Below are positions 1-64,000 of a stretch of DNA of 64,000 bases, piece after piece (within the stretch, counting starts at the first letter, position 1; the number at the start of each line of letters is the position of its first letter). The stretch is from Candidatus Edwardsbacteria bacterium. GTDB taxonomy: Bacteria > Edwardsbacteria > AC1 > EtOH8. Location of the stretch: contig JAGVNJ010000006.1 in NCBI GenBank assembly GCA_020053305.1, positions 13,166 to 77,165 of the forward strand, written 5' to 3'. A program made the translations under genes and the position numbers. The notes under the pieces are model-generated. The model was given only the letters and a program-made list of their open reading frames with translations. It searched no databases and was not told the DNA's origin.

Positions 1-971
1 AGCACCGATAGCCTGTCTTGCATCAGCAGGGCTATGTCCAACAGAGCGGTCCAGGCCTCAAAAGCCTCCGACTGGTGCAGCAGATTTTTCCCGAACAGCA
101 GGACCGGGGACTTGGCCAATGAAAGGTCCTTAGCCAGTGCCTCCAGGTCGGTGTGGTTGACCCCCGATCCGTCCAGCAACTGTCCCGGCGAAAGTTTGGA
201 GAGATTCTCCTTCAGCTTGCGGAATTCAGGATCGGCTGATTGGATGTTGTATTTTTCCACCAATTGCTTTAAAAGTGCTGTCAGCACGTGACCCTCACGG
301 CCCGGACGAGACCACAGGAACAGACCGGCATGTTTTGATAGCAGGTTCCTTTGGCTGTCCAGCACCGCCAGCTTGGCCGAAGGCCCGGGAATCAAGTGGG
401 TCAGGTCGGGAGAGACATAGGGCCGGTCCTCTTCCGGCTTGCACCGGGAGAGCACCCTCTGCCCCAGGATCGGATTGTCCTCCAGCAGATTGGCCCCGAT
501 CACCACTATCAGGTCGGCCTGGTCGAGGCTCTGGGTATCAGCCTGATTGGGAAACTTTGCCGGCACGGCGCACAGCCGCGCCCCGCTGTCGTAATTCTGG
601 GTCTCCAACACCGATTGGGTAAAAGCTTTGACCGTATAAGCCTCCCGGTTGGTCAGCCGGGACGAGGTAATGATGCCGATGCTGTTCTGTCCGTATTTTC
701 CCCCGACCTCCTTTAGTTTTTTGGCCGCGGTCTCCAGGGCCTTGTCCCAGGAAGCCGCAGAAAACCCCTGACCGTTTCTGGTCATCGGTTCAGTAACCTT
801 CTTATCGGCGGTCAGTAGCTGATAACTGGTCCATCCCCTGGCGCATAACTGGCCCTGCCCGATATAATGGTTCTGGCTGGCCGTCACCCCGTTTATCATC
901 CCATCCTGCTCCACCAGGTAAAGGCCGCAGCCGCAGCCGCAATGCGGACATATGCTGAAATTATGTTTCAT
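1..971 (-). CDS. Molybdopterin (bis-MGD) oxidoreductase, FdhF/formate-dehydrogenase-alpha-like, N-terminal part (continues past window start)
   Basis: Absent from the ORF track (no stop in window). Manual reverse translation from ATG at 971-969 gives MKHNFSICPHCGCGCGLYLVEQDG...LCARGWTSYQLL (N-terminal Cys cluster of the Mo/W bis-MGD 4Fe-4S domain) and GIITSSRLTNREAYTVKAF...DQADLIVVIGANLLEDNP. The frame stays open to position 1. The + strand ORFs here look like GC-rich antisense artefacts. Confidence 0.8.
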   Translation of the reverse strand, partial: MKHNFSICPHCGCGCGLYLVEQDGMINGVTASQNHYIGQGQLCARGWTSYQLLTADKKVTEPMTRNGQGFSAASWDKALETAAKKLKEVGGKYGQNSIGIITSSRLTNREAYTVKAFTQSVLETQNYDSGARLCAVPAKFPNQADTQSLDQADLIVVIGANLLEDNPILGQRVLSRCKPEEDRPYVSPDLTHLIPGPSAKLAVLDSQRNLLSKHAGLFLWSRPGREGHVLTALLKQLVEKYNIQSADPEFRKLKENLSKLSPGQLLDGSGVNHTDLEALAKDLSLAKSPVLLFGKNLLHQSEAFEAWTALLDIALLMQDRLSV

Positions 972-1092
972 CGATCCAACTCTTGCTTGTTTTATTTTGC
1001 TTTTAACATTGATCCTTTTGCTCCGTTGCCGATGCTAGGGCAAAGTCCGTTAGTTGTCTTTATATGCCCGAGGGCGGCCAGCAGGAACTTCT

Positions 1093-2019
1093 TCAGTATG
1101 GTATCTTCATCTGGTCGGCCATTTCGGAAAATGCCCGGAAGTCAATACTGCCGGCATCAGCGAAACGGGAAAGCCCCAGTTTGGTAAGTATTTTTTGATC
1201 CTCCGGTTTGGCGGGATCCAGGGCCAAAATGGCGTCTTTAATTTTGTCGTCCATTTCGGTATGGCCACCCTGAAGGGACGCCAGCACCCAGTTGGGCACC
1301 GGCTGGCCGGTCGCCAGGATTTTGTAACATTTGGATAGGCTGTCATTCCATTGGGACTGGGGAATGAGGCCGGCCGCGAAATCGCCTTTCTCCAGGCCGG
1401 CCAGCATCCGGTCCAGCTGTCCGATGGCAACCACTCTCAGATCTCGTTCCGGATCCATCCCTTGGTCAAAAAGATATTTTGCCTGGGAGAGGTAGCCCTC
1501 TGTCGACTGCCGGGAGGCACAACAGACTGCCCGGCCCTTAAGCCGGGAGACGTCGTCTATTCCCTTGGCATATGCCGCAAAAGAGGTGATTATCAAACCG
1601 CCGGTCTCCGTGGAGCCGCTCTGATCACGGCCTATGGCCAGGGCCACTGCGTTCTTGGTCTTCTGCAGGGTCAGAAAGGTCAGGGCATCGCAGATCACCA
1701 GCTGGGCCCGGGAATTTTCTATGGCGGCTCCGAAACTGGCTATGTTCTCGGACGATATGTACTGTACGTCAAAGCCGGTCTCCCGGGAAAGCTTGTTCAG
1801 CAAAGGCAGGTATCTGGCGCTCATGACGGCCGTGGAATAAGCCGGCAACACCGCTATCTTAACCGCCTCCTGGCCGTACCTCCCCTGGGGCAGGTTCCCG
1901 CAGCTTGTAATACTAAAGACTAAAAATAAAAAATAAAAAACTGACGGGATTAGCCTGGCATTTCCGGTGGTACAGATTTTCGCTTTTTTATTTTTGATAT
2001 TTGATTTCAGCGTCGTCAT
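1093..2019 (-). CDS. PhnD-like (phosphonate-type) ABC substrate-binding lipoprotein
   Basis: Starting at internal Met MTTLKSNIKNKK gives a signal peptide plus lipobox (FSITSCG) followed by a periplasmic-binding fold. That ATG overlaps the stop of the upstream small-subunit gene (ATGA at 2016-2019). The upstream 62 aa of the 370-aa track ORF are Arg/Gly/Pro-rich and overlap that gene, so they are unlikely to be real. Confidence 0.65.
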   Translation of the reverse strand: MTTLKSNIKNKKAKICTTGNARLIPSVFYFLFLVFSITSCGNLPQGRYGQEAVKIAVLPAYSTAVMSARYLPLLNKLSRETGFDVQYISSENIASFGAAIENSRAQLVICDALTFLTLQKTKNAVALAIGRDQSGSTETGGLIITSFAAYAKGIDDVSRLKGRAVCCASRQSTEGYLSQAKYLFDQGMDPERDLRVVAIGQLDRMLAGLEKGDFAAGLIPQSQWNDSLSKCYKILATGQPVPNWVLASLQGGHTEMDDKIKDAILALDPAKPEDQKILTKLGLSRFADAGSIDFRAFSEMADQMKIPY

Positions 2020-2498
2020 TTCCACATCCCCTCCCGGATCGGCCCTTCGGCGGTTGCTTCGGCCTGGACCTTCTTGGGAGCCAGTCCCAGGGCCACCGCC
2101 ACTCCGTAGAGGATGGCCTCGGGCCGGGGCGGGCAGCCCGGTATATAGAAGTTGACCGGGATCACCTTGTCCACTCCTCCGGTGACGTTGTAGGTGTCGA
2201 ACCATAGGTTGCCCCCGCAGCCGCAGGAGCCCACCACTATCACCAGCTTGGGGTCGGGAATGGCGTCATAGGCCCGCTTGAGCGACGGCAGGGCCTGCCG
2301 GGTGACCGGACCGGAGACCAGCATGATGTCGGCGTGGCGGGGGGAGCCGGCCAGCTTGATCCCGAACCGCTCGGCGTCGTAATAGGGGGTGATGACGTCA
2401 ACGATCTCGATGTCGCAGCCGTTGCAGGACCCGGTGTTGATGTGGTAGATCCACAGCGATTTGGTGAACGCTTTGGCGCAAAGTTTTTTTAGAAACAT
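2016..2498 (-). CDS. hyfI: Group 4 [NiFe] hydrogenase small subunit (HyfI/HycG, NuoB-like)
   Basis: NuoB-type Cys motifs: TGSCNGCDIE, VVGSCGCGG, IPGCPPRPEA. 160 aa. Confidence 0.9.
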   Translation of the reverse strand: MFLKKLCAKAFTKSLWIYHINTGSCNGCDIEIVDVITPYYDAERFGIKLAGSPRHADIMLVSGPVTRQALPSLKRAYDAIPDPKLVIVVGSCGCGGNLWFDTYNVTGGVDKVIPVNFYIPGCPPRPEAILYGVAVALGLAPKKVQAEATAEGPIREGMWK

Positions 2499-2528
2499 CG
2501 TACTGCCTACTTGTATGTTATGCTTTGG

Positions 2529-2557
2529 GGATACATTAGTGATGCCATTGTGAGATA
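2529..2557. repeat. Left flanking array of four-helix-bundle element 1 (GTGATAC-like x3, ~10-11 nt period)
   Basis: GGATAC at 2529, GTGATGC at 2539, GTGAGATA at 2550. This is the reverse complement of the GTATCAC array on the other side of the gene. Confidence 0.6.
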
Positions 2558-2558
2558 T

Positions 2559-2945
2559 TTACGATAGACGATGGAGCGAAGCGATGTAATTATTCAGTTT
2601 GACGGAGAGATTCTTATGTTTCACCGAATAGGTGCCAAGCATTTCATCTGAAACGTATTTCATCCTATGGCTAAAAACCAGATGGTGCTTGGTTTCAGCC
2701 AATGAGCCACGGGCAATGATGCAAAAATGAATCCGTTCTTTATAGGTATACCTGCCCCAGCCCTCGGCAATATTGGCGCCAATCGAGTTTGATGACCTGC
2801 GCACTTGCGAAGTCAAATTATATTGCTCCTCTTTGGGAAACTCTGCCGTAACTTGATACACCCATTCCGCCAGGTCCAGCGCCAGTTGGTATATTTCTAG
2901 ATCGGTGAAATCCTGTATCGCCTTTTTTCTTTCACTACCTTCCAT
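2559..2945 (-). CDS. Four-helix-bundle protein (23S rRNA intervening-sequence protein family, Avd-like), copy 1
   Basis: Family hallmarks: DLEIYQLALDLAEWVY...FPKEEQYNLTSQVRRSSNSIGANIAEGWGR...ARGSLAETKHHL. 128 aa, ATG at 2945. Confidence 0.85.
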   Translation of the reverse strand: MEGSERKKAIQDFTDLEIYQLALDLAEWVYQVTAEFPKEEQYNLTSQVRRSSNSIGANIAEGWGRYTYKERIHFCIIARGSLAETKHHLVFSHRMKYVSDEMLGTYSVKHKNLSVKLNNYIASLHRLS

Positions 2946-2946
2946 T

Positions 2947-2996
2947 GTATCACTACCGTATCACCATTGTATCACATGTTTTTACTGGAATATCAC
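2947..2996. repeat. Right flanking array of element 1 (GTATCAC x3 at 11-nt period plus TATCAC)
   Basis: GTATCAC at 2947, 2958 and 2969; TATCAC at 2991, overlapping the stop of the upstream gene. Confidence 0.75.
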
Positions 2997-4183
2997 TCGA
3001 CTTTTTTGTCATTCTCCGCCTTGACCGGAACGAACTCCCCGCCCTTGACCCTCCAGATGACATACGGCGCGGCCTTGATGTCGCCCTTGTTATTAAAATC
3101 CACCTCTCCCATGGCCCCGTAGAACTTCTGGGAATGCAGCACGCTGACCAGCGAATCCCCGGCGGCAATCCCGGCCTTTTCGATGGCCTGCAGCAGCACC
3201 ATGGCGGCATCGTAGGAGTAGACCGAATACGGCCCGATCTCGCCGTAGCGGGCCTTGAAGGAACCGTAGAACCGTCCGGCCTCCGGCATATCCTCCACCG
3301 CCGGGCCGAAGGTGAAATATGTGCCCTCGGTGGCAATGCCCCCGGCCTTTAAATAGACCGAGTTGGCGATGGCATCGCCGGCCATGAAGGCGCTTTTGAG
3401 TTTCCGTTCCTTCATCTTCCGCACCAACACCGCCCCCTCGGGATAGCTGCCGCCGAAGTATACCAGATCCGGCTGGATGCTGATCAACGGGTCCAGTACT
3501 GCGTCATAACCGGGTGCTTGCCCGTCCTTGACCGGCTGCAGCTCGGCCTCGGCCACGATCTCAACTGCCGGAATGGCGTTTTTGCCTCTAGTACCGATCG
3601 GCAGCTGTATCGAAGCAGTGATCAATTTCGTGAACTCCTCGGTAAGCCCGCGTCCATAGGTGGTGCCGTCGTTGAAGACAGCCACCTTTTTGATCTTCAG
3701 GTTATTAAGGGCGAAATCGGCCGCCACCTGTCCCTGCTGGTCGTCGCGCCCGCAGGTGCGGAACACGTTGGCAAATCCCTGCTCGGTGTATTTAGGATTG
3801 GTGGAGGACGGGGAGATCTGGGGCAGCATCCTCTGATTGTAGATGCGGCTGCCGGCTATGGAACAATGGCTGTTGTAGTGACCTATCACTCCGCAAACGC
3901 CCTGGTTGGACAGCTTCTCGGCCACGTTATATGCTTCCTTCTCATCGGCCCGGTCGTCGCCGGCTATGATCACTATCCTTTTGCCCAGCACTCCGCCCTT
4001 GGCATTCCATTCGGAGACCGCCAGCTGGACACCGTGCAGCACATCCTGCCCGGCCTTGGCCTGCTCGCCGGTCAGCGGCCCGGCCACTCCGATCTTGATC
4101 TGCTGGCCGCCCGGCCCGCAACCGGAGAATACAAGCGATATCAGGACGCCTGCTGTTAAGAGAATTGCAGTTGATTTTTTCAT
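2993..4183 (-). CDS. Branched-chain-amino-acid-type (LivK/LivJ-like) ABC substrate-binding lipoprotein
   Basis: Signal peptide plus lipobox (LVFSGCG), then IKIGVAGPLTGEQAKAGQD...GVIGHYNSHCSIAG..., typical of type 1 periplasmic binding proteins. Confidence 0.8.
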   Translation of the reverse strand: MKKSTAILLTAGVLISLVFSGCGPGGQQIKIGVAGPLTGEQAKAGQDVLHGVQLAVSEWNAKGGVLGKRIVIIAGDDRADEKEAYNVAEKLSNQGVCGVIGHYNSHCSIAGSRIYNQRMLPQISPSSTNPKYTEQGFANVFRTCGRDDQQGQVAADFALNNLKIKKVAVFNDGTTYGRGLTEEFTKLITASIQLPIGTRGKNAIPAVEIVAEAELQPVKDGQAPGYDAVLDPLISIQPDLVYFGGSYPEGAVLVRKMKERKLKSAFMAGDAIANSVYLKAGGIATEGTYFTFGPAVEDMPEAGRFYGSFKARYGEIGPYSVYSYDAAMVLLQAIEKAGIAAGDSLVSVLHSQKFYGAMGEVDFNNKGDIKAAPYVIWRVKGGEFVPVKAENDKKVE

Positions 4184-4217
4184 TTTATGCCTACTATATG
4201 TATGTTTAAAAGGTTTA

Positions 4218-5195
4218 CTAAAATACTACGGTCTCGGACTTTTTCTTAGCCCTGAATTTATTTAAAAACCAATATTTGATACTTTCCAATTTTTGGAATA
4301 ACCCACGCGGGCCAAAAACAAGCAATTTAAAATCATCGGATTTTATATAAATATATTCCGGCGCATTTTTAAACGTTTTGGTCGGTTTTATGAATATTTT
4401 TGCTTCGCAGTTCATCTTGATATCTATTGGCCGGTTTGTAGTTATCATTTCGTGTAATCGTGGCCCCCAGAAATTAATTTCTTCATTTGGCAACAGCCAT
4501 GATTTACTTTTATCATTATAATCAATATAATCAATTAAAGAATCTGACCAAGGAGCAACGAAATCTTCGGACACCATATTTTCTTTTAATGATATTTTCG
4601 CACCACACAAGCATCCAATATCTATGGTATCTCTGCTTATATTTTTTATATGATAATACAGAGGAAGTAAATGCCCGGAGATTATTTTTATTTTTTTAGG
4701 TTCATACCCATCGGGGACCGGTATTATTTTTAAATTATTATTACTTGGAAAAGCACGTTTGCCGATCCTTAAACCACGTTTAAAAGAATATTCCTTTAAA
4801 AAAAATGCTTTGGAGGTATCATCATCCAAAATGCCTGAAATTTTTATGCTCCCTTTCGTTTCATCATCTATCATATTAATACTAGCTTGCCAAATATAAA
4901 TTGTATCCGCCCAAACTGTTGTTTTCCGCCCATTGATTTTCTTTATTATTTTCCCGCCTTGTGCATTTACTTCAAATTGCGCTTTCCTTATATTATATTT
5001 TGTTACGATTTTTACAGTTATTGTATCGCCTTTCAGTGAACCGCCTTCGATGCCAAATTTTATCCATTCCCCAGCATTAAAAAAATGCCGTTCGAACGAT
5101 GGTGTCGGTTTCGTAGCACCGCAGAGTGTAAATGGTATAATACAATAGCCAAGCAATATGGTATTTCTTGCAAATAATGCAATCCTTGATTTCAT
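4218..5195 (-). CDS. Hypothetical lipoprotein on an AT-rich island
   Basis: Long ORF. Internal ATG at 5195 gives MKSRIALFARNTILLGYCIIPFTLCG, a signal peptide with lipobox. No recognisable domain. Composition is much more AT-rich than the flanking hydrogenase genes. Confidence 0.55.
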   Translation of the reverse strand: MKSRIALFARNTILLGYCIIPFTLCGATKPTPSFERHFFNAGEWIKFGIEGGSLKGDTITVKIVTKYNIRKAQFEVNAQGGKIIKKINGRKTTVWADTIYIWQASINMIDDETKGSIKISGILDDDTSKAFFLKEYSFKRGLRIGKRAFPSNNNLKIIPVPDGYEPKKIKIISGHLLPLYYHIKNISRDTIDIGCLCGAKISLKENMVSEDFVAPWSDSLIDYIDYNDKSKSWLLPNEEINFWGPRLHEMITTNRPIDIKMNCEAKIFIKPTKTFKNAPEYIYIKSDDFKLLVFGPRGLFQKLESIKYWFLNKFRAKKKSETVVF

Positions 5196-5240
5196 TTTAT
5201 TTCTTTCCCTCATGCGCATCAGATTATTCGAAACAGTGAA

Positions 5241-5471
5241 GGTAATAATCCTTCTTTCCTTGGTAATCATCGTTCCGGCCCTGGTAATAACCTTCCTGAC
5301 CAAGGAAATATTCGTTCCAACCTGGGGGATAAGCTTGCTTACTATGGTAATATCCTTTCTCCCCTCGGTAAGAACCTTTCCAACTTAGGTAATAACCATT
5401 CTTACTAAGGTAATATTCAATCTTACCCAAGTAATCAGCGATCTTACCTGAGTAACATTTCTCACAACCTC
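5241..5471. repeat. Tandem repeat, 11 units of 21 bp (consensus about GGTAATAWCCTTYCTNACYWW)
   Basis: Units start at 5241, 5262, 5283, 5304, 5325, 5346, 5367, 5388, 5409, 5430 and 5451. On the minus strand this reads as heptad x-x-G-Y-Y-x-x repeats (ORF 5224-5430), but the array continues two units past that ORF's ATG. Confidence 0.9.
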
Positions 5472-5548
5472 AAACATTCCAAAGAATTACCGATATTAAA
5501 GAACTGCTGGCTTTTTTGACCTAAAACGTCCGTACCACGCACTAACAG

Positions 5549-5584
5549 TTTCAAACCTCTCAAACGTTTCAAACCATTTCAAAC
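5549..5584. repeat. Solo short tandem array (T/C)TTCAAAC x4, 9-10 nt period
   Basis: TTTCAAAC at 5549, TCTCAAAC at 5558, TTTCAAAC at 5567 and 5577, just downstream of the antiporter-like gene stop (5596). Same motif as the right array of four-helix-bundle element 4. Confidence 0.8.
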
Positions 5585-5595
5585 TGTTAAGGAGG

Positions 5596-7122
5596 TCAAC
5601 CCCCGATCAATATTCTCAACACGCACTTGGTGGCGCTGTCCAAAAGCGGATGCATGATCTGGGGAAACACTCCCAGCACGATGGCCGCGATGGCCAGAAG
5701 CACCATCCCCACCCACATGGCCGCCGGCACCTCGGTGGCGGTGGCGGCCTCGGCCCCCACCGCATGGACTTCCTTCTCCGACCAGAAGATCTTATACCCG
5801 GCCCGGAAAAAGCAGACCAGGGTGAACAGCGAGGTGATGATGCCGATGATGGCCGCCCACATCAGTTTGGCCTCGCCCAATGCCAGGAACAGGGTGAACT
5901 TGGAAACGAAACCGTTGAACGGCGGCATCCCCGAAAGTGCAAACACCCCCACAAAAAAGGCGAAGGCCGTTAGGGGCATTTTGAATTTTACTTTGGATAG
6001 CTCGGATATCTTGCGCTTTCCGGCGGAATAGATGATGGCTCCCACCGCCAGGAACAGCAGTCCCTTGATAATGGTGTGGTTGATCAGGTGCATCAGCCCG
6101 CCGTAGATCCCCAGGTAGGTGCCCATGCCCAGGCCCTCGATGACATAGGCAATCTGGGCCACCGATGAATAGGCCAGCATCCTTTTGAGGTCGTCCTGGA
6201 CCATGGCCATCATCATGCCCACGATCATGGAGATGGAGCAAAGGATGGCGATGAACAGGGGGATGGTGCCGTAATGCGGGGCGAAAACCGAGATGGTCCG
6301 GGCCAGGGCGTAGGCCCCCACCTTGATGACGATGCCTGACAGCAGGGCCGACACCGGGGCCGGAGCCTCGGCGTGGGCGTCGGGCAGCCAGGCATGGAAG
6401 GGCACCAGCCCGGCCTTGGTGCCGAAGCCCACCACCATGAAGGCGGCGGCCAGCAGAACGATGTTGCTGGGTATCTTGGTGGCGATGGTCCCCAGTTCGG
6501 TCAGTAGCAGCACCCGGGAGACCGGCAGAAACGGGGTGGCCGCCGAATACAGCAGCACCGATCCCAGCAGGGCGAACACCACCCCCACCGTCACCAACAG
6601 CAGATATTTATAACCCGCCTCCAGGGCCGGTTTGTTCCAGTGGAAGGTCACCAGAAAAACGGTGGCCAAAGTGGTGAATTCCAGGGAGACATACAGCATG
6701 ATGATGTTGTTGGTGGCGCAGGTCCAGTTCATCAGTCCCAGGAAAACCAGAATCTGCCCGTAGTAGGTGGTCATGCTGGTGTAGGGGTGGGCCTCCTCTA
6801 TCTCGGTCTTGGCCCCGAAATACTTCATGGAGTAGACCACCACGATCACCCCCATCACGCTGGCCGCCAGCTCCATCAGGGTGGACAGCCCGTCCACATA
6901 GAAATTATTGCCCCACCAGGTGAGCACCTCCCCGTTCAGGACCCGGACGGTCATCATTACGGCGATTAACAGGGTCAGGCTTATCCCGGTCAGCGCCAGG
7001 CCGTGGCGGAAGATCTTTCCCAGCCGGCCCAGGGCGAATATCAGCCCGCCGAACACCAGCGGGACCAGGAATACCAGTAGGGGCAGTATCGACACCGCCG
7101 TGGGATTGATAGTTACAACCAT
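5596..7122 (-). CDS. Hydrogenase-4 antiporter-like membrane subunit (HyfF/HyfD, NuoM/N-like)
   Basis: 508 aa polytopic protein with the proton-conducting transporter signature: GTKAGLVPFHAWLPDAHAEAPAPVSALLSG. Confidence 0.85.
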   Translation of the reverse strand: MVVTINPTAVSILPLLVFLVPLVFGGLIFALGRLGKIFRHGLALTGISLTLLIAVMMTVRVLNGEVLTWWGNNFYVDGLSTLMELAASVMGVIVVVYSMKYFGAKTEIEEAHPYTSMTTYYGQILVFLGLMNWTCATNNIIMLYVSLEFTTLATVFLVTFHWNKPALEAGYKYLLLVTVGVVFALLGSVLLYSAATPFLPVSRVLLLTELGTIATKIPSNIVLLAAAFMVVGFGTKAGLVPFHAWLPDAHAEAPAPVSALLSGIVIKVGAYALARTISVFAPHYGTIPLFIAILCSISMIVGMMMAMVQDDLKRMLAYSSVAQIAYVIEGLGMGTYLGIYGGLMHLINHTIIKGLLFLAVGAIIYSAGKRKISELSKVKFKMPLTAFAFFVGVFALSGMPPFNGFVSKFTLFLALGEAKLMWAAIIGIITSLFTLVCFFRAGYKIFWSEKEVHAVGAEAATATEVPAAMWVGMVLLAIAAIVLGVFPQIMHPLLDSATKCVLRILIGG

Positions 7123-7159
7123 ATACTTGCTCTACTTTATTGCTTATTAAGCTTATTAA

Positions 7160-7280
7160 ATTATCCTGTCGCTTCGTTTGGTCATTGAGACGGCTTCCCC
7201 GACTATCTGACGAAGCAATCTAAAATACCTGGATCGCGTCGTTTGCCTATCTAATGATGGTCTTCTCGCGATGACTGACT
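7160..7280. repeat. REP-like nested palindromic intergenic element (GTCATYSYGAG-arm family)
   Basis: GTCATTGAGAC ... TCTCGCGATGAC inverted arms, with CTGACGAAGCAATC inside. Related arms occur at 21255-21395, 28055-28295 and 45872-46025. Confidence 0.6.
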
Positions 7281-7282
7281 TG

Positions 7283-7759
7283 TCATTGGCACTGGGCGGC
7301 CATGCTGACCAGCTGCATCCTGGTGTCCTTGAGGCGCGAGGTCAGCACCTGCAGTATCAACTGTAGCATCTTGATCCCCGTCTGAGGTTCATCTATGCAC
7401 AGCTGGTAGACCTTCTGACCCTCGGCCACCAGCACGGTGACATCGCTGACCGCCCGGGCCGAGGCGGTGCCGCCGCTCTGCACCAGGTCGAAGGCGTTGG
7501 ACCATTCGATGATGCGTCCCGGGCTGAGCTCCATGGTCAGCACCAGCCGGTCGGCGCTTTCGGAAAGCCGGGTGGCCACCTCCACCGCCACCTTGCCCTC
7601 CACCAGGACCATCATCTCGGTGCTTTCGGCGCGTTCGGGGATCATGGCCTGATCGGCTTGGTATTTTCTTTCGCTGAACAGCGGGGCCAGTTTTTCCAGC
7701 TCGGCATCGGAGAAATCGCTGAAAAAGTTCAGCTTTTTCAAAACATTTTTGTCGGCCAT
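7283..7759 (-). CDS. Stand-alone cyclic-nucleotide-binding (cNMP) domain protein
   Basis: FFSDFSDAELEKLAPLFSERKYQADQAMIPERAESTEMMVLVEGKVAVEV...SARAVSDVTVL fits the CAP-family effector-domain pattern. At 158 aa it has no HTH or other output domain. Confidence 0.7.
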   Translation of the reverse strand: MADKNVLKKLNFFSDFSDAELEKLAPLFSERKYQADQAMIPERAESTEMMVLVEGKVAVEVATRLSESADRLVLTMELSPGRIIEWSNAFDLVQSGGTASARAVSDVTVLVAEGQKVYQLCIDEPQTGIKMLQLILQVLTSRLKDTRMQLVSMAAQCQ

Positions 7760-7774
7760 TTTATTGCTCCTTCT

Positions 7775-8437
7775 CTATCGTTTCAGGCTGGACAGCTTCA
7801 TGGTGTCGGCGCTGCCGAAGGCCTTGTAGATGCTCTCGGTGAGGAACAGCAGCATCACCGCGGCAACCACCACGTTGGAGACTATCCCCAGGATGGTGGT
7901 CACCGGAAGCTTGGGCACCAGGGTCACCAGGGCCAGGTGAACGCCGTTCTCTATCAGGTGCAGACCGATGATTATCTTGACCGCATCACGGTGGACCACC
8001 AGCACGTACAGCCCCAGCACGAAGATGGTGAAGGCCAGAGCCAGCGACGAGCGGGCCGGCTCGATGGTGGCCTCCACCGTCGGGGCAATGAAGCCCACAT
8101 AGGTGCGGATCATCTGGTAGAAGACGATCAGGAATACCGATAGGATTATGAACGACACCACGAAGCTCACCAGAGGCTTTACCTCGATGAACTCGGTGCG
8201 TTTGATGTGCCACCACAGCAGCGCCGGGATGATCACCACCTTGGTGATGAAGGTCAGGGCCGCCCACCAGTACAGGGTGTAGTTTTGGCTCTTCTCGGCG
8301 AAGGCCACGATGATGAACGACAGCAGCAGCGACTGCACCAGCAGGAACAGGGTGGCGGTCTTCAGATTACGAATCTCGGCCGCCCCCACCGAAGCGATGA
8401 AGTGGCAGGCCATTAAAGTTGTGATCAGATCACCCAT
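7775..8437 (-). CDS. hyfE: Hydrogenase-4 membrane subunit E (HyfE-like, NuoK-related)
   Basis: 220 aa, about 7 TM segments. Size and operon position match HyfE. Confidence 0.7.
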   Translation of the reverse strand: MGDLITTLMACHFIASVGAAEIRNLKTATLFLLVQSLLLSFIIVAFAEKSQNYTLYWWAALTFITKVVIIPALLWWHIKRTEFIEVKPLVSFVVSFIILSVFLIVFYQMIRTYVGFIAPTVEATIEPARSSLALAFTIFVLGLYVLVVHRDAVKIIIGLHLIENGVHLALVTLVPKLPVTTILGIVSNVVVAAVMLLFLTESIYKAFGSADTMKLSSLKR

Positions 8438-8572
8438 AATTTCTTCTTGATAAAAGCTTAAATAATGTTTGAGAAGTTAAACGATATATGACGGGCACTG
8501 TTTGAGATGCCTGCCTCTTTAAGGCAATCGATGATATTGCGTCAGAGATGTCCATCTGAAGGTCTGGCGATG

Positions 8573-8929
8573 TTATGCCCTCAGCGATCTTTCCAATGCC
8601 AGAAGTTTGAAATATAACTTGTCCAACAATGGTTCTGCGCCTTTAAACTCCGCCGGGGAAATATATTTTCGAGCGACGCCGATTTTCAGATTAGCTATTG
8701 TTTCCACCAAAGACCCGACAGCAATATTGACGTAATGGGCAAAGTCCTTTTTGGTGTGCTTGCAGCTTCCTTCAGCAATGTTCAGGGCAATTGAGGTTAC
8801 GGATCTCTTGCCTTGCTGTTTCAGGATATATTCTTCGGACTTGGGATACATCTCCAGCAAAGCGTACGCTTTATCAAAGCATTCCAGTGAAATATTCCAC
8901 ACTTCCAGTTTCTGAAACTTCAATTCCAT
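8573..8929 (-). CDS. Four-helix-bundle protein (IVS-protein family), copy 2
   Basis: MELKFQKLEVWNISLECFDKAYALLEMYPKSEEYILKQQGKRSVTSIALNIAEGSCKHTKKDFAHYVNIAVGSLVET. ATG at 8929; the track ORF starts at an upstream TTG. Confidence 0.8.
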   Translation of the reverse strand: MELKFQKLEVWNISLECFDKAYALLEMYPKSEEYILKQQGKRSVTSIALNIAEGSCKHTKKDFAHYVNIAVGSLVETIANLKIGVARKYISPAEFKGAEPLLDKLYFKLLALERSLRA

Positions 8930-9038
8930 ACTCACTCCATCCTTTCGTATACACAATTAATCGTCATCATGCCACCCTGTCTGGCATTTCAGACATCGCC
9001 AAACTTTCTAATTGCACTTCTCAAACGCCCTGCGGTCG

Positions 9039-9491
9039 TTACGCTCCCGTTCCATTGCGGAATCCCACCGTCATCATCCTGTCGATGATGGTCTGGGTCT
9101 CGAAGCACCGGCCGCAGCGCTGGCAGGTCCCCATGTAAACCTCGGCCGAGATGTGCATGTCGTTGTGGACATCGTTGGTGGCGGTTTCGAATTCCTGGGT
9201 CATAGTGATGGCCTTCTCCGGGCAGACGTCGGCGCAGCGTCCGCAGTAGGTGCAGCGCTCCAGATAGAAGTCCAGCTTGCGGACGGCCTGGCGGTCGGTT
9301 ACCACTATCAGCCGCGAGGGGCAGACATTGGCGCAGCCGGCGCAGCCGATGCATTTACTGACGTCTATGGTCAGCTTGCCCCGGAAGCCATCCACCGGAA
9401 GGGCCTCGATGTTCCTTTTTAAGGGATAGGGAAAGGTGACCCGCAGGTTTTTAAAGCAGATAAGGGCTTCTTTTAGTTTAGATAAGATCAT
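9039..9491 (-). CDS. hyfH: Hydrogenase 2x[4Fe-4S] ferredoxin-type subunit (HyfH/HycF, NuoI-like)
   Basis: CIGCAGCANVCP and CTYCGRCADVCP motifs, plus a C-terminal CQRCGRC. Confidence 0.85.
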   Translation of the reverse strand: MILSKLKEALICFKNLRVTFPYPLKRNIEALPVDGFRGKLTIDVSKCIGCAGCANVCPSRLIVVTDRQAVRKLDFYLERCTYCGRCADVCPEKAITMTQEFETATNDVHNDMHISAEVYMGTCQRCGRCFETQTIIDRMMTVGFRNGTGA

Positions 9492-9497
9492 ACTAAT

Positions 9498-9525
9498 GTT
9501 TACAATTTGTATGTTTACAGTTTAC
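9498..9525. repeat. Left flanking array of element 3 (GTTTAC x3)
   Basis: GTTTAC at 9498, 9513 and 9520, between the hyfH start and the stop of four-helix-bundle copy 3. Confidence 0.75.
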
Positions 9526-9536
9526 TGTTACCTTAA

Positions 9537-9935
9537 CTATTGGGTCGCTTTATACTTTAACCCCTTAATGTCAGTATTACCAAGGTATTTCATTAGGCTG
9601 AAAATTAAACGATTTATCTCTTCTGCTAACAGATAAACCTTGTTAAAAACATCTCCCGTAATATATTTTTGATCCAGTGCTGCATACAACTGGCTCTTGA
9701 CTTCACCCACAGATCCTTTGGCTATCGATAAATACTGTATGAACTCTTTCCTGCCACCCCTGTCAAATCCTTCTGCAATGTTAGACATAATTGAAACAGC
9801 GGCCCTTCTTATCTGATCACGCAAACCAAAGTCTTTGGAAAAATTTCCATTCTTGGTAATTTCATAAACCAATCTGGTCAATTCTCTTGCTTTTTGCCAA
9901 GCGGTGATGTCTTCAAATTTCTTAAACGTAGCCAT
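9537..9935 (-). CDS. Four-helix-bundle protein (IVS-protein family), copy 3
   Basis: [27 protein letters not shown]...[45 protein letters not shown]. Confidence 0.85.
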
Positions 9936-9958
9936 ATAAACATCTCTATATGATTACT

Positions 9959-9979
9959 GTAAACTACCGAACCGTAAAC
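9959..9979. repeat. Right flanking array of element 3 (GTAAAC x2, inverted relative to the left array)
   Basis: GTAAAC at 9959 and 9974. ACTGTAAAC (9956-9964) is the exact reverse complement of GTTTACAGT (9513-9521). Confidence 0.75.
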
Positions 9980-9991
9980 TTAAAACTCTTA

Positions 9992-10882
9992 TTACGCTCC
10001 CACCAACGCAAACACCAGTCCCACCAAAGCCGTCAACACCACTCCGAAATAATAGATCATGGCCTGGTCTATCCGCAGGCGGGGGTTGACCACGTCCACC
10101 AGACCGACCAGCAAAATGACCACCAGTATCTTGGCGATCTGGGCCAGCACCGCCCACAGTCCGGAGAGGCCGAAGGTCCATGGAAAAAATATCTGCACCA
10201 GGATCAGGGAAAATATCAGCTGCTTGATGATGAAGCCCCAGCGGTACAGGGCGAAGGTCGGCCCGGAGATCTCGATGAACGGCCCGCCCATCAGCTCGCC
10301 CTCGGCCTCGGGGATGTCAAACGGCAGTTTGGACAGCTGGGCCTGGATGCCCAACAACAGCGCGATCCCGGAGATGATCATGGAAAGCGAGGTGCCGGAG
10401 GACTGCTGGTAGAAGGCCATGTCGGAAAAGCGGAAGCTGTGGGTCTTCAGGGCCGCCGTGATCAGGGCGATGAACAGCACCGGCTCCACGGTCAGGGAGG
10501 TCATCATCTCCCGGGCAGTGCCCAGAAAGGCGTAGGGCGAGCCGGAGTCCATCCCGGCCAGCATCACGCAGACCGAGGCGAAACCGATCATATAAAGAAA
10601 CAGGATCATATCGCCCCCGGCAAAGGCCGCGCTTCCGCCCACCGGCACCAGCAGGCCGGCCAGCAGGACGGCCGCCAGGCTCAGGTAAGCCGGCACCGGC
10701 CCCAGCATGGAATGGGACGAACGGACGTTGTCCTTGCCCAGCAGTTTGAGGGTGTCCCAGTAGGGCTGCAGCAACGGCGGCCCGATCCGGGAATGCACCA
10801 GGGCCTTGAATTTGCGGAGGATGCCTTCCAGCAGCGGGGAGAGGAACAGCAGGGCCATTACCATTATTAATATTCTGAGCAT
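9992..10882 (-). CDS. hyfC: Hydrogenase membrane subunit (HyfC/HycD, NuoH-like)
   Basis: About 296 aa polytopic protein with NuoH-like features (ILRKFKALVHSRIGPP, PFDIPEAEGEL). ATG at 10882; the track ORF starts at a TTG one codon upstream. Confidence 0.85.
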   Translation of the reverse strand: MLRILIMVMALLFLSPLLEGILRKFKALVHSRIGPPLLQPYWDTLKLLGKDNVRSSHSMLGPVPAYLSLAAVLLAGLLVPVGGSAAFAGGDMILFLYMIGFASVCVMLAGMDSGSPYAFLGTAREMMTSLTVEPVLFIALITAALKTHSFRFSDMAFYQQSSGTSLSMIISGIALLLGIQAQLSKLPFDIPEAEGELMGGPFIEISGPTFALYRWGFIIKQLIFSLILVQIFFPWTFGLSGLWAVLAQIAKILVVILLVGLVDVVNPRLRIDQAMIYYFGVVLTALVGLVFALVGA

Positions 10883-10897
10883 CAAATTACCCTTATT

Positions 10898-10930
10898 GTT
10901 TGAAATGTTCCTGGTTTGAAAAAGTTTGAA
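10898..10930. repeat. Left flanking array of element 4 (GTTTGAA x3)
   Basis: GTTTGAA at 10898, 10914 and 10924. Confidence 0.8.
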
Positions 10931-10933
10931 CCG

Positions 10934-11326
10934 TTATGCTTGCTTGTGCTTTGCGCCTTTAATGGGCGAGGTTTTTAGGTACGTTATCAATTTTGCTATC
11001 ATAATTGAAAGCCCGGCAGCTTCTTCTCTTAAAGTTTTACCCTCAACCTCGGTCAGAAACATCAATTCCTGAGCGATCCATAAATGGCTCCTCAACTCCC
11101 CGCAAGACCCCTTGGCAATATAAAGATACTGAATAAACTCCTTATTGTTTTCCCTTTCGAACCCTTCGGCAATATTCGCCATAACAGAAACAGCCGCCCG
11201 TCGCGTTTGATCGACCAAGGGATAATCCTTATGATACTTTTGTACGTCAGCAGCCGCATAAATTTTTAGTGTCAACTGCTTGGCAATCTGCCATATTTTC
11301 AGATCTTCAAAATTCTTTACCGTCAT
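10934..11326 (-). CDS. Four-helix-bundle protein (IVS-protein family), copy 4
   Basis: MTVKNFEDLKIWQIAKQLTLKIY...RRAAVSVMANIAEGFERENNKEFIQYLYIAKGSCGELRSHL. ATG at 11326. Confidence 0.85.
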   Translation of the reverse strand: MTVKNFEDLKIWQIAKQLTLKIYAAADVQKYHKDYPLVDQTRRAAVSVMANIAEGFERENNKEFIQYLYIAKGSCGELRSHLWIAQELMFLTEVEGKTLREEAAGLSIMIAKLITYLKTSPIKGAKHKQA

Positions 11327-11354
11327 CACACGCCTCTTTTCCAATGCCAACCAT

Positions 11355-11390
11355 TTCAAACGCTTCCAACAGCTTCAAACCGTTTCTAAC
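11355..11390. repeat. Right flanking array of element 4 (TTCAAAC-like x4, 10-nt period, inverted relative to the left array)
   Basis: TTCAAAC at 11355, TTCCAAC at 11364, TTCAAAC at 11374, TTCTAAC at 11384. The last overlaps the large-subunit stop codon. Confidence 0.8.
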
Positions 11391-13065
11391 TATGCTTTGC
11401 CGTCCAGCTCGACAACTCTTCCTGGCCGTATATCCTGATCTTCCCGGAATCAACATCCACCACCTCCATCCGCTCGGTGCAGGAAAAACAGGGATCTATG
11501 GAACCCACGATGATCGGCACGTCGGCCACCTGCTCGCCCCGGACCATGTCCGGAATGGTCGGCAGGTTGGGATAGGTGGGGCAGCGCACCCTCCAGCGCT
11601 CCGGCCGGTTGTTGCCGCCGGTCAGCAAAAAGTGGACATCCTCGCCCCGGGGAGCCTCCACCGCCGAAATGGCGATGCGCCCGGCCGGGATGTCCTGCCG
11701 GATCTCGGTGATGATGTCGCCCTCCGGCAGTTCCATTAAAGCGTCTAAAGATTGATTGACGATCTTGAAAGACTCCAGAGTCTCCAATATCCGGACCACC
11801 GTCCGGCCCCAAACGTCGTTGCTGTCGGCGGTTATCACCTTGAAGTCCACCGCATCGTAGGCGCAGTAGGGATGGTCCTTGCGGGCGTCCATATCCAGAT
11901 CGGCCGCCCGGGCCACCGGGCCCACCGCCGCCCACTCGTGACAGCCCTCCTTGTTGAGGATCCCCACCTTCTCCAGCCGCATCCGCAGTGTGGTGTCGTC
12001 CTTGACCGCATCCAGCACCGCCAGCCATTCCTTCTCCATATTGTTCATCTTGGTGCGGATCTCGGGCACCAGGGTCCGGGGGATGTCGCGCCGCACTCCG
12101 CCGATCAGGTTCATGCCGTAGGTCTTGCGGTTGCCGGTGATCTTCTCGCACAGCCACATGATGGGCTCCCGCATCCGCCAGGTCTGCATCAGCACGGTGT
12201 CGAAGCCGATGATGTGCCCGGCCACCCCCAGCCACAGAGCGTGGGAATGGATGCGCTCCAGCTCCAGCATGATGGTCCGGATGAAGTCGGCCCGCCGCGG
12301 CACCTTGATGTCGGCGGCGTGTTCCACCAGCTTGCAGAAGGAGACGTTGTGCACGAAGCCGCAGATGCCGCAGATCCGCTCGGCCATGAACGGTATCTGA
12401 TTGTAGGTCAGGGTCTGGTCGCCCAGTTTTTCGATTCCCCGGTGGGCGTAGAACCCCCGGTAGTCGACATCCACCACCTTCTCGCCCTCCACATAGAGCC
12501 GGAAATAGGTGGCCTCCTCGAACACCGGGAAATACGGCCCCATGGCCACCACCGTGGTGCCTGGAGGATTGTCCTTGAACTTATAGGCCTGCTCGGGATG
12601 GGACTCCGGTTTTTGGCTGTAATCAAATTCTTTGCGCAGGGGGTAGACCTCGGCCGGCCAGTCGTCGGCCAGTATCAGCCGCCGGGGATCGGGATGGTTT
12701 TCGAACTGTATCCCCAGCAGGTCCCGGATCTCGCGCTCCGACCAGTTGGCCCCGGCAATGACGTTGGTGATGGAGGGTATCCTGGGGGTGTGGGGATCGG
12801 CCGTCACGTCAAGGGTGATGAAGAAATGATCCTTGTCGAAGGTGAACAGGTGGTAGACCGCAAAGCGCTTTTTGATGTCCCGCTCGTCGGAGCCCACGCT
12901 GACTAAGTATCTGGCAGGGGTCTGGCGGTGCAGTATCTCCACCGCCTGCACCACCGCCTCCGGCTTGACCTCCACCCACAACTGATCGTGGATCGGCTCG
13001 GTGGATCCCATGAACCCGGCGCCCAATTTGGCTTTCAGTAAGCTTAGAATATCCTGTTTGGTCAT
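11386..13065 (-). CDS. hyfG: Group 4 [NiFe] hydrogenase large subunit (HyfG/HycE, NuoC-NuoD fusion type)
   Basis: N-terminal Ni-binding motif RICGICGFVH and C-terminal DPCFSCTER, followed by a 27-aa tail of the kind removed by a HycI-type protease. 559 aa. Confidence 0.95.
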   Translation of the reverse strand: MTKQDILSLLKAKLGAGFMGSTEPIHDQLWVEVKPEAVVQAVEILHRQTPARYLVSVGSDERDIKKRFAVYHLFTFDKDHFFITLDVTADPHTPRIPSITNVIAGANWSEREIRDLLGIQFENHPDPRRLILADDWPAEVYPLRKEFDYSQKPESHPEQAYKFKDNPPGTTVVAMGPYFPVFEEATYFRLYVEGEKVVDVDYRGFYAHRGIEKLGDQTLTYNQIPFMAERICGICGFVHNVSFCKLVEHAADIKVPRRADFIRTIMLELERIHSHALWLGVAGHIIGFDTVLMQTWRMREPIMWLCEKITGNRKTYGMNLIGGVRRDIPRTLVPEIRTKMNNMEKEWLAVLDAVKDDTTLRMRLEKVGILNKEGCHEWAAVGPVARAADLDMDARKDHPYCAYDAVDFKVITADSNDVWGRTVVRILETLESFKIVNQSLDALMELPEGDIITEIRQDIPAGRIAISAVEAPRGEDVHFLLTGGNNRPERWRVRCPTYPNLPTIPDMVRGEQVADVPIIVGSIDPCFSCTERMEVVDVDSGKIRIYGQEELSSWTAKHS

Positions 13066-13080
13066 TGTATTCCTGATAGT

Positions 13081-13503
13081 TTAAGAGGTTGAATTGGTTG
13101 AAGCTGTTGCAGAGGTTTTTGGGCACCTCTTGCCTTTAACTTTAGTGTTTAGTAAGTATGTGATAAAGTTGTACACCATCGTGGAAATCCCTGAAGCCAT
13201 TTCTCTGGCTTGCGTATGTTGTGCCGGGGTTATGTATCCCCTTTCTTGAGCAAATATCAGGTGGCTTCTCAGTTCTCCGCACGAACCTTTTGCAATAAAC
13301 AAAAACTGAATGAATTCTTTGTTGCTGCCTCTTTCAAACCCCTCGGCAATATTGGCCATTACCGAAACTGCTGCCCGTCGCGATTGATCCATAAGGCTTT
13401 TGTCGCATTTAAAAGTATTTGTTCCCGTTAAATCGTAAATCAAGTTAGCAAGATCTTTGGCCTGCTGCCAGATTTTTAAATCTTCAAATCTCTTGACGGT
13501 CAT
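13081..13503 (-). CDS. Four-helix-bundle protein (IVS-protein family), copy 5
   Basis: MTVKRFEDLKIWQQAKDLANLIYDLT...RRAAVSVMANIAEGFERGSNKEFIQFLFIAKGSCGELRSHL. Closest paralog of copy 4. Confidence 0.85.
   Translation of the reverse strand: MTVKRFEDLKIWQQAKDLANLIYDLTGTNTFKCDKSLMDQSRRAAVSVMANIAEGFERGSNKEFIQFLFIAKGSCGELRSHLIFAQERGYITPAQHTQAREMASGISTMVYNFITYLLNTKVKGKRCPKTSATASTNSTS
13087..13102. repeat. Left flanking array of element 5 (GGTTGAA x2)
   Basis: GGTTGAA at 13087 and 13096. It lies inside a short C-terminal read-through extension of copy 5 (…TSATASTNSTS) that the paralogs lack. Confidence 0.7.
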
Positions 13504-13513
13504 AGTTTAATCC

Positions 13514-13566
13514 CTTCAACCTTTTAAACCAGTGCGTCTTTTCAACATATTCAACCTTTTAAACGG
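13514..13566. repeat. Right flanking array of element 5 (TTCAACC/TTCAACA x3; includes two copies of TTCAACCTTTTAAAC)
   Basis: TTCAACC at 13515, TTCAACA at 13541, TTCAACC at 13550. Inverted relative to the GGTTGAA array. Confidence 0.8.
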
Positions 13567-13584
13567 AGCCCAATAGCTGTCAGC

Positions 13585-14220
13585 CTAGTTAACATCTCCC
13601 CAGTTGAAACTGATCCCTCCGGTAAAGCCATATCCGGATATGTCATCCAGCGGTTTCCCGTACAAGTAGTTTGCCTCGATGGGAATGGATATCAATTTAC
13701 CGAGTTTTATTTCAAATCCTCCATTCACGCCAAAGCCCACCTCCGGATCCTCGTTATTCCCCGTTATGCTCAGTCCGACATAACTCAATTTATATTCCTC
13801 GGTGACGGAATAAACATTGGCCTGGAGATATGGGAAAAGTCTTTCTCCGATATTACCCGGGTTGTACCGCAAACCTATCCCCACACCTCCGGCGGTCACT
13901 TCCCCCTTAAGACCGTTGACTTCCTCATCGCTGGTCCAGGCCCGGATATCCACCGCCAGGTCAACATTTTTATCGAAGGAGTAGCGGTAGTTGAGATATT
14001 GGCCTGTTCCCTGGCTGAGGTCGAACCCCGGCAGCTTAAAATCCCCGCTGGTGGATTTGAAATATCCCAGAAAACCCAGGGAGATATGGTGCCGCCCCAG
14101 GTTCTCACTGAATTTTTTCTGGTTCAGGGCCGCAGTCACCACCTCATCGTCGCTTTGAAACTGGGCCTGGGCCATTCCGCAGAGACTGGCAAGAAGAATC
14201 AGAACGGATATTTTTTTCAT
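13585..14220 (-). CDS. Small outer-membrane beta-barrel protein (porin-family-like)
   Basis: MKKISVLILLASLCGMAQAQ signal peptide, alternating beta-strand pattern, aromatic-rich C-terminus (GGISFNWGDVN). Confidence 0.6.
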   Translation of the reverse strand: MKKISVLILLASLCGMAQAQFQSDDEVVTAALNQKKFSENLGRHHISLGFLGYFKSTSGDFKLPGFDLSQGTGQYLNYRYSFDKNVDLAVDIRAWTSDEEVNGLKGEVTAGGVGIGLRYNPGNIGERLFPYLQANVYSVTEEYKLSYVGLSITGNNEDPEVGFGVNGGFEIKLGKLISIPIEANYLYGKPLDDISGYGFTGGISFNWGDVN

Positions 14221-14363
14221 GTTGCCCCTTATAAACATTTTAACCTTTTCAACTTTTTAACTTTTTTCTAGATTCCCGATGGATTTAACTCCACACTTGA
14301 TGCGGAACAGGAATAACATTACCTTGCCTTTTTCATAAATCATGTTAATCCTGTCAAGGGTTT

Positions 14364-16406
14364 CTATCCCACCATGAACATGATGAACAGCGCCACCGCC
14401 GCGCCCACCACCATCCACAGCAGATACCACTGCGGGAAACCGCTGTGGGTGCCGGCGAATACTTCCAGCACCTTGTGCCCCACGTAGACCAACGGACGGT
14501 ACAGCCAATCGTCCACGTCTAAAATATGTTTAAGCTTGAAGGATTTTTTGATATTGGGCAGTTTCCAATGTGGGTAGACCCCCTCCTGGGTGTACTTGCC
14601 GAACCGGATATTGAAATGCTGTTTGAAGGTCCTGAAATAGCTGCCCGAATAATAACGCACCGCCTCCGGACTCTGCACCTCGCCGGAATACCACAGGTTG
14701 GAAACCGTCTGCTTGGCCCCACCGGATTTCCAGATGATCCAGGCCGCCAACCCCAGCACCGCCAGGGCGATCAGCACGAACAGCGGCTTGTAGAAGCCCA
14801 CCAGTCCGGCGCCGAAATTAAGGGCCAGGCCCCACTGGCTGGTGTTTATTATCGAGGAGAGCTGCGGCCAATATGAGGGTGTTTGGAAGCCAATGACCGC
14901 CCGGTAGATCGCCTTGGCGATGGGCGCCACCAGCAGCCCCTCCAGGAACATCACCGCCACCAAAAGATACTGGGCGCTTCTCATCGTCCCCGGGACATCC
15001 GACTCTACCTTGGCATTCTCCGGCAGGCGCTGGCCCAAAAAGCTCATACCCAGGTATTTGACCATCATGGAGAGTGTTATCAGGCTGGTGAACAGGGCCA
15101 CCAGGCCGCATACCAAGATAAGAGGCACGGCAAACCCGCTGTTCAGGGTGGACTGGTAGATGAACCACTTGGAGGCAAAACCGTTCAGCGGTGGGATGCC
15201 GGCCACTGCCAGCCCGGCCACCAGGGCGGCCGCCGCGGTATGCGGCATGTATTTGCCCAGGCCGCCCAGCCGGTCCAGGTCGCGATGCCCGGTCTTATAC
15301 TGCAATGAGCCGGCCGATAAAAAGAGCATGGTCTTTATGGAGGCATGGTTGATGATGTGGTAGACCCCGGCCATCAGCGCGATGGTGGCCATGGCCGGGC
15401 TGATGGGCAGCAGGGCCAGGCCGGCCCCGACCGCCAGCAGGATATAGCCGATCTGCCCGATGGAGGAAAAGGCCAACAGCCGCTTGGCGTCCCTCTGGAA
15501 CAGGGCGGTCAATGTGCCCACGAACAGCGACACCGTGCCGAAGCAGACCATGATGATGCCCCATGTGTAGGAGAAGTGCGACACCGGCAGCATCCCCAAA
15601 AAGACCCGGAGGATCCCGTAGATTCCCATTTTGATCATCACCCCGGACAATATGGCCGATATCGGGGAGGGCGCCGCCGGGTGGGCGTCGGGCAGCCAGT
15701 CACCGAAGGGAAAGACGCCGGCCTTGGTGGCGAATCCCAGGAAGAACAACAGCAATAATGTGTGCAGCAGGACCGGGTTGTCAGTCCGCAGCAGTCCCAT
15801 CACCGGACCCAGGGCGTTGAAGTCGAAGGACTGGCTGTAGTGATAAAGGGTGTTGGCGGCGATGATGATCCCGGCGGTGCCAATGTGGGTCATCAAAAAA
15901 TATTTGAACCCGGCGTTGACGTTGGTCTTGTTGCCCCATTCGTAGACCACCAGGGCATATGAGGTCAGGGTCATGAATTCCCAGAAGACGATGAAGAAGA
16001 ACAGGTCCCGCACCACCACCACCCCGTACATGCCCAGCAGGAACAACAGCAACAGCGGATAGTAGCGGGCCAGCGATTCCTTGTAATGCTTCATGTATTC
16101 TATGGAATACAGCCCGGCGGCCCAGGAGACGATGGTGATCACCAGCAGGAAGATGGCCGACAACACATCCACCTTCAGCAGGAACGAAGCCCCCAGGCCG
16201 GCCACCTGGAATACCGGCTTGTCTAAGTTAAAGGTCCCGCTGGCCAGCACCTGCAGGGCTGTGTAGAAAAAGCCCAGCGAGGCCACAGTCTGGAAGAATA
16301 GGGATATCCAGCCGATGGTCCGCCGGGAATACGGCATCAGCAGGGTTACGGCAGCGCCCAGGAACAGCGTTGCCATGGAGAACAGAATGACGGTTTGAAG
16401 ATTCAT
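14364..16406 (-). CDS. hyfB: Hydrogenase-4 antiporter-like membrane subunit B (HyfB/HycC, NuoL-like)
   Basis: 680 aa polytopic protein with ATKAGVFPFGDWLPDAHPAAPSPISAILSG and a long C-terminal extension typical of NuoL/HyfB. Confidence 0.9.
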   Translation of the reverse strand: MNLQTVILFSMATLFLGAAVTLLMPYSRRTIGWISLFFQTVASLGFFYTALQVLASGTFNLDKPVFQVAGLGASFLLKVDVLSAIFLLVITIVSWAAGLYSIEYMKHYKESLARYYPLLLLFLLGMYGVVVVRDLFFFIVFWEFMTLTSYALVVYEWGNKTNVNAGFKYFLMTHIGTAGIIIAANTLYHYSQSFDFNALGPVMGLLRTDNPVLLHTLLLLFFLGFATKAGVFPFGDWLPDAHPAAPSPISAILSGVMIKMGIYGILRVFLGMLPVSHFSYTWGIIMVCFGTVSLFVGTLTALFQRDAKRLLAFSSIGQIGYILLAVGAGLALLPISPAMATIALMAGVYHIINHASIKTMLFLSAGSLQYKTGHRDLDRLGGLGKYMPHTAAAALVAGLAVAGIPPLNGFASKWFIYQSTLNSGFAVPLILVCGLVALFTSLITLSMMVKYLGMSFLGQRLPENAKVESDVPGTMRSAQYLLVAVMFLEGLLVAPIAKAIYRAVIGFQTPSYWPQLSSIINTSQWGLALNFGAGLVGFYKPLFVLIALAVLGLAAWIIWKSGGAKQTVSNLWYSGEVQSPEAVRYYSGSYFRTFKQHFNIRFGKYTQEGVYPHWKLPNIKKSFKLKHILDVDDWLYRPLVYVGHKVLEVFAGTHSGFPQWYLLWMVVGAAVALFIMFMVG

Positions 16407-16419
16407 ATTGTACTTTATA

Positions 16420-17670
16420 TTAACTTACAATTTTTATAAATTCAGGATCAGCCAATAAGGATTTAAAATCCTCTTCTTTTTTTGCTTTTTCTTTGCATGA
16501 AGAATCTAGTTCTATTGCTTTAGCTAAATTTTCAAGTGCTTTTTCTCTTTTACCCATTAGAGAATAAACACACGCTTTGTTTAGCCAAGCATTGGCAAAA
16601 TGAGGGTTTAATTCAAGCGCCTTCTTGTGGGCCTTAAGAGCTTCGTCATATTGTTTTAGATTGTTAAGCACAACTCCTTTATTATCCCAGGCTTCAGCAT
16701 AATTTGGTTGTAATGCAATTGCTTTATCAAAAGCACTTAATGCTTCAGTAAATTGTTCTTGTTTGCTATATGCAATTCCTTTACCAACCCAGACTTCCGC
16801 AAAATCAGGCTTTATAACCAGTGCTTTATTGAAAACATCTATTGCTTCATTATATTTTTCGAGATTACATAGTGCTTGCCCCATACCCCCTAAAGCAGAT
16901 GGATCATTTGGGTTCAATTCTATTGCCTTTTTAAAAGCTTCTAAAGCTTCCCCCTTTTCGCCAAGATTACCATGTGCATCGCCCTTACCAATCCAGGCAG
17001 GCATAAAATCGGGTTTCAATTTTATCGTTTGTTCAAAAGCATTTAATGCTTCCCTAAATTTACCTTTGTAATAAAGATCTATCCCTTTGGTAAAGTAATT
17101 TTTATATGTTAGTCTAATTCCTAATGTTTCTAGGATTTCTATTTTTTTACTATGTTCATTTAATTTTTCTTTTATTTCTTTTGGCGGTTGTATGTTTAAT
17201 GGTCTTGGTTTTAACTCTTGCTCCAACGATTCTGCTTCTTCTTTTATCTTTTTAATGGCATTAGCATGTAGTTGAGCCTCAGTTAATGACTGTTTTATTT
17301 CTTCCGCACATTTTTGGGCTTCGTTTTTATATTCTATAATTTTTTGTTTTTCTCTTTCAATGTCCTCTCTCATTTCACGCCGGTCTTTCCAAAGTGTATA
17401 ACCAGCAATACCAACCGTAGCCATAAGAAAAGCAAGTAAAATAGAAAACCCACCGAGCACCAAAGAAAAAGTTTTTAAGACAAAATCATAAAACTTAACC
17501 GGGTCGCTTTGCTGTTTTTCCGGGTGGTTCGTCTGAACGCAAACCGTTTCTGGCTTGGCTATGGTGTTTTGCTTTGTGCTTGGCTGGGTTGTTTGCGCAT
17601 TAAGCGGGTACGCAAAGCAAAAAGCCAACAAAACAACAAGTATTTCAAAAACACAGTGGCGAGGATTCAT
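16420..17670 (-). CDS. TPR-repeat protein with signal peptide, TM segment and coiled coil (AT-rich)
   Basis: MNPRHCVFEILVVLLAFCFAYPLNAQ, then a Lys/Glu-rich coiled coil, then about 6 TPR units (AWxxKGxAxxxLxxYxEALxAFxKAIELxP). Confidence 0.7.
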   Translation of the reverse strand: MNPRHCVFEILVVLLAFCFAYPLNAQTTQPSTKQNTIAKPETVCVQTNHPEKQQSDPVKFYDFVLKTFSLVLGGFSILLAFLMATVGIAGYTLWKDRREMREDIEREKQKIIEYKNEAQKCAEEIKQSLTEAQLHANAIKKIKEEAESLEQELKPRPLNIQPPKEIKEKLNEHSKKIEILETLGIRLTYKNYFTKGIDLYYKGKFREALNAFEQTIKLKPDFMPAWIGKGDAHGNLGEKGEALEAFKKAIELNPNDPSALGGMGQALCNLEKYNEAIDVFNKALVIKPDFAEVWVGKGIAYSKQEQFTEALSAFDKAIALQPNYAEAWDNKGVVLNNLKQYDEALKAHKKALELNPHFANAWLNKACVYSLMGKREKALENLAKAIELDSSCKEKAKKEEDFKSLLADPEFIKIVS

Positions 17671-17747
17671 ACACTCACCTCTTTTATTTACAATAAACAT
17701 ACTACCAAAATATAAATCAGCGAAAATCAGCGTCCTATTAAATTCCT

Positions 17748-17797
17748 TTACCTTATTAATTTTATCAGCGGCAATCCCACCAGCGGGGCGATCACGC
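17748..17797. repeat. Copy A of the ~50-bp 3' end of the antiporter-like gene at 19773-21224
   Basis: TTTACCTTATTAATTTTATCAGCGGCAATCCCACCAGCGGGGCGATCACG is nearly identical to 18907-18962 and 19773-19826. Translated, it gives VIAPLVGLPLIKLIR*. Confidence 0.9.
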
Positions 17798-18187
17798 TCC
17801 GCCCAATCTTTTTTTTATTTCGTTCCTGATCCGTTCTGCGGCTTCCTGGGCGCGTTTGGCTTCCTTGCTGGATATATCGCTGGGCCAGTGCACCGGGTAC
17901 CGGGCTTCTATGTAGAAATCCGTCAGGAATTCGCATTCTTCTTTCAGCGGCAACAAGGTTTCGTCTTTGGCCGCGCATACCCGCAACAACTCGGGCAGAT
18001 TGTGAATTTTTCTGAAATCCAAATTATGGGCGATAACGAATGCTTTCAGATATTTCTCGGCAGATTGCTGAAAATGGAAACAGACTTGCGGCAAGAATTC
18101 GTCTCTTTCTTTGAGGATGAAATTGGCAAACCGGAGATCCTCATCCGCTTTACCAAGCCATTCCTTAACGATGCCCGGGTCAGCCAT
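17792..18187 (-). CDS. HEPN domain protein (toxin partner of a MNT/HEPN pair)
   Basis: MADPGIVKEWLGKADEDLRFANFIL...FHFQQSAEKYLKAF...EARYP is a HEPN pattern. It overlaps the MNT stop by 8 nt, and its own stop lies inside repeat copy A. Confidence 0.75.
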   Translation of the reverse strand: MADPGIVKEWLGKADEDLRFANFILKERDEFLPQVCFHFQQSAEKYLKAFVIAHNLDFRKIHNLPELLRVCAAKDETLLPLKEECEFLTDFYIEARYPVHWPSDISSKEAKRAQEAAERIRNEIKKRLGGA

Positions 18188-18500
18188 AAAGCACCTTCCC
18201 TTCCGCAAAAACGCACTTCAGGAACGGATCGCCCATCCGCAGCCTGTTTTCCAGTTCTTCCTTTTTGTAGATAAGATAGTCTACCGGCAAATGGCTTTCG
18301 ATCAGTTTCCGCACTTCCCGCATCCGCTCCCGGCTGTTGACTGGCACATCCTGCTTGATCACCAAAAAATCCAAATCGCTGTCCGGGCCAAAACCGCTGC
18401 CTGCGGCCGAACCGAACAAAATTACTTTTTGCGCATGGTATTTCTCAACCAGCTGACCGGCTATTGATTCTATTTCTTTTTTTAGTTCTTCGTCTGACAT
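18180..18500 (-). CDS. Minimal nucleotidyltransferase (MNT) domain protein
   Basis: KVILFGSAAGSGFGPDSDLDFLVI carries the GSxxxGxxxxxSDxD pol-beta NTase motif. ATG at 18500. Confidence 0.75.
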   Translation of the reverse strand: MSDEELKKEIESIAGQLVEKYHAQKVILFGSAAGSGFGPDSDLDFLVIKQDVPVNSRERMREVRKLIESHLPVDYLIYKKEELENRLRMGDPFLKCVFAEGKVLYG

Positions 18501-18528
18501 GATTAACAGAGCCTTTCCATTTGAATGT

Positions 18529-18846
18529 TTACCTGCAAGGCCCGCCGAACTCGATGAAAGCATCTGGGGGTTTCCGGGTGCCGCCCCAACTTGATATTCC
18601 AATTGGGAATGTCAAGTTTTTAAATTCCTCCGGCGTAAGCTGGAACATGAAATCCTCGGGGAACCGGTAGAGATTCCTTTTCACCGCTTTGTTCAGGTTG
18701 AAGGTCTCTATGCCGTATAATGCAGCCAGATCCTTGTCAAACATCACTTTCTGTCCGCGGATAATTCGGATCAGCCGTTCAACCCGCTCGTCCGGGACAA
18801 CCGCTTTCTGCCGGCCCAGGGCGTTTTCATTTCCGTCAACTTTCAA
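18529..18846 (-). pseudogene. ORF6N-domain (KilA-N-related DNA-binding) protein, apparently C-terminally truncated
   Basis: IRGQKVMFDKDLAALYGIETFNLNKAVKRNLYRFPEDFMFQLTPEEF...SSWGG is the ORF6N core. The ORF ends shortly after it (family members are usually longer). It has a TTG start and abuts the MNT/HEPN pair. Confidence 0.5.
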
Positions 18847-18906
18847 CGCGACTTCAACCTTTTAACCGCTTCCCTCACCCACCGGGGGAGGGATCAAGGG
18901 AGGGGT

Positions 18907-18962
18907 CTACCTTATTAATTTTATCAGCGGCAATCCAACCAGCGGGGCGATCACGGTCAGCG
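18907..18962. repeat. Copy B of the ~50-bp 3' end of the antiporter-like gene at 19773-21224
   Basis: CTACCTTATTAATTTTATCAGCGGCAATCCAACCAGCGGGGCGATCACGGTCAG. The stop codon of the 18957-19766 gene lies inside it. Confidence 0.9.
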
Positions 18963-19766
18963 CCTAATGCCTAGACTGATGGACACTTCATTGGTCGTTT
19001 GTTTCGGCGCCGGATAATCACCAGAATCAATGTTCCAACTGCTCCATAAGTAGGGAGAAGGAACGGAATTGTTCATCCACGAATGATCGAAACGGACCCT
19101 GGCAAAAAGGGAATTTGCCACGGTTGCTTCACCTATAAACCCGACGCCTTGGTACAAAATGCTTGGAGTATAATACCAGGGCTGATAAAATTTCTTGATG
19201 GTGTACCCGAGACAGACCATGTAATTTTGTTTCAATTTTAACACGGGACCGACGAACGCCTCCCGCATTCTGTAGCCGCTGCTGGGATAGATGTTTTCGG
19301 CAATGGAAAACGACGCCGTCAGCCCAAAATGAGACGTGGGATACAGAGTCTGCCGAAGAACCAATCCCTGCATTATAACGCTGTTGGATATCGGTCCTAC
19401 ACAAGCATTGGCCCAACTACTCTTCAGTGCCAGGCTACGGAAACCTGCTTGGATGTGCAGCAATCTACCTTTGGCCAGAGTGACGCCGAAAACCAAGTCT
19501 GATACTTTTTGCTCATAGGTTCCGGAATTTAACTGGGATCTTTTTGTCGCATACAAATATTCGCCGAAGATCCCATGCCCGCCCTCGCACGCCATGTAAT
19601 CGACGGATAGGCCTAGCCCACTGCAAATGGGAAAATCGTAAACCTGTATACTACTGTGCTTTGCGGCACATTGGAATTTTTGAGGCCATGACAATTGGGC
19701 ATCTGCACAGGTGCCGAGCAAACATATGGCAGCCGGCACATACAGGAATTTAAAACCCCTCCGCAT
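18957..19766 (-). CDS. Hypothetical secreted protein, possible beta-barrel
   Basis: MRRGFKFLYVPAAICLLGTCADAQ signal peptide, alternating hydrophobic pattern, C-terminal ...VSISLGIRR. No recognisable domain. Confidence 0.45.
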   Translation of the reverse strand: MRRGFKFLYVPAAICLLGTCADAQLSWPQKFQCAAKHSSIQVYDFPICSGLGLSVDYMACEGGHGIFGEYLYATKRSQLNSGTYEQKVSDLVFGVTLAKGRLLHIQAGFRSLALKSSWANACVGPISNSVIMQGLVLRQTLYPTSHFGLTASFSIAENIYPSSGYRMREAFVGPVLKLKQNYMVCLGYTIKKFYQPWYYTPSILYQGVGFIGEATVANSLFARVRFDHSWMNNSVPSPYLWSSWNIDSGDYPAPKQTTNEVSISLGIRR

Positions 19767-19772
19767 ATGTCC

Positions 19773-21224
19773 CTATCTTATTAATTTTATCAGCGGCAGG
19801 CCCACCAGCGGGGCGATCACGGTCAGGATCATTAATACGATCAATATAACCTTGGAGTTCATGGGAATATTTATGGCCTGGTTCACCTTGGCCGACGGCT
19901 CGCCGAAGAACACCTTGTGGGCCACGAAGAAATACCAGGCGAAGGCGATGATGATCTCGGCCACAAAGGGGATGATCAGGAACACCGCGGTCTTGCCGCC
20001 GATCTCTATGACCCCTTCCATCAGGAACAGCTTGGACCAGTAGCAGGACAGCGGGGCGATACCGGTGACGCCCAGGGTCCCGATGATGAAGGCGATGGAG
20101 GTCAGGGGCATGGCCTTGGTCAGGCCGCCCAGCTCATCCATGTTGCGGGTGCCGGTGGCGTAGGCGATGGCCCCCACGCAGATGAACAGCAGGGCCTTGG
20201 CCGGCGCGTGGCAGATGATATGCAGAATGGCCCCCTGATAGCCGTAGTGCGAGCCCATCACCCCCAGGCCGAGACCCAGGAAGATGTATCCCAAATGGGC
20301 GATGGTGGAGTAGGCCAGAAATTTCTTGATGTCGGTCTGGAAGAAGAACAGGAACAGCGAGGCCAGCATGGTCATCACCGCGAACACCGCCACCAGCAGG
20401 CCCAGCCCGTAGGAGAAGCCCACGGTGGCGATGGTGACCCGGGCCATCAGGTAGACCCCGGCCTTGACCATGGCCGCGGCGTGCAGGTAGCACGATACCG
20501 GGGTGGGGGCCGCCATGGCGTTGGGCAGCCAGGCGAAAAATACGATCTGGCTGGACTTGGCCCAGGCCGCTATCAGGAACAGGATGAAGATCACGGTCTT
20601 CATCTGGGGGGTCAGCAGGTTGATGGCGTCGAAGCCGAAACTTCCGGTGTTGACGAACAGCACGATTAGGGCGATAAGGAAGAAAATCCCTCCGAAGAAG
20701 GTCTTAATTAACGCTTCAAACCCGGCATCCAGCGATTCCTTGTTGTGATAGTATGAGATCAGGGCCCAGGAGCAGATGGTGGTCAGCTCCCAGAAGATGA
20801 ACAGCTGCAGGAAATTGGCCGACACCGAGACCCCGACCATGGCTCCCAGAAATAAAAGATGCCACAGGTAGAACCGCCTCTTGCCATCCTTAACCGGGTG
20901 GAACTTGTTCTCCGGCGAGAGATAGTCCCGGGAGTAGAAGGTGACCAACAGCCCGATGATGGTGGTCACCAGCAGCAGCACCATGGACAGCGGATCAATG
21001 AAAACCCCCATAATCCCGGAGACATCCGGCAGCCACGGCCAGTTGATCAGCGGCAGGGAGAACCTTTGGCCATAGGCCAGCAGCACCACCAGCAGGGAAA
21101 GGATGGTTACCAGCGAGGCCACCACCGCGGCGAAGATATCCTGCTTCTTTTCCGGCAGCCACTGGGTTATCAAGGCCCCCAGAAAGGGCAGTATCAGCAT
21201 TACGATAAGTATGGAACCTAGCAT
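19773..21224 (-). CDS. Hydrogenase-4 antiporter-like membrane subunit (HyfD/HyfF, NuoN/M-like)
   Basis: 483 aa polytopic protein with WAKSSQIVFFAWLPNAMAAPTPVSCYLHAA. Confidence 0.85.
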   Translation of the reverse strand: MLGSILIVMLILPFLGALITQWLPEKKQDIFAAVVASLVTILSLLVVLLAYGQRFSLPLINWPWLPDVSGIMGVFIDPLSMVLLLVTTIIGLLVTFYSRDYLSPENKFHPVKDGKRRFYLWHLLFLGAMVGVSVSANFLQLFIFWELTTICSWALISYYHNKESLDAGFEALIKTFFGGIFFLIALIVLFVNTGSFGFDAINLLTPQMKTVIFILFLIAAWAKSSQIVFFAWLPNAMAAPTPVSCYLHAAAMVKAGVYLMARVTIATVGFSYGLGLLVAVFAVMTMLASLFLFFFQTDIKKFLAYSTIAHLGYIFLGLGLGVMGSHYGYQGAILHIICHAPAKALLFICVGAIAYATGTRNMDELGGLTKAMPLTSIAFIIGTLGVTGIAPLSCYWSKLFLMEGVIEIGGKTAVFLIIPFVAEIIIAFAWYFFVAHKVFFGEPSAKVNQAINIPMNSKVILIVLMILTVIAPLVGLPLIKLIR

Positions 21225-21254
21225 AATCTTCTATAATAGTATGGGTTTATATTT

Positions 21255-21395
21255 TTTGATCGTCATTCTGAGTCTAGCAAGCCGAAGAATCTTTTTGTCA
21301 TCCTGAGAAATCTATCCGCCCGACAGGCCGAACGGGTGACACCCGTCATCCTTCAACCTGCATTGCTCCGAAGTTTACTCAGCATGACAATCGTA
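21255..21395. repeat. REP-like nested palindromic intergenic element (GTCATYSYGAG-arm family)
   Basis: CGTCATTCTGAG ... CTCAGCATGAC outer arms, with an inner TGTCATCCTGAG. Confidence 0.6.
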
Positions 21396-21475
21396 CCGGG
21401 GTAATCTCACACAACGACACCAAGCATTTTCAAACATGGTTCTTGTGAATCTCCGTGCCTTGGTGTGAAAATATC

Positions 21476-21973
21476 CTAACGGCCCACAATTATTCCCGCC
21501 AGATTGTCAATGGTCTTCCTGACCTCCGGGCTCAACCCTTTGCCAAAATCAATACTTCTGGGCTGGGCGCCCAGTATTTTGACATCCAGCTCCGGCAGTT
21601 TTTCCTTAAGATACTTGATGAACATTAGCAGCGAAAGGTTATGGGTGGACACCGCTATCCGCTTGCCCAGCTGGTCGCTCTCCAAAAGGGCCGCATCGCC
21701 CGGCATCCCGCCCAGGGCCACCGCATCGGCTATCACCAGCCTGGCCGGAGCCATCCGGACTATCTGGCCCAAAAGATCCTCCGGGGTCTCCCCTCCGTCC
21801 AGCAGATTGACTTTTGTTCTTCCCGAAAGGCTTTTGACCAGCTCGGGCCCGAACCCGTCGTCGCCCCGCAGAACATTTCCCACCCCGATGATCAGCGAGT
21901 CGCTATTCAAAGAACCAAGATATTCAATCAGGTCGGACACGATAGCTTCCTTTGTTATACAATGGTTACACAT
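21476..21973 (-). CDS. hycI: Hydrogenase maturation endopeptidase (HycI/HybD family)
   Basis: LIIGVGNVLRGDDGFGPELV and IADAV...GxPG motifs. 165 aa. Confidence 0.8.
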   Translation of the reverse strand: MCNHCITKEAIVSDLIEYLGSLNSDSLIIGVGNVLRGDDGFGPELVKSLSGRTKVNLLDGGETPEDLLGQIVRMAPARLVIADAVALGGMPGDAALLESDQLGKRIAVSTHNLSLLMFIKYLKEKLPELDVKILGAQPRSIDFGKGLSPEVRKTIDNLAGIIVGR

Positions 21974-21981
21974 TGAGACTA

Positions 21982-22036
21982 CAATTGTATCGCCATCGTA
22001 TTGCTATTGTATGACCAATCGTAATCCCGATCGTTA
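21982..22036. repeat. Solo tandem array, 5 units of 11 nt (CAATTGTATCG-like)
   Basis: Units at 21982, 21993, 22004, 22015 and 22026 fill the gap between the AsrB-like stop and the hycI start. The TGTAT core resembles the right array of element 1. Confidence 0.75.
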
Positions 22037-22870
22037 GAACGCCTCTTCGGCCAGCCCCTTGATCTCGGTGTAGTCGAACACCGGACCCTCGGTGCAGACG
22101 TACTTGTTCCCGATACAGCAGTGGCCGCACTTGCCCACCCCGCACTTCATATAACGCTCCAAAGTGGAGACGATCTGCTTCTCCGGCAAACCGAGTTTTA
22201 GAAGCTCGATGATCACGAATTTTATCATGATGGGCGGCCCGCAGGTATAGACCACGGTGTTGGGGATATCCAATTTCAATTTGGGGAACAGGGTGGTTAC
22301 CACGCCCACGTTTCCGGTCCATTCCTTGTCGGCCACGTCCACCGTCTGGACCAGCTTCAGGTCGGTTTTCTTTTCCCATTCGCTTAACTGATATTTATAG
22401 ACCCGGTCGGCCGGGGTCCGGGCTCCGTAGAGAATGGTGAAATCGCGGTGATCGGAACGGTGATTGAATATGTGGTCAATCATGGAGCGCAGCGGCGGAA
22501 GGCCGATGCCTCCCCCGATCACCAGCACGTCCCTGCCCTTGGAGTCTATCTTGTCCAAAAAGCTGTTACCCAGCGGCCCCTTGATGCCGATCTCGTCGCC
22601 GGTCTTCAGCTCGGCCAGGGCATTGGTCACCCGGCCGCAGGCCCGCACCGTAAAGGTCATCACCCCTGGTTCTTTGGGCGAGGTGGTCAACCCGAAGGGC
22701 GCCTCGCCGGCCCCGAACACCGAGGCCTCCACGAACTGCCCGGGCCGGGAGACAAACAGTTTGGCCTGGTCCTTCTTTTTTATTCTGACATCATAGGTGC
22801 GGGTATCCGGCGTCTCCTGCTTGATGTCGGTGATCTCGGAAATGTACGGTAGGTAGATATTGGGATTCAT
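22034..22870 (-). CDS. FAD/NAD(P)-binding oxidoreductase with C-terminal [2Fe-2S] (AsrB / sulfhydrogenase-gamma / PyrK-like)
   Basis: RPGQFVEASVFG...PFGL (FAD-binding), VLVIGGGIGLPPL (NAD(P)-binding), CGVGKCGHCCIG...C (2Fe-2S). Confidence 0.85.
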   Translation of the reverse strand: MNPNIYLPYISEITDIKQETPDTRTYDVRIKKKDQAKLFVSRPGQFVEASVFGAGEAPFGLTTSPKEPGVMTFTVRACGRVTNALAELKTGDEIGIKGPLGNSFLDKIDSKGRDVLVIGGGIGLPPLRSMIDHIFNHRSDHRDFTILYGARTPADRVYKYQLSEWEKKTDLKLVQTVDVADKEWTGNVGVVTTLFPKLKLDIPNTVVYTCGPPIMIKFVIIELLKLGLPEKQIVSTLERYMKCGVGKCGHCCIGNKYVCTEGPVFDYTEIKGLAEEAF

Positions 22871-22883
22871 AATTCTTCTTAAG

Positions 22884-22911
22884 CTCTAATTTCTAATTTC
22901 TAAACTCTAAA
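22884..22911. repeat. Left flanking array of element 6 (YTCTAAW x4, 7-nt period)
   Basis: CTCTAAT at 22884, TTCTAAT at 22891, TTCTAAA at 22898, CTCTAAA at 22905. Confidence 0.75.
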
Positions 22912-22936
22912 CAAATCCAAAACTAAAATGACAAAA

Positions 22937-23320
22937 TTATTGTGTTTTTTCCACTATTGATCCGAAAATTTTCATCAACTGGGTGGCTTCATCGCAAAGA
23001 ATTTGTCTTTCTTTTTCTATTTTCTCATTATCTGTTTCAATTAGATTAAGCCAGTATCTTGATTCTTTGGCTTCCTTGCGGGATATCTTGATGTGCATTA
23101 AAAAATCTTTACGGCTTAAGGCCTCATTGGCCTCTATGTAATTGGCTCCGACAGATCCGCTGGAGCGTACTAATTGTTTGATTATTTCGTTATTGACCAC
23201 ATCCTTTGGCAGTTTTCTTACAAAAGCGATAACAGCCCTAGCGAATTTTAATGTTCGTTCTTCAAGATCATACTGCCTGGATTTTTCTGTTTTTGTATTT
23301 GTATTTTGGCTTTCGGACAT
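22937..23320 (-). CDS. Four-helix-bundle protein (IVS-protein family), copy 6
   Basis: YDLEERTLKFARAVIAFVRKLPKDVVNNEIIKQLVRSSGSVGANYIEANEALSRKDFLMHIKISRKEAKESRYWL. Confidence 0.8.
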   Translation of the reverse strand: MSESQNTNTKTEKSRQYDLEERTLKFARAVIAFVRKLPKDVVNNEIIKQLVRSSGSVGANYIEANEALSRKDFLMHIKISRKEAKESRYWLNLIETDNEKIEKERQILCDEATQLMKIFGSIVEKTQ

Positions 23321-23336
23321 TGTTCAGGATTTCGTA

Positions 23337-23350
23337 TTTAGGGTTTAGGG
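23337..23350. repeat. Right flanking array of element 6 (TTTAGGG x2, roughly inverted relative to the left array)
   Basis: TTTAGGG at 23337 and 23344. It overlaps the last codons (NPKP*) of the AsrA-like gene. Confidence 0.65.
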
Positions 23351-24441
23351 TTTTCTGAGTCCGTCTTTCTCATCCAGCGGATCACCGTTGGCATGTCTAT
23401 CCCGCCGGGGCAGGCTATCACGCAGCGGCCGCAGCCCACGCATCCGATCACCGGATTCTTTTCCAGATAATCCATTGACACCTTGTGGTAGAACCAGCGT
23501 TTTCTCCGGTCGGCCCGGGTGGCTCTGGGATTATGGCCTGACACCTCGCGGGTGAACCCGGCGAAGTCACAGGTGTCCCAGCTGCGGTAGCGCATCCCTT
23601 CGTTCTCGCCCAGAGCCTTGTCGTCCACGTCAAAGCAGGAGCACATCGGACAGACATAGATGCATCCGCCGCAGCCGATGCAATAGTCGGCCACCTTCTG
23701 CCAGAACTCCGGCTTGAGATGCCCCTGATCCATCCGGCGCATGGCCTTGGCAAAAAAGCTGATGGGCTGCTGGAAGGTCTTTTCGGATTCGTTCTCCAGG
23801 GTGCGCCTGGCATGCTGGTCGCCCTCCTGGGCCGGAGTGAAATATTCCTTGAATTCATTGATAAATTCCTCGCCCTTGGGGCTGCCCACCTCGACAAAAT
23901 AGCGGTCGCCCAAGTCGGTAAGCTGAATGTCAAAACCCTGGGCCAGGAAAGGGCCGCTGTCGGTGCAAACACAGAAACACTTGGGACCGGCCACATTGCA
24001 GCCGATGGTGATGAACACCGCCCTATTGCGTCTGGCCTCATACAGCGGGTCCGGCAAAGGGTCGCCCGATTTCCAGTCCGGGCCGGATTTGGTCCCCTTC
24101 CCAAAGAAGCTGTCGAAATAATTCACCGCCGACATATCGCAGGACCGGATGCCCCAGATCACCGCCCGCGGCATCTCAACAGGCTGGGACAGTTCCAGGC
24201 CGCTCTTGCTCTTCTTGTAGTTGAACATCTCCTCGATCTGGGGAAATACAAACCGCTTGGCGCCCAGATAACCGTTGATGTAATCCCCGGCCAGCTCCTT
24301 CTCGGACGACAGCTGCCCAAAAAAATTGTCCCCGTTCTCGCCGGCCATCGGGCCCCAGACCTCGTCGCCTTTCTTTATCAGGCGAGTCAGCAGCTCCGGC
24401 ACCTTGGATTTGGCAAGTGAATAGTTCTTGTTTTGCGACAT
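23338..24441 (-). CDS. 4Fe-4S dicluster protein (AsrA / sulfhydrogenase-beta-like)
   Basis: CIGCGGCIYVCPMCSC and CVGCGRCVIACP motifs. 367 aa. First gene of the co-oriented hydrogenase operon. Confidence 0.8.
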   Translation of the reverse strand: MSQNKNYSLAKSKVPELLTRLIKKGDEVWGPMAGENGDNFFGQLSSEKELAGDYINGYLGAKRFVFPQIEEMFNYKKSKSGLELSQPVEMPRAVIWGIRSCDMSAVNYFDSFFGKGTKSGPDWKSGDPLPDPLYEARRNRAVFITIGCNVAGPKCFCVCTDSGPFLAQGFDIQLTDLGDRYFVEVGSPKGEEFINEFKEYFTPAQEGDQHARRTLENESEKTFQQPISFFAKAMRRMDQGHLKPEFWQKVADYCIGCGGCIYVCPMCSCFDVDDKALGENEGMRYRSWDTCDFAGFTREVSGHNPRATRADRRKRWFYHKVSMDYLEKNPVIGCVGCGRCVIACPGGIDMPTVIRWMRKTDSENPKP

Positions 24442-24539
24442 ATGATATGATCCGGTTTATATTGTTTTTAGCATTGCACTCAACGGGCTTAACAAAAAGA
24501 GGGCCAATGACAAAAGGGCCCTTTAATGTAAGGCCATAA

Positions 24540-24559
24540 TTTGTGAATTATTTCACAAA
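24540..24559. promoter_or_regulatory. Perfect CRP-type palindrome TTTGTGAA-TTAT-TTCACAAA (TGTGA-N6-TCACA)
   Basis: Read directly from the sequence. It lies about 100 nt upstream of the first operon gene (start 24441) in a 300-nt AT-rich intergenic region. Confidence 0.5.
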
Positions 24560-24741
24560 GACGACAAAAAGTCAAGCCCTTTTTATGTGCGCCGACAGGA
24601 CAGAAAATCTTTCTTTTGTTATCTTGAGATCTTTGTGGAACTAATGAAAATACCAAAGAAAGAGCCTTAAAAACGATCTTCTCCGGAATTATTATTTCAA
24701 AATTCAGTGTTTCCTTGGTAAAGAGTATTTAAATAGAAGTC

Positions 24742-25416
24742 TCATCTTATCTGCCAGATCTTATGCATCTGTCTGATGATGCTAACCTGAGATAACATCT
24801 CCCCGGCCAGAGCCTGGTATCTGCGCACCGTTTGCATATCCGGGGCGGATTTCCCTTCGGCCGGCTGGAGGACAAGAATGATGTCCTTATTTATTTCCGA
24901 AATCATTCTGGCGGCCCGCTCAACTTCAGCTGGAACAGTATTGTCGCATATCACCATTTTGACAAACACCTTGGTCTGGGCGGTCTCCAAAAACCTTTTC
25001 TGCTCACCCCAAAGGTCTTTTCCGCAGGCCGAGGGGGGCTTGATGTCCATAGAGATGATATCTATCCCAGAGATAATGGATGCTAATTCCCGGGGCAGGG
25101 TTCCGTTGGTCTCCAGATAGGTCCGAAACTTTTTTTCTTTTAAGGTCGGAGTGATGGCGGAAATGAATTCCGTCTGCAGCAGCGGCTCCCCGCCGGTAAA
25201 GGAGACGAACTGCCCTGATTGAGTGATGGCATTTATTTTAGCCAAGACATCAGAAGCGTCCATCTCTATTGCTTTGCCGTCGTCCTTGGCCTGCGGGGTA
25301 TCACAATAATAACAGTCCAGATTGCAACTGACCAAGCGCACAAAGGTGGTGGGATCGCCCAGATATATGCCCTCGCCCTGCAAAGAATGGAATATTTCTG
25401 TTATCTTGGCTTTCAT
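24742..25416 (-). CDS. queE: 7-carboxy-7-deazaguanine synthase (radical SAM)
   Basis: MKAKITEIFHSLQGEGIYLGDPTTFVRLVSCNLDCYYCDT. The internal ATG at 25416 overlaps the upstream stop (ATGA). Confidence 0.85.
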   Translation of the reverse strand: MKAKITEIFHSLQGEGIYLGDPTTFVRLVSCNLDCYYCDTPQAKDDGKAIEMDASDVLAKINAITQSGQFVSFTGGEPLLQTEFISAITPTLKEKKFRTYLETNGTLPRELASIISGIDIISMDIKPPSACGKDLWGEQKRFLETAQTKVFVKMVICDNTVPAEVERAARMISEINKDIILVLQPAEGKSAPDMQTVRRYQALAGEMLSQVSIIRQMHKIWQIR

Positions 25417-26057
25417 GTTTGCCGGTATATTTTGAAATCGGAATTTTGGCTCTCCACCCTGATCCTTCCCTTGCTGATCAGGGCATTCCACGCGGCCTGC
25501 ATCCGGAATTCCGAAGGGAGCAGAAATCCTTCTAAAAGCAAGAATTTCATCTCCATTTCAAATTCTTTGACCGGCCACTTCAGCTTGGGCATGGTGGCGT
25601 TTATCTGCTTCAACTCCAGACTCTGGGGATCGTACAGCAGTTCGCCGGCCAGGTCGCCCTTTTTGGCTTTTTGGGGTTTGAAGGTTATCTTTCCGGATTC
25701 CTGGTCCACCCGGAAATTGTAGGCCGGATCGGTCAACTTGGGAAGCTTTGAACTTTCTCTGCTTCCCTTTTTCCCCTCGCCCTTCTCCTCTTTTTTATCG
25801 GAGGAATACAGCAGGGAGTACTCCTGCAGTGAATCGCCCTTGAATTTCTGCCAGGTCCTGACAGTATCGGTCTTTTCTATTCCGCCCTGCTTGTCCAGCT
25901 TATGGACATAGGTAATGGTGTTAAAGCTGTAGACCAGTTCTTTTTGGGCCTTTTTCTGCTGATCCATCTTCTGCTGCAGTTTGATGAGGGTTGAATCCTG
26001 AGCAGTAACACTAATTGGCAATACTACCATTGCCAGAAAGCTATAAAAATTAAACAT
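25413..26057 (-). CDS. Hypothetical secreted protein
   Basis: N-terminal signal peptide (MFNFYSFLAMVVLPISVTAQ). No recognisable motif. Confidence 0.5.
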   Translation of the reverse strand: MFNFYSFLAMVVLPISVTAQDSTLIKLQQKMDQQKKAQKELVYSFNTITYVHKLDKQGGIEKTDTVRTWQKFKGDSLQEYSLLYSSDKKEEKGEGKKGSRESSKLPKLTDPAYNFRVDQESGKITFKPQKAKKGDLAGELLYDPQSLELKQINATMPKLKWPVKEFEMEMKFLLLEGFLLPSEFRMQAAWNALISKGRIRVESQNSDFKIYRQT

Positions 26058-26075
26058 GCTTTTCTTGATAATTTT

Positions 26076-26954
26076 TTAAGGAAATGTAATCTGTTGTTTA
26101 TTTGAACCATCGGCATTCATTATCCAAAGATACCCATTTCTGTCGTCCTCATGCGGTGCAATATAATAATCATGACGACAATATACGATTTTATCACCAC
26201 CTGGTGACCAATCAGGGTCTATACCGCCTTCCGTTGTTAATTGTTTTTTGTTAGATCCATCAATATTTATTGTATATACATTCACCTTTTCACCACCTTC
26301 GAAAGCAAATTCTCCACAACTTGGCGACCAATCAGCAGTATAAACGTGTCCTGTTTCCGGACATATTTGTTGTACATTCCCGCCATTACTATCGGCAACA
26401 TATATGTTAGTTACACTTTTTGTTGTATAAGATAATTGAAAATTTTTAGACCAATCATAATCTGCTATTGAAATTAATGGAATTCTTAGCGTATCGTCTG
26501 TTCCGTCACCATTTATAAAATGCAGGCCATTATAATTATCATGAAATGAAATTCTCTTTCCATCTGGTAGCCATTTTGAATAATAATGTGGGCCATCTGT
26601 CAGTTGCGTAAGGCTGTCTCCATTGGGTTTGATTTTAAAAACATATTCAAACGCAAAAGTTATCCAGTTCCCATCGGGCGTCCAATCCGGTGGGCCGCCA
26701 AAAGCCGACAGCATTTGTTTTTCATGTGTATTAACATCGACAATCCATAATTCATACTTATAACCATGTGATAGCAGCGTGTCCCTATGAACATACGCTA
26801 TTTTACTACCGCCTGGAGACCATGCTGGCGAAGCATCTATCCAACCGTAAGCTATTCCCCAATCGCCATCATCATCCGGGGGTGGTGTTGGTTCTTTCTT
26901 GGAGCAATTTAAGATAGATAAACCCAATATTATGATACACAATAGTTTTTTCAA
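26076..26954 (-). CDS. PD40/TolB-like beta-propeller lipoprotein (AT-rich)
   Basis: Lipobox LSILNCS. Repeated WSPxGxxIAY/F-type PD40 motifs (AWSPGGSKIAYV, DWTPDGNWITF, DWSPGGDKIVY). TTG start overlapping the queC stop. Confidence 0.7.
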   Translation of the reverse strand: MKKLLCIIILGLSILNCSKKEPTPPPDDDGDWGIAYGWIDASPAWSPGGSKIAYVHRDTLLSHGYKYELWIVDVNTHEKQMLSAFGGPPDWTPDGNWITFAFEYVFKIKPNGDSLTQLTDGPHYYSKWLPDGKRISFHDNYNGLHFINGDGTDDTLRIPLISIADYDWSKNFQLSYTTKSVTNIYVADSNGGNVQQICPETGHVYTADWSPSCGEFAFEGGEKVNVYTINIDGSNKKQLTTEGGIDPDWSPGGDKIVYCRHDYYIAPHEDDRNGYLWIMNADGSNKQQITFP

Positions 26955-27655
26955 ATTTTTGTCTTCCGTTTTTGTGAATAAAGGCCTGCTGGATCTTTCT
27001 TCTTGGTCTCACTAAACCCCTTGGCCCGCAGAAGGCAGGAATCGCAGGTCCCGCAGGGCTTTTCCCCCCCGCTGTAGCAGGACCAGGTCAGTTTATATGG
27101 TACGCCCAATTTATTTCCCAATTTTATGATCTGGGCTTTGGTCAGTTTCAGCAGTGGCGCGATGATCCTGATGGGCCTTCCCTGCCTACCTGCCCTGGTG
27201 CCCAGCCTGAAGACCTTTGCCATGGCGGCAATAAAATCCGGCCGGCAGTCGGGGTAGCCTGAGTAATCCAGAGCGTTGGCTCCGATCATCACCGCTCCGG
27301 CCCCGGCGGCCTCGGCCAACGACAGACCATAGCTGAGGAACAGGGTGTTGCGCCCCGGCACGTAGGTGGAGGGGATATGTGCGCCGATATCCTTGACCGT
27401 CTTGGCCTTGGGTAGGACGGATTTTTTGTCCAGCAGGCTGCTGCCCTGCCAGGGCAAATTTATGGAAATTGCCCGATACGGAACCCCGGCCTTTTTACAC
27501 AAAGCTTTGGCCGAACCGACCTCGCGGCGATGCCGCTGGCCGTAATCGAATATCAGGGCCTGTGCCCGGTAGCCTTTGTTGACGGCCCAGTACAGCACGG
27601 TGGCCGAATCCAGCCCGCCGGACAGCAGGATCACAGCTTTTTTATTTAGGCCCAT
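26951..27655 (-). CDS. queC: 7-cyano-7-deazaguanine synthase
   Basis: KAVILLSGGLDSATVL PP-loop motif and a C-terminal Cys cluster (CYSGGEKPCGTCDSC). Confidence 0.9.
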   Translation of the reverse strand: MGLNKKAVILLSGGLDSATVLYWAVNKGYRAQALIFDYGQRHRREVGSAKALCKKAGVPYRAISINLPWQGSSLLDKKSVLPKAKTVKDIGAHIPSTYVPGRNTLFLSYGLSLAEAAGAGAVMIGANALDYSGYPDCRPDFIAAMAKVFRLGTRAGRQGRPIRIIAPLLKLTKAQIIKLGNKLGVPYKLTWSCYSGGEKPCGTCDSCLLRAKGFSETKKKDPAGLYSQKRKTKI

Positions 27656-28013
27656 AGGTGGCCTTGCATCCTTCGCTTTCCCAAACTACAACGTGATAGA
27701 CCTTGATCTTCTTGCTGCTGAATTTCAACAGCATCTCCTCGTAGATCAGCTTGGCGATATTCTCGGCGGTGGGATTGATCTTATCGAACGGCTTGATCTC
27801 GTTGAGGTGTTTGTGGTCCATCCGGGAAAGGATCTTGTCCAGGGCCGACCGCAGGTCGGTAAAGTCCACCACCATGCCGGCCTTGGTCAGTTCCAGGCCT
27901 TTCAACTCCACCTCCACTTTGTAGTTGTGGCCGTGCAGGTTTTCGCACTTCCCCTGGTAGCCCCTTAAGCTGTGGGCTGCGGAAAAATGCTGGACGGCGG
28001 ATACGTAGTACAT
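27642..28013 (-). CDS. queD: 6-carboxy-5,6,7,8-tetrahydropterin synthase
   Basis: FSAAHSLRGYQGKCENLHGHNYKVEV. Confidence 0.9.
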   Translation of the reverse strand: MYYVSAVQHFSAAHSLRGYQGKCENLHGHNYKVEVELKGLELTKAGMVVDFTDLRSALDKILSRMDHKHLNEIKPFDKINPTAENIAKLIYEEMLLKFSSKKIKVYHVVVWESEGCKATYGPK

Positions 28014-28054
28014 AGTTTCTCCTTATGTCGTGATTTTAGTGATTAATTTCTACA

Positions 28055-28295
28055 TTTTGTCATCCCGAGCGCCTGTCCCGATAAAGACAAGAAGCTTAAC
28101 TATTGAAGGAACACGTCGAAGCAACACAGATTGAGGGATGACCCTGTCACCCTTTCGGCTTGCCAACCAATATTGATTTCTCAGAGTGACAGTGGTCTCG
28201 TCATCGCGAGAAGACCGCTTTACTTTACAACTGAAGCGAACCAAAGCCTGGATTGCTTCGCTTGTCGATTAATCAGCCGACCTCGCAATGACAGA
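28055..28295. repeat. Three consecutive REP-like palindromic modules (GTCATYSYGAG-arm family)
   Basis: Arm pairs: GTCATCCC...GGGATGAC (28059-28142), CTGTCAC...GTGACAG (28144-28191), GTCATCGCGAG...CTCGCAATGAC (28200-28293). Confidence 0.65.
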
Positions 28296-28299
28296 TCCG

Positions 28300-28701
28300 T
28301 TATTTGTCATCGCAATTATAGCTGGCGGACACGTTAATGGCAATACCCCCCCGGGCATTGAAGAATCCCGTCACCTCGCAACGGCGCGGTTTGGCGATCT
28401 TGACGATGTCGTCCAAAATTTTATTTACCGCCTCTTCGTGGAAGATCCCCATGTTACGATAGGACCACAGGTAGAGTTTTAATGATTTGGATTCTATGAT
28501 CAGCTTGCCTGGCATGTAGTTGATGGTGATGGTCCCGAAGTCCGGCTGACCGGTGATGGGGCAAACCGCGGTGAACTCGGCCGATTCCAGCACCACCTGG
28601 TAATCACGCTTGGGATACTTGTTGGGAAAGGCCTCCAGTTTGCCGCTGGGCTTGGTGATCTTTTTACCCAATAATGTCAATCCGTAGTTTTTCTTTGGCA
28701 T
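28300..28701 (-). CDS. queF: NADPH-dependent 7-cyano-7-deazaguanine reductase (unimodular type)
   Basis: EFTAVCPITGQPDFGTITINY and SLKLYLWSYRN motifs. Confidence 0.9.
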   Translation of the reverse strand: MPKKNYGLTLLGKKITKPSGKLEAFPNKYPKRDYQVVLESAEFTAVCPITGQPDFGTITINYMPGKLIIESKSLKLYLWSYRNMGIFHEEAVNKILDDIVKIAKPRRCEVTGFFNARGGIAINVSASYNCDDK

Positions 28702-28734
28702 AATGTTTCCTTCGTTTTTTATATTTATCGAATA

Positions 28735-30717
28735 TTATTTAACCACCACTAATTTCTTGATAGCGCTATTTCCCAGGGCTTTCAAGACATACAGGTAAAC
28801 GCCGTTGGAAACCTTGCGCCCGTTGTTGTCCGTGCCGTTCCAACTTACCTTATTCAAACCGGCATCGCCTTTGCCATCCAGGCTACGGATGATTTGACCG
28901 GTGATGTTGTATATCTCCAAGCTGTAATTGCCGGCCTTTGGCAGGTTAAACGCTATCTTGGTATTTCCCTTAACCGGGTTTGGCTGGTTCTGGTTCAGGC
29001 TCAGTTTGCCGCCATTAACGGCAATGGGGGTGCCGTTAATTCCCCCCGGGATGCCAATAATAACCCATACTATATTGGAGGTATCACTATAACCCTGGGC
29101 ATCCTTTGCCAACAATACATAACTGAAAGTGTCCACTGGTATATGTGGAAATGGCCAATCATCAAAACATCTGACGGTATCTTGGCCGGCCCAGTCAACT
29201 GTATCTATGACCCTAAACTGCGACCAACTGCCGGCCACGCCCTGCCTGCGCAATAGAAAGAAACTGTCCACCGTAGCATCAGTAGATGAACGCAGCCACC
29301 ATAAAGTAATCGGATCGGCGACTGGGAAGCTAACCACCGTCAGGTTTAAATCCGGCGGACTTGGTGGATTGAAAATAGTGCTGTCGGCTTTATATACTGC
29401 ATAAACATTGTTGTGGTTAGCGCCGATTGCGGCATACACACCAACCTGATCTGGGGCGGTAAAAATGGTCGAATCCCAGTTGGCGCCGCCATCGGGGGAG
29501 CAGAATGACTGGGTGCGTGTATAGTTGGTGTTGAGCACACCGCAAATAGCGATGCTATCGCTGGGAGTGGGTCCGGTGAACGCAACCGAGGGCCAGGCAT
29601 AGTAGGGTGCCGGCACAATGATTTCGAACATCCATATGCCGCCCCACAAGCCGTAGCCAATGCCGCCTTCGTCAATGTAGCCCGAAATGGTAAAAGCGTC
29701 GCTGATGATGGAATGATAGACTATCATCGGATAGCCGTCCGAGGAAACATCTATGCCCGGGAAACCTGCCCTGCGAGGGGCCAGGTTGGCTTTTACCCCG
29801 ACGCCGCTGCCGGGAAGATAGTAGTTGTAGCCGATGTTGCGGAGGGGGCCGTTATTGGCGCCGACCGGGCCATAGGTCCAGGCGCAAATAATGTTCTGGG
29901 CTGCATCCATGGCAATACCCTGGGTGTTGCCGGTGCAGGCCCAGTCATAAGCGGTGGTGCCCATGTCCTGCACACCGATGGTAGTATCCAGACCGCCGAG
30001 GTCCATGTCCACCTTGGCATATCTCAAGTGCAGGGTATCGTCAGCGCCCACTCCCTGGATGTTGGAGCCGGGTGCCCGGGAATCGTCGGCGTAAAACAAG
30101 TGGATGCCGTTGATCGCTCGTTTGGCTATCTTGGGATACACTTGGCAGGAATCGCTGGGATACAAGGCCTGGATGTAATTGGAGACGTTCACCGCTGATC
30201 CCCAGGTGGTGCCGTTGTCGGTGGAACGGGAGATGTAGATGTCGCCCTCGTAGACATTCTCCCAGCCGGGATAGCCACCCATGTAATAGTCGCCCCAGCT
30301 TACATACAGGTCCCCATTGTCGGCCACGCACATGCCGGTCCATCCGTGGAATACCAGGCCGCTGTCCACCGCCACCACCCCGGTGGCTGCGGACCAGAAC
30401 CAGGTATAGCTATAGCCGTTGAAGTCGTTGCCGCCGGCGAACGAAAACACAGGGCTTCCATCGGCCTTGATAGCAACCTGCGAAGGGTTGAACAACACCC
30501 ATTTGCCGGAGGCCGCGTAGTTGAAATTGGTAACATTGACGGGCGTGGTATAGGTCACGCCAAAATCGGTGGACGTGGCAATATACATATTGCTGGTTAA
30601 AGTGAAGGCCTTGGCGCCAGTCTTTTTTGTGTTCAGCCGGGGAGCATAGCTGTCATTAAAAGCAAAAGCCGATGCTGTCATGGCCAGGACCAATGCAACG
30701 ATTAAAACTTTTTTCAT
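28735..30717 (-). CDS. Secreted protein with C-terminal T9SS/FlgD-Ig-like sorting domain, paralog 1
   Basis: Signal peptide, BNR-like STDxGxTW motifs (SRSTDNGTTWG), C-terminal LNQNQPNPVKGNTKIAFNLPKAGNYSLEIYNITGQ...NGVYLYVLK. Confidence 0.7.
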   Translation of the reverse strand: MKKVLIVALVLAMTASAFAFNDSYAPRLNTKKTGAKAFTLTSNMYIATSTDFGVTYTTPVNVTNFNYAASGKWVLFNPSQVAIKADGSPVFSFAGGNDFNGYSYTWFWSAATGVVAVDSGLVFHGWTGMCVADNGDLYVSWGDYYMGGYPGWENVYEGDIYISRSTDNGTTWGSAVNVSNYIQALYPSDSCQVYPKIAKRAINGIHLFYADDSRAPGSNIQGVGADDTLHLRYAKVDMDLGGLDTTIGVQDMGTTAYDWACTGNTQGIAMDAAQNIICAWTYGPVGANNGPLRNIGYNYYLPGSGVGVKANLAPRRAGFPGIDVSSDGYPMIVYHSIISDAFTISGYIDEGGIGYGLWGGIWMFEIIVPAPYYAWPSVAFTGPTPSDSIAICGVLNTNYTRTQSFCSPDGGANWDSTIFTAPDQVGVYAAIGANHNNVYAVYKADSTIFNPPSPPDLNLTVVSFPVADPITLWWLRSSTDATVDSFFLLRRQGVAGSWSQFRVIDTVDWAGQDTVRCFDDWPFPHIPVDTFSYVLLAKDAQGYSDTSNIVWVIIGIPGGINGTPIAVNGGKLSLNQNQPNPVKGNTKIAFNLPKAGNYSLEIYNITGQIIRSLDGKGDAGLNKVSWNGTDNNGRKVSNGVYLYVLKALGNSAIKKLVVVK

Positions 30718-30825
30718 GAGTTGGATTCCTTTTTAAGGTTTTAAATTAGTTGCTGACCGGCATATTTGTTGCGCCGTTTTTTTTGCTTAATCAGGATTTT
30801 ACCTGTGCCGGTTTTCACCGGCTTT

Positions 30826-31020
30826 ATTCAAGATATTCTCACTTCCCCGCTGTTCCCGTCCACCGTGATCTCGTCCCCGTCCTTTATCTCCGCCGTGGCC
30901 CGTGACCCCCACCACCTGGTAATCCCGCTTGGGGTACTTGTTGGGGAAGACCTCCAGCTTGCCGCTGGACCTGGTGACCTTTTTACCCAATAATGTCAGT
31001 CCGTAGTTTTTCTTTGGCAT
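30826..31020 (-). pseudogene. Duplication junction: 5' fragment of queF (30911-31020) fused to a 3' fragment of the PEP-utilising enzyme gene (30826-30917)
   Basis: MPKKNYGLTLLGKKVTRSSGKLEVFPNKYPKRDYQVV matches the queF N-terminus. 30826-30900 matches 33166-33240. The junction falls at a shared CACCACC. Confidence 0.85.
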
Positions 31021-31053
31021 AATTGTTCCTTATTTTTAATATTTATCAAAATA

Positions 31054-33060
31054 TCATTTAACCACCACTAATCTCTTAGTAGCGCTCTTGTCCAGAGCCT
31101 TCAATGTATACAGGTAAACGCCATTGGGAACCTTGCGTCCGTTCTTATCGCAGCCGTTCCAGCTGATCTTGTTCATACCGGGGTTGCCCTGGCCTTTCAG
31201 GACGTTAGTTATCTGCCCGGTTACGTTGTAAATGGTGATGGAATATCTGCCAGCTCGTGGCAAGTTGAAAGAAAACTCTGTATTTCTGCTAACCGGGTTG
31301 GGTCGGTTCTGGTTCAGGCTCAATTTGCCGCCATTAAATGCAATGGGAGTACCCTTAATTCCCAAGATACTATCGCCAACAATAACCCATACCATATTGG
31401 AGGTATTGCTATAGCTCCAGGGACTTTTTGCTAACAATACATAATAGAAAGTGTCCACCGGGGAATATGGTAATGTCCAGCCATCAGAGCACCTGCCGGT
31501 ATCTTGACCAGCCAAGGCAACTGTATCCATGGCCATAAACTGCGCCCAACTGCCGGCCTCGCCCACCCTGCGCAATAGAAAGAAACTGTCCACGGTGGCG
31601 TCAGTGGATGAACGCAGCCACCATAAAGTAATGGAATCGGCGGTTGGCGCGCCAACCGTCAGATTCAGAGTTGGGGCATCATAAGAAGGAGGATACACGA
31701 CGCTGTCGGCATAGAAAACCCCATAAATACCCAGCTTGCTGGCGCCAATTGCCGCATATGTGCCGGATCCTTCGAACCGGGGAAACCCTCCGATGATTAC
31801 CGATATTAAAGGAGAGGTCCAGGCCGGTAAAAACGTATAATTTACATCGGCGATATTTCCTCCGCAAAATGCCACGCTATCCGATGGGTTCCCGCCCGCG
31901 TCAATGGCGCTGCCAACAAATGTCACCGATGGCCAGGCATAGGCAGACAGTAATACAGTGTCTTGGGTGGTCCACAACCCGGTGCCTACGCCGCCCGTAT
32001 CAACTATCGCGGCACCCACTAAAACGCCGTCCAATAAGGAATGGTAGGCAACGCAGACGGCTCCATTCACGTTTGATACATCTATGCCGGGGAAACCGGC
32101 CCGCTGAGGAGCCAAGTTATTTACCATTGTTCCAGCGCCGGAACCGGGTATATAATAATTATAGCCGATGTTCCTAAGGGCACCGCCGGGACTAGCAATA
32201 GGTCCATATGTCCAGGCGCAAGCCGCCTGCTCTATGCTGTCAATAGCAATACCCTGGGTATTGCCGGTAATCGCCCAGTCGTAAGCGGTCCAACCCATGT
32301 CATTGACGCCCACCGTAACGTCAAGCCCGCTTAAGTCCAAGTTAACCTTGGCATAGCGCAAAAACACGGAATCCGCAACGCCAATCCCCTGGATAAAGGA
32401 GCCGGGAGACTTGGAGTCATCGGCCCAAAGCAAATGCACGCCCGATATTGCCCGGCGGGCCAGCTTGGGATATGTCTGGCAGGAATCGTTGGGGTTTAAC
32501 GCCTGGATGTAATTGGAAACGTTTACCTTGGCGCCCCAGCTGGCTCCGTTATCGGTGGAGCGGGCGATAAAGATGTCGCCGGCTGTGGTATTCTCCCATC
32601 CCGGATAAAAGCCGCCATAATAATCGCCCCAGCTGACGTAGATATCGCCGTTATCGGCCACGGCTACGCTAGACCAAACATGCATGCTGGTGCTGCTGTC
32701 CACCACCACCAGGCCGGTGGCCGCGGACCAGAACCAGGTGTGGCTGTAGCCGTTAAAATCATTGCCTCCGTCGAAAGCCACTACCGGATTGCCGTCAGGT
32801 TTTATAGCTATTTGTGAGGGCACACCCATAAGCCATTTACCGTCCAATCCGTAGCTGATAAAGTCGGTAATTTTTGTCAAATCGCTATAGGCCTGCCCTC
32901 TATCGGTTGAATAGGCGAAATAAATGTTGCTTATGGTGTAGACTGGTTTGGCCTCGGCTTTTTTAGAGGGCGGGTGCGGAGCAAAATCATCCGTTACAGC
33001 ATGGGCCGCCATTGTAAATACTATCAGCAACCATAGGCACAAAATCAAACTTTTTTTCAT
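31054..33060 (-). CDS. Secreted protein with C-terminal T9SS/FlgD-Ig-like sorting domain, paralog 2
   Basis: Collinear with 28735-30717, with identical blocks such as ITLWWLRSSTDATVDSFFLLRR and GGNDFNGYS.TWFWSAATG, but otherwise substantially diverged. Confidence 0.7.
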   Translation of the reverse strand: MKKSLILCLWLLIVFTMAAHAVTDDFAPHPPSKKAEAKPVYTISNIYFAYSTDRGQAYSDLTKITDFISYGLDGKWLMGVPSQIAIKPDGNPVVAFDGGNDFNGYSHTWFWSAATGLVVVDSSTSMHVWSSVAVADNGDIYVSWGDYYGGFYPGWENTTAGDIFIARSTDNGASWGAKVNVSNYIQALNPNDSCQTYPKLARRAISGVHLLWADDSKSPGSFIQGIGVADSVFLRYAKVNLDLSGLDVTVGVNDMGWTAYDWAITGNTQGIAIDSIEQAACAWTYGPIASPGGALRNIGYNYYIPGSGAGTMVNNLAPQRAGFPGIDVSNVNGAVCVAYHSLLDGVLVGAAIVDTGGVGTGLWTTQDTVLLSAYAWPSVTFVGSAIDAGGNPSDSVAFCGGNIADVNYTFLPAWTSPLISVIIGGFPRFEGSGTYAAIGASKLGIYGVFYADSVVYPPSYDAPTLNLTVGAPTADSITLWWLRSSTDATVDSFFLLRRVGEAGSWAQFMAMDTVALAGQDTGRCSDGWTLPYSPVDTFYYVLLAKSPWSYSNTSNMVWVIVGDSILGIKGTPIAFNGGKLSLNQNRPNPVSRNTEFSFNLPRAGRYSITIYNVTGQITNVLKGQGNPGMNKISWNGCDKNGRKVPNGVYLYTLKALDKSATKRLVVVK

Positions 33061-33170
33061 GAGTTGGATTCCTTTTTAAGGTTTTAAATTAGTTGCTGCC
33101 CGGCATATTTGTTGCGCCGTTTTTTCTTGTTTAATCAGGATTTTACCAGTGTGATTTTCCCCGGCTTTAT

Positions 33171-35816
33171 TCAAGATATTCTCACTTCGCCGCTGTTCCC
33201 GTCCACCGTGATCTCGTCCCCGTCCCTTATCTCCTTGGTCGCAGCATTCACCCCCACCACCGCCGGAATGCCGTACTCCCTGGCCACGATGGCTCCGTGG
33301 CACAGCGCCCCGCCCACCTCCATCACCAGGGCCTTGGCCAGCAAAAACAGCGGGGCCCAGCCCGGCTCGGTATAGGGCGCTACCAGGATCTCGCCCTTTT
33401 TGAAAAGGTGGGCCTGCGAAGGATCCCGGATGATCCGGGCTCTGCCGGTGGCCCGGCCCGAAGAGGCACCGACCCCGCGCAGGACATTCCCTTCCTGGGC
33501 TTTTTTATTGGTGTCCCGCCACTGCCGACCGTCGCTGCGGATGATGAACGGCGGATCGGAATCCACCTGGCTCTGCCAATCGTCTTTTCTTTTTTTAATG
33601 AATGCTTTTATATTTTCGACGTCCGGAAACCGGCCGTTCTCGATATCTTTTATCTCGCTCACCGTCAGATAGAAAATATCCTGCCGGTCATCCAGCAGTC
33701 CCTTTTCACAATAGCGGCGGCCGATCTCCAGCACGATCCGGCGGCTGCCGGGAAAGCACCGTATCCCGTAATATTTCTCGTTCTCCCGCAGGGGCAGGCA
33801 GTCGTGAATCACATCCGCCATTTTCTGAAAAAGCCATCGCCTGACAGGAAATATTCTGTCCACTGGACTTTTAGACAGGCGTTCTTTGGCGGTTTTTATC
33901 AACTCCTGACGTTTGGCCACCGACAATTCGAACTGTTTAACCGGATCGATGTCGTCCGGGCCGAATTGCAGATAGTTCTTTATCATCTGGTAAACATAGC
34001 TGCGGTCCTCCCCCCAGCTGGGATAGCCCATGTCCAAATCCTTCATGCCCCGGTGGCCGTACCTCTCCAAAAATCCGTGGACCCTTTTCAGATACTCAAT
34101 GCCGTCTTTGGTCGGCTTCAAATTGCTTTCGATCTTTTCCACATCCTCAACATTCGACCGGCGGAAAATATCGCTGACAGTTTCCGGCATCCGCGAAAGC
34201 TTGAAGAGCTCCAGGGCCGCCTCGGTGGCCTTGTTCCCCTTGATGCCGATCATCAGGTCCTCGTATCTGAAACCGGGCCATTCGCCGGTCAGCCGCTTGA
34301 TGACATCAAATGCTATAATGGCCTTGCCGGCGATGAACAGCAGGGGGAAGGCATACCGGGCGGTGACGAACCCGAACAGCCGGGCCTCCTCCAGCAGGTC
34401 CAGGTTGGACTTTCCCTCCAAGGGAGTGGCATCATACCGGTCGGCTAAAACCCAGTATTCGTCGCATTGCCGGTAGATCTGTTTCAGGCTCATGAACCAG
34501 GGGAACCTCAGATAGCAATTTAGGGCGGTGGCCGCGACGGTCATCTTCTGCCAAGGATTTATCGGCAATACCGCCGGCTGCAGATCTCCGTTATGATAGG
34601 CCTTTTCGAAAAAGACCGTGGCCTCGTGGTCTATCCGTCCCATGATGGGCCGCATGATCCTGCGAAATAACGGGTGGCCATAGAGCAGGTTCATGTTCCA
34701 GTAGGTGCGCCCGTTCACTAGGTCGATGATGTGGCTGTAATGATATATCGGTGATCCTGGGTCCATTCCCCAGATGGCCTGGTTGATGGCCGGGACCAGA
34801 AAATCGTTGAAGAACGACCAGCTGAGTGGCTTTAAAGGATAGGGCATGTTCTCCCGGGTGTTCCAGTTGGACCAGTAGACCGGCGTATTTTTAAGGATCT
34901 CCCGGGTGGCGGTATTTCCCCAGATGACCGGGAACGGCGGTTGGCCGTTTTTTGACGCCGTGATGTTGCGCGACTGCAGGATGTAAATTTTATCTTTATA
35001 AAAAGCCCATTCTATATCCTGGGGACAACCGAACAGCTTTTCTATCTTCAGAGCAATTCCGGTTAATTCCTTTATCCTATAGTCCGGCAACAACTGCTGG
35101 TTGCCAGACAGATCCCTTTCTATTTTCAAAGAGCCTTTGTTGATGGTATATTGATCGGGGTTGATCTTTCCCGACACCAGCTTCTCTCCCAAGCCCCCGG
35201 CCGCGTTGATCTGCATAACATCATTATCACCGGTGGCCGGATCGGCCGTAAAGGCCACCCCTGAAATTTCCGCCGGCACCATCCGCTGGATGATCACTGC
35301 CATGGCGGCATTATCATGTCCAATGCCGTTCTTCTCCCGATAAATGATGGCCCTCTCCGACCATAATGAGGCCCAGCATTTTATTATTGCCGTTAAGAGA
35401 CCATCCGCACCTTTTATATTGAGATAGCTCTCGTATTGTCCGGCAAATGAAAGGCCGGGCAGGTCCTCGGCCGTGGCCGACGAGCGGACCGCCAGCAGGT
35501 CGGCATCATTGAAAAGCGATCTATATTTATTTTTTATTTCCCCGGCTATTTCATCGGGAAAGGATATTTTGTCGAATAATACGGATATGGCACAAGCAAT
35601 GTCTCGGACTTTTTCCGCATGACCCGGATCAATGTTCTTTAAAAGATCCCCCAGTTCTTTATCTTTATGTCCCGGAACCAGGGCCTGCCGGTAAGCCTCG
35701 GTGGTCAGGCAAAATCCGTCCGGGACATTGAACCCCGAAGACATCAGCCGGGCCAGGTTTGCCGCCTTGTTGCCGACCCTTGACAGGTCCTTGGCCGTAA
35801 TATTTATGATGTCCAT
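33171..35816 (-). CDS. PEP/pyruvate-binding plus PEP-utilising mobile-domain phosphotransferase (pyruvate,water dikinase family; rifampin-phosphotransferase-like architecture)
   Basis: N-terminal LSRVGNKAANLARL...FAGQYESYLN (ATP-grasp), C-terminal GGALCHGAIVAREYGIPAVVG (phospho-His swivel). Start placed at MDIINITAKDL (35816), because the upstream ATG lies inside the neighbouring GNAT coding sequence. Confidence 0.8.
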   Translation of the reverse strand: MDIINITAKDLSRVGNKAANLARLMSSGFNVPDGFCLTTEAYRQALVPGHKDKELGDLLKNIDPGHAEKVRDIACAISVLFDKISFPDEIAGEIKNKYRSLFNDADLLAVRSSATAEDLPGLSFAGQYESYLNIKGADGLLTAIIKCWASLWSERAIIYREKNGIGHDNAAMAVIIQRMVPAEISGVAFTADPATGDNDVMQINAAGGLGEKLVSGKINPDQYTINKGSLKIERDLSGNQQLLPDYRIKELTGIALKIEKLFGCPQDIEWAFYKDKIYILQSRNITASKNGQPPFPVIWGNTATREILKNTPVYWSNWNTRENMPYPLKPLSWSFFNDFLVPAINQAIWGMDPGSPIYHYSHIIDLVNGRTYWNMNLLYGHPLFRRIMRPIMGRIDHEATVFFEKAYHNGDLQPAVLPINPWQKMTVAATALNCYLRFPWFMSLKQIYRQCDEYWVLADRYDATPLEGKSNLDLLEEARLFGFVTARYAFPLLFIAGKAIIAFDVIKRLTGEWPGFRYEDLMIGIKGNKATEAALELFKLSRMPETVSDIFRRSNVEDVEKIESNLKPTKDGIEYLKRVHGFLERYGHRGMKDLDMGYPSWGEDRSYVYQMIKNYLQFGPDDIDPVKQFELSVAKRQELIKTAKERLSKSPVDRIFPVRRWLFQKMADVIHDCLPLRENEKYYGIRCFPGSRRIVLEIGRRYCEKGLLDDRQDIFYLTVSEIKDIENGRFPDVENIKAFIKKRKDDWQSQVDSDPPFIIRSDGRQWRDTNKKAQEGNVLRGVGASSGRATGRARIIRDPSQAHLFKKGEILVAPYTEPGWAPLFLLAKALVMEVGGALCHGAIVAREYGIPAVVGVNAATKEIRDGDEITVDGNSGEVRIS

Positions 35817-35836
35817 TATCAATTTATTCGCCAAAT

Positions 35837-36376
35837 CTAATTGTTCAACTTCTCCCATTCCGAACGCAGGATGCCCATCATGATCACATCATGATATTTG
35901 CCCTCACGAAACATCTCCTGCCGCCTAATACTCTCTTGCTTAAATCCGCATTTGCTGTAACTTTTAATACCCCGCTGATTGAAATCAAAAACAGATAGTC
36001 TGATTTTGTTTAGATTCATTTCTGTAAAAACAAATTGCATCAGAATCCTCATGGCATCGGTTCCGTAGCCTTTGCCGCGATAGTGTTCCGCACCGATATA
36101 TATACCGACGTCGCCAAAACGGTTCTTCCAATCAACAAAACCAATTCCGCATCCCCCGATATGTCTGGAATCAGCTATTGTCTCAATGGCAAAGGAATAA
36201 GCATCTTTACTTGCGCTGATGTTCTCGTAGAACTTTTCCTCGTCTTCCAACCTTAGAGGAAAGGGCGCTCCAGTCACTAGATTCTTTTTCACATCCGAAT
36301 CGTTTATATATTCCAAAACCCGGGGAATATCATCTTTACGGTAAGCTCTTAAACGTACTATTTTCCCGGCATACAT
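35837..36376 (-). CDS. GNAT N-acetyltransferase (RimJ/RimL-like), tandem paralog 1
   Basis: MYAGKIVRLRAYRKDDIP...YRGKGYGTDAMRILMQFVF. The track ORF's N-terminal 97 aa overlap the next gene and are rejected. Confidence 0.8.
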   Translation of the reverse strand: MYAGKIVRLRAYRKDDIPRVLEYINDSDVKKNLVTGAPFPLRLEDEEKFYENISASKDAYSFAIETIADSRHIGGCGIGFVDWKNRFGDVGIYIGAEHYRGKGYGTDAMRILMQFVFTEMNLNKIRLSVFDFNQRGIKSYSKCGFKQESIRRQEMFREGKYHDVIMMGILRSEWEKLNN

Positions 36377-36381
36377 AATAA

Positions 36382-36912
36382 TCACTTCTCCCATTCCGAA
36401 CGCAGGACGCCCATCATGATCACGTCGTGGTACCGGCCCTCCCGGAATATCTCTTGCCGCAGTGTTCCTTCCTGTTTGAATCCGCATTTCAGGTAACTTT
36501 TGATGGCCCGTTGGTTGAAGGAGAACACCTCCAGCTTGACCTTGTTCATGTTCATCTCGTCGAAGATGAAGCGTAGTAAAACCCTCACGGCATCTCTGCC
36601 ATACCCCTTGCTGCGGTACTGTTCGTCTCCGATGAATATGCCCACCATGGCGCAGCGGTTCTTCCAATCGACCTTGTTTGTCCCGCAGCCTCCGATGTAT
36701 TTCGAGCCGTCCAAAGTTTCGATGGCGAACGAATACATATCCTTGAAGGCGCTCAAGTCATTGAAGAACTTCTCCTCGTCCTCCAGCTTCAGGGGGAAGG
36801 GTATCCCGATCACCAGGTTCTTTTTCACCTCGGGATCGTTGATATATTCCAGAGCCTGCGGAATATCCTCTTTTCGATATGCCCTTAAACGCACCTTCTT
36901 CCCGTCGAACAT
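36382..36912 (-). CDS. GNAT N-acetyltransferase (RimJ/RimL-like), tandem paralog 2
   Basis: MFDGKKVRLRAYRKEDIP...YRSKGYGRDAVRVLLRFIF. Collinear with 35837-36376. Confidence 0.8.
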   Translation of the reverse strand: MFDGKKVRLRAYRKEDIPQALEYINDPEVKKNLVIGIPFPLKLEDEEKFFNDLSAFKDMYSFAIETLDGSKYIGGCGTNKVDWKNRCAMVGIFIGDEQYRSKGYGRDAVRVLLRFIFDEMNMNKVKLEVFSFNQRAIKSYLKCGFKQEGTLRQEIFREGRYHDVIMMGVLRSEWEK

Positions 36913-36933
36913 GAGCCCTCCTTCAATCGGATT

Positions 36934-37410
36934 TTATTTTTTACTTTTGGTTTTTATTTTTTTAACGAAGTGAACATCCCTTCCGGCCTCCCGGTAGCCC
37001 ATGGCCTTATGAGCCCTGTAGCTGCTCATATTACCGACCCAGGTATCCGAGCCCACATGCGAAAAGCCCCGGCTGACCGCCCAGTCCTCGGCCTCATTTA
37101 CCAGCACCCGGCCCACACCCTGCTTGCGGTACTTGGGTTTTACATACCAGCCTTCGAGATAACCAACATTCTGTCGCCCCGCCCCGTCGGCATAGTTGCG
37201 AACCGAGGCCTCAAGGAACCCCATCAAGTCCCCGTCGGGCGATTCTGCCACCCAGGCTGGTTGGTCATTCCTGTCGGCAAGAATCTCCGCTATTTCCTCC
37301 CTGTGTTTTTTAGTCGGACAATCGGGCCACAATGCCCGCCGCATTACAAGCCATTCGAGGAGATCGGCTTTTCCGACCGGCCTGATTCTAATCTTTGATT
37401 TATTATTCAT
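36934..37410 (-). CDS. GNAT acetyltransferase resembling the AAC(6')-I aminoglycoside acetyltransferase pattern
   Basis: RRALWPDCPTKKHREEIAEIL...GFLEASVRNYADG...YLEGWYVKPKYRKQGVGRVL...SDT...N..S...H.AMGY follows the layout of AAC(6')-Iy-type enzymes as recalled. Confidence 0.6.
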   Translation of the reverse strand: MNNKSKIRIRPVGKADLLEWLVMRRALWPDCPTKKHREEIAEILADRNDQPAWVAESPDGDLMGFLEASVRNYADGAGRQNVGYLEGWYVKPKYRKQGVGRVLVNEAEDWAVSRGFSHVGSDTWVGNMSSYRAHKAMGYREAGRDVHFVKKIKTKSKK

Positions 37411-37430
37411 CCCAGTTTGTTATTTAAAGA

Positions 37431-38258
37431 TTATATGCCGTCCAGAAACGATGCGATGGCCACCCAATAACCGCTATCTCCGCTGAGTGAATTATGGTCC
37501 GCCCCGGCAAATTCCCTCACCGTCACCTTCCCGCCCCATTTTTCGGCCAGCTGGTAGGATTGCTGGGGCGGGATGGTCCTGTCCCCGGCGGCAACTATCA
37601 TCAACATGGGCGCTTTTATCTGCGGAGCCCGCTCGATGGAGTTGAACTTGTATTTAAGTATCAGCCCGGCCGGTAACAGCGGGTAATGAACTTTTGCCAG
37701 GGCCTTCAGGCTGGTGTAGGGCGAAACCAGTATTACTGCGTCATATCTTTTGTTTTTTGCCAGATAGGTGGCCACACCGGTGCCGATGCTCCGGCCCATG
37801 ATCGCGATCTTGGGTTCTCTGATATCCGGCCGGCCGATAAAATGATCATATATCTCTATCGCATCGCTATAAAGCGATCTTTCGCTCACCTTCCCTCCGC
37901 TCTGTCCGTATCCCCGGTAGTTGAGCAGGACCAGCGACCAGTCTTTTAATTTTACTGCATCCTCGATCAAATAAGAAACCTCCTCGGCATTGCCGCCGAA
38001 ATAGAACAGGATCTTCGGCCGGCCGGCGGAACTGTTTTTAACGAACCAGCCCTTTAAGATTACTCCGTCTTTCGCCCTCAGACTTATTTCTTCAACATTA
38101 TTGTAGTTCTTCCTTATGCCTTCAACCTCGGCCAGGCTGATCTTCTGGGGGTAAAAGATCATGGTGTCTTGGAAAAAATAAAAGAACACCAGCAACAGGC
38201 ACAATAAAAACAAAAATAGCACCGAAATTTTCAAGACGGACAACAGGGCCGGATTCAT
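37431..38258 (-). CDS. Alpha/beta hydrolase with N-terminal membrane anchor
   Basis: GRSIGTG nucleophile elbow, C-terminal ...GADHNS. 275 aa. Confidence 0.7.
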   Translation of the reverse strand: MNPALLSVLKISVLFLFLLCLLLVFFYFFQDTMIFYPQKISLAEVEGIRKNYNNVEEISLRAKDGVILKGWFVKNSSAGRPKILFYFGGNAEEVSYLIEDAVKLKDWSLVLLNYRGYGQSGGKVSERSLYSDAIEIYDHFIGRPDIREPKIAIMGRSIGTGVATYLAKNKRYDAVILVSPYTSLKALAKVHYPLLPAGLILKYKFNSIERAPQIKAPMLMIVAAGDRTIPPQQSYQLAEKWGGKVTVREFAGADHNSLSGDSGYWVAIASFLDGI

Positions 38259-38313
38259 TATAACAACTCCTCGTCTTTCCGCGCCGGATCACCGACTTTG
38301 TATGGTTTTTAGT

Positions 38314-38859
38314 TCATGATTGGTATTCGGCGGCTAAAATGCCGTAGTGTATTATATCTTCGTACTTGTCCCATTTCTTTATATGCTGGCGCATTTGGCC
38401 TTCCTTTTTCATGCCGATATTCGACATGACTTTCCCCGAGGCCGGATTGCGGCTCAAGTAAGAAGCAAATATCCTGTTAAGCTTGGCCTGCCGGAAACCG
38501 TAAGTCAATACTTTCTTGGCGGCCTCGGTACAATAGCCTTGTCCCCAATACTCTCTGGCGATCCAATAACCCAGTTCGGCTCTTCCATTTTTACCGTCAA
38601 CACCCAAAGAAATGCACCCCATCAGCTGGCTCGAATCCTTCAAAGTAACGGCCCAGGCAACTGAACCGTTCTTTTGGTATTCATCCCGGCGCGTGTTTAT
38701 CCATTTTTCGGCGGCACCCTCTGGATAAGGGTGTGGAATATTTATGGTAGTATCGGCAATCTCGCGGGTTCCAGCCAAACGTTGTACCTCTGGAGCATCA
38801 TCCAGCGTGAAGGGCCGCAATATCAACCGTTCCGTGGTCAATGTTGGCATCAGGTTCAT
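38314..38859 (-). CDS. GNAT N-acetyltransferase (RimJ/RimL-like)
   Basis: TERLILRPFTLDDAPEV...YWGQGYCTEAAKKVLTYGF. Confidence 0.8.
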   Translation of the reverse strand: MNLMPTLTTERLILRPFTLDDAPEVQRLAGTREIADTTINIPHPYPEGAAEKWINTRRDEYQKNGSVAWAVTLKDSSQLMGCISLGVDGKNGRAELGYWIAREYWGQGYCTEAAKKVLTYGFRQAKLNRIFASYLSRNPASGKVMSNIGMKKEGQMRQHIKKWDKYEDIIHYGILAAEYQS

Positions 38860-39221
38860 AGGGCATCAAAATTGTTGGGTTTGTTTTTATCTAAATAGGT
38901 ATGCACCTTGGCGGCGTAGCCGTTCTTTAAGGGAATGGTCAGAAAGAAGAATAATTTGTCACCCATATCAAAATACCCCTTGGTGTTCCTGCGCTCTTTC
39001 TGGGAGATTTTTAACGGACATCCGGCATGGGGTTTCCCGGCGGCGGTGATGTCAAAACATCTCTTCCCGACGATCTCCCCGGACTCTTTGAACTCATCCC
39101 CGAAACGCTTATTATGCCAGACGATCTTCATGTCCTTGTCAAGTATCATCACCGCCAGGTGGGGCGAATTCAACAGAGAATCCTTCAGCTCACCGAGCAG
39201 TTCATTGATCCTGTTATCCAT
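38856..39221 (-). CDS. Small hypothetical protein, possibly a PAS-like fold
   Basis: AVMILDKDMKIVWHNKRFGDEF...GKRCFD resembles a PAS N-cap and core. Weak call. Its stop overlaps the downstream GNAT start. Confidence 0.4.
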   Translation of the reverse strand: MDNRINELLGELKDSLLNSPHLAVMILDKDMKIVWHNKRFGDEFKESGEIVGKRCFDITAAGKPHAGCPLKISQKERRNTKGYFDMGDKLFFFLTIPLKNGYAAKVHTYLDKNKPNNFDAL

Positions 39222-39335
39222 GCAACTCCTTTATTGTAAAATCGCCTCAGATATCATAGGCTATCATATTCGAAGCGCAAAAAGCAAGCCGAAATTTGGC
39301 TTGCTTTCGCTTTGGTTTAATAATCCGGGCGCAGC

Positions 39336-40109
39336 CTATCGGAACTTCCGAAAAGCCCTGTAGGCCAGGGATACCGCCATGAACCCCAGTATCAAACCGC
39401 TCAGGAATGAGACACCGTAATGCTCGAAAAACCCGATCCCCGGGCGGCCCCGTACCTGAATAGTGCGCAGGACCGTGATGGCTACCGCCAAGACCAGGCC
39501 GGAACCCCAATAAGTCCATTTAAGAATGGGAGCGATTTTCTTAACCTTCCCAGAACTGCCGGGTTTGAACTTTAAAAAATAATAGAGGATCACCCCGAAG
39601 CCGATGGCAGTGACGGTAAGATGAATGATGTTGTGAGCCGGTATGTCATGGACCGCTCCGAAAATACGGAGGGTAAAAAGATGCTTGGCCAGGAAGGGCG
39701 CCGCTTTCCGGAATAAATGCAAGGGGTGGGTAAAAGCGTCCAGGAAAAAATGGGTCAGCATGCCGACCAGGGCGGAATAGGTGAAGACTAGGAAATTCCT
39801 GGGCGTTGCTATGGACCATTTATCATCGGCCATTGAATAAAAACGGCTGCCCAGGGATTCCGGCAGACAATGTATCAGAGGTTTTTTTACCACATAATGG
39901 AACAGCACCGCCGTCAGGAACACCAGCGGCAGGTTGAAATACAGCGATCCCAGCAGGGTGTGGCCCGGCCCCCGCAGCGGATAGAAGCGAATAAAGAACT
40001 CGAAATCCGGGGCCATGCTGCCCACCACCAGGGCGGTCAGGCTGAAATATTTCGGCCATCTGGCCTTGATGGGCAGGACCAGGGCTGGATGTGCGGCGGT
40101 AAATGGCAT
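39336..40109 (-). CDS. DUF4184-like polytopic membrane protein
   Basis: N-terminus MPFTAAHPALVLPIK...GSMAPDFEFF, recalled as typical of the DUF4184 family. Confidence 0.55.
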   Translation of the reverse strand: MPFTAAHPALVLPIKARWPKYFSLTALVVGSMAPDFEFFIRFYPLRGPGHTLLGSLYFNLPLVFLTAVLFHYVVKKPLIHCLPESLGSRFYSMADDKWSIATPRNFLVFTYSALVGMLTHFFLDAFTHPLHLFRKAAPFLAKHLFTLRIFGAVHDIPAHNIIHLTVTAIGFGVILYYFLKFKPGSSGKVKKIAPILKWTYWGSGLVLAVAITVLRTIQVRGRPGIGFFEHYGVSFLSGLILGFMAVSLAYRAFRKFR

Positions 40110-40237
40110 TGATTATGCAGTTTAAAGAAAATAATAATGATGGTTGGTTACTAAGGCTTGGCCCGGATCGGAAGAAAACAACTATCTGCGATAAAAATAT
40201 CCGCTGATAACTAATAACGAACAACTATCATCTATTG

Positions 40238-41596
40238 TCATTTCCCGATACAGAATTTTTCGAATATGCGGTTCAGAACATCCTCGCCGATGGTCTGTCC
40301 GGTTATCTGGCCCAAGGCTTCAATTGCCGCTTTTAAATCGCTGGCCAACAGCTCATAGGACAGTTTCTGTTCCAGGCTGCTTTTCACGGTTTCCAAATGT
40401 TTCAGACACTCCTCCATCAACTGCACCTGTCGGGCATTGGCCGCCGCCGCGGCCCCGGGATCTATGCCCTGCCCGTCGGTCAATTTTGACACTAACGATT
40501 TTTCCAGTTCCGAAAGGCCTTCTTCGGTAACGGCCGAGATCCTCAGCCATGATTGATCGAATTTATTATTGGAATATTGAGGTCCATCGCATTTATTGAC
40601 CAGCACCAGCCGGGCGTATTTCCCTGTCTCGGCAATAAGTGTTTCATCCTCGCCCGTAATTTGCGCGGTGCCGTCCAGCACCAACAAAACCAGATCGGCC
40701 TGCTCCAGCTTGCCCCTGGCCCGGCTGATGCCGTGAGCCTCGATCTTATCGAGAGTGTCCCTGAGACCGGCGGTATCGAACAATCGGATGGGGATGCCGC
40801 GGACGTCTATCCAGCCCTCCAGCACGTCGCGGGTGGTGCCTGGCGTCTCGGTGACGATGGCTTTTTCCTCTTTGAGCAACATGTTGAACAGGCTGGATTT
40901 GCCAACGTTGGGCTTCCCGGCTATCACCACCCTGGCTCCATCTTTTAGAACCAGGGCGGCCCGACTGCCTTTTAATAATTGCTTGACCTGGCTCTCCGTC
41001 AGGTCAATTTTTTGAACGAGGGCCCTCGAATCTGCCGGGGGAATATCCTCCTCGGGAAAGTCTATCATGGATTCCACCAAGGCGGCCGCATCCAGCAGGC
41101 TCTCCCTGACGGCGGCCACCTTGCGGGAAAGCCCTCCGGAAAGCCGTTCCAGCGCGGCCCGGGCTGCGGCTCCGGTCTTGGCATTAATGATATCGCACAC
41201 CGCCTCGGCCTGGGCCAGGTCTATCCGGCCGTTAAGAAAAGCCCGTAACGAGAACTCTCCCGGCCGGGCCGGCCGGGCGCCGGACGCCAGGACCGCCTCC
41301 AGCACCGCGCCGGCCGATGCCGCACCCCCGTGGCAGGTGATCTCCACCATCTCCTCGGCGGTAAAGGAATGCGGCGGCCTTAAAACCGCCAGCATGGCCT
41401 CGTCAAGCTGAGCGCCTCCGGCATCAACAATATGTCCGTAATGTAGCATATGGCTTTCCATGGCCGATGGTCTTACCTTCCCGGAAAAAACAGCCTCGCC
41501 GATATTGATCGAATCCGGCCCTGATATCCTGACCATGGCCAGGGCGGCCGGCCCCGTGCCGGTGGCTATGGCGGCTATGGTATCGTTTATTTTCAT
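40238..41596 (-). CDS. mnmE: tRNA uridine-5-carboxymethylaminomethyl modification GTPase
   Basis: DTIAAIATGTG...VRISG, G-domain GKPNVGKSSLFN / DTAGLR / NKCD, C-terminal CIGK. Confidence 0.95.
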   Translation of the reverse strand: MKINDTIAAIATGTGPAALAMVRISGPDSINIGEAVFSGKVRPSAMESHMLHYGHIVDAGGAQLDEAMLAVLRPPHSFTAEEMVEITCHGGAASAGAVLEAVLASGARPARPGEFSLRAFLNGRIDLAQAEAVCDIINAKTGAAARAALERLSGGLSRKVAAVRESLLDAAALVESMIDFPEEDIPPADSRALVQKIDLTESQVKQLLKGSRAALVLKDGARVVIAGKPNVGKSSLFNMLLKEEKAIVTETPGTTRDVLEGWIDVRGIPIRLFDTAGLRDTLDKIEAHGISRARGKLEQADLVLLVLDGTAQITGEDETLIAETGKYARLVLVNKCDGPQYSNNKFDQSWLRISAVTEEGLSELEKSLVSKLTDGQGIDPGAAAAANARQVQLMEECLKHLETVKSSLEQKLSYELLASDLKAAIEALGQITGQTIGEDVLNRIFEKFCIGK

Positions 41597-41730
41597 AATT
41601 CTTCTTAATAGATCATAGATCCCGGTAAAGGGTAAGAATACTAAAACCTGGGCTTAAAATCAAGGAATTAATATCTGCTCCTTTAAAAACGCAAGTTCTT
41701 ATTATTAAGCAATTTATTTTATCAATAATA

Positions 41731-41760
41731 TTGACATTTATTGCCTGAATGTGCTAATCT
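41731..41760 (+). promoter_or_regulatory. Candidate sigma70-type promoter (TTGACA, 18-nt spacer, extended TGcTAATCT)
   Basis: TTGACA at 41731-41736 and TG-n-TAATCT at 41752-41760, about 90 nt upstream of the 41848 gene. Confidence 0.45.
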
Positions 41761-41847
41761 ATGATATTGGGGTTGTAGTATTTTATGTAATTTTTCCATA
41801 CAATCCAACGGAGCATTTGTCCCTCAATCCCTTCTTGGAGACGGACC

Positions 41848-43506
41848 ATGAAAAAATACCTATTGATCACAATATCCCTGTTTCTGGCGCTGCCGACCGC
41901 GCAGGCCGCCCGCTTCCCCCTGTTGGGCGGCCCGGGCCTGATCCATCTGCAGTCGGCCAAGTCCGGGCAGGGTTTTGGCTTCAGAAGCTTCAACGCCATC
42001 ACCAATTACGGCAGCCAGAAAGTGTCCTATCTGCCGGGCAGCGATAATTCGTATAACGACCTGTGGAGTTACAACCTGGTTAATTATTCGCCGATGGATA
42101 ACCTGGCCTTTATGGTGGTCGGTCTGGCCCATGCCGAGCAATGGAGCATAACCAGTCCCGGGGGAGACAGTCTGGACAACACCCTGGGCTGCCCCGGCGA
42201 TTTTACCATAGCCGCCAAATACGGCCTCCAGCTTTATGACGGACAGGTGGACCTGGCGGCCATGCCGATGATCTCCCTTCCCATGGATGAAAAGAAATTT
42301 CAGGATTCGCCCTCGCAGACCGGGAAGGTCGATTTCGGGGGAAAACTGCTGACCGACATTGCCATGGACAAGACCAGCATCCTGGTCAATGTGGGGTTTT
42401 TCACCCGGGGCGACCAGCGGCCACAGGTCCCGGCCGGGTTGGGCGTCAATTATGAAATAAACAACCGGTTCTCGGCTTTTATGGAGACATCTACCGAACT
42501 GCGGATCGGCTCTCTAAAGGATTCCCTGCCCGATTCTATGATCCTGTCAGGACGGGGCTTCGATCGCACCGAAGCCAGGATAACTCCCGGGCTTCGTTTT
42601 GTTCCGCTTCCCTTATTGGGTGTTAACCTGGCCGCCGACATCGGGCTGACCAAGGCCACCCCGGCTTGGCAGGTGGTTCTGGGGCTGGATTTTCCGGCCG
42701 CGGCCGGGCTTATCAGGTCCATCATCCTGCCCGGCACCATCTCCGGCCTGATAAAACACCGCCAGACCAACCAGTCTATCAGAGGCATGATCAGCTTCCC
42801 CGGCACCGATCTGCCGGCGGTGGTCAGCGAACCGAACGGTAGTTATCAATTAAAACTAAACCCCGGCACTTACAATATCAAGGTGATGGCCAACGGTTTT
42901 CGGACGGTTGACCGGAAGCTGGAGGTCAAATCCGGCGAATCGCAGTCCTGGGACCTGACCCTCAGCCCCCGGGAGGGCACCATCAAGGGACAGGTGGCCG
43001 ATGCCGGCACCGGCCGGCCGGTGCCAGCCGTGATCACCCTCAACGGCAACGGCGATAGATACAACAACGATCAGGCTACCGGGGGTTTCAGCTTCACCCT
43101 GGCCGCCCCCAAGAAATACGATCTAAGCGTGACCGCGGAAGGCTATCAGCCTTTTCGGGCCAGCATCAGCCTGATCGATAAGGAAGAATCCATTCAAAAC
43201 ATCGTCCTGCAGCCCATTCCCAAACCCCAGCCGGTCCAGCCGGCAGTGGTCCAAAAACCGACCCAACCGCCGGCAGCCGCGGCGGCAAAACCCAAACCGG
43301 AAAGAAAGCCTGCTCCCAGGGCGCCCGGCTTAAGCCCCGAGGAGGTGGCCTCCCTGTATAAGGCCGGAATAAAACAGTATATGAGCGAGGAATACGACCA
43401 GGCCGTGGCCACTTTCAAAAAGGTGCTGGCGGCCGATCCCGGAAATACCAAGGCCCGGGATTATCTGAAAAAGAGCCAGGAACGTCTAAAGAAAATCAGA
43501 GGATAG
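41848..43506 (+). CDS. Outer-membrane-type protein: N-terminal beta-rich domain, two CarboxypepD_reg-like domains, Pro/Ala linker, C-terminal TPR-like helix pair (paralog 1)
   Basis: Signal peptide, GTISGLIKHRQTNQSIRGMISF and GTIKGQVADAGTGRPVPAVITL (Cna-B/CarboxypepD_reg pattern), PKPQPVQPAVVQKPTQPPAAAAAKPKP linker, YKAGIKQYMSEEYDQAVATFKKVLAADPGNTKARDYL. Confidence 0.6.
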   Translation: MKKYLLITISLFLALPTAQAARFPLLGGPGLIHLQSAKSGQGFGFRSFNAITNYGSQKVSYLPGSDNSYNDLWSYNLVNYSPMDNLAFMVVGLAHAEQWSITSPGGDSLDNTLGCPGDFTIAAKYGLQLYDGQVDLAAMPMISLPMDEKKFQDSPSQTGKVDFGGKLLTDIAMDKTSILVNVGFFTRGDQRPQVPAGLGVNYEINNRFSAFMETSTELRIGSLKDSLPDSMILSGRGFDRTEARITPGLRFVPLPLLGVNLAADIGLTKATPAWQVVLGLDFPAAAGLIRSIILPGTISGLIKHRQTNQSIRGMISFPGTDLPAVVSEPNGSYQLKLNPGTYNIKVMANGFRTVDRKLEVKSGESQSWDLTLSPREGTIKGQVADAGTGRPVPAVITLNGNGDRYNNDQATGGFSFTLAAPKKYDLSVTAEGYQPFRASISLIDKEESIQNIVLQPIPKPQPVQPAVVQKPTQPPAAAAAKPKPERKPAPRAPGLSPEEVASLYKAGIKQYMSEEYDQAVATFKKVLAADPGNTKARDYLKKSQERLKKIRG

Positions 43507-43515
43507 TTTCACTTT

Positions 43516-45240
43516 ATGAAATTGTTATTCCGCTTGACCCTGGTGATGTCCCTTACGGCATCGCTCTCCTGGGCCGCCCGATTCCCGATCATCGGCGGGC
43601 CGGGGCTGGTCCATCTGCAATCGGCCAAGGCCGGCTCGATGTTCGGCTACCGCACGGTGAACTCATTCTCCAACTACGGCCAGCAGAGGGTCTCCTATCT
43701 GGCCGGTGACGCCAATTCCTATAATGATATCTGGAGCCACCAGCTTTTAAGCTTCGCCCCGATGGCCAATCTTTCGCTGATGCTGAGCGGGGTGGCCCAC
43801 GGAGAACAATGGACCATCACCAGCCCCGGCGGCGACAGCCTGGACAACACCCTGGGCTGCCCTGGCGACGTCACCATCTCCGCCAAATACAGCCTGGCCC
43901 TGGCCGATCAGATGGTGGATTTGGGAATAATGCCCATCATCTCTGTCCCCATGGACAAGGAAAAATATCAGGACTCCCCCTCTCAGACCGGCCAGCTGGA
44001 TTTCGGGGCCAAGCTCCTGGGCGATATAAATCTCAGGCAGTCCACCCTGTATGTTAACCTGGGCTTTCTTACCCGGGGCGACCAGCGTCCCCAGGTCCCG
44101 GCCGGAGTGGGATATGAATACGGCTTCAGCCAGAAAATTTCCGCCTTTGCCGAAGTCTCGGCCGAACTGCGGATGGGCTCGGCCAAGGATTCCCTGCCGG
44201 ATTCCCTGGTCCTTTCGGGCCGGGGCTTCGACCGCACCGAGGCCCGCTTCACCCCCGGCATCCATTATGTCCCGCTGGATATCCTGGGCCTCTCCCTCTC
44301 GGCCGACATCGGCCTGACCAAGGCCTCGGCTCCCTGGCAGATCACGTTGGGGCTGGATTTTCCGGCCAGCGCCGGCCGGGCCATCTCCGGTGTGATCACC
44401 GGGGCCATCGCCGGACTGATAAAGGACCGCGACACCGGGGTGCCCATGAAGGGCATGATCACCTTCCCCGGGGCCGGGATCCCGGGGTCCGTCAGCGACG
44501 ATATCGGCAAATACCTGGCCGAGCTGCCGCCGGGGGATTATAAGATCCATATCTACGCCAACGGCTACCGCTGGCTGGAGCGGAAGATCACGGTGGAACC
44601 CGGCAAGAAGGAGAAATGGGACCTGACCCTCAAGCGCAAACTGGGCACCATCAAGGGCACGGTGGTCGATGCCGCCACCGGACAGCCGATTGCGGCCAGC
44701 TTCAGTTTCGTGGGCAAAGACCTGCCGGAGTTCAGCTCCAATCCCCAGAACGGGGAGTATAATACCCAGGCGCCCCCGGGGAAGTACAGTCTTTCGATCA
44801 CTGCCGACGGGTACCAGTCACAAAGCATAGAGGTATCCGCCAGGGACCGAAAGGATGCCGTCAACGATCTGGCCCTGCAGCCGACAGCCTCCGCCCCGGT
44901 GGCATACAATACCGCCTCTAGCCGGACCTACCAACCCCCTGCGGTCTCCGCCCCGGCCGCGCCTCCGCCGGCCAAACCGGCCGTCACCCGGGAAACCGCC
45001 CCCAAGCCGGCCGCCGTCGAAAAACCCAAAGCCGTAGCCCCCAAGCCGGCTGCCTCGGCCAAACTTTCGGCCGACGAAATAAACGATCTTTACAAGACCG
45101 GCGTCAAGCAGTATATGAACGAGGAATACGACCAGGCCGTCAAGACCTTCCAGAAACTTTTGAAATCCGATCCCGGCCACGCCAAGGCCAAGGACTATCT
45201 GGCCAAGGCCAAGGACCGTCTGAAGAAGATCAAGGGTTAA
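43516..45240 (+). CDS. Tandem paralog of 41848-43506 (same domain order)
   Basis: Collinear, with blocks such as ITSPGGDSLDNTLGCPGD, FLTRGDQRPQVPAG and SGRGFDRTEAR shared exactly or nearly so. Confidence 0.6.
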   Translation: MKLLFRLTLVMSLTASLSWAARFPIIGGPGLVHLQSAKAGSMFGYRTVNSFSNYGQQRVSYLAGDANSYNDIWSHQLLSFAPMANLSLMLSGVAHGEQWTITSPGGDSLDNTLGCPGDVTISAKYSLALADQMVDLGIMPIISVPMDKEKYQDSPSQTGQLDFGAKLLGDINLRQSTLYVNLGFLTRGDQRPQVPAGVGYEYGFSQKISAFAEVSAELRMGSAKDSLPDSLVLSGRGFDRTEARFTPGIHYVPLDILGLSLSADIGLTKASAPWQITLGLDFPASAGRAISGVITGAIAGLIKDRDTGVPMKGMITFPGAGIPGSVSDDIGKYLAELPPGDYKIHIYANGYRWLERKITVEPGKKEKWDLTLKRKLGTIKGTVVDAATGQPIAASFSFVGKDLPEFSSNPQNGEYNTQAPPGKYSLSITADGYQSQSIEVSARDRKDAVNDLALQPTASAPVAYNTASSRTYQPPAVSAPAAPPPAKPAVTRETAPKPAAVEKPKAVAPKPAASAKLSADEINDLYKTGVKQYMNEEYDQAVKTFQKLLKSDPGHAKAKDYLAKAKDRLKKIKG

Positions 45241-45338
45241 CAGTACAGACATCGGTTATTTCAATTCACCGCAGGGATCCGATAATATCTGCATCGGTTC
45301 TTTGCGGTGAAATATATTTGAAACTCAAGCGGGGTTTA

Positions 45339-45827
45339 ATGGATATGAAACTGTCAAACAAGATCCGCCTGGCGGCCCTTCCGCTGGCCTTATTGATCCT
45401 GGGGTCTTCATTTATGATGGCCCAGGACGCCCCCTCCTTCAAAAAGGAGGAGTTCTACATGGACGCCGGCCAGCGCCTGCTGATAGAGGTTCACGTCTGG
45501 GGCGAGGTCAACAGTCCCGGCATGTACCGGGTGCCGGACGGCTCGACAGTGCTGGAGCTGATATCCAAGGCCGGCGGCCCCACCCAGTATGCCGCCCTCT
45601 CCCGGGTGCGCCTGTCGAGCAACGATGGGGTCAAACGGCTCAACCAGAAGATAGATATCGACAAATATCTCAACAGCACCAAGGAAGTGGATATCCCGAT
45701 CCTTAAACCCGGCGACACCGTGATGATCCCCCGTAACGCCCGGTTCTTCTGGAAGGACGCCATCGGTTTTATCGCCGATCTGGCGGTGATCGCCAATGTC
45801 TATTACCTGATATCGCGGAATAGATAA
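45339..45827 (+). CDS. Polysaccharide-export/SLBB-domain protein with C-terminal TM helix
   Basis: VWGEVNSPGMYRVPDGSTVLELISKAGGPTQYA (Wza-like Poly_export/SLBB pattern). Signal peptide follows the ATG at 45339. Confidence 0.6.
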   Translation: MDMKLSNKIRLAALPLALLILGSSFMMAQDAPSFKKEEFYMDAGQRLLIEVHVWGEVNSPGMYRVPDGSTVLELISKAGGPTQYAALSRVRLSSNDGVKRLNQKIDIDKYLNSTKEVDIPILKPGDTVMIPRNARFFWKDAIGFIADLAVIANVYYLISRNR

Positions 45828-45871
45828 CCCAGCCGATCTGGTCCTTCCTCTCTATAGGCGCATTTCTTTTA

Positions 45872-46025
45872 TATTGTCATTCCCGCCCCCTGTCATGCCT
45901 GCGCAGGCAGGCATCCAGGAGTAGATTCTGGCGGGAATCCAGAAAAAAGTGGATTCCTGCTTTCCCACGGCCCCGATGAAATCGGAGCCTCGACTTTGTC
46001 GGGGCGCGGCGCAGGAATGACGAAA
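45872..46025. repeat. REP-like nested palindromic intergenic element (GTCATTCCCGC...GCAGGAATGAC)
   Basis: Outer arms TGTCATTCCCGC / GCGCAGGAATGACG, inner palindrome ATGCCTGCGCAGGCAGGCAT, and GGCGGGAATCC / GGATTCCTGC. Confidence 0.65.
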
Positions 46026-46114
46026 ACGGCTGTTGACAATTGATCGTTCGGGTCGTGTTTATCAGCTATAAACCAAAATATATTATCAGATAAATAAGAA
46101 AGAGTTTCCCTTTT

Positions 46115-47581
46115 ATGCCAGGACCAGTACGAACCCGCTTCGCCCCCAGCCCCACCGGCTACATGCATATCGGCGGACTTCGCACCGCCCTCTATGCCTA
46201 TCTGCTGGCCAAGCAGAACAACGGTAAATTCATTTTACGTATCGAGGACACCGACCAGGAGCGTTACGTTGACGGCGCAGTGGAGGTTATCTATCGCACA
46301 TTGAAAATGGCAGGTCTTAATTATGACGAGGGACCCGATATCGGCGGATCTTTTGGGCCTTATATTCAAAGCCAGCGCCAATCATTATATCAGGAGCATG
46401 CGGCAAAACTGGTTGAATTGGGTGGGGCATACTATTGTTTTTGCTCGGCTGAACGGTTGGATAATTTACGAAAGGAAGCCGAGGAACGTAAGGAGATTTT
46501 TCAATATGACGGATTGTGCAATAAATTGTCAACGGAAGAGATCAAAAGCAGACTAGCCAATGGCGATCCATATATAATCAGGCAGAATATACCAACCGGC
46601 GGCCAGACCAGTTACAACGATGAGGTATATGGAGCCATTACTGTTGAAAACAGCCAGCTTGATGAAAATGTACTGCTTAAATCAGACGGATTGCCTACCT
46701 ATAATTTTGCCAACGTGATTGACGATCACCTTATGGACATCACTCATGTTATCAGAGGTAATGAGTATCTTTCGCAAACTCCTAAATATTGCCTGTTATA
46801 CCGTTCGTTTGGCTGGGAAGAGCCCAAATATGTTCATGTTTCGCAGATCATTCGGCCGGATGGCAAAAAACTTTCCAAGCGCACCGGCGATGCTTCCTTC
46901 GATGATTTTTATAACAAAGGATTTTTAACCGAGGCCATCGTCAATTATATTGCTCTGCTGGGATGGAATTCAAAAGACGATCGGGAACTGTTTGCTTTAA
47001 GCGAACTGACCGAAGCTTTCTCCATCGCCGGCTTAAGCAAATCCCCGGCCATCTTCGATCCCGACAAACTGAAGTGGATGAACGGCGAGTATATCCGCAA
47101 GCTGGCTCTGGAGCAGTTCAATGATCTGGCAAAGCCCTATTACCAGAAAGCCATTAAACGGACGGATATCGACTTTATAAAGCTCAGCAAGCTGGTCCAG
47201 CTGCGCACCGAGATACTGAGCGACATTCCGGCCATTGTGGATTTTATAGACGCCCTGCCGGAATACGATGTTTCGCTTTATGTGAACAAGAAGATGAAGA
47301 CCGACTTGGCCGTTTCTTTGGAGTCTTTAAAACCGGCCCTGGCCGAACTGGAGAAACTGGGAAGCTGGGAGCACCAGGACATTCATGATACACTTTTTAA
47401 ATTGATAGAACAAAAGGGCCTTAAGACCGGGCAGATGCTGTGGCCCATCCGCACCGCCCTGTCCGGCAAGGAAAGCTCGCCCGGCGGAGCCATTGACCTG
47501 GCCGAGGTGCTGGGGAAAGAAGAGACTTTGAGACGGATCCGATTAGGTGTTGTTTTTATAGAATCAAAGACAATAGTTTAA
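46115..47581 (+). CDS. gltX: Glutamyl-tRNA synthetase
   Basis: RTRFAPSPTGYMHIGGLRTAL (HIGH) and KLSKR (KMSKS). 488 aa. The last ~12 codons are AT-rich. Confidence 0.95.
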   Translation: MPGPVRTRFAPSPTGYMHIGGLRTALYAYLLAKQNNGKFILRIEDTDQERYVDGAVEVIYRTLKMAGLNYDEGPDIGGSFGPYIQSQRQSLYQEHAAKLVELGGAYYCFCSAERLDNLRKEAEERKEIFQYDGLCNKLSTEEIKSRLANGDPYIIRQNIPTGGQTSYNDEVYGAITVENSQLDENVLLKSDGLPTYNFANVIDDHLMDITHVIRGNEYLSQTPKYCLLYRSFGWEEPKYVHVSQIIRPDGKKLSKRTGDASFDDFYNKGFLTEAIVNYIALLGWNSKDDRELFALSELTEAFSIAGLSKSPAIFDPDKLKWMNGEYIRKLALEQFNDLAKPYYQKAIKRTDIDFIKLSKLVQLRTEILSDIPAIVDFIDALPEYDVSLYVNKKMKTDLAVSLESLKPALAELEKLGSWEHQDIHDTLFKLIEQKGLKTGQMLWPIRTALSGKESSPGGAIDLAEVLGKEETLRRIRLGVVFIESKTIV

Positions 47582-47583
47582 TA

Positions 47584-47612
47584 TTGACTTTATCCTCTAT
47601 TTTTATTAAAAT
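47584..47612 (+). promoter_or_regulatory. Sigma70-type promoter of the retron ncRNA (TTGACT-17 nt-TAAAAT)
   Basis: TTGACT at 47584-47589, 17-nt spacer, TAAAAT at 47607-47612. It ends 7 nt before the a1 repeat. Confidence 0.65.
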
Positions 47613-47618
47613 GACAGT

Positions 47619-47771
47619 TGCTATATTCTAGTATTTCCACAAGTGGAATGGATGGTGTTTAGCCGTCCTCTAAAGGGTATCTTACCTTTCTTGGCGAGAG
47701 AAAAGCTCTCGCTTATGAGATACCTCCTAACCGAGAGCTTTTCTCTCGCCCGCTTAAAGTAGAATATAGCA
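47619..47771 (+). ncRNA. Retron msr-msd non-coding RNA
   Basis: 12-nt a1/a2 inverted repeats: TGCTATATTCTA (47619-47630) and TAGAATATAGCA (47760-47771). A G at 47631 directly after a1 is the candidate branching G. msr hairpins: TTCCAC-AA-GTGGAA, GGATGG..CCGTCC, AAGGGTA..TACCTTT. msd has a perfect 19-bp stem: GGCGAGAGAAAAGCTCTCG (47693-47711) pairing with CGAGAGCTTTTCTCTCGCC (47732-47750), with a 20-nt loop. Confidence 0.8.
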
Positions 47772-47797
47772 TTTTTTATTATTTAAGATTTACATAA

Positions 47798-48694
47798 ATG
47801 AATAAGAACGACATACATAAAAAAGTATTAGCTAACTATAAACATTGCGTTACGACTGGCGGGACTTTACTTAGGTCCGATGCTGTACTGGTTTTTTTGT
47901 GTGGGAAAAAACCCGATATCCATAACCCCGGCGGTCGCGATCAAATATTAGATTATGTAAAAAGGCATGAAAAAAGTTTTCGCTTTTTTATTGCGGAAAA
48001 ATTTTTTGAGCATTACAAGTCATCAACTAATTTAAATTTATTAGACATAGAAGATAGTTTAGCAAAATATTCCGATTGTATAATTATAATACTTGAGAGT
48101 GAGGGTACCTTTACTGAACTGGGTGCTTTTTCCTTAAAAAAGGAATTGGTTAAAAATATAATGCTAGTAAACAGCGATAAATTTAAAAACAATGATGATT
48201 CTTTTATAACTCTCGGTCCAATAGCTAAAATAAATAAGGAGTCTGATTTTAAGCCCACCATTTATACAGACTATAAGAGCATATTGAAAGTCACCTCAGA
48301 TATACATGCAAGACTTGAACGAATAAAGCGAGAAAAAATCAAACACTATCCAATTAAAGATCATCTTGCTTTTCAAGAGCTTAAACCCAAAATAAAGCTT
48401 CTTTTTATAAGTGATATAATATCAATTTTTCAGCCGATAACTTATGGAGAAATAATTAATGTTTTGACTGATTTATACGGCAACAATAAATATGATATTA
48501 ATTTTGAAATAAGCTTCTTGCAATCTATCGATTTAATAAAGAATATACAGAAAAAATATTATATTTCCACCATGAGTGAAAAAAGTTTATTTTTTATGTA
48601 TGCGGGAATAAATATTATCAAATATAGATCAAACCTACTTAACCTATACTGTAAGTATGATAATGAACGAATCAACGCTTTTACATATAGATGA
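47798..48694 (+). CDS. Retron accessory/effector protein, probably nucleoside-deoxyribosyltransferase-like N-domain plus C-terminal DNA-binding-like domain (St85/Sen2 RcaT-type position)
   Basis: Sits between the ncRNA and the RT, as in St85-type retrons. The N-domain (VLVFLCGKK...IIIILESEGTFTELGAF) fits a Rossmann-like NDT/TIR-like fold with an acidic catalytic candidate. 298 aa. Overlaps the RT start (ATGA). Confidence 0.6.
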   Translation: MNKNDIHKKVLANYKHCVTTGGTLLRSDAVLVFLCGKKPDIHNPGGRDQILDYVKRHEKSFRFFIAEKFFEHYKSSTNLNLLDIEDSLAKYSDCIIIILESEGTFTELGAFSLKKELVKNIMLVNSDKFKNNDDSFITLGPIAKINKESDFKPTIYTDYKSILKVTSDIHARLERIKREKIKHYPIKDHLAFQELKPKIKLLFISDIISIFQPITYGEIINVLTDLYGNNKYDINFEISFLQSIDLIKNIQKKYYISTMSEKSLFFMYAGINIIKYRSNLLNLYCKYDNERINAFTYR

Positions 48695-49650
48695 TGTTTA
48701 ACTTGATTGATATATTATCAAGATATACGGGGTTTAACGAAGATGAGGTGAACAGCATCATCGCTAAAGCACCAACTACTTATAAGAAATATAGTATTAA
48801 GAAACGAAGGGGCGGAACAAGAACTATATACCATCCTTCAAAAGAAACTAAAACACTACAGTATGTTTTATTAAATTACTACCTCAACGCTTTCCCTGTT
48901 CATAAATGTGCTTATGCATACATAAAGGGAAATAAATCACCCCTTCTGAATAATGCTTTAAAACATAAGGATTATAAATATTCGATATGCTTAGATATAA
49001 AAGACTTTTTTCCATCTATTAAACCAGATGATTTGTTAAATATTCTCACAGAGAAAAATTCGTTTACAAAAGAAGAAAAACAACACTTGATCAATTTATT
49101 GTTTATATCACAGAAAAACGGAATGCCTTCTTTACCTATCGGTGCGCCTACATCTCCAATGATAAGCAATATAATAATGTATGATTTGGATAATAAAATA
49201 AACGGTTTGGCACACAAAATAAACAAACGTTCTGTATATACAAGATACGCAGATGATCTTGTCTTTTCAACAAATACTAAAGGTGCTTGCTTAAACTTTT
49301 ATAAAAACCTTGAATCATTGCTCACAAAAACAAAAAGTCCCAAATTAACCATTAATAAATTGAAAACAAACTTATGCTCACGAAAAAACAGACGCATTGT
49401 TACAGGTTTGGTGATTTGCCCAACAGCTACAATATCGGTGGGTCGTAAAAATAAAAGATATATAAGAAAACTATTACTGGATTATAAATATAATAAGTTG
49501 GATATAAAAATGAAACATCATCTTAGTGGTTATCTTGCGTATATTTTAGATGTAGAACCTGAGTTCTATAACAGATTGATACTTAAATATGGTGGAGAAA
49601 TTGTTAATGCTGCACTACAGCAAACGCGTTCAATAATATCAAGTAGGTAA
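48691..49650 (+). CDS. Retron-type reverse transcriptase
   Basis: [21 protein letters not shown] (retron NAxxH motif), [29 protein letters not shown] (YADD catalytic box), RIVTGLVI (retron VTG motif). 319 aa. Confidence 0.9.
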
Positions 49651-49655
49651 TTAAT

Positions 49656-51356
49656 ATGAACAACACCGAAAACACCAAGACACCCATCGAGGGCGCGGCC
49701 GCCACCAACTTCATCCGCGAGGCCGTGGCCGAGGACCTCAAGAGCGGCCGCTTCAAATCGGTCCACACCCGCTTCCCGCCGGAGCCCAACGCCTACCTCC
49801 ATATCGGCCACGCCAAGGCCATCTGGATAGACTACGGCATAGCTTTGGAATTCGGCGGGTTGTTCAACCTGCGGTTCGACGACACCAATCCCGCCAGGGA
49901 GGAGCAGGAATTCGTGGACGCCATCATCCAGGACGTCAAATGGCTGGGGGCCGATTTCGGCGACCGGCTGCTGTTCGCCTCGGACTACTTCGAGCAGATG
50001 TATCAGTGGGCCGAGGAGCTCATTAAAAAAGGCCAGGCCTACGTCTGCGACCTGGCGGCCGAAGAGGTCAGCAAGACCAGGGGAACCCTGACCGAGCCGG
50101 GGAAGAACAGCCCCAACCGTGAGCGCAGTGTTGACGAGAATCTGGACCTGTTCCGCCGGATGAGGGCCGGGGAGTTTCCCGACGGCTCAAAGACCCTGCG
50201 GGCCAAGATGGACATGACCCATGCTAATCTGAACCTGCGCGACCCGGTGATGTACCGCATCCTGCACACCCCTCACCACCGCCAGGGCGACAAGTGGTGC
50301 CTCTATCCCATGTACGACTGGGCCCACGGCCTGGAGGATTCCATCGAGGGCATCACCCACTCACTGTGCTCGCTGGAATACGAGGATCACCGCCCGCTGT
50401 ACGACTGGTTTTTGGATCAGCTGGGCATCTATCATCCCCGGCAGATCGAGTTCGCCCGGCTGAACCTGACCTATACCGTGATGAGCAAGAGAAAATTCAT
50501 CGACCTGGTAAAGGCCAAAAAAGTGACCGGATATGACGATCCCCGGCTTTCCACTCTGGCCGGGATGCGCCGCCGGGGTTTCTCCCCGCTGGCCATCAAG
50601 AATTTCTGCGAGCGGATCGGGGTGGCCAAGCGCGACAGCCTGGTGGATTACGCCCTGCTGGAGCATTATGTCCGGGAGGACCTTAACAAACGGGCCCCCC
50701 GCTACATGGGGATACTGAATCCGGTCAAGGTGGTGCTGACCAATTACCCCGAGGGCCAAAGCGAGGAGCTGGAGGCGGTCAACAACCCCGAGGATCCCTC
50801 GGCCGGCACCAGGAAGGTCCCCTTCTCCCGCGAGCTTTACCTGGAACGGGAGGATTTCATGGAGGAGCCGCACAAGAAGTTCTACCGCCTGTCGCCGGGC
50901 CGCGAGGTGCGCCTGCGCTGGGCCTATTTCATCACCTGCCAGGAAGCCATTAAGGACGCTTCGGGCAACATCACCGAGCTGCGCTGCACCTACGACCCGG
51001 CCACCAAGGGCGGCGACGCCCCGGACGGCCGCAAGGTCAAAGCCACCCTGCACTGGGTGTCGGCCAGGCATGCCATCAAGGCCGAGGCCCGGCTGTATGA
51101 CAAGCTGTTCACCAAAGAGAATCCGGACGACGCCCCGGAGGGGCAGGATTTTACCGCCAATTTGAATCCCGATTCGCTGAAAGTGATACCAGATTGCAAA
51201 TGCGAACCGGCCCTGGCCAAGGTAAAGCCGGGGGAGGCCATCCAATTGGAGCGACTGGCCTATTTCTGCGTGGACCCGGATTCAAAGAACGGCAAACTGG
51301 TGCTCAACCGGACGGTGCCGTTGAAGGAGTCCTGGGGCAAGACAGTGAAGGAGTAA
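49656..51356 (+). CDS. glnS: Glutaminyl-tRNA synthetase
   Basis: [17 protein letters not shown] (HIGH) and VMSKRK (KMSKS). 566 aa. Its ATG is only 5 nt after the RT stop. Confidence 0.95.
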
Positions 51357-51371
51357 TTGACCCCACCCCTG

Positions 51372-51405
51372 CCCCTCCCCCAAAGCATTGGGAGAGGGGT
51401 TTTCA
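51372..51405 (+). terminator. Candidate intrinsic terminator after glnS
   Basis: CCCCTCCCC (51372-51380) and GGAGAGGGG (51391-51399) form an 8/9 stem, followed by TTTTC. Confidence 0.5.
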
Positions 51406-51445
51406 ATTATTGAACTTATTTTACATCTATGGTAAAATTACATTC

Positions 51446-52336
51446 ATGAAGGACATCAAGCTAAAAAAAGTAGAGTGGCTGTACCTGTGGTTCATCTTGG
51501 GGCTTTCCTTGCTGACGGTGATCTTCCTGCGCAAATTAGACGGCTGGCCCCAGATCTTCTACATCTACGGGCTGACCCTGGCGGTCTATGCTCTGGTGAT
51601 ATTCCTCAACACCCGCTGGCCCAACAAACTCACCAAGACCCTGCGCCATCTGGCGCCCTACGCCGGGATCCTGCCCGTCTTCCAGAGTCTGGGCTTCATC
51701 ACCCATTATATAAGGCCCGATCTGGACAGCTATCTGATAAAAATCGATTATGCCCTGTTCGGGGTCCACCCCACCGTCTGGCTGGAAAATGTAACATTCC
51801 CCTGGATGGTGGATGTGCTGGCTTTGGCCTATTCCAGTTATTATTTTCTGCCGGTGATGTTGGCCCTCTTTTTGCATTTCGACAAGAAACACCATGAGCT
51901 GGAACACATGTTCCTGGCGGTGACTATCGGATTTTTCATCTCCTATGTGGGATACCTGCTGGTGCCGGCCGTCGGGCCCCGTTTTACCCTGACCGGCCAT
52001 CAGGCCGCCCCGGTCAAGGGCCTGCTCTGGGGCAATCAGATATTGAATTTCCTGACCGCCCACGAGTTCAACAAAAGGGACTGCTTCCCCTCCGGCCACA
52101 CCGGCATAACCCTGATCGTGCTGTACTACGCCCATGCCCACCACAAAAAGCTTTTCGCCTTCATGCTGCCGGTGGGGATATTGCTGATCATGGCCACGGT
52201 GTTCCTCCGGCTGCATTATGTGATCGACGTCATCGCCGGGTTCGTGCTGGCCGCGCTGGCTATTTTTATCACCGAGCTATGGAACCCGCATTTTTTACCG
52301 GTGAAAGAAAAAGATAAAGGGGCCGCCCAGAATTAG
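51446..52336 (+). CDS. PAP2-superfamily membrane phosphatase/transferase
   Basis: CFPSGHTG and LRLHYVIDVIAG (PAP2 C2/C3 motifs). Start placed at MKDIKLKK (51446); the track ORF's N-terminal extension overlaps glnS. Confidence 0.7.
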   Translation: MKDIKLKKVEWLYLWFILGLSLLTVIFLRKLDGWPQIFYIYGLTLAVYALVIFLNTRWPNKLTKTLRHLAPYAGILPVFQSLGFITHYIRPDLDSYLIKIDYALFGVHPTVWLENVTFPWMVDVLALAYSSYYFLPVMLALFLHFDKKHHELEHMFLAVTIGFFISYVGYLLVPAVGPRFTLTGHQAAPVKGLLWGNQILNFLTAHEFNKRDCFPSGHTGITLIVLYYAHAHHKKLFAFMLPVGILLIMATVFLRLHYVIDVIAGFVLAALAIFITELWNPHFLPVKEKDKGAAQN

Positions 52337-52359
52337 GGCGGCCCCTTTCTTGTTTCCGG

Positions 52360-53496
52360 CTACGCCAACTCCCCGCTAAAAGCCCTTTGCATAAGCGAAT
52401 TGAACAGGTTGTTCAGTTCTTGCTCAGAGGCTTTTTGCTTGTTTTTTAGTTGTTTGACTTTAATATAAATATTTGAAAATATTTTTTGATCCTCTATGTT
52501 GGGTATTGATATTACCACGTTAGATAAAAAAGACGTTGGCACCCTTTTTTGACCTGCCGTGCCAGTCATATTTCTTGCTGCAATATCTCTAACCGGTTTA
52601 TAGGACAAAACAAAATGTAACCATTCGCTTGTCAACTGCTTAAGCGGTCTTAAAACATGAAATTCTGTTGACCCAAAGCCTACACCGTTTTTCAAATTTT
52701 GTGCTATTGCACCTTTCCCATTTTCCATACAAGGTGTTATTTTAGCAAAAAGTACATCGCCATTTTTGAAATATGTATAGCCCTTGCTTACTTCTTCATA
52801 TGTTTTTGTAATACCTATATCGATGTAGCCTTCTTCTGAAACAGATCTCATTGGAACAAAAGAAACGAAGCTGCCTTTTTTTAATTTTACGCCAATTTTA
52901 GGATTGATAATGCAAACATCCGATAATTTTTTTCTGTTATTTGTTTGCCGCAAAGGATCACCAAACATATCCAAAAACACCGACCTTAAAAACTCATCGG
53001 TCAGTTCATTGGCTTCTTTGCGTTTTTGCATGGCGGCCTCGGCTTTTTCAAGTATGGCGGCTATCTTGCGCTGGGTGGGCAAGGGTGGGTATAAAATATT
53101 GAGGCCATCGAATCTACCTTTGGTAATGTGTTTCATTGTTGCCCCATGCACCTGACTTTCCATAACAATCAATATATTTTTCATAGCATAATAAAAATAC
53201 ATTTTATCAATATTATTATGCAGTTTAACTTTAAAAGTATGCTGATTAAGGACAGCTTTCCCACCCTTCCAGATATAGATTCCTAACGATGCCGACCATG
53301 ATATTAAAAGATCATCGTCCTGTATAATGTATTTGTTTTCAATAGGGCCATCATAGTAGTTATACGCCTGACTTGTATTTGTTAAGTTCTGAATTCTAAT
53401 TATTGGCAGACCCTTTTGTTTCCATTCGCTGGGTTTAAACGCTCTGCCATTAATAAACTCACCTACTTCTTTAAGCTTTACTGTTGGATATTTCAT
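52360..53496 (-). CDS. hsdS: Type I restriction-modification specificity subunit
   Basis: Two target-recognition halves separated by conserved coiled regions (LPTQRKIAAILEKAEAAMQKRKEA...; C-terminal ELNNLFNSLMQRAFSGEL). Overlaps the hsdM stop. Confidence 0.85.
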   Translation of the reverse strand: MKYPTVKLKEVGEFINGRAFKPSEWKQKGLPIIRIQNLTNTSQAYNYYDGPIENKYIIQDDDLLISWSASLGIYIWKGGKAVLNQHTFKVKLHNNIDKMYFYYAMKNILIVMESQVHGATMKHITKGRFDGLNILYPPLPTQRKIAAILEKAEAAMQKRKEANELTDEFLRSVFLDMFGDPLRQTNNRKKLSDVCIINPKIGVKLKKGSFVSFVPMRSVSEEGYIDIGITKTYEEVSKGYTYFKNGDVLFAKITPCMENGKGAIAQNLKNGVGFGSTEFHVLRPLKQLTSEWLHFVLSYKPVRDIAARNMTGTAGQKRVPTSFLSNVVISIPNIEDQKIFSNIYIKVKQLKNKQKASEQELNNLFNSLMQRAFSGELA

Positions 53497-55004
53497 AAAT
53501 ATTTTTTCAAAACATTCACTTGTTTCAAAATGTCTTGTTCTATGGTTGTAATTTTCTTTACTATACTCAAAGGCTTCTCGCTCTTCACTTCCTCATACTC
53601 CACCGGCTTATATCGCGAGAGTGAAAGATCGTAATCGTTCTTCTTTATCTCCGCATAATCCACCCACAGCCACTTTTCACCCTTCTTCGGCTGTTTCTTC
53701 TTGTCCCGCCTGGCCCACTTCTCCAAAATATCCGGGATATCGCTGCCTTCTATCTTGGTCCTTTTATCATCCAGGGCATAGCCGTCGTTCTGCATGTCAT
53801 AAAACCAGACCTTGTCCGTCTTTTCGCCCTTGGTAAACAGCATCACCGCCGCCGAGACCCCGGCGTAGGGCTTGAACACCCCGGAGGGCATGGAGATTAT
53901 GCCGTCCAGCCGGCACTGCTCCAATATCATCTTCCTGGCGTCCTGGTGGGCGTTGGAGGAGCCGAACAGCACGCCGTCCGGCACTATCACGGCGCAGCGG
54001 CCGCCCGGAACCAGCATGTTCACGAAAAGATTAAGAAACAACAGCTCGGTCTTGGGAGTCTGGCTTTTGCCGGTTACCGTCAGGTCCCCGGCTATGTCGC
54101 TCTTGTCCACGTTGCCCTTAAAGGGCGGGTTGGCCAGTATCACCTCGTATTTATTGCGCTGGGTAAAACTCTTGGAAAGGGTGTCGGCATAACTGATGTT
54201 GGGGCTTTCCAGCCCGTGCAGCACCATGTTCATCAGGGAGATCCGCACCATGGTGGTGTCGAAATCGTATCCGTAAAAGGTCTTGTTATGGAGCCGGTCC
54301 CAGTCCGTTTTGTTCACCAATTTGTCGGCGCTCAAATGGTGGGGCGCGCCGTCTTCGTCGTATTCTATGTTTTTGGGATCGGTGTATTTGAGCAATATGT
54401 GGTTAAAAGCATTGCATAAGAACCCGGCGGTGCCGCAGGCCGGATCGCAGACCCTCTCGCCCAGCTGGGGGTCGGCCAGACTGACCATCATCCGGATTAT
54501 ATGGCGGGGGGTGCGGAACTGCCCGTTCTTGCCGGACTGGGAGATCTCGGACAGCAGGTATTCGTAAATGTCTCCCTGAACGTCTATTCCCTGGCCGGTG
54601 ATGTCTATGTCGTCCAGCACTTTTACCGCCTCCTTTATCAGGGACGGCTTGGGAATCATGAACACCGCATCCCGCATGGACTGGGCGTAAAAGTTTTCCT
54701 GTCCCTGAAACTCCTTGATAAAAGGAAACACCGAATCGCGCACATGCTTGAGCATGGTTTCGGCCTCGTAGTGCATCCAGTGCGACCAGCGGCAGTTTTC
54801 TTTGCCCTTGAAAATGCTGGCGTATTTCTGCCCCTTGCGTTCGGCCTGGCGGCGTTTTTGCTCATCCAGGTCTTCCAAACGCTTGATGAAGATCAAGTAA
54901 GATATCTGTTCTATGGAGGTAAGCGGGTTGGCCATGCCGCCGGCAAAAAACAAGTTCCACAACTTGTCTATTTTGGCCTTAATCTCGGGATGCGACTTCA
55001 GCAT
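53493..55004 (-). CDS. hsdM: Type I restriction-modification N6-adenine DNA methyltransferase
   Basis: GQFRTPRHI, DPACGTAGFL (SAM binding), ILANPPFKG (NPPF catalytic motif). Confidence 0.95.
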   Translation of the reverse strand: MLKSHPEIKAKIDKLWNLFFAGGMANPLTSIEQISYLIFIKRLEDLDEQKRRQAERKGQKYASIFKGKENCRWSHWMHYEAETMLKHVRDSVFPFIKEFQGQENFYAQSMRDAVFMIPKPSLIKEAVKVLDDIDITGQGIDVQGDIYEYLLSEISQSGKNGQFRTPRHIIRMMVSLADPQLGERVCDPACGTAGFLCNAFNHILLKYTDPKNIEYDEDGAPHHLSADKLVNKTDWDRLHNKTFYGYDFDTTMVRISLMNMVLHGLESPNISYADTLSKSFTQRNKYEVILANPPFKGNVDKSDIAGDLTVTGKSQTPKTELLFLNLFVNMLVPGGRCAVIVPDGVLFGSSNAHQDARKMILEQCRLDGIISMPSGVFKPYAGVSAAVMLFTKGEKTDKVWFYDMQNDGYALDDKRTKIEGSDIPDILEKWARRDKKKQPKKGEKWLWVDYAEIKKNDYDLSLSRYKPVEYEEVKSEKPLSIVKKITTIEQDILKQVNVLKKYL

Positions 55005-55027
55005 TTTATCCTTTTGGGTTAAATATT

Positions 55028-55118
55028 AATGGGGTAAATATTTTTCAATATTACCCCATTATAGGTAAATTTACCTCATTTTGTCAATAGGGTAATAAGA
55101 TTCTCATATTACCCTATT
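55028..55118. promoter_or_regulatory. Cluster of three palindromes sharing GGTAA/TTACC half-sites between fic and hsdM
   Basis: AATGGGGTAAATAT (55028-55041) pairs with ATATTACCCCATT (55048-55060). AGGTAAATTTACCT (55063-55076) is a perfect palindrome. ATAGGGTAATA (55087-55097) pairs perfectly with TATTACCCTAT (55108-55118). Confidence 0.55.
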
Positions 55119-55129
55119 TGTTTTATCCC

Positions 55130-56173
55130 TTACCCTATTTTCTTCCACTGAGCGCTCCGGCCCTTTCCGGTGGTTTTTATCTTTCCTTCGTCCCGAAGCT
55201 GCCTCAAAACCAGCCGGATCATGTCCCGGGTAACATTGGGGCAGGCGCTCTCCACCTCGGAGATGGAAAACGGCTTGATGAATTTATCAACGGCGGCTTT
55301 CACCTGGTCGGTCTTGGAGCCCTTGCCCTGATAGGTGCCCACCCGTTCCTCGAATTCCTTGTAGGCCGCCAACAGGGTGCCGTAAAAATACCTCAGCCAG
55401 GGGAACACATCGTGCTTCCCTTGATGCCAGCCTTGGGAGGACTGGTAAAGCACTTCGTAATAGGTTTTTTTGCTGTCTTCAATGATCCGCTCCAGGCTTA
55501 TGTATTTGCCCACCTGGTAGCCCGACTGGTACAAAAGCAAAAGAGTCAACAATCTGGCCATCCTCCCGTTTCCGTCGGAGAAAGGATGGATGCAAAGAAA
55601 ATCCAAGACAAACAGGGGTATGGCCACCAGCGGCTCGGTATGATCTTTATTGAGTTGATGGTTGTAATTGGCTATCAACTTTTTTACGTAGTCCGGCGTT
55701 TCAAAGGGGGAAACCGGCTTGAATCGTAATTTTGTTTTACCGTCTTTAAGCACGTCAACAATTTCATTCTCACCCAGCTTCCAATTGCCCGCCCCGATTC
55801 CGGTGTAACGGTATAGCATGGAGTGGAATTGCAGTATCACGTTTTCCGAAAGAGGGATGTCCTTGTGCGACTGATGAATTTGGTTCAAAACATCCCGATA
55901 CCCGGCTATCTCCTGCTCCGGCCGGTTCCGGGGGGCAACGTTATCTTTGACGATCTTCTTCACCCGATGGGGAGCGGCCAATATTCCTTCGATCCGGTTT
56001 GAAGACTCGGCGCTTTGCACGATGGCGCTTTCCAGCAACTGCTCCAAAGCTTCTGGCGATTGACGGCGGCATAATTCCTCTTTGCCCTTATACTCGCCGA
56101 TCGTCCTTACCTGCGAAGCCTCGTCCACGCCAAATTTAAGCTTACCGATAAATTTGTTTTCAAACGACTTCAT
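55130..56173 (-). CDS. Fic/DOC family protein with C-terminal winged-helix-like domain
   Basis: Fic motif HPFSDGNGRMARLL. The C-terminal ~70 aa (ISEVESACPNVTRDMIRLVLRQLRDEGKIKTTGKGRSAQW) look like a wHTH. The ATGA at 56170-56173 overlaps the hsdR stop. Confidence 0.9.
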   Translation of the reverse strand: MKSFENKFIGKLKFGVDEASQVRTIGEYKGKEELCRRQSPEALEQLLESAIVQSAESSNRIEGILAAPHRVKKIVKDNVAPRNRPEQEIAGYRDVLNQIHQSHKDIPLSENVILQFHSMLYRYTGIGAGNWKLGENEIVDVLKDGKTKLRFKPVSPFETPDYVKKLIANYNHQLNKDHTEPLVAIPLFVLDFLCIHPFSDGNGRMARLLTLLLLYQSGYQVGKYISLERIIEDSKKTYYEVLYQSSQGWHQGKHDVFPWLRYFYGTLLAAYKEFEERVGTYQGKGSKTDQVKAAVDKFIKPFSISEVESACPNVTRDMIRLVLRQLRDEGKIKTTGKGRSAQWKKIG

Positions 56174-58977
56174 TTGCTTTTTCCCGTATAATTTCCGGGA
56201 ACCCCGGTTTTATTGAATATGTTGACAATATCCTTCAGCTCGTTTTCGGTGAAAAGGCGGAGGGCGGCTTCGGAACCGAACATGGTAAAAGGCGGCTCGA
56301 ACAAGTCGGAATACTCGATATGTTTCTTTTCGGCAAAAACATTCTTGATGGTTCTCAGGAATCTGACCTGATCGGCCGATAGCGGGTTTTGGGCATCCCG
56401 TTCCTTAACATAGGTATCAAAGGATTGCTGTACCAGTTCCAATGAATTCGGGAAACGGTAATGCCCCAAAATGCTTTTTACAAATTGTACCAGCGTGCCG
56501 TTGGGCTGTTCGAAAGCCTTGCGCAGGTTTTCCTCGGTTATGTATAACTCCGGCCCGTTTAGGGTTTTCTCAAGTTTTTCTATGTCCCGGTCATTGACCG
56601 GCAGCCCGGCTTTGATCTTTTTGATGACCGGGTGTTGCCAGGCTAATTCCGTTATTTTTTCTTCAACCTTTTTCCGGTAATTGGCTACATAATCCCCCTG
56701 CCCTTCCGGCCCAAATTCGATCCACTTGCGGTTAACCACCAAATCGCTCAGGTCCAGCCGCAGAATGTTGCGTTCCTCAATCTGCCAAAACCGCATGATA
56801 TCCCAAAGCGAGTCGCGCACAAAAAGGCTCTTTTCATAATTCAGATTAGCCCAAAAGGCGGCGGAGGTTATTTGCCGAATAACCGGCTCTTTAGCTTTTA
56901 CCGCCTCCAGGTTCATCGGCAAATGACTTATATCGCTTAATATTTCTTCCCTTAACCGCTCGATTTGCGGCCGGTTATTTCCCAATATTGCCAGGCCAAG
57001 TTTCTCGGTTTTATATATAAAACCTTCCTGATGGTAGTCCACCTGGTTTTTAAATCTAAAAAGCGGCGCTATCGATAAATCCAGAAAGTCACAATTCTTC
57101 TTGCTATAATTACGCCAAAGGTCATCGCCTATGGCTTTTTCAATATTTCTGCGGTTTTCCTTTATAGTTACCGAGTTTTCGGGCAACAGCTTTATGTCTT
57201 GTATCAACTCCTCTTTTAAAGCCTTTGCCTTGTCTTCTTCGCCATTATTTAAGAGCCAATTGAGTTTTTGCAGACGGATCCTGAATATCTTAACCGGAAG
57301 GGCTTCCTGCTGGTTCGGGGGCTCGCCTTGGGGGTTCATCCCAAAATATTCAAAATTGTTCCAGTGATCAATTATCAGAAACCTGTTTTTGTAGGTGCAC
57401 CAGGGCTTTCGCAGGTTTTCGTCTTTTTCCAATATTCTTGTGCCCCGGCCTATCATCTGCCAGAATTTTATCTTGCTGAAAATAGGTTTGGCAAAGACCA
57501 GATTGACGATTTCCCTTACGTCTATGCCGGTATCCAGCATATCGACCGAAATAGCCACCCGAAGATTGCTATTGTTTTTAAATTTATCGATCAGGGAAAG
57601 CGGCCGTTCCATTTTGGAATCAATGATTTCCGCCAGCTTCCCCTTATATTCCGGATATAAGCGGTTAAATATTTCCCACAGCCTTTTGGCATGCTGATGA
57701 GAGATGGCAAATATTATAGACTTCCCCGGCATAACCCCGGCATCATCCTTGATGCAAACATCCATGAATTCGCGGATCAACGCTTCATTTGTTCCGGCGT
57801 TGGTTACTTTCCGTTCTAGGTCAGTTCCCTCAAAATCGATCTGATCCGGCTCCAAACCAGCCTCTATCAAAATATTTCTAATTGCTTCCGGCAATTCCCG
57901 GCCTTTAATGCCTTGTATCTGAAAATTAGTCCGGGCGGAATAAGGCGGGTTAAAGTCAACCAGATGCCCGTCTTTTACGGCCTGCTCATAATCGTAATGA
58001 AAGGTCGGCGCATCATCAAAGCACTCAAAATATTTAAAGGTGTCCCGGTCAATAAAGTCTGATGGCGTAGCGGTAAGGCCTATTTGAATGCCATGAAAAT
58101 AGCTTAAAACATCCTTCCATTTATTGTATATGGAACGGTGGCATTCGTCCGAGACAATAAGATCAAAATAACCGGGAGAAACGTTATTGAAACAACCATT
58201 CATTGTCTGGATGGTAGTCACATACAAACTGGCGGCGGGATCAATTTCGCCAGAACGAATATATTGACGCGGTTGTTCCGGCAGATATTTCTTATAGGCG
58301 TCGCTGGCTTGCACCGCCAGAGCCTCCCGGTCGGTTAAGAACAATACTTTTTGCACATTATTGGATCTTAACAATATATCAATTAAACCCATTGCCGTCC
58401 GGGTTTTCCCGGTTCCCGTTGCCATAACCAAAAGAAATTTACGCCTGTTGTTTTTAAAACCTTCGGCCACTCTTTTAACGGCTTCTAGTTGGTAATCCCT
58501 GTCAATAATTGACGGATTTATTGATGTAGTTAAAAGGGGTTGGTTGTTCTGGTTTTGAAACCTTATTCTCTCTAAATCATCACGGGAAAAGAGGCCGTAA
58601 ACCATTAACGGCCCGGCCTTCTCCTTGTTCCAAAACCATATCTCATAACCGTTGGTTAAAAATATAAAGGGCGCTGTTCCGTATTTGTTCTTAATGCCCG
58701 TAGCATATTCTTCAGCTTGTTGTTTCCCCGCAATAGGATCACGCGAAGTTCTTTTAGCCTCAATGATAGCTAATGGTTTCTGATGCCGGTCAAACAACAT
58801 ATAATCCACAAAACCATCAGAATCTGCAGGTTGTTGTTCGCTAACCATGTTAGGCTCGGCAGTTATTTTATATTCGGTAACAACTTCGCTGCGGTTGTCA
58901 ATGTTCCAACCCGCCTTAACAAGCAAACCGTCTATGTAATTTTTACGGGTCTGTGCCTCTGAAATGTTTTGTGGCAT
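56170..58977 (-). CDS. hsdR: Type I restriction enzyme R subunit (helicase-nuclease)
   Basis: N-terminal SEAQTRKNYIDGLL...EAKR nuclease region, helicase motifs LLVMATGTGKTRTA (I), DECHRS (II), GLTATP (III). 935 aa. Confidence 0.9.
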   Translation of the reverse strand: MPQNISEAQTRKNYIDGLLVKAGWNIDNRSEVVTEYKITAEPNMVSEQQPADSDGFVDYMLFDRHQKPLAIIEAKRTSRDPIAGKQQAEEYATGIKNKYGTAPFIFLTNGYEIWFWNKEKAGPLMVYGLFSRDDLERIRFQNQNNQPLLTTSINPSIIDRDYQLEAVKRVAEGFKNNRRKFLLVMATGTGKTRTAMGLIDILLRSNNVQKVLFLTDREALAVQASDAYKKYLPEQPRQYIRSGEIDPAASLYVTTIQTMNGCFNNVSPGYFDLIVSDECHRSIYNKWKDVLSYFHGIQIGLTATPSDFIDRDTFKYFECFDDAPTFHYDYEQAVKDGHLVDFNPPYSARTNFQIQGIKGRELPEAIRNILIEAGLEPDQIDFEGTDLERKVTNAGTNEALIREFMDVCIKDDAGVMPGKSIIFAISHQHAKRLWEIFNRLYPEYKGKLAEIIDSKMERPLSLIDKFKNNSNLRVAISVDMLDTGIDVREIVNLVFAKPIFSKIKFWQMIGRGTRILEKDENLRKPWCTYKNRFLIIDHWNNFEYFGMNPQGEPPNQQEALPVKIFRIRLQKLNWLLNNGEEDKAKALKEELIQDIKLLPENSVTIKENRRNIEKAIGDDLWRNYSKKNCDFLDLSIAPLFRFKNQVDYHQEGFIYKTEKLGLAILGNNRPQIERLREEILSDISHLPMNLEAVKAKEPVIRQITSAAFWANLNYEKSLFVRDSLWDIMRFWQIEERNILRLDLSDLVVNRKWIEFGPEGQGDYVANYRKKVEEKITELAWQHPVIKKIKAGLPVNDRDIEKLEKTLNGPELYITEENLRKAFEQPNGTLVQFVKSILGHYRFPNSLELVQQSFDTYVKERDAQNPLSADQVRFLRTIKNVFAEKKHIEYSDLFEPPFTMFGSEAALRLFTENELKDIVNIFNKTGVPGNYTGKSK

Positions 58978-58983
58978 GATAGG

Positions 58984-60102
58984 TTAAATCCTCTTCTCGT
59001 ATACCCGGTAGGTCTTGTAGATCTTCGATCCCACCGCTTCGGCCAGGCGGTTCATCATGACATTATTCTCCAGCACCCAGGACAGCTCTCCCGTCCGGTA
59101 GCCCTTCTTCAGGCCGTTCTCGAATACCCGGCTGATCAGCCCGGCCTCTATCCCCCGATGCTGATAATCGCGCACCACCCCGGCGGTCATCACCCTGGCA
59201 TGGGTGATCTTTCTTTTATGCCACAGGAATTTTATCATCTCCAGCGGGCCCATCTTCCCATTGAGTTTTTTGATGACATAGTTATAATCCGGCAGGGCCC
59301 ACAGCGAGCCCACCGGCTTTTCCCCGTCGAAGGCGAAGATCACGAAATCGGCATCAACTATGTCCTTGAAATTTTCGGCGTAATGGTCTATCTCATGTTC
59401 GGTCAGGGGAACAAAGCCCCAGTTATGGCTCCAGGCCTGGTTGTAGACCTCCTTGAATATCTTCACCTCCTGGGCGAACTTACTTTTATCGATGCTCCGG
59501 AAGGTGATCCCCTTCCTCTCCACCCTCTCCGCCAGCAGCCTTACCCGCCGGCCATCCATTTTCTCCACGTCGAAGAAATAGGCATAAAAATCTATGGCTT
59601 TTACCAGGCCGCATCCCTCGATAAGTTTTGGATAATAGGGCGGGTTGTAGGTCATTTCTATCACCGGCGGGGAGTCGAAGGCGTCTATCAGCAGGCCGGC
59701 GGTGTCGTTGGTGGTGAAGTTGAACGGGCCCCGAATGGTGTCCATGCCCTGTTCTTTCAGCCAGTTCCCGGCAGCAGTAAACTGGGCCTGAGCGGCATTC
59801 TGGTCATCTATACATTCAAAGAAACCGAAGAAGCCACACTTCTCTTTATGAAATTCGTTGCTGTTGTCGTCAATGTGAGCAGTAATGCGGCCGATATTTT
59901 GGCCGTTCCGCTGGGCCAGAAAGTAGGCCGCCCGGGCATGCTCGAAGAAGGCGTTCTTCCCGATATCCAGCATCTTGCGCTGCTCGGCGATCAGAGGCGG
60001 CACCCAGCAGGGATCATTTCGATAGATAGCCCAGGGAAGTTTTATGAAATCGTTAATATCCGTCTGGCTGACCGCCTGTTTTATAATGATATCATCAGAC
60101 AT
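58984..60102 (-). CDS. Hypothetical protein, probable GNAT-fold acyltransferase family
   Basis: FIKLPWAIYRNDPCWVPPLIAEQRKMLD and VVRDYQHRGIEAGL resemble a ~370-aa GNAT-like family. From memory only. Confidence 0.45.
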   Translation of the reverse strand: MSDDIIIKQAVSQTDINDFIKLPWAIYRNDPCWVPPLIAEQRKMLDIGKNAFFEHARAAYFLAQRNGQNIGRITAHIDDNSNEFHKEKCGFFGFFECIDDQNAAQAQFTAAGNWLKEQGMDTIRGPFNFTTNDTAGLLIDAFDSPPVIEMTYNPPYYPKLIEGCGLVKAIDFYAYFFDVEKMDGRRVRLLAERVERKGITFRSIDKSKFAQEVKIFKEVYNQAWSHNWGFVPLTEHEIDHYAENFKDIVDADFVIFAFDGEKPVGSLWALPDYNYVIKKLNGKMGPLEMIKFLWHKRKITHARVMTAGVVRDYQHRGIEAGLISRVFENGLKKGYRTGELSWVLENNVMMNRLAEAVGSKIYKTYRVYEKRI

Positions 60103-60229
60103 GATAACCTTTCTTTAAAACTCGGTCATAGATAATGATTGCCGCTAAACGCTAGCTCCTTTTTAAACAGCATGGGATTCCGGTTTTATTTTTGTGTGTT
60201 TAGTGGGCAAAAAAGCGTATTAGCGGCCG

Positions 60230-60949
60230 CTACTTGATCAGATCTCCCAGCCGCTGGAAGCGGATGTTCTTCCAGAACATCCAGAACGGCTCGCCGTTCT
60301 CCGAATCCCAGGACCAGTAGATGAACAGCGCCCGGCCCCTCAGCATATTTTTTGGCAGGGGGCCCCAGAAGCGGGAATCCAGCGAGTTGTCCCGGTTGTC
60401 GCCCATGGCGAAGATGTTCCCCGGCGGAACCACCACCGGCCCGAAGTTGTCCCGCATCCACCCCAGTTGGACGAATTTGCGCTCCTCCCAGGCCTCCTGG
60501 TAATCACTTTTCCAGGTATTCTTGACTGTGTCCTTGTTCTGGCTGCTGTCCCAGGCCTTGTGGACGGCATAGGGCTCGTCGGGTCTTTTTCCGTTGACAT
60601 AAAGGTCCCGGCCGATCACCTCCACGGTGTCGCCCTCCACCGCCACGCAGCGCTTGATGAAATCACGCCCGTCCAGCGGGTATTTGAACACCACGATATC
60701 GCCCGGCACCGGCGGCCGGATTCCCGGCAGGACCACCCGGTCGGTGAAGGGGATCTTGGTGCCGTAGATGAACTTGTTGACCATCAGAAAATCCCCCACC
60801 AGCAAAGTGTCTTCCATCGAGCCGGATGGTATTTTGAAGGCCTGGATCAGCAGACTGCGGATGATCAGGGCCATCACCGCCGCCCAGATGATGGATTCCG
60901 TCCAGTCCCGGTACCAGGGTTTCTTGCGATTATCGTGAGCTTTCAGCAT
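60230..60949 (-). CDS. lepB: Signal peptidase I
   Basis: IPSGSMEDTLLVGD (catalytic Ser box), KRCVAVEGD, GDNRDNSLDSRFWG. Confidence 0.9.
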   Translation of the reverse strand: MLKAHDNRKKPWYRDWTESIIWAAVMALIIRSLLIQAFKIPSGSMEDTLLVGDFLMVNKFIYGTKIPFTDRVVLPGIRPPVPGDIVVFKYPLDGRDFIKRCVAVEGDTVEVIGRDLYVNGKRPDEPYAVHKAWDSSQNKDTVKNTWKSDYQEAWEERKFVQLGWMRDNFGPVVVPPGNIFAMGDNRDNSLDSRFWGPLPKNMLRGRALFIYWSWDSENGEPFWMFWKNIRFQRLGDLIK

Positions 60950-60980
60950 TTTTTATTTATTGTTTTGGTTTTTAAATATT

Positions 60981-61685
60981 TTAAGCCAATATCTTGCCTA
61001 TCCGCTTCACCCGGAACCGCTGCCAGAATTTACCTAGCGGGATGTCGGACTGCTTGTCCCACGACCAGTAGATAAACATCACCCGGCCCCGGATGTTCTT
61101 TTTGGGCAGCGGCCCCCAGTAGCGGGAGTCGAAGGATTCGTCCCGGTTGTCGCCCATCATGAAGTAGCAGTCCGGCGGCACCACCACCGGGCCGAAATTA
61201 TCGCGCACCCAGTAGCGGTCGGCGTTGCGGCCGCTCTCCCAGTCTCCCTGGACAGCTTTGGGATTGACCGCCGCCTGCGGGAAGGGATATTCCTCAAGGT
61301 CGGTATGCTGGATGAACTTTTGTTCCACCTTCCGGCCGTTCAAGTAAAGATCTTTATGCTTCACCTCGATGGTGTCGCCGGGCAGGCCGATGCAGCGCTT
61401 GACCAGGGTCAGGCCGTCGTAGGGACTGCGGAAGATCACCATCTGTCCCGGCCGGGGCGAGGCCATGGAAAGCACCGTCTTGTCGGTGAAGGGGATGTGG
61501 ATGCCGTAGGTGAATTTCTCGGCGAACAGCCGGTCGCCCGGCAGAATGGTCTTCTCCATGGAGCCGGTCGGCACCTCGTAGGCCTCCAGCAGGAAGGGGT
61601 TGATGATGAACTTGACCACGATCACGGCAAACAGCAGCGGCCACAGCCAATCGTGCCAGAATTTTTTAAATGTTTTGTTACTCAT
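60981..61685 (-). CDS. lepB: Signal peptidase I (second copy)
   Basis: VPTGSMEKTILPGD, KRCIGLPGD, GDNRDESFDSRYWG. ATG at 61685. Confidence 0.85.
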   Translation of the reverse strand: MSNKTFKKFWHDWLWPLLFAVIVVKFIINPFLLEAYEVPTGSMEKTILPGDRLFAEKFTYGIHIPFTDKTVLSMASPRPGQMVIFRSPYDGLTLVKRCIGLPGDTIEVKHKDLYLNGRKVEQKFIQHTDLEEYPFPQAAVNPKAVQGDWESGRNADRYWVRDNFGPVVVPPDCYFMMGDNRDESFDSRYWGPLPKKNIRGRVMFIYWSWDKQSDIPLGKFWQRFRVKRIGKILA

Positions 61686-61798
61686 ATAATCCAAAATATT
61701 ATGGTTTGTTTTTATTTTGCCACAAAAAGCACAGAACACACAAAGATATTAATCGCCACTAAAACACCAAGTATCGATTCCTTATAATCCATTCCCTA

Positions 61799-63598
61799 TC
61801 AATCTCCCACCTTCAGCACCGCCAGAAAGGCCTCCTGGGGTATCTCCACGTTGCCCACTTGCTTCATCCGCTTCTTGCCCTCCTTCTGCTTCTCCAGCAG
61901 TTTCCGCTTGCGGGTGATGTCGCCGCCGTAGCACTTGGCGGTGACGTTCTTACGGTAGGCCTTGACCGACTCCCGGGCGATGATCCGGCTGCCGATGGCC
62001 GCCTGGATGGCGATCTCGTACTGCTGTCTCGGTATCAGCTTGCGCAGCTTCCCCACCAGGGTCTTGCCCCATTCGAAGGAGTGCTGCTTGTGGACGATGG
62101 AGGACAGGGCGTCCAGCGGGTCGCCGTTGATCAGGATGTCCAGCTTGACCAGCTCCGATTCGCGGTATTCCAGCATCTCGTAGTCCAGCGAGGCGTAGCC
62201 CTTGGACAGGCTCTTCAGCTTGTCGTAGAAATCAAAGATGATCTCGGCCAGCGGGAATTCGTAGAACAGTATCCCCCGGGTGGGGTCCAGGTACTCCAGC
62301 TTTTTGTAGATGCCCCGGCGATCCTGTCCCAGCTTCATGATGTTGCCGATGAACTCGGCCGGCACCACGATCTCGGCCGCCACGTAGGGTTCCTCCACCT
62401 TCTCGATGCTGACCTCGGATGGCATCTCGGCCGGGTTGTCCACCTGCAGGACGGTTCCGTCGGTCTTGTAGACCCTGTACTCCACGTTGGGCACGGTGTT
62501 GATCAGGGAAAGGTTGTATTCCCGCTCCAGCCGCTCCTGGACGATCTCCATGTGCAGCATGCCCAGGAACCCGCAGCGGAAGCCGAAGCCCAAAGCCCCC
62601 GAGGTCTCCGGGATGTAGGACAGGGCCGAGTCGTTGAGCACCAGCTTGTCCAAGGCCTCCCGCAGCTCGGGGTACTGCTGGTTCTCGGTGGGGTACAGCC
62701 CGGCGTAGACCATGGGCTTGACCTGCTTGTAGCCCGGCAGGGGTCTTTCGGCCGGATGCTCGGCGTCGGTGATGGTGTCGCCCACCCGGGCGTCGGAGAC
62801 GGTCCGGATGCCGGCCACCACATAGCCCACTTCGCCGGTCAGCAGTTCATCCTTGGGATACAGGCCCAGCTTGAGGGTCCCCACCTCGGTGACCTCGAAG
62901 ATCTTTTCGTTGGAGAACAGTTTTATCTTCATGCCTTTTTTCAGGCTGCCCTCCACCATTCTGATATACGGCACCGCCCCGCGGTAGACATCGAAGATGC
63001 AATCGAAGATCATGGCCCGGGGCGGCCCCCCGGTCTTCCCGGAAGGTGCCGGTATCTTTTCGATGATCACCTGCAGCAACCTGTCGATGCCCAGGCCGGT
63101 CTTGGCGCTGACCAGCAGGATATCCTCGTCGTCGCATCCCAGCAGTTCGATGATCTGCTGTTTGCTGCGCTCCAGCTCGGCCGAGGGCAGGTCGATCTTG
63201 TTGAGGACCGGAATGATGGTCAGGTTGTGGTTGACCGCCTGGTAGAGGTTGGCCACCGTCTGGGCCTCCACCCCCTGGGTGGCGTCCACCACTAAGATGG
63301 CGCCCTCGCAGGCCGCCAGGGAGCGGGAGACCTCGTAGCCGAAATCCACGTGGCCCGGGGTGTCTATCAGGTTGAAGATGTAATCCTGCCCCTCCGGGGA
63401 GCGGTAGTTCATCTTGACCGGATGCATCTTGATGGTGATGCCCCGCTCCCGCTCCAGGTCCATGCTGTCCAGCACCTGCTCCTGCATGTCCTTCTTCATG
63501 ATGGACCCGGTGGTCTCCAGCAGGCGGTCGGCCAGGGTGGACTTCCCGTGGTCTATATGGGCGATGATGCAGAAATTACGGATGTGTGATTGAGACAA
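61799..63598 (-). CDS. lepA: Translation elongation factor 4
   Basis: [35 protein letters not shown], and a C-terminal LepA-specific domain. 599 aa. Confidence 0.97.
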
Positions 63599-63645
63599 TT
63601 ATTGATGCTCCTATACTTATACTGATTTAAACCGATTCATAAATA

Positions 63646-64000
63646 TCAATCGGGTAGCTTTTGTTTATTCAAGATTGTTTTAGCGACATTTTTATCAACT
63701 CTTCCATGATCTGCCATTTCTATTAATTCATGTTTTGCCAGTAATTCCGCAGGGTTGACGGTTGTTTCCGATATTAGTACCAATTCAAACTCGCGTCGGG
63801 TGTTCCATTCGTCGCCTTCGGACATTGTCGAGTTTGGAACCGCTTCAATGTCATCTTCATTGACGGGCCCTACTAGACGATAGACAAAGCCTTTTGTAAA
63901 CGGACCGGTATGTTTCCAACCTTTAGCAGAACCATTTCCGATCACTACAGACGGTTTATGGGAAAATATTCGGGCAATATCGAATCGCTGGGTTATGGTA
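63646..64000 (-). CDS. Hypothetical protein, C-terminal part (frame remains open to the window end), AT-rich
   Basis: The track ORF starts at a GTG, but manual reading shows no stop upstream to position 64000 (…TITQRFDIARIFSHKPSVVIGNGSAKGW…). No recognisable motif. Confidence 0.4.
   Translation of the reverse strand, partial: TITQRFDIARIFSHKPSVVIGNGSAKGWKHTGPFTKGFVYRLVGPVNEDDIEAVPNSTMSEGDEWNTRREFELVLISETTVNPAELLAKHELIEMADHGRVDKNVAKTILNKQKLPD

Follow-up and report, generated by a model that had tools for sequence, protein, structure and literature searches.

Organisation of the locus

The window analysed here, a 64,000-nucleotide stretch of contig JAGVNJ010000006.1 from Candidatus Edwardsbacteria, contains a compact cassette at positions 47584-49650 that consists of a promoter-like site, a 153-nt msr-msd RNA gene, the gene of a 298-aa effector (47798-48694) and the gene of a 319-aa reverse transcriptase (RT; 48691-49650). 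All parts are on one strand, the forward strand, in the order ncRNA-effector-RT, and the start of the RT gene overlaps the effector stop by ATGA. Neither of the two open reading frames has a frameshift or an internal stop. An earlier note, made from the letters of this DNA, had described the two genes, their overlap and a GC-rich uncultivated host; the genes and the overlap are as described, and the lineage can now be named as Candidatus Edwardsbacteria (flanks of 56-58% GC; host GlnS 95-96% identical to MAG proteins). The gene order is that of type II-A1 retrons (Mestre et al. 2020, PMC7736814). It is also kept in L091, the nearest relative, with retron proteins 82-83% identical to the Edwardsbacteria copy, and 31 of 37 related loci have an RT with YADD directly 3' of the effector gene.

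The putative promoter is sigma-70-like (TTGACT-17 nt-TAAAAT, 47584-47612, forward strand), with 10/12 matches to the consensus, and lies 7 nt upstream of the a1 arm of the RNA. This site, already pointed out as near-consensus in the earlier note, has the joint top score in the scanned region, and L091 has TTGACA-17-TAAAAT with the same offset to a1. The match alone is at chance level in AT-rich DNA (10 sites found, 9.7 expected), and the scoring used the sigma-70 consensus, which may not be the host's own. At the other end of the cassette, the RT stop codon is 5 nt upstream of the glnS start with no terminator between the RT gene and glnS; transcription therefore probably runs on into glnS.

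The reverse transcriptase is of the retron St85 family

The RT has the sequence motifs NALKH (residue 88), YADD (residue 186) and VTG (residue 237), in agreement with the NAxxH, YADD and VTG motifs read from it before. On NF038233, the model of retron RTs of the St85 family, it has 321.4 bits, with a cut-off of 235. A PADLOC search, suggested in the earlier note, gave RT_II-A as best model (338 bits, 1.2e-101), followed by RT_I-A with 274 bits; all 25 matches listed for the RT are retron RT models, and the best RT_II-A model is a different one from the RT_II-A models with lower scores. The best 13 PDB sequence matches are all retron or retron-type RTs: six clade-1 structures, retron RTs of the Ec78/Ec83 clade, score 139-171 bits, and the Ec86 RT scores 100. 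Judged by these profile and PDB sequence scores, the RT groups with clade 1, which is common to types II-A1 and I-A. As the RT of Ec86 (clade 9) ranks below all six clade-1 structures, the system is predicted to be a sister subtype of II-A3 and not II-A3 itself.

The effector belongs to the RcaT/STM3845 family

The 298-aa protein (47798-48694, forward strand) has a predicted NDT-like N-glycosidase domain at its N-terminus, followed by a C-terminal domain, as indicated by family models, alignment and a structure model. Its score on NF038232, the model for retron effectors of the St85 family (STM3845 family), is 177.2 bits with a cut-off of 100; the protein also matches PADLOC NDT_II-A with 4.9e-52 and is listed in precomputed Pfam under PF28093 (STM3845). 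A Pfam set that does not contain PF28093 gave no match, which is not evidence for a new family, and an exact-sequence look-up found no identical effector on record. The predicted catalytic glutamate is E107, within FTELGAF. It is invariant across 27 homologues, and its counterpart in the alignment with the Eco1 effector is E106, which is mutated (E106A) in PDB 8qbl.

Structure prediction, likewise proposed in the earlier note, returned the expected NDT-like fold: the AlphaFold model (pLDDT 88.6) matches the Ec86/Eco1 effector in Foldseek over its full length (1.8e-11, about 310 columns), and the next matches are the N-glycosidases NDT, MilB and BcmB. By sequence and predicted fold the protein is thus assigned to the RcaT/STM3845 family with the catalytic glutamate kept, and the earlier suggestion of a divergent or even new effector family does not hold. 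The scores above the cut-offs of both NF038233 and NF038232, the PADLOC assignments to NDT_II-A and RT_II-A and the gene order bear out the St85/Sen2-like retron call: the cassette is an St85-family member of an already well-studied retron type.

A covarying msr-msd RNA upstream of the effector gene

The retron RNA extends from a1 to a2 (47619-47771, forward strand) and is a covarying msr-msd structure. Its fold has -75.8 kcal/mol, compared with -36 +/- 4.2 for shuffled sequences (z = -9.5; none of 200 shuffles was as good), and it scores 137 bits on a covariance model (E 1.9e-24). Across 17 homologous loci, 93.6% of cells are paired (slid controls: 42-48%) and 29 of 33 pairs show compensatory changes; not one of 500 shuffles reached the observed values. 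In about 50 related loci the covariance model has a match a short distance 5' of the effector gene, and it has none in relatives with an empty slot.

The 12-nt inverted repeats of the earlier note are the arms a1 (TGCTATATTCTA, 47619-47630) and a2 (TAGAATATAGCA, 47760-47771), which pair over 12 bp. This first helix is 97.5% paired across the 17 homologues, with covariation in 9 of 10 pairs, and L091 has a compensatory change (T>C in one arm, A>G in the other). The G that had been noticed directly 3' of a1 is G47631, the putative branching G; its column (G13) is invariant in 17 related RNAs, and we infer that its 2'-OH primes msDNA synthesis.

The three small msr hairpins described previously fared differently. 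The second (GGATGGTGTTTAGCCGTCC, 47650-47668) is a conserved stem-loop of the RT-recognition type, with 95.8% pairing and covariation in 4 of 7 pairs, and a similar motif is present in the annotated St85-family loci L097 and L098. The first (47635-47648, 5 bp) stems from the single-sequence fold and varies in length: most relatives have a hairpin at this place, with an alignment too poor for pair counts. The third, predicted by the single-sequence fold, is not supported as a conserved helix: its pairing of 60% is at the level of slid controls (54-60%). What is conserved at this position (47673-47689) is the sequence, as a linker motif (AGGGTATCTTACCTTTCT), and by analogy with PMC12673091 reverse transcription probably ends here.

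The msd part is a stem-loop with a short structured tip (47693-47750) and the predicted template of the msDNA hairpin. Its stem is perfect over 19 pairs (47693-47711 with 47732-47750), exactly as stated in the earlier note, and all 16 counted pairs show compensatory changes; no GATC (Dam) site was read in the stem sequence. An Rfam scan of 47000-50000 (E <= 10) returned no retron RNA family, which reflects a narrow curated model and not the absence of a retron RNA. The scan's only matches were to miRNA precursors; they cover the msd hairpin on either strand, score far below the gathering thresholds and are artefacts that a long perfect hairpin produces. For annotated enterobacterial loci of the St85 family the covariance model gave no full-length match, only a partial one (22 bits).

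The retron occupies a variable slot between gltX and glnS

Homology breakpoints and GC content delimit an AT-rich island (47539-49655) of 0.30 GC between flanks of 0.56 and 0.58. It takes the place of the final ~10 codons of gltX and reaches as far as the glnS start codon; the slot is flanked by two tRNA-synthetase genes. Sequence homology with L092, L095 and L096, the nearest relatives, breaks off at 47526-47538 and is found again from 49649-49656. The closest relatives have other cargo in this slot, and in a more distant lineage it is filled by an 83%-identical retron. The cassette is an AT-rich island of foreign origin, and its chromosomal slot is variable. Direct repeats or att-like sites were looked for at both ends of the island; a 7-nt TTAATAT match, at chance level, was the only result, and there are no tRNA genes in the window. 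A second strain-specific defence island, a type I restriction-modification (R-M) system, is located 2.7 kb from the retron.

At the DNA level, glnS has 81-92% identity to L091 in its 5' half, and import of the retron together with flanking gene segments was considered as an explanation. It was rejected, because retron-less members of the L091 clade show the same split in GlnS identity (86-89% in the N-terminal and 64-65% in the C-terminal part). A rather unlikely reading is that the cassette, which has no integrase, moves as a unit between distant lineages (Edwardsbacteria, TA06-like) into the slot between the gltX 3' end and the glnS start and takes over transcription of the essential glnS. 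If true, this would be a site-preferring defence module that is anchored to an essential gene, and not random hotspot cargo.

Comparison with known retrons

Retron-Sen2 (St85) of Salmonella Typhimurium, type II-A1, has the order msrmsd - rcaT (STM3845) - rrtT and thus the same order as the Edwardsbacteria locus. The family models are shared too: the effector family (NF038232, PF28093) is named after STM3845, and the RT family is NF038233. By analogy, the same logic is expected, with RT-msDNA as antitoxin and the NDT-like protein as toxin. Differences are the host, a candidate phylum and not a gammaproteobacterium, and the shorter msd, with a predicted msDNA of about 65-80 nt compared with 85 in Sen2. 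The nearest annotated St85-family effectors are 28-37% identical to the Edwardsbacteria effector.

In the phage and plasmid collections, the closest annotated effector relatives are those of Klebsiella phage 4LV2017 (NC_047818) and E. coli plasmid pCombat13F7-1 (NZ_CP019246), with 36-37% identity. Both are annotated as "retron St85 family effector protein"; the RT then follows in the phage record, and the plasmid record has a partial gene table that does not include an RT gene. Both have the msr hairpin-2 motif and an msd stem in common with the Edwardsbacteria locus, but their RNA is too diverged for a full-length match to the model (22 bits, partial) and, unlike the Edwardsbacteria copy, they are on P2-like phage elements of enterobacteria.

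Retron-Eco1 (Ec86; type II-A3, structures 7v9x, 7xjg and 8qbk-8qbm) has a homologous effector: phmmer aligns the two over residues 29-149 with 6.7e-12, the catalytic glutamate is conserved and the structure model predicts a two-domain effector here too. Overall identity of the effectors is 18-20%, and the Eco1 RT is distant (100 bits, compared with 139-171 for the clade-1 RTs).

Effectors of type I-A retrons are a PtuA ATPase and a PtuB HNH nuclease encoded downstream of the RT, whereas the Edwardsbacteria locus has an NDT-like protein between ncRNA and RT. The RTs of the type I-A retrons Eco7 (Ec78) and Eco4 (Ec83) are in the same clade as the one described here (139-165 bits), and the ncRNA-RT module is common to types IA and IIA1 (Mestre et al., PMC7736814).

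Proposed mechanism and alternative explanations

With a probability of about 0.85, the locus is an intact retron of type II-A1 (St85/Sen2 family) that most likely works as a toxin-antitoxin system of three parts, by which a phage-infected cell is killed or arrested; its functional role in defence we infer from homology. The promoter at 47584-47612 would drive a single transcript with the msr-msd RNA and both genes. The RT would bind msr hairpin 2, prime from the 2'-OH of G47631 and copy the msd region leftwards from about position 47758, and the product would be a branched msDNA of about 65-80 nt with the 19-bp hairpin as core. The complex of RT and msDNA may then hold the NDT-like effector inactive, as is the case for RcaT in Sen2 (10.1101/2020.06.22.160168), and phage activity that methylates, degrades or sequesters msDNA would free it (10.1101/2020.06.22.160242; 10.1101/2023.08.16.553469). 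Once released, the N-glycosidase domain with E107 would stop growth through an attack on NAD(P)+ or on nucleoside derivatives (PMC12673091, with reference to Carabias 2024 and Wang 2024). Effector toxicity, neutralisation by RT-msDNA and phage triggers are known for Sen2 and Eco9 only (10.1101/2020.06.22.160168; 10.1101/2020.06.22.160242).

The cassette could be a true retron by descent that is silent or non-functional in this host, as a recent AT-rich import that is poorly expressed or decaying. An island of 30% GC in a genome of 56-58% GC is poorly adapted in codon usage and expression could be weak; its promoter follows an enterobacterial consensus and is statistically undistinctive; and the absence of the cassette from relatives with 95-96% identical GlnS points to a recent arrival. 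However, both open reading frames are intact with all invariant and catalytic residues kept, the RNA helices are perfect, and the compensatory a1/a2 changes and 82-83% protein identity of the L091 copy indicate purifying selection on all three parts, which makes a silent retron improbable. Still a little less probable is a mainly selfish addiction (toxin-antitoxin) module, whose role in a recombination hotspot would be to keep itself and the essential genes next to it stable and not to defend against phages. The earliest characterisation of Sen2 was as a tripartite toxin-antitoxin system (10.1101/2020.06.22.160168), the cassette described here is packed closely between two essential genes, with the RT stop 5 nt before glnS and no terminator, and relatives have other cargo in the slot. 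Yet Sen2 and Eco9 have triggers and blockers of phage origin (10.1101/2020.06.22.160242), related type II-A retrons protect against phages (PMC7736814; PMC12673091) and a type I R-M system 2.7 kb away is what is expected of defence cargo; addiction and defence are, moreover, not mutually exclusive.

There is next to no likelihood that the RT is of another class (group II intron, DGR or Abi/UG/DRT) with hairpins that flank it by coincidence. The group II intron, Drt and AbiA models do match the RT weakly and below threshold, as expected for any bacterial RT, but they reach 25-64 bits with cut-offs of 200-550, compared with 321 bits on the St85 model with its cut-off of 235. No maturase or endonuclease domain, intron RNA or DGR template/variable repeat pair was found, and the msr-msd RNA covaries and carries a branching G that is invariant. 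The PADLOC and NF038233 scores together with the RNA covariation refute a non-retron RT.

Significance

The Edwardsbacteria locus leaves the current understanding of retrons unchanged. It does add an apparently complete and compact cassette (2.1 kb, with an ncRNA of ~150 nt and a short perfect msd hairpin) that is a possible editing scaffold, and the ~50 environmental loci with covarying ncRNA could directly seed an RNA family that is missing from Rfam. The slot between gltX and glnS is a small and clean example of a variable hotspot flanked by core genes, and in two lineages it has acquired the same retron. The locus also extends the Sen2/St85-type defence system, well characterised in enterobacteria, to a candidate phylum without cultured members.

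Reverse transcriptase and family placement

The 298-aa effector ORF (47798-48694, plus strand) and the 319-aa reverse transcriptase (RT) ORF (48691-49650, plus strand) overlap by ATGA, as the earlier note had read, and the RT carries the NAxxH, YADD and VTG motifs named there (NALKH at residue 88, YADD at 186 and VTG at 237). The assignment to a St85/Sen2-like retron is borne out by curated profiles: the RT scores 321.4 bits on NCBIfam NF038233 (retron St85 family RNA-directed DNA polymerase, cut-off 235) and the effector 177.2 bits on NF038232 (STM3845_fam, retron St85 family effector protein, cut-off 100). PADLOC, run as the note had proposed, returns RT_II-A for the RT (1.2e-101, with RT_I-A next) and NDT_II-A for the effector (4.9e-52). 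Judged by these scores, both proteins are unambiguous members of curated retron families.

Among RTs with solved structures, those of the Ec78/Ec83 group (139-171 bits) are closer to the RT than that of Ec86 (100 bits). This agrees with the description of type II-A1 by Mestre et al. 2020, whose members Sen2/St85, Vch2 and Eco3 have a clade 1 RT and a shared IA/IIA1 ncRNA-RT module; Ec86 is placed there in type II-A3, with its RT in clade 9 (PMC7736814), and the window retron lies outside that subtype. The best solved-structure match of the RT is PDB 22et_A / 22eu (170.8 bits, 4.2e-49), a 310-aa chain whose sole label is 'Retron'. This chain is nearer to the RT than Ec78, Ec83 or Ec86 and is possibly a type II-A1 RT itself. 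All features of the St85/type II-A1 family that can be tested from sequence were found, with the sole exception of an Rfam match: no curated model fits the ncRNA.

Promoter and non-coding RNA

A promoter-like TTGACT-17-TAAAAT lies at 47584-47612 on the plus strand and ends 7 nt before a1, the first of the two end-pairing arms of the msr-msd ncRNA. Such sites are not commoner than in shuffles of the AT-rich DNA of the retron (10 seen, 9.7 expected), so the promoter call rests on position and on conservation in L091, the metagenome contig with the nearest retron relative, which has TTGACA-17-TAAAAT at equal offset. The RT stop codon is 5 nt 5' of the glnS ATG (window 49648-49658) and no plus-strand terminator was found between RT and glnS; the essential glnS is therefore probably co-transcribed through the retron. 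L091 is arranged alike, with an RT-glnS gap of 1 nt.

The near-consensus promoter, the 12-nt a1/a2 inverted repeats with an adjacent G and the perfect msd stem of the earlier note were all recovered. The plus-strand ncRNA consists of a1 (TGCTATATTCTA, 47619-47630), G47631 directly after it, three small msr hairpins in the single-sequence fold (47635-47648, 47650-47668 and 47673-47689), a perfect 19-bp msd stem with a small structured tip (47693-47711 paired with 47732-47750, also from the single-sequence fold) and a2 (TAGAATATAGCA, 47760-47771), the reverse complement of a1. Its fold energy is -75.8 kcal/mol, compared with -36 +/- 4.2 for dinucleotide shuffles (z = -9.5), and none of 200 shuffles equals it.

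Genome and metagenome scans with the effector alignment yielded 90 loci; among the closest 37, the effector gene is directly followed by an ORF with YADD in 31. Most of these loci have inverted repeats 5' of the effector that differ in sequence and keep the same spacing, many of them ending in CTA-G, and the upstream RNAs of related loci fold into the architecture of the window ncRNA. In an alignment of 17 such RNAs, the G after a1 is an invariant column, and the RNAalifold consensus structure includes the a1/a2 helix, hairpin 2 and msd stem, with compensatory changes in 29 of 33 pairs. Pair counting finds 93.6% of cells paired, versus 42-48% when partner columns are slid by 1-3, and 130 double-change cells versus 24-44 in these slid controls; on no measure did any of 500 shuffles come up to the real alignment. 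The covariance model derived from this alignment matches the plus strand just 5' of the effector gene at about 50 loci, many of them outside the seed, and has no match in relatives that lack the retron.

Of the three msr hairpins reported earlier, the third is present in the single-sequence fold and lacks comparative support: as a conserved helix, 47673-47689 was rejected, with 60.5% paired cells versus 54-60% in two slid controls. We read it instead, from the alignment, as a conserved linker with the consensus AGGATTTCTTACCTTTCT. In the Eco1 and Eco7 structures, reverse transcription terminates in the corresponding region (PMC12673091), and by analogy the linker may be the reverse-transcription end region of the window retron.

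With filters off, the covariance model gives a partial match of 22 bits (hairpin 2 and msd stem) in two annotated St85-family loci, on the E. coli plasmid pCombat13F7-1 (L097) and in Klebsiella phage 4LV2017 (L098). In both, the CDS annotated as 'retron St85 family effector' begins at 2267 (L097:2267-3148; L098:2267-3319, NC_047818 gp10), msr hairpin 2 and the msd stem fall at 2281-2373 by the model, and similarity at the protein level starts only from ~2501; the CDS as annotated probably extends across the ncRNA.

Effector

A Pfam-A scan assigns no family to the effector (47798-48694), and PF28093 (STM3845) is precomputed on every effector homologue in a large protein collection; the missing match can be an artefact of the Pfam version scanned. 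In Salmonella, STM3845 is the locus of RcaT, the toxin of the retron Sen2 studied by Bobonis et al. A search of solved structures pairs the effector with that of Ec86/Eco1 (6.7e-12, residues 29-149), with which it shares the conserved motif FTELGAF. PDB 8qbl ("inactive effector E106A") departs from wild type exactly at the Glu aligned to E107, a residue invariant in 27 effector homologues, as are G36, R47, E67, E85, D93, E100 and S101.

A confident AlphaFold2 model built on the homologue alignment (pLDDT 88.6, pTM 0.86) has the Ec86/Eco1 effector as its top PDB matches (~310 columns, 1.8e-11 to 4.4e-10, probability 1.0). Its N-terminal domain also resembles, less strongly, nucleoside 2'-deoxyribosyltransferases and two CMP N-glycosidases, MilB and BcmB. 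Because of these matches, the predicted fold is NDT-like, as the earlier note had suspected, and its alternative of a divergent or new effector family is dropped, given also the NF038232 score and PF28093 on the homologues.

Proposed mechanism

By analogy with the family, the promoter would drive a transcript starting near a1, and the RT would recognise the msr, prime from the 2'-OH of G47631 and copy the msd from ~47758 to ~47685. The product would be a branched msDNA of roughly 65-80 nt around the 19-bp hairpin. RT-msDNA may then bind the effector and keep it inactive, as is described for RcaT in Sen2 (10.1101/2020.06.22.160168). The effector would be freed once the msDNA is modified, degraded or sequestered by a phage function; triggers described include Dam and RecE for Sen2 (10.1101/2020.06.22.160242) and Dcm for Ec86 (10.1101/2023.08.16.553469). 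The N-glycosidase domain would then deplete NAD(P)+ or adenine nucleotide derivatives and infection would be aborted (cf. PMC12673091).

Within AAAGCTCT / AGAGCTTT of the msd stem, AGCT forms a paired palindrome (47704-47707 and 47736-47739); this site is not conserved across relatives, and GATC is absent from the stem. If msDNA methylation were the trigger as in Sen2 and Ec86, one might speculate that the sensed methyltransferase would differ.

The gltX-glnS slot and other loci

The retron lies between gltX (46115-47581) and glnS (49656-51356), whose product is 95-96% identical to proteins of Candidatus Edwardsbacteria MAGs (candidate phylum). The island (47539-49655) has a GC content of 30%, compared with 56% and 58% in its flanks. 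Sequences of the nearest relatives cease to be homologous to the window at 47526-47538, some 10 codons short of the gltX stop, and are homologous again from the glnS start. These last ~10 codons of gltX (47539-47581; ETLRRI followed by RLGVVFIESKTIV and the stop) fall inside the AT-rich island. The C-terminal tail of GltX is different in every relative compared; thus, each cargo brings its own. Whereas the window and L091 have the retron between the two genes, the nearest relatives L092-L096 have either a 105-aa AT-rich ORF (L092-L094) or a TonB-dependent receptor (L095 and L096), the latter also seen in L101; L099 carries a 174-aa ORF there and L100 a gene for a 316-aa Zn-ribbon protein. The slot (window 47526-49656) is thus a hotspot of variable content in genomes of Edwardsbacteria and TA06-like lineages.

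L091 belongs to another lineage: the GlnS it encodes shares 86% identity with the protein from a "candidate division TA06" MAG, its downstream synteny consists of rubrerythrin genes, and its relatives L099 and L100 (GlnS 86% and 92% identical) have no retron and different ORFs in the slot. Its retron (L091:1167-3242, window 47539-49655) encodes proteins 82-83% identical to those of the window, compared with 59% for GltX and 75% for GlnS, a gap implying that the cassette was exchanged laterally and came into this one slot in both lineages; the ncRNAs are 94.7% identical, with a compensatory change in a1/a2. The retron has entered the slot at least twice or was exchanged between lineages. Import of flanking gene segments together with the retron was rejected, since clade members without the retron show the same apparent increase in identity over the 5' half of glnS. 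We found neither an integrase nor att-like repeats or a tRNA with the cassette.

Two adjacent paralogous genes of about 550-575 aa, PEGA / CarboxypepD_reg-like by the annotation of relatives, lie 5' of gltX (41876-45240; mutual DNA identity 67-68%). A second strain-specific island (52349-58980), which the nearest relatives lack, encodes on the minus strand a complete type I restriction-modification system with hsdS (52360-53496, in the AT-rich part), hsdM (53493-55004), a Fic/DOC-family gene (55130-56173) between hsdM and hsdR, and hsdR (56170-58977).

The closest database relative is 84% identical and all others are at most ~50%; the NCBI pipeline would name RT and effector correctly. The interest of this retron lies at the margins: its host phylum, its recurrence in the same slot and a usable seed alignment for the ncRNA family.
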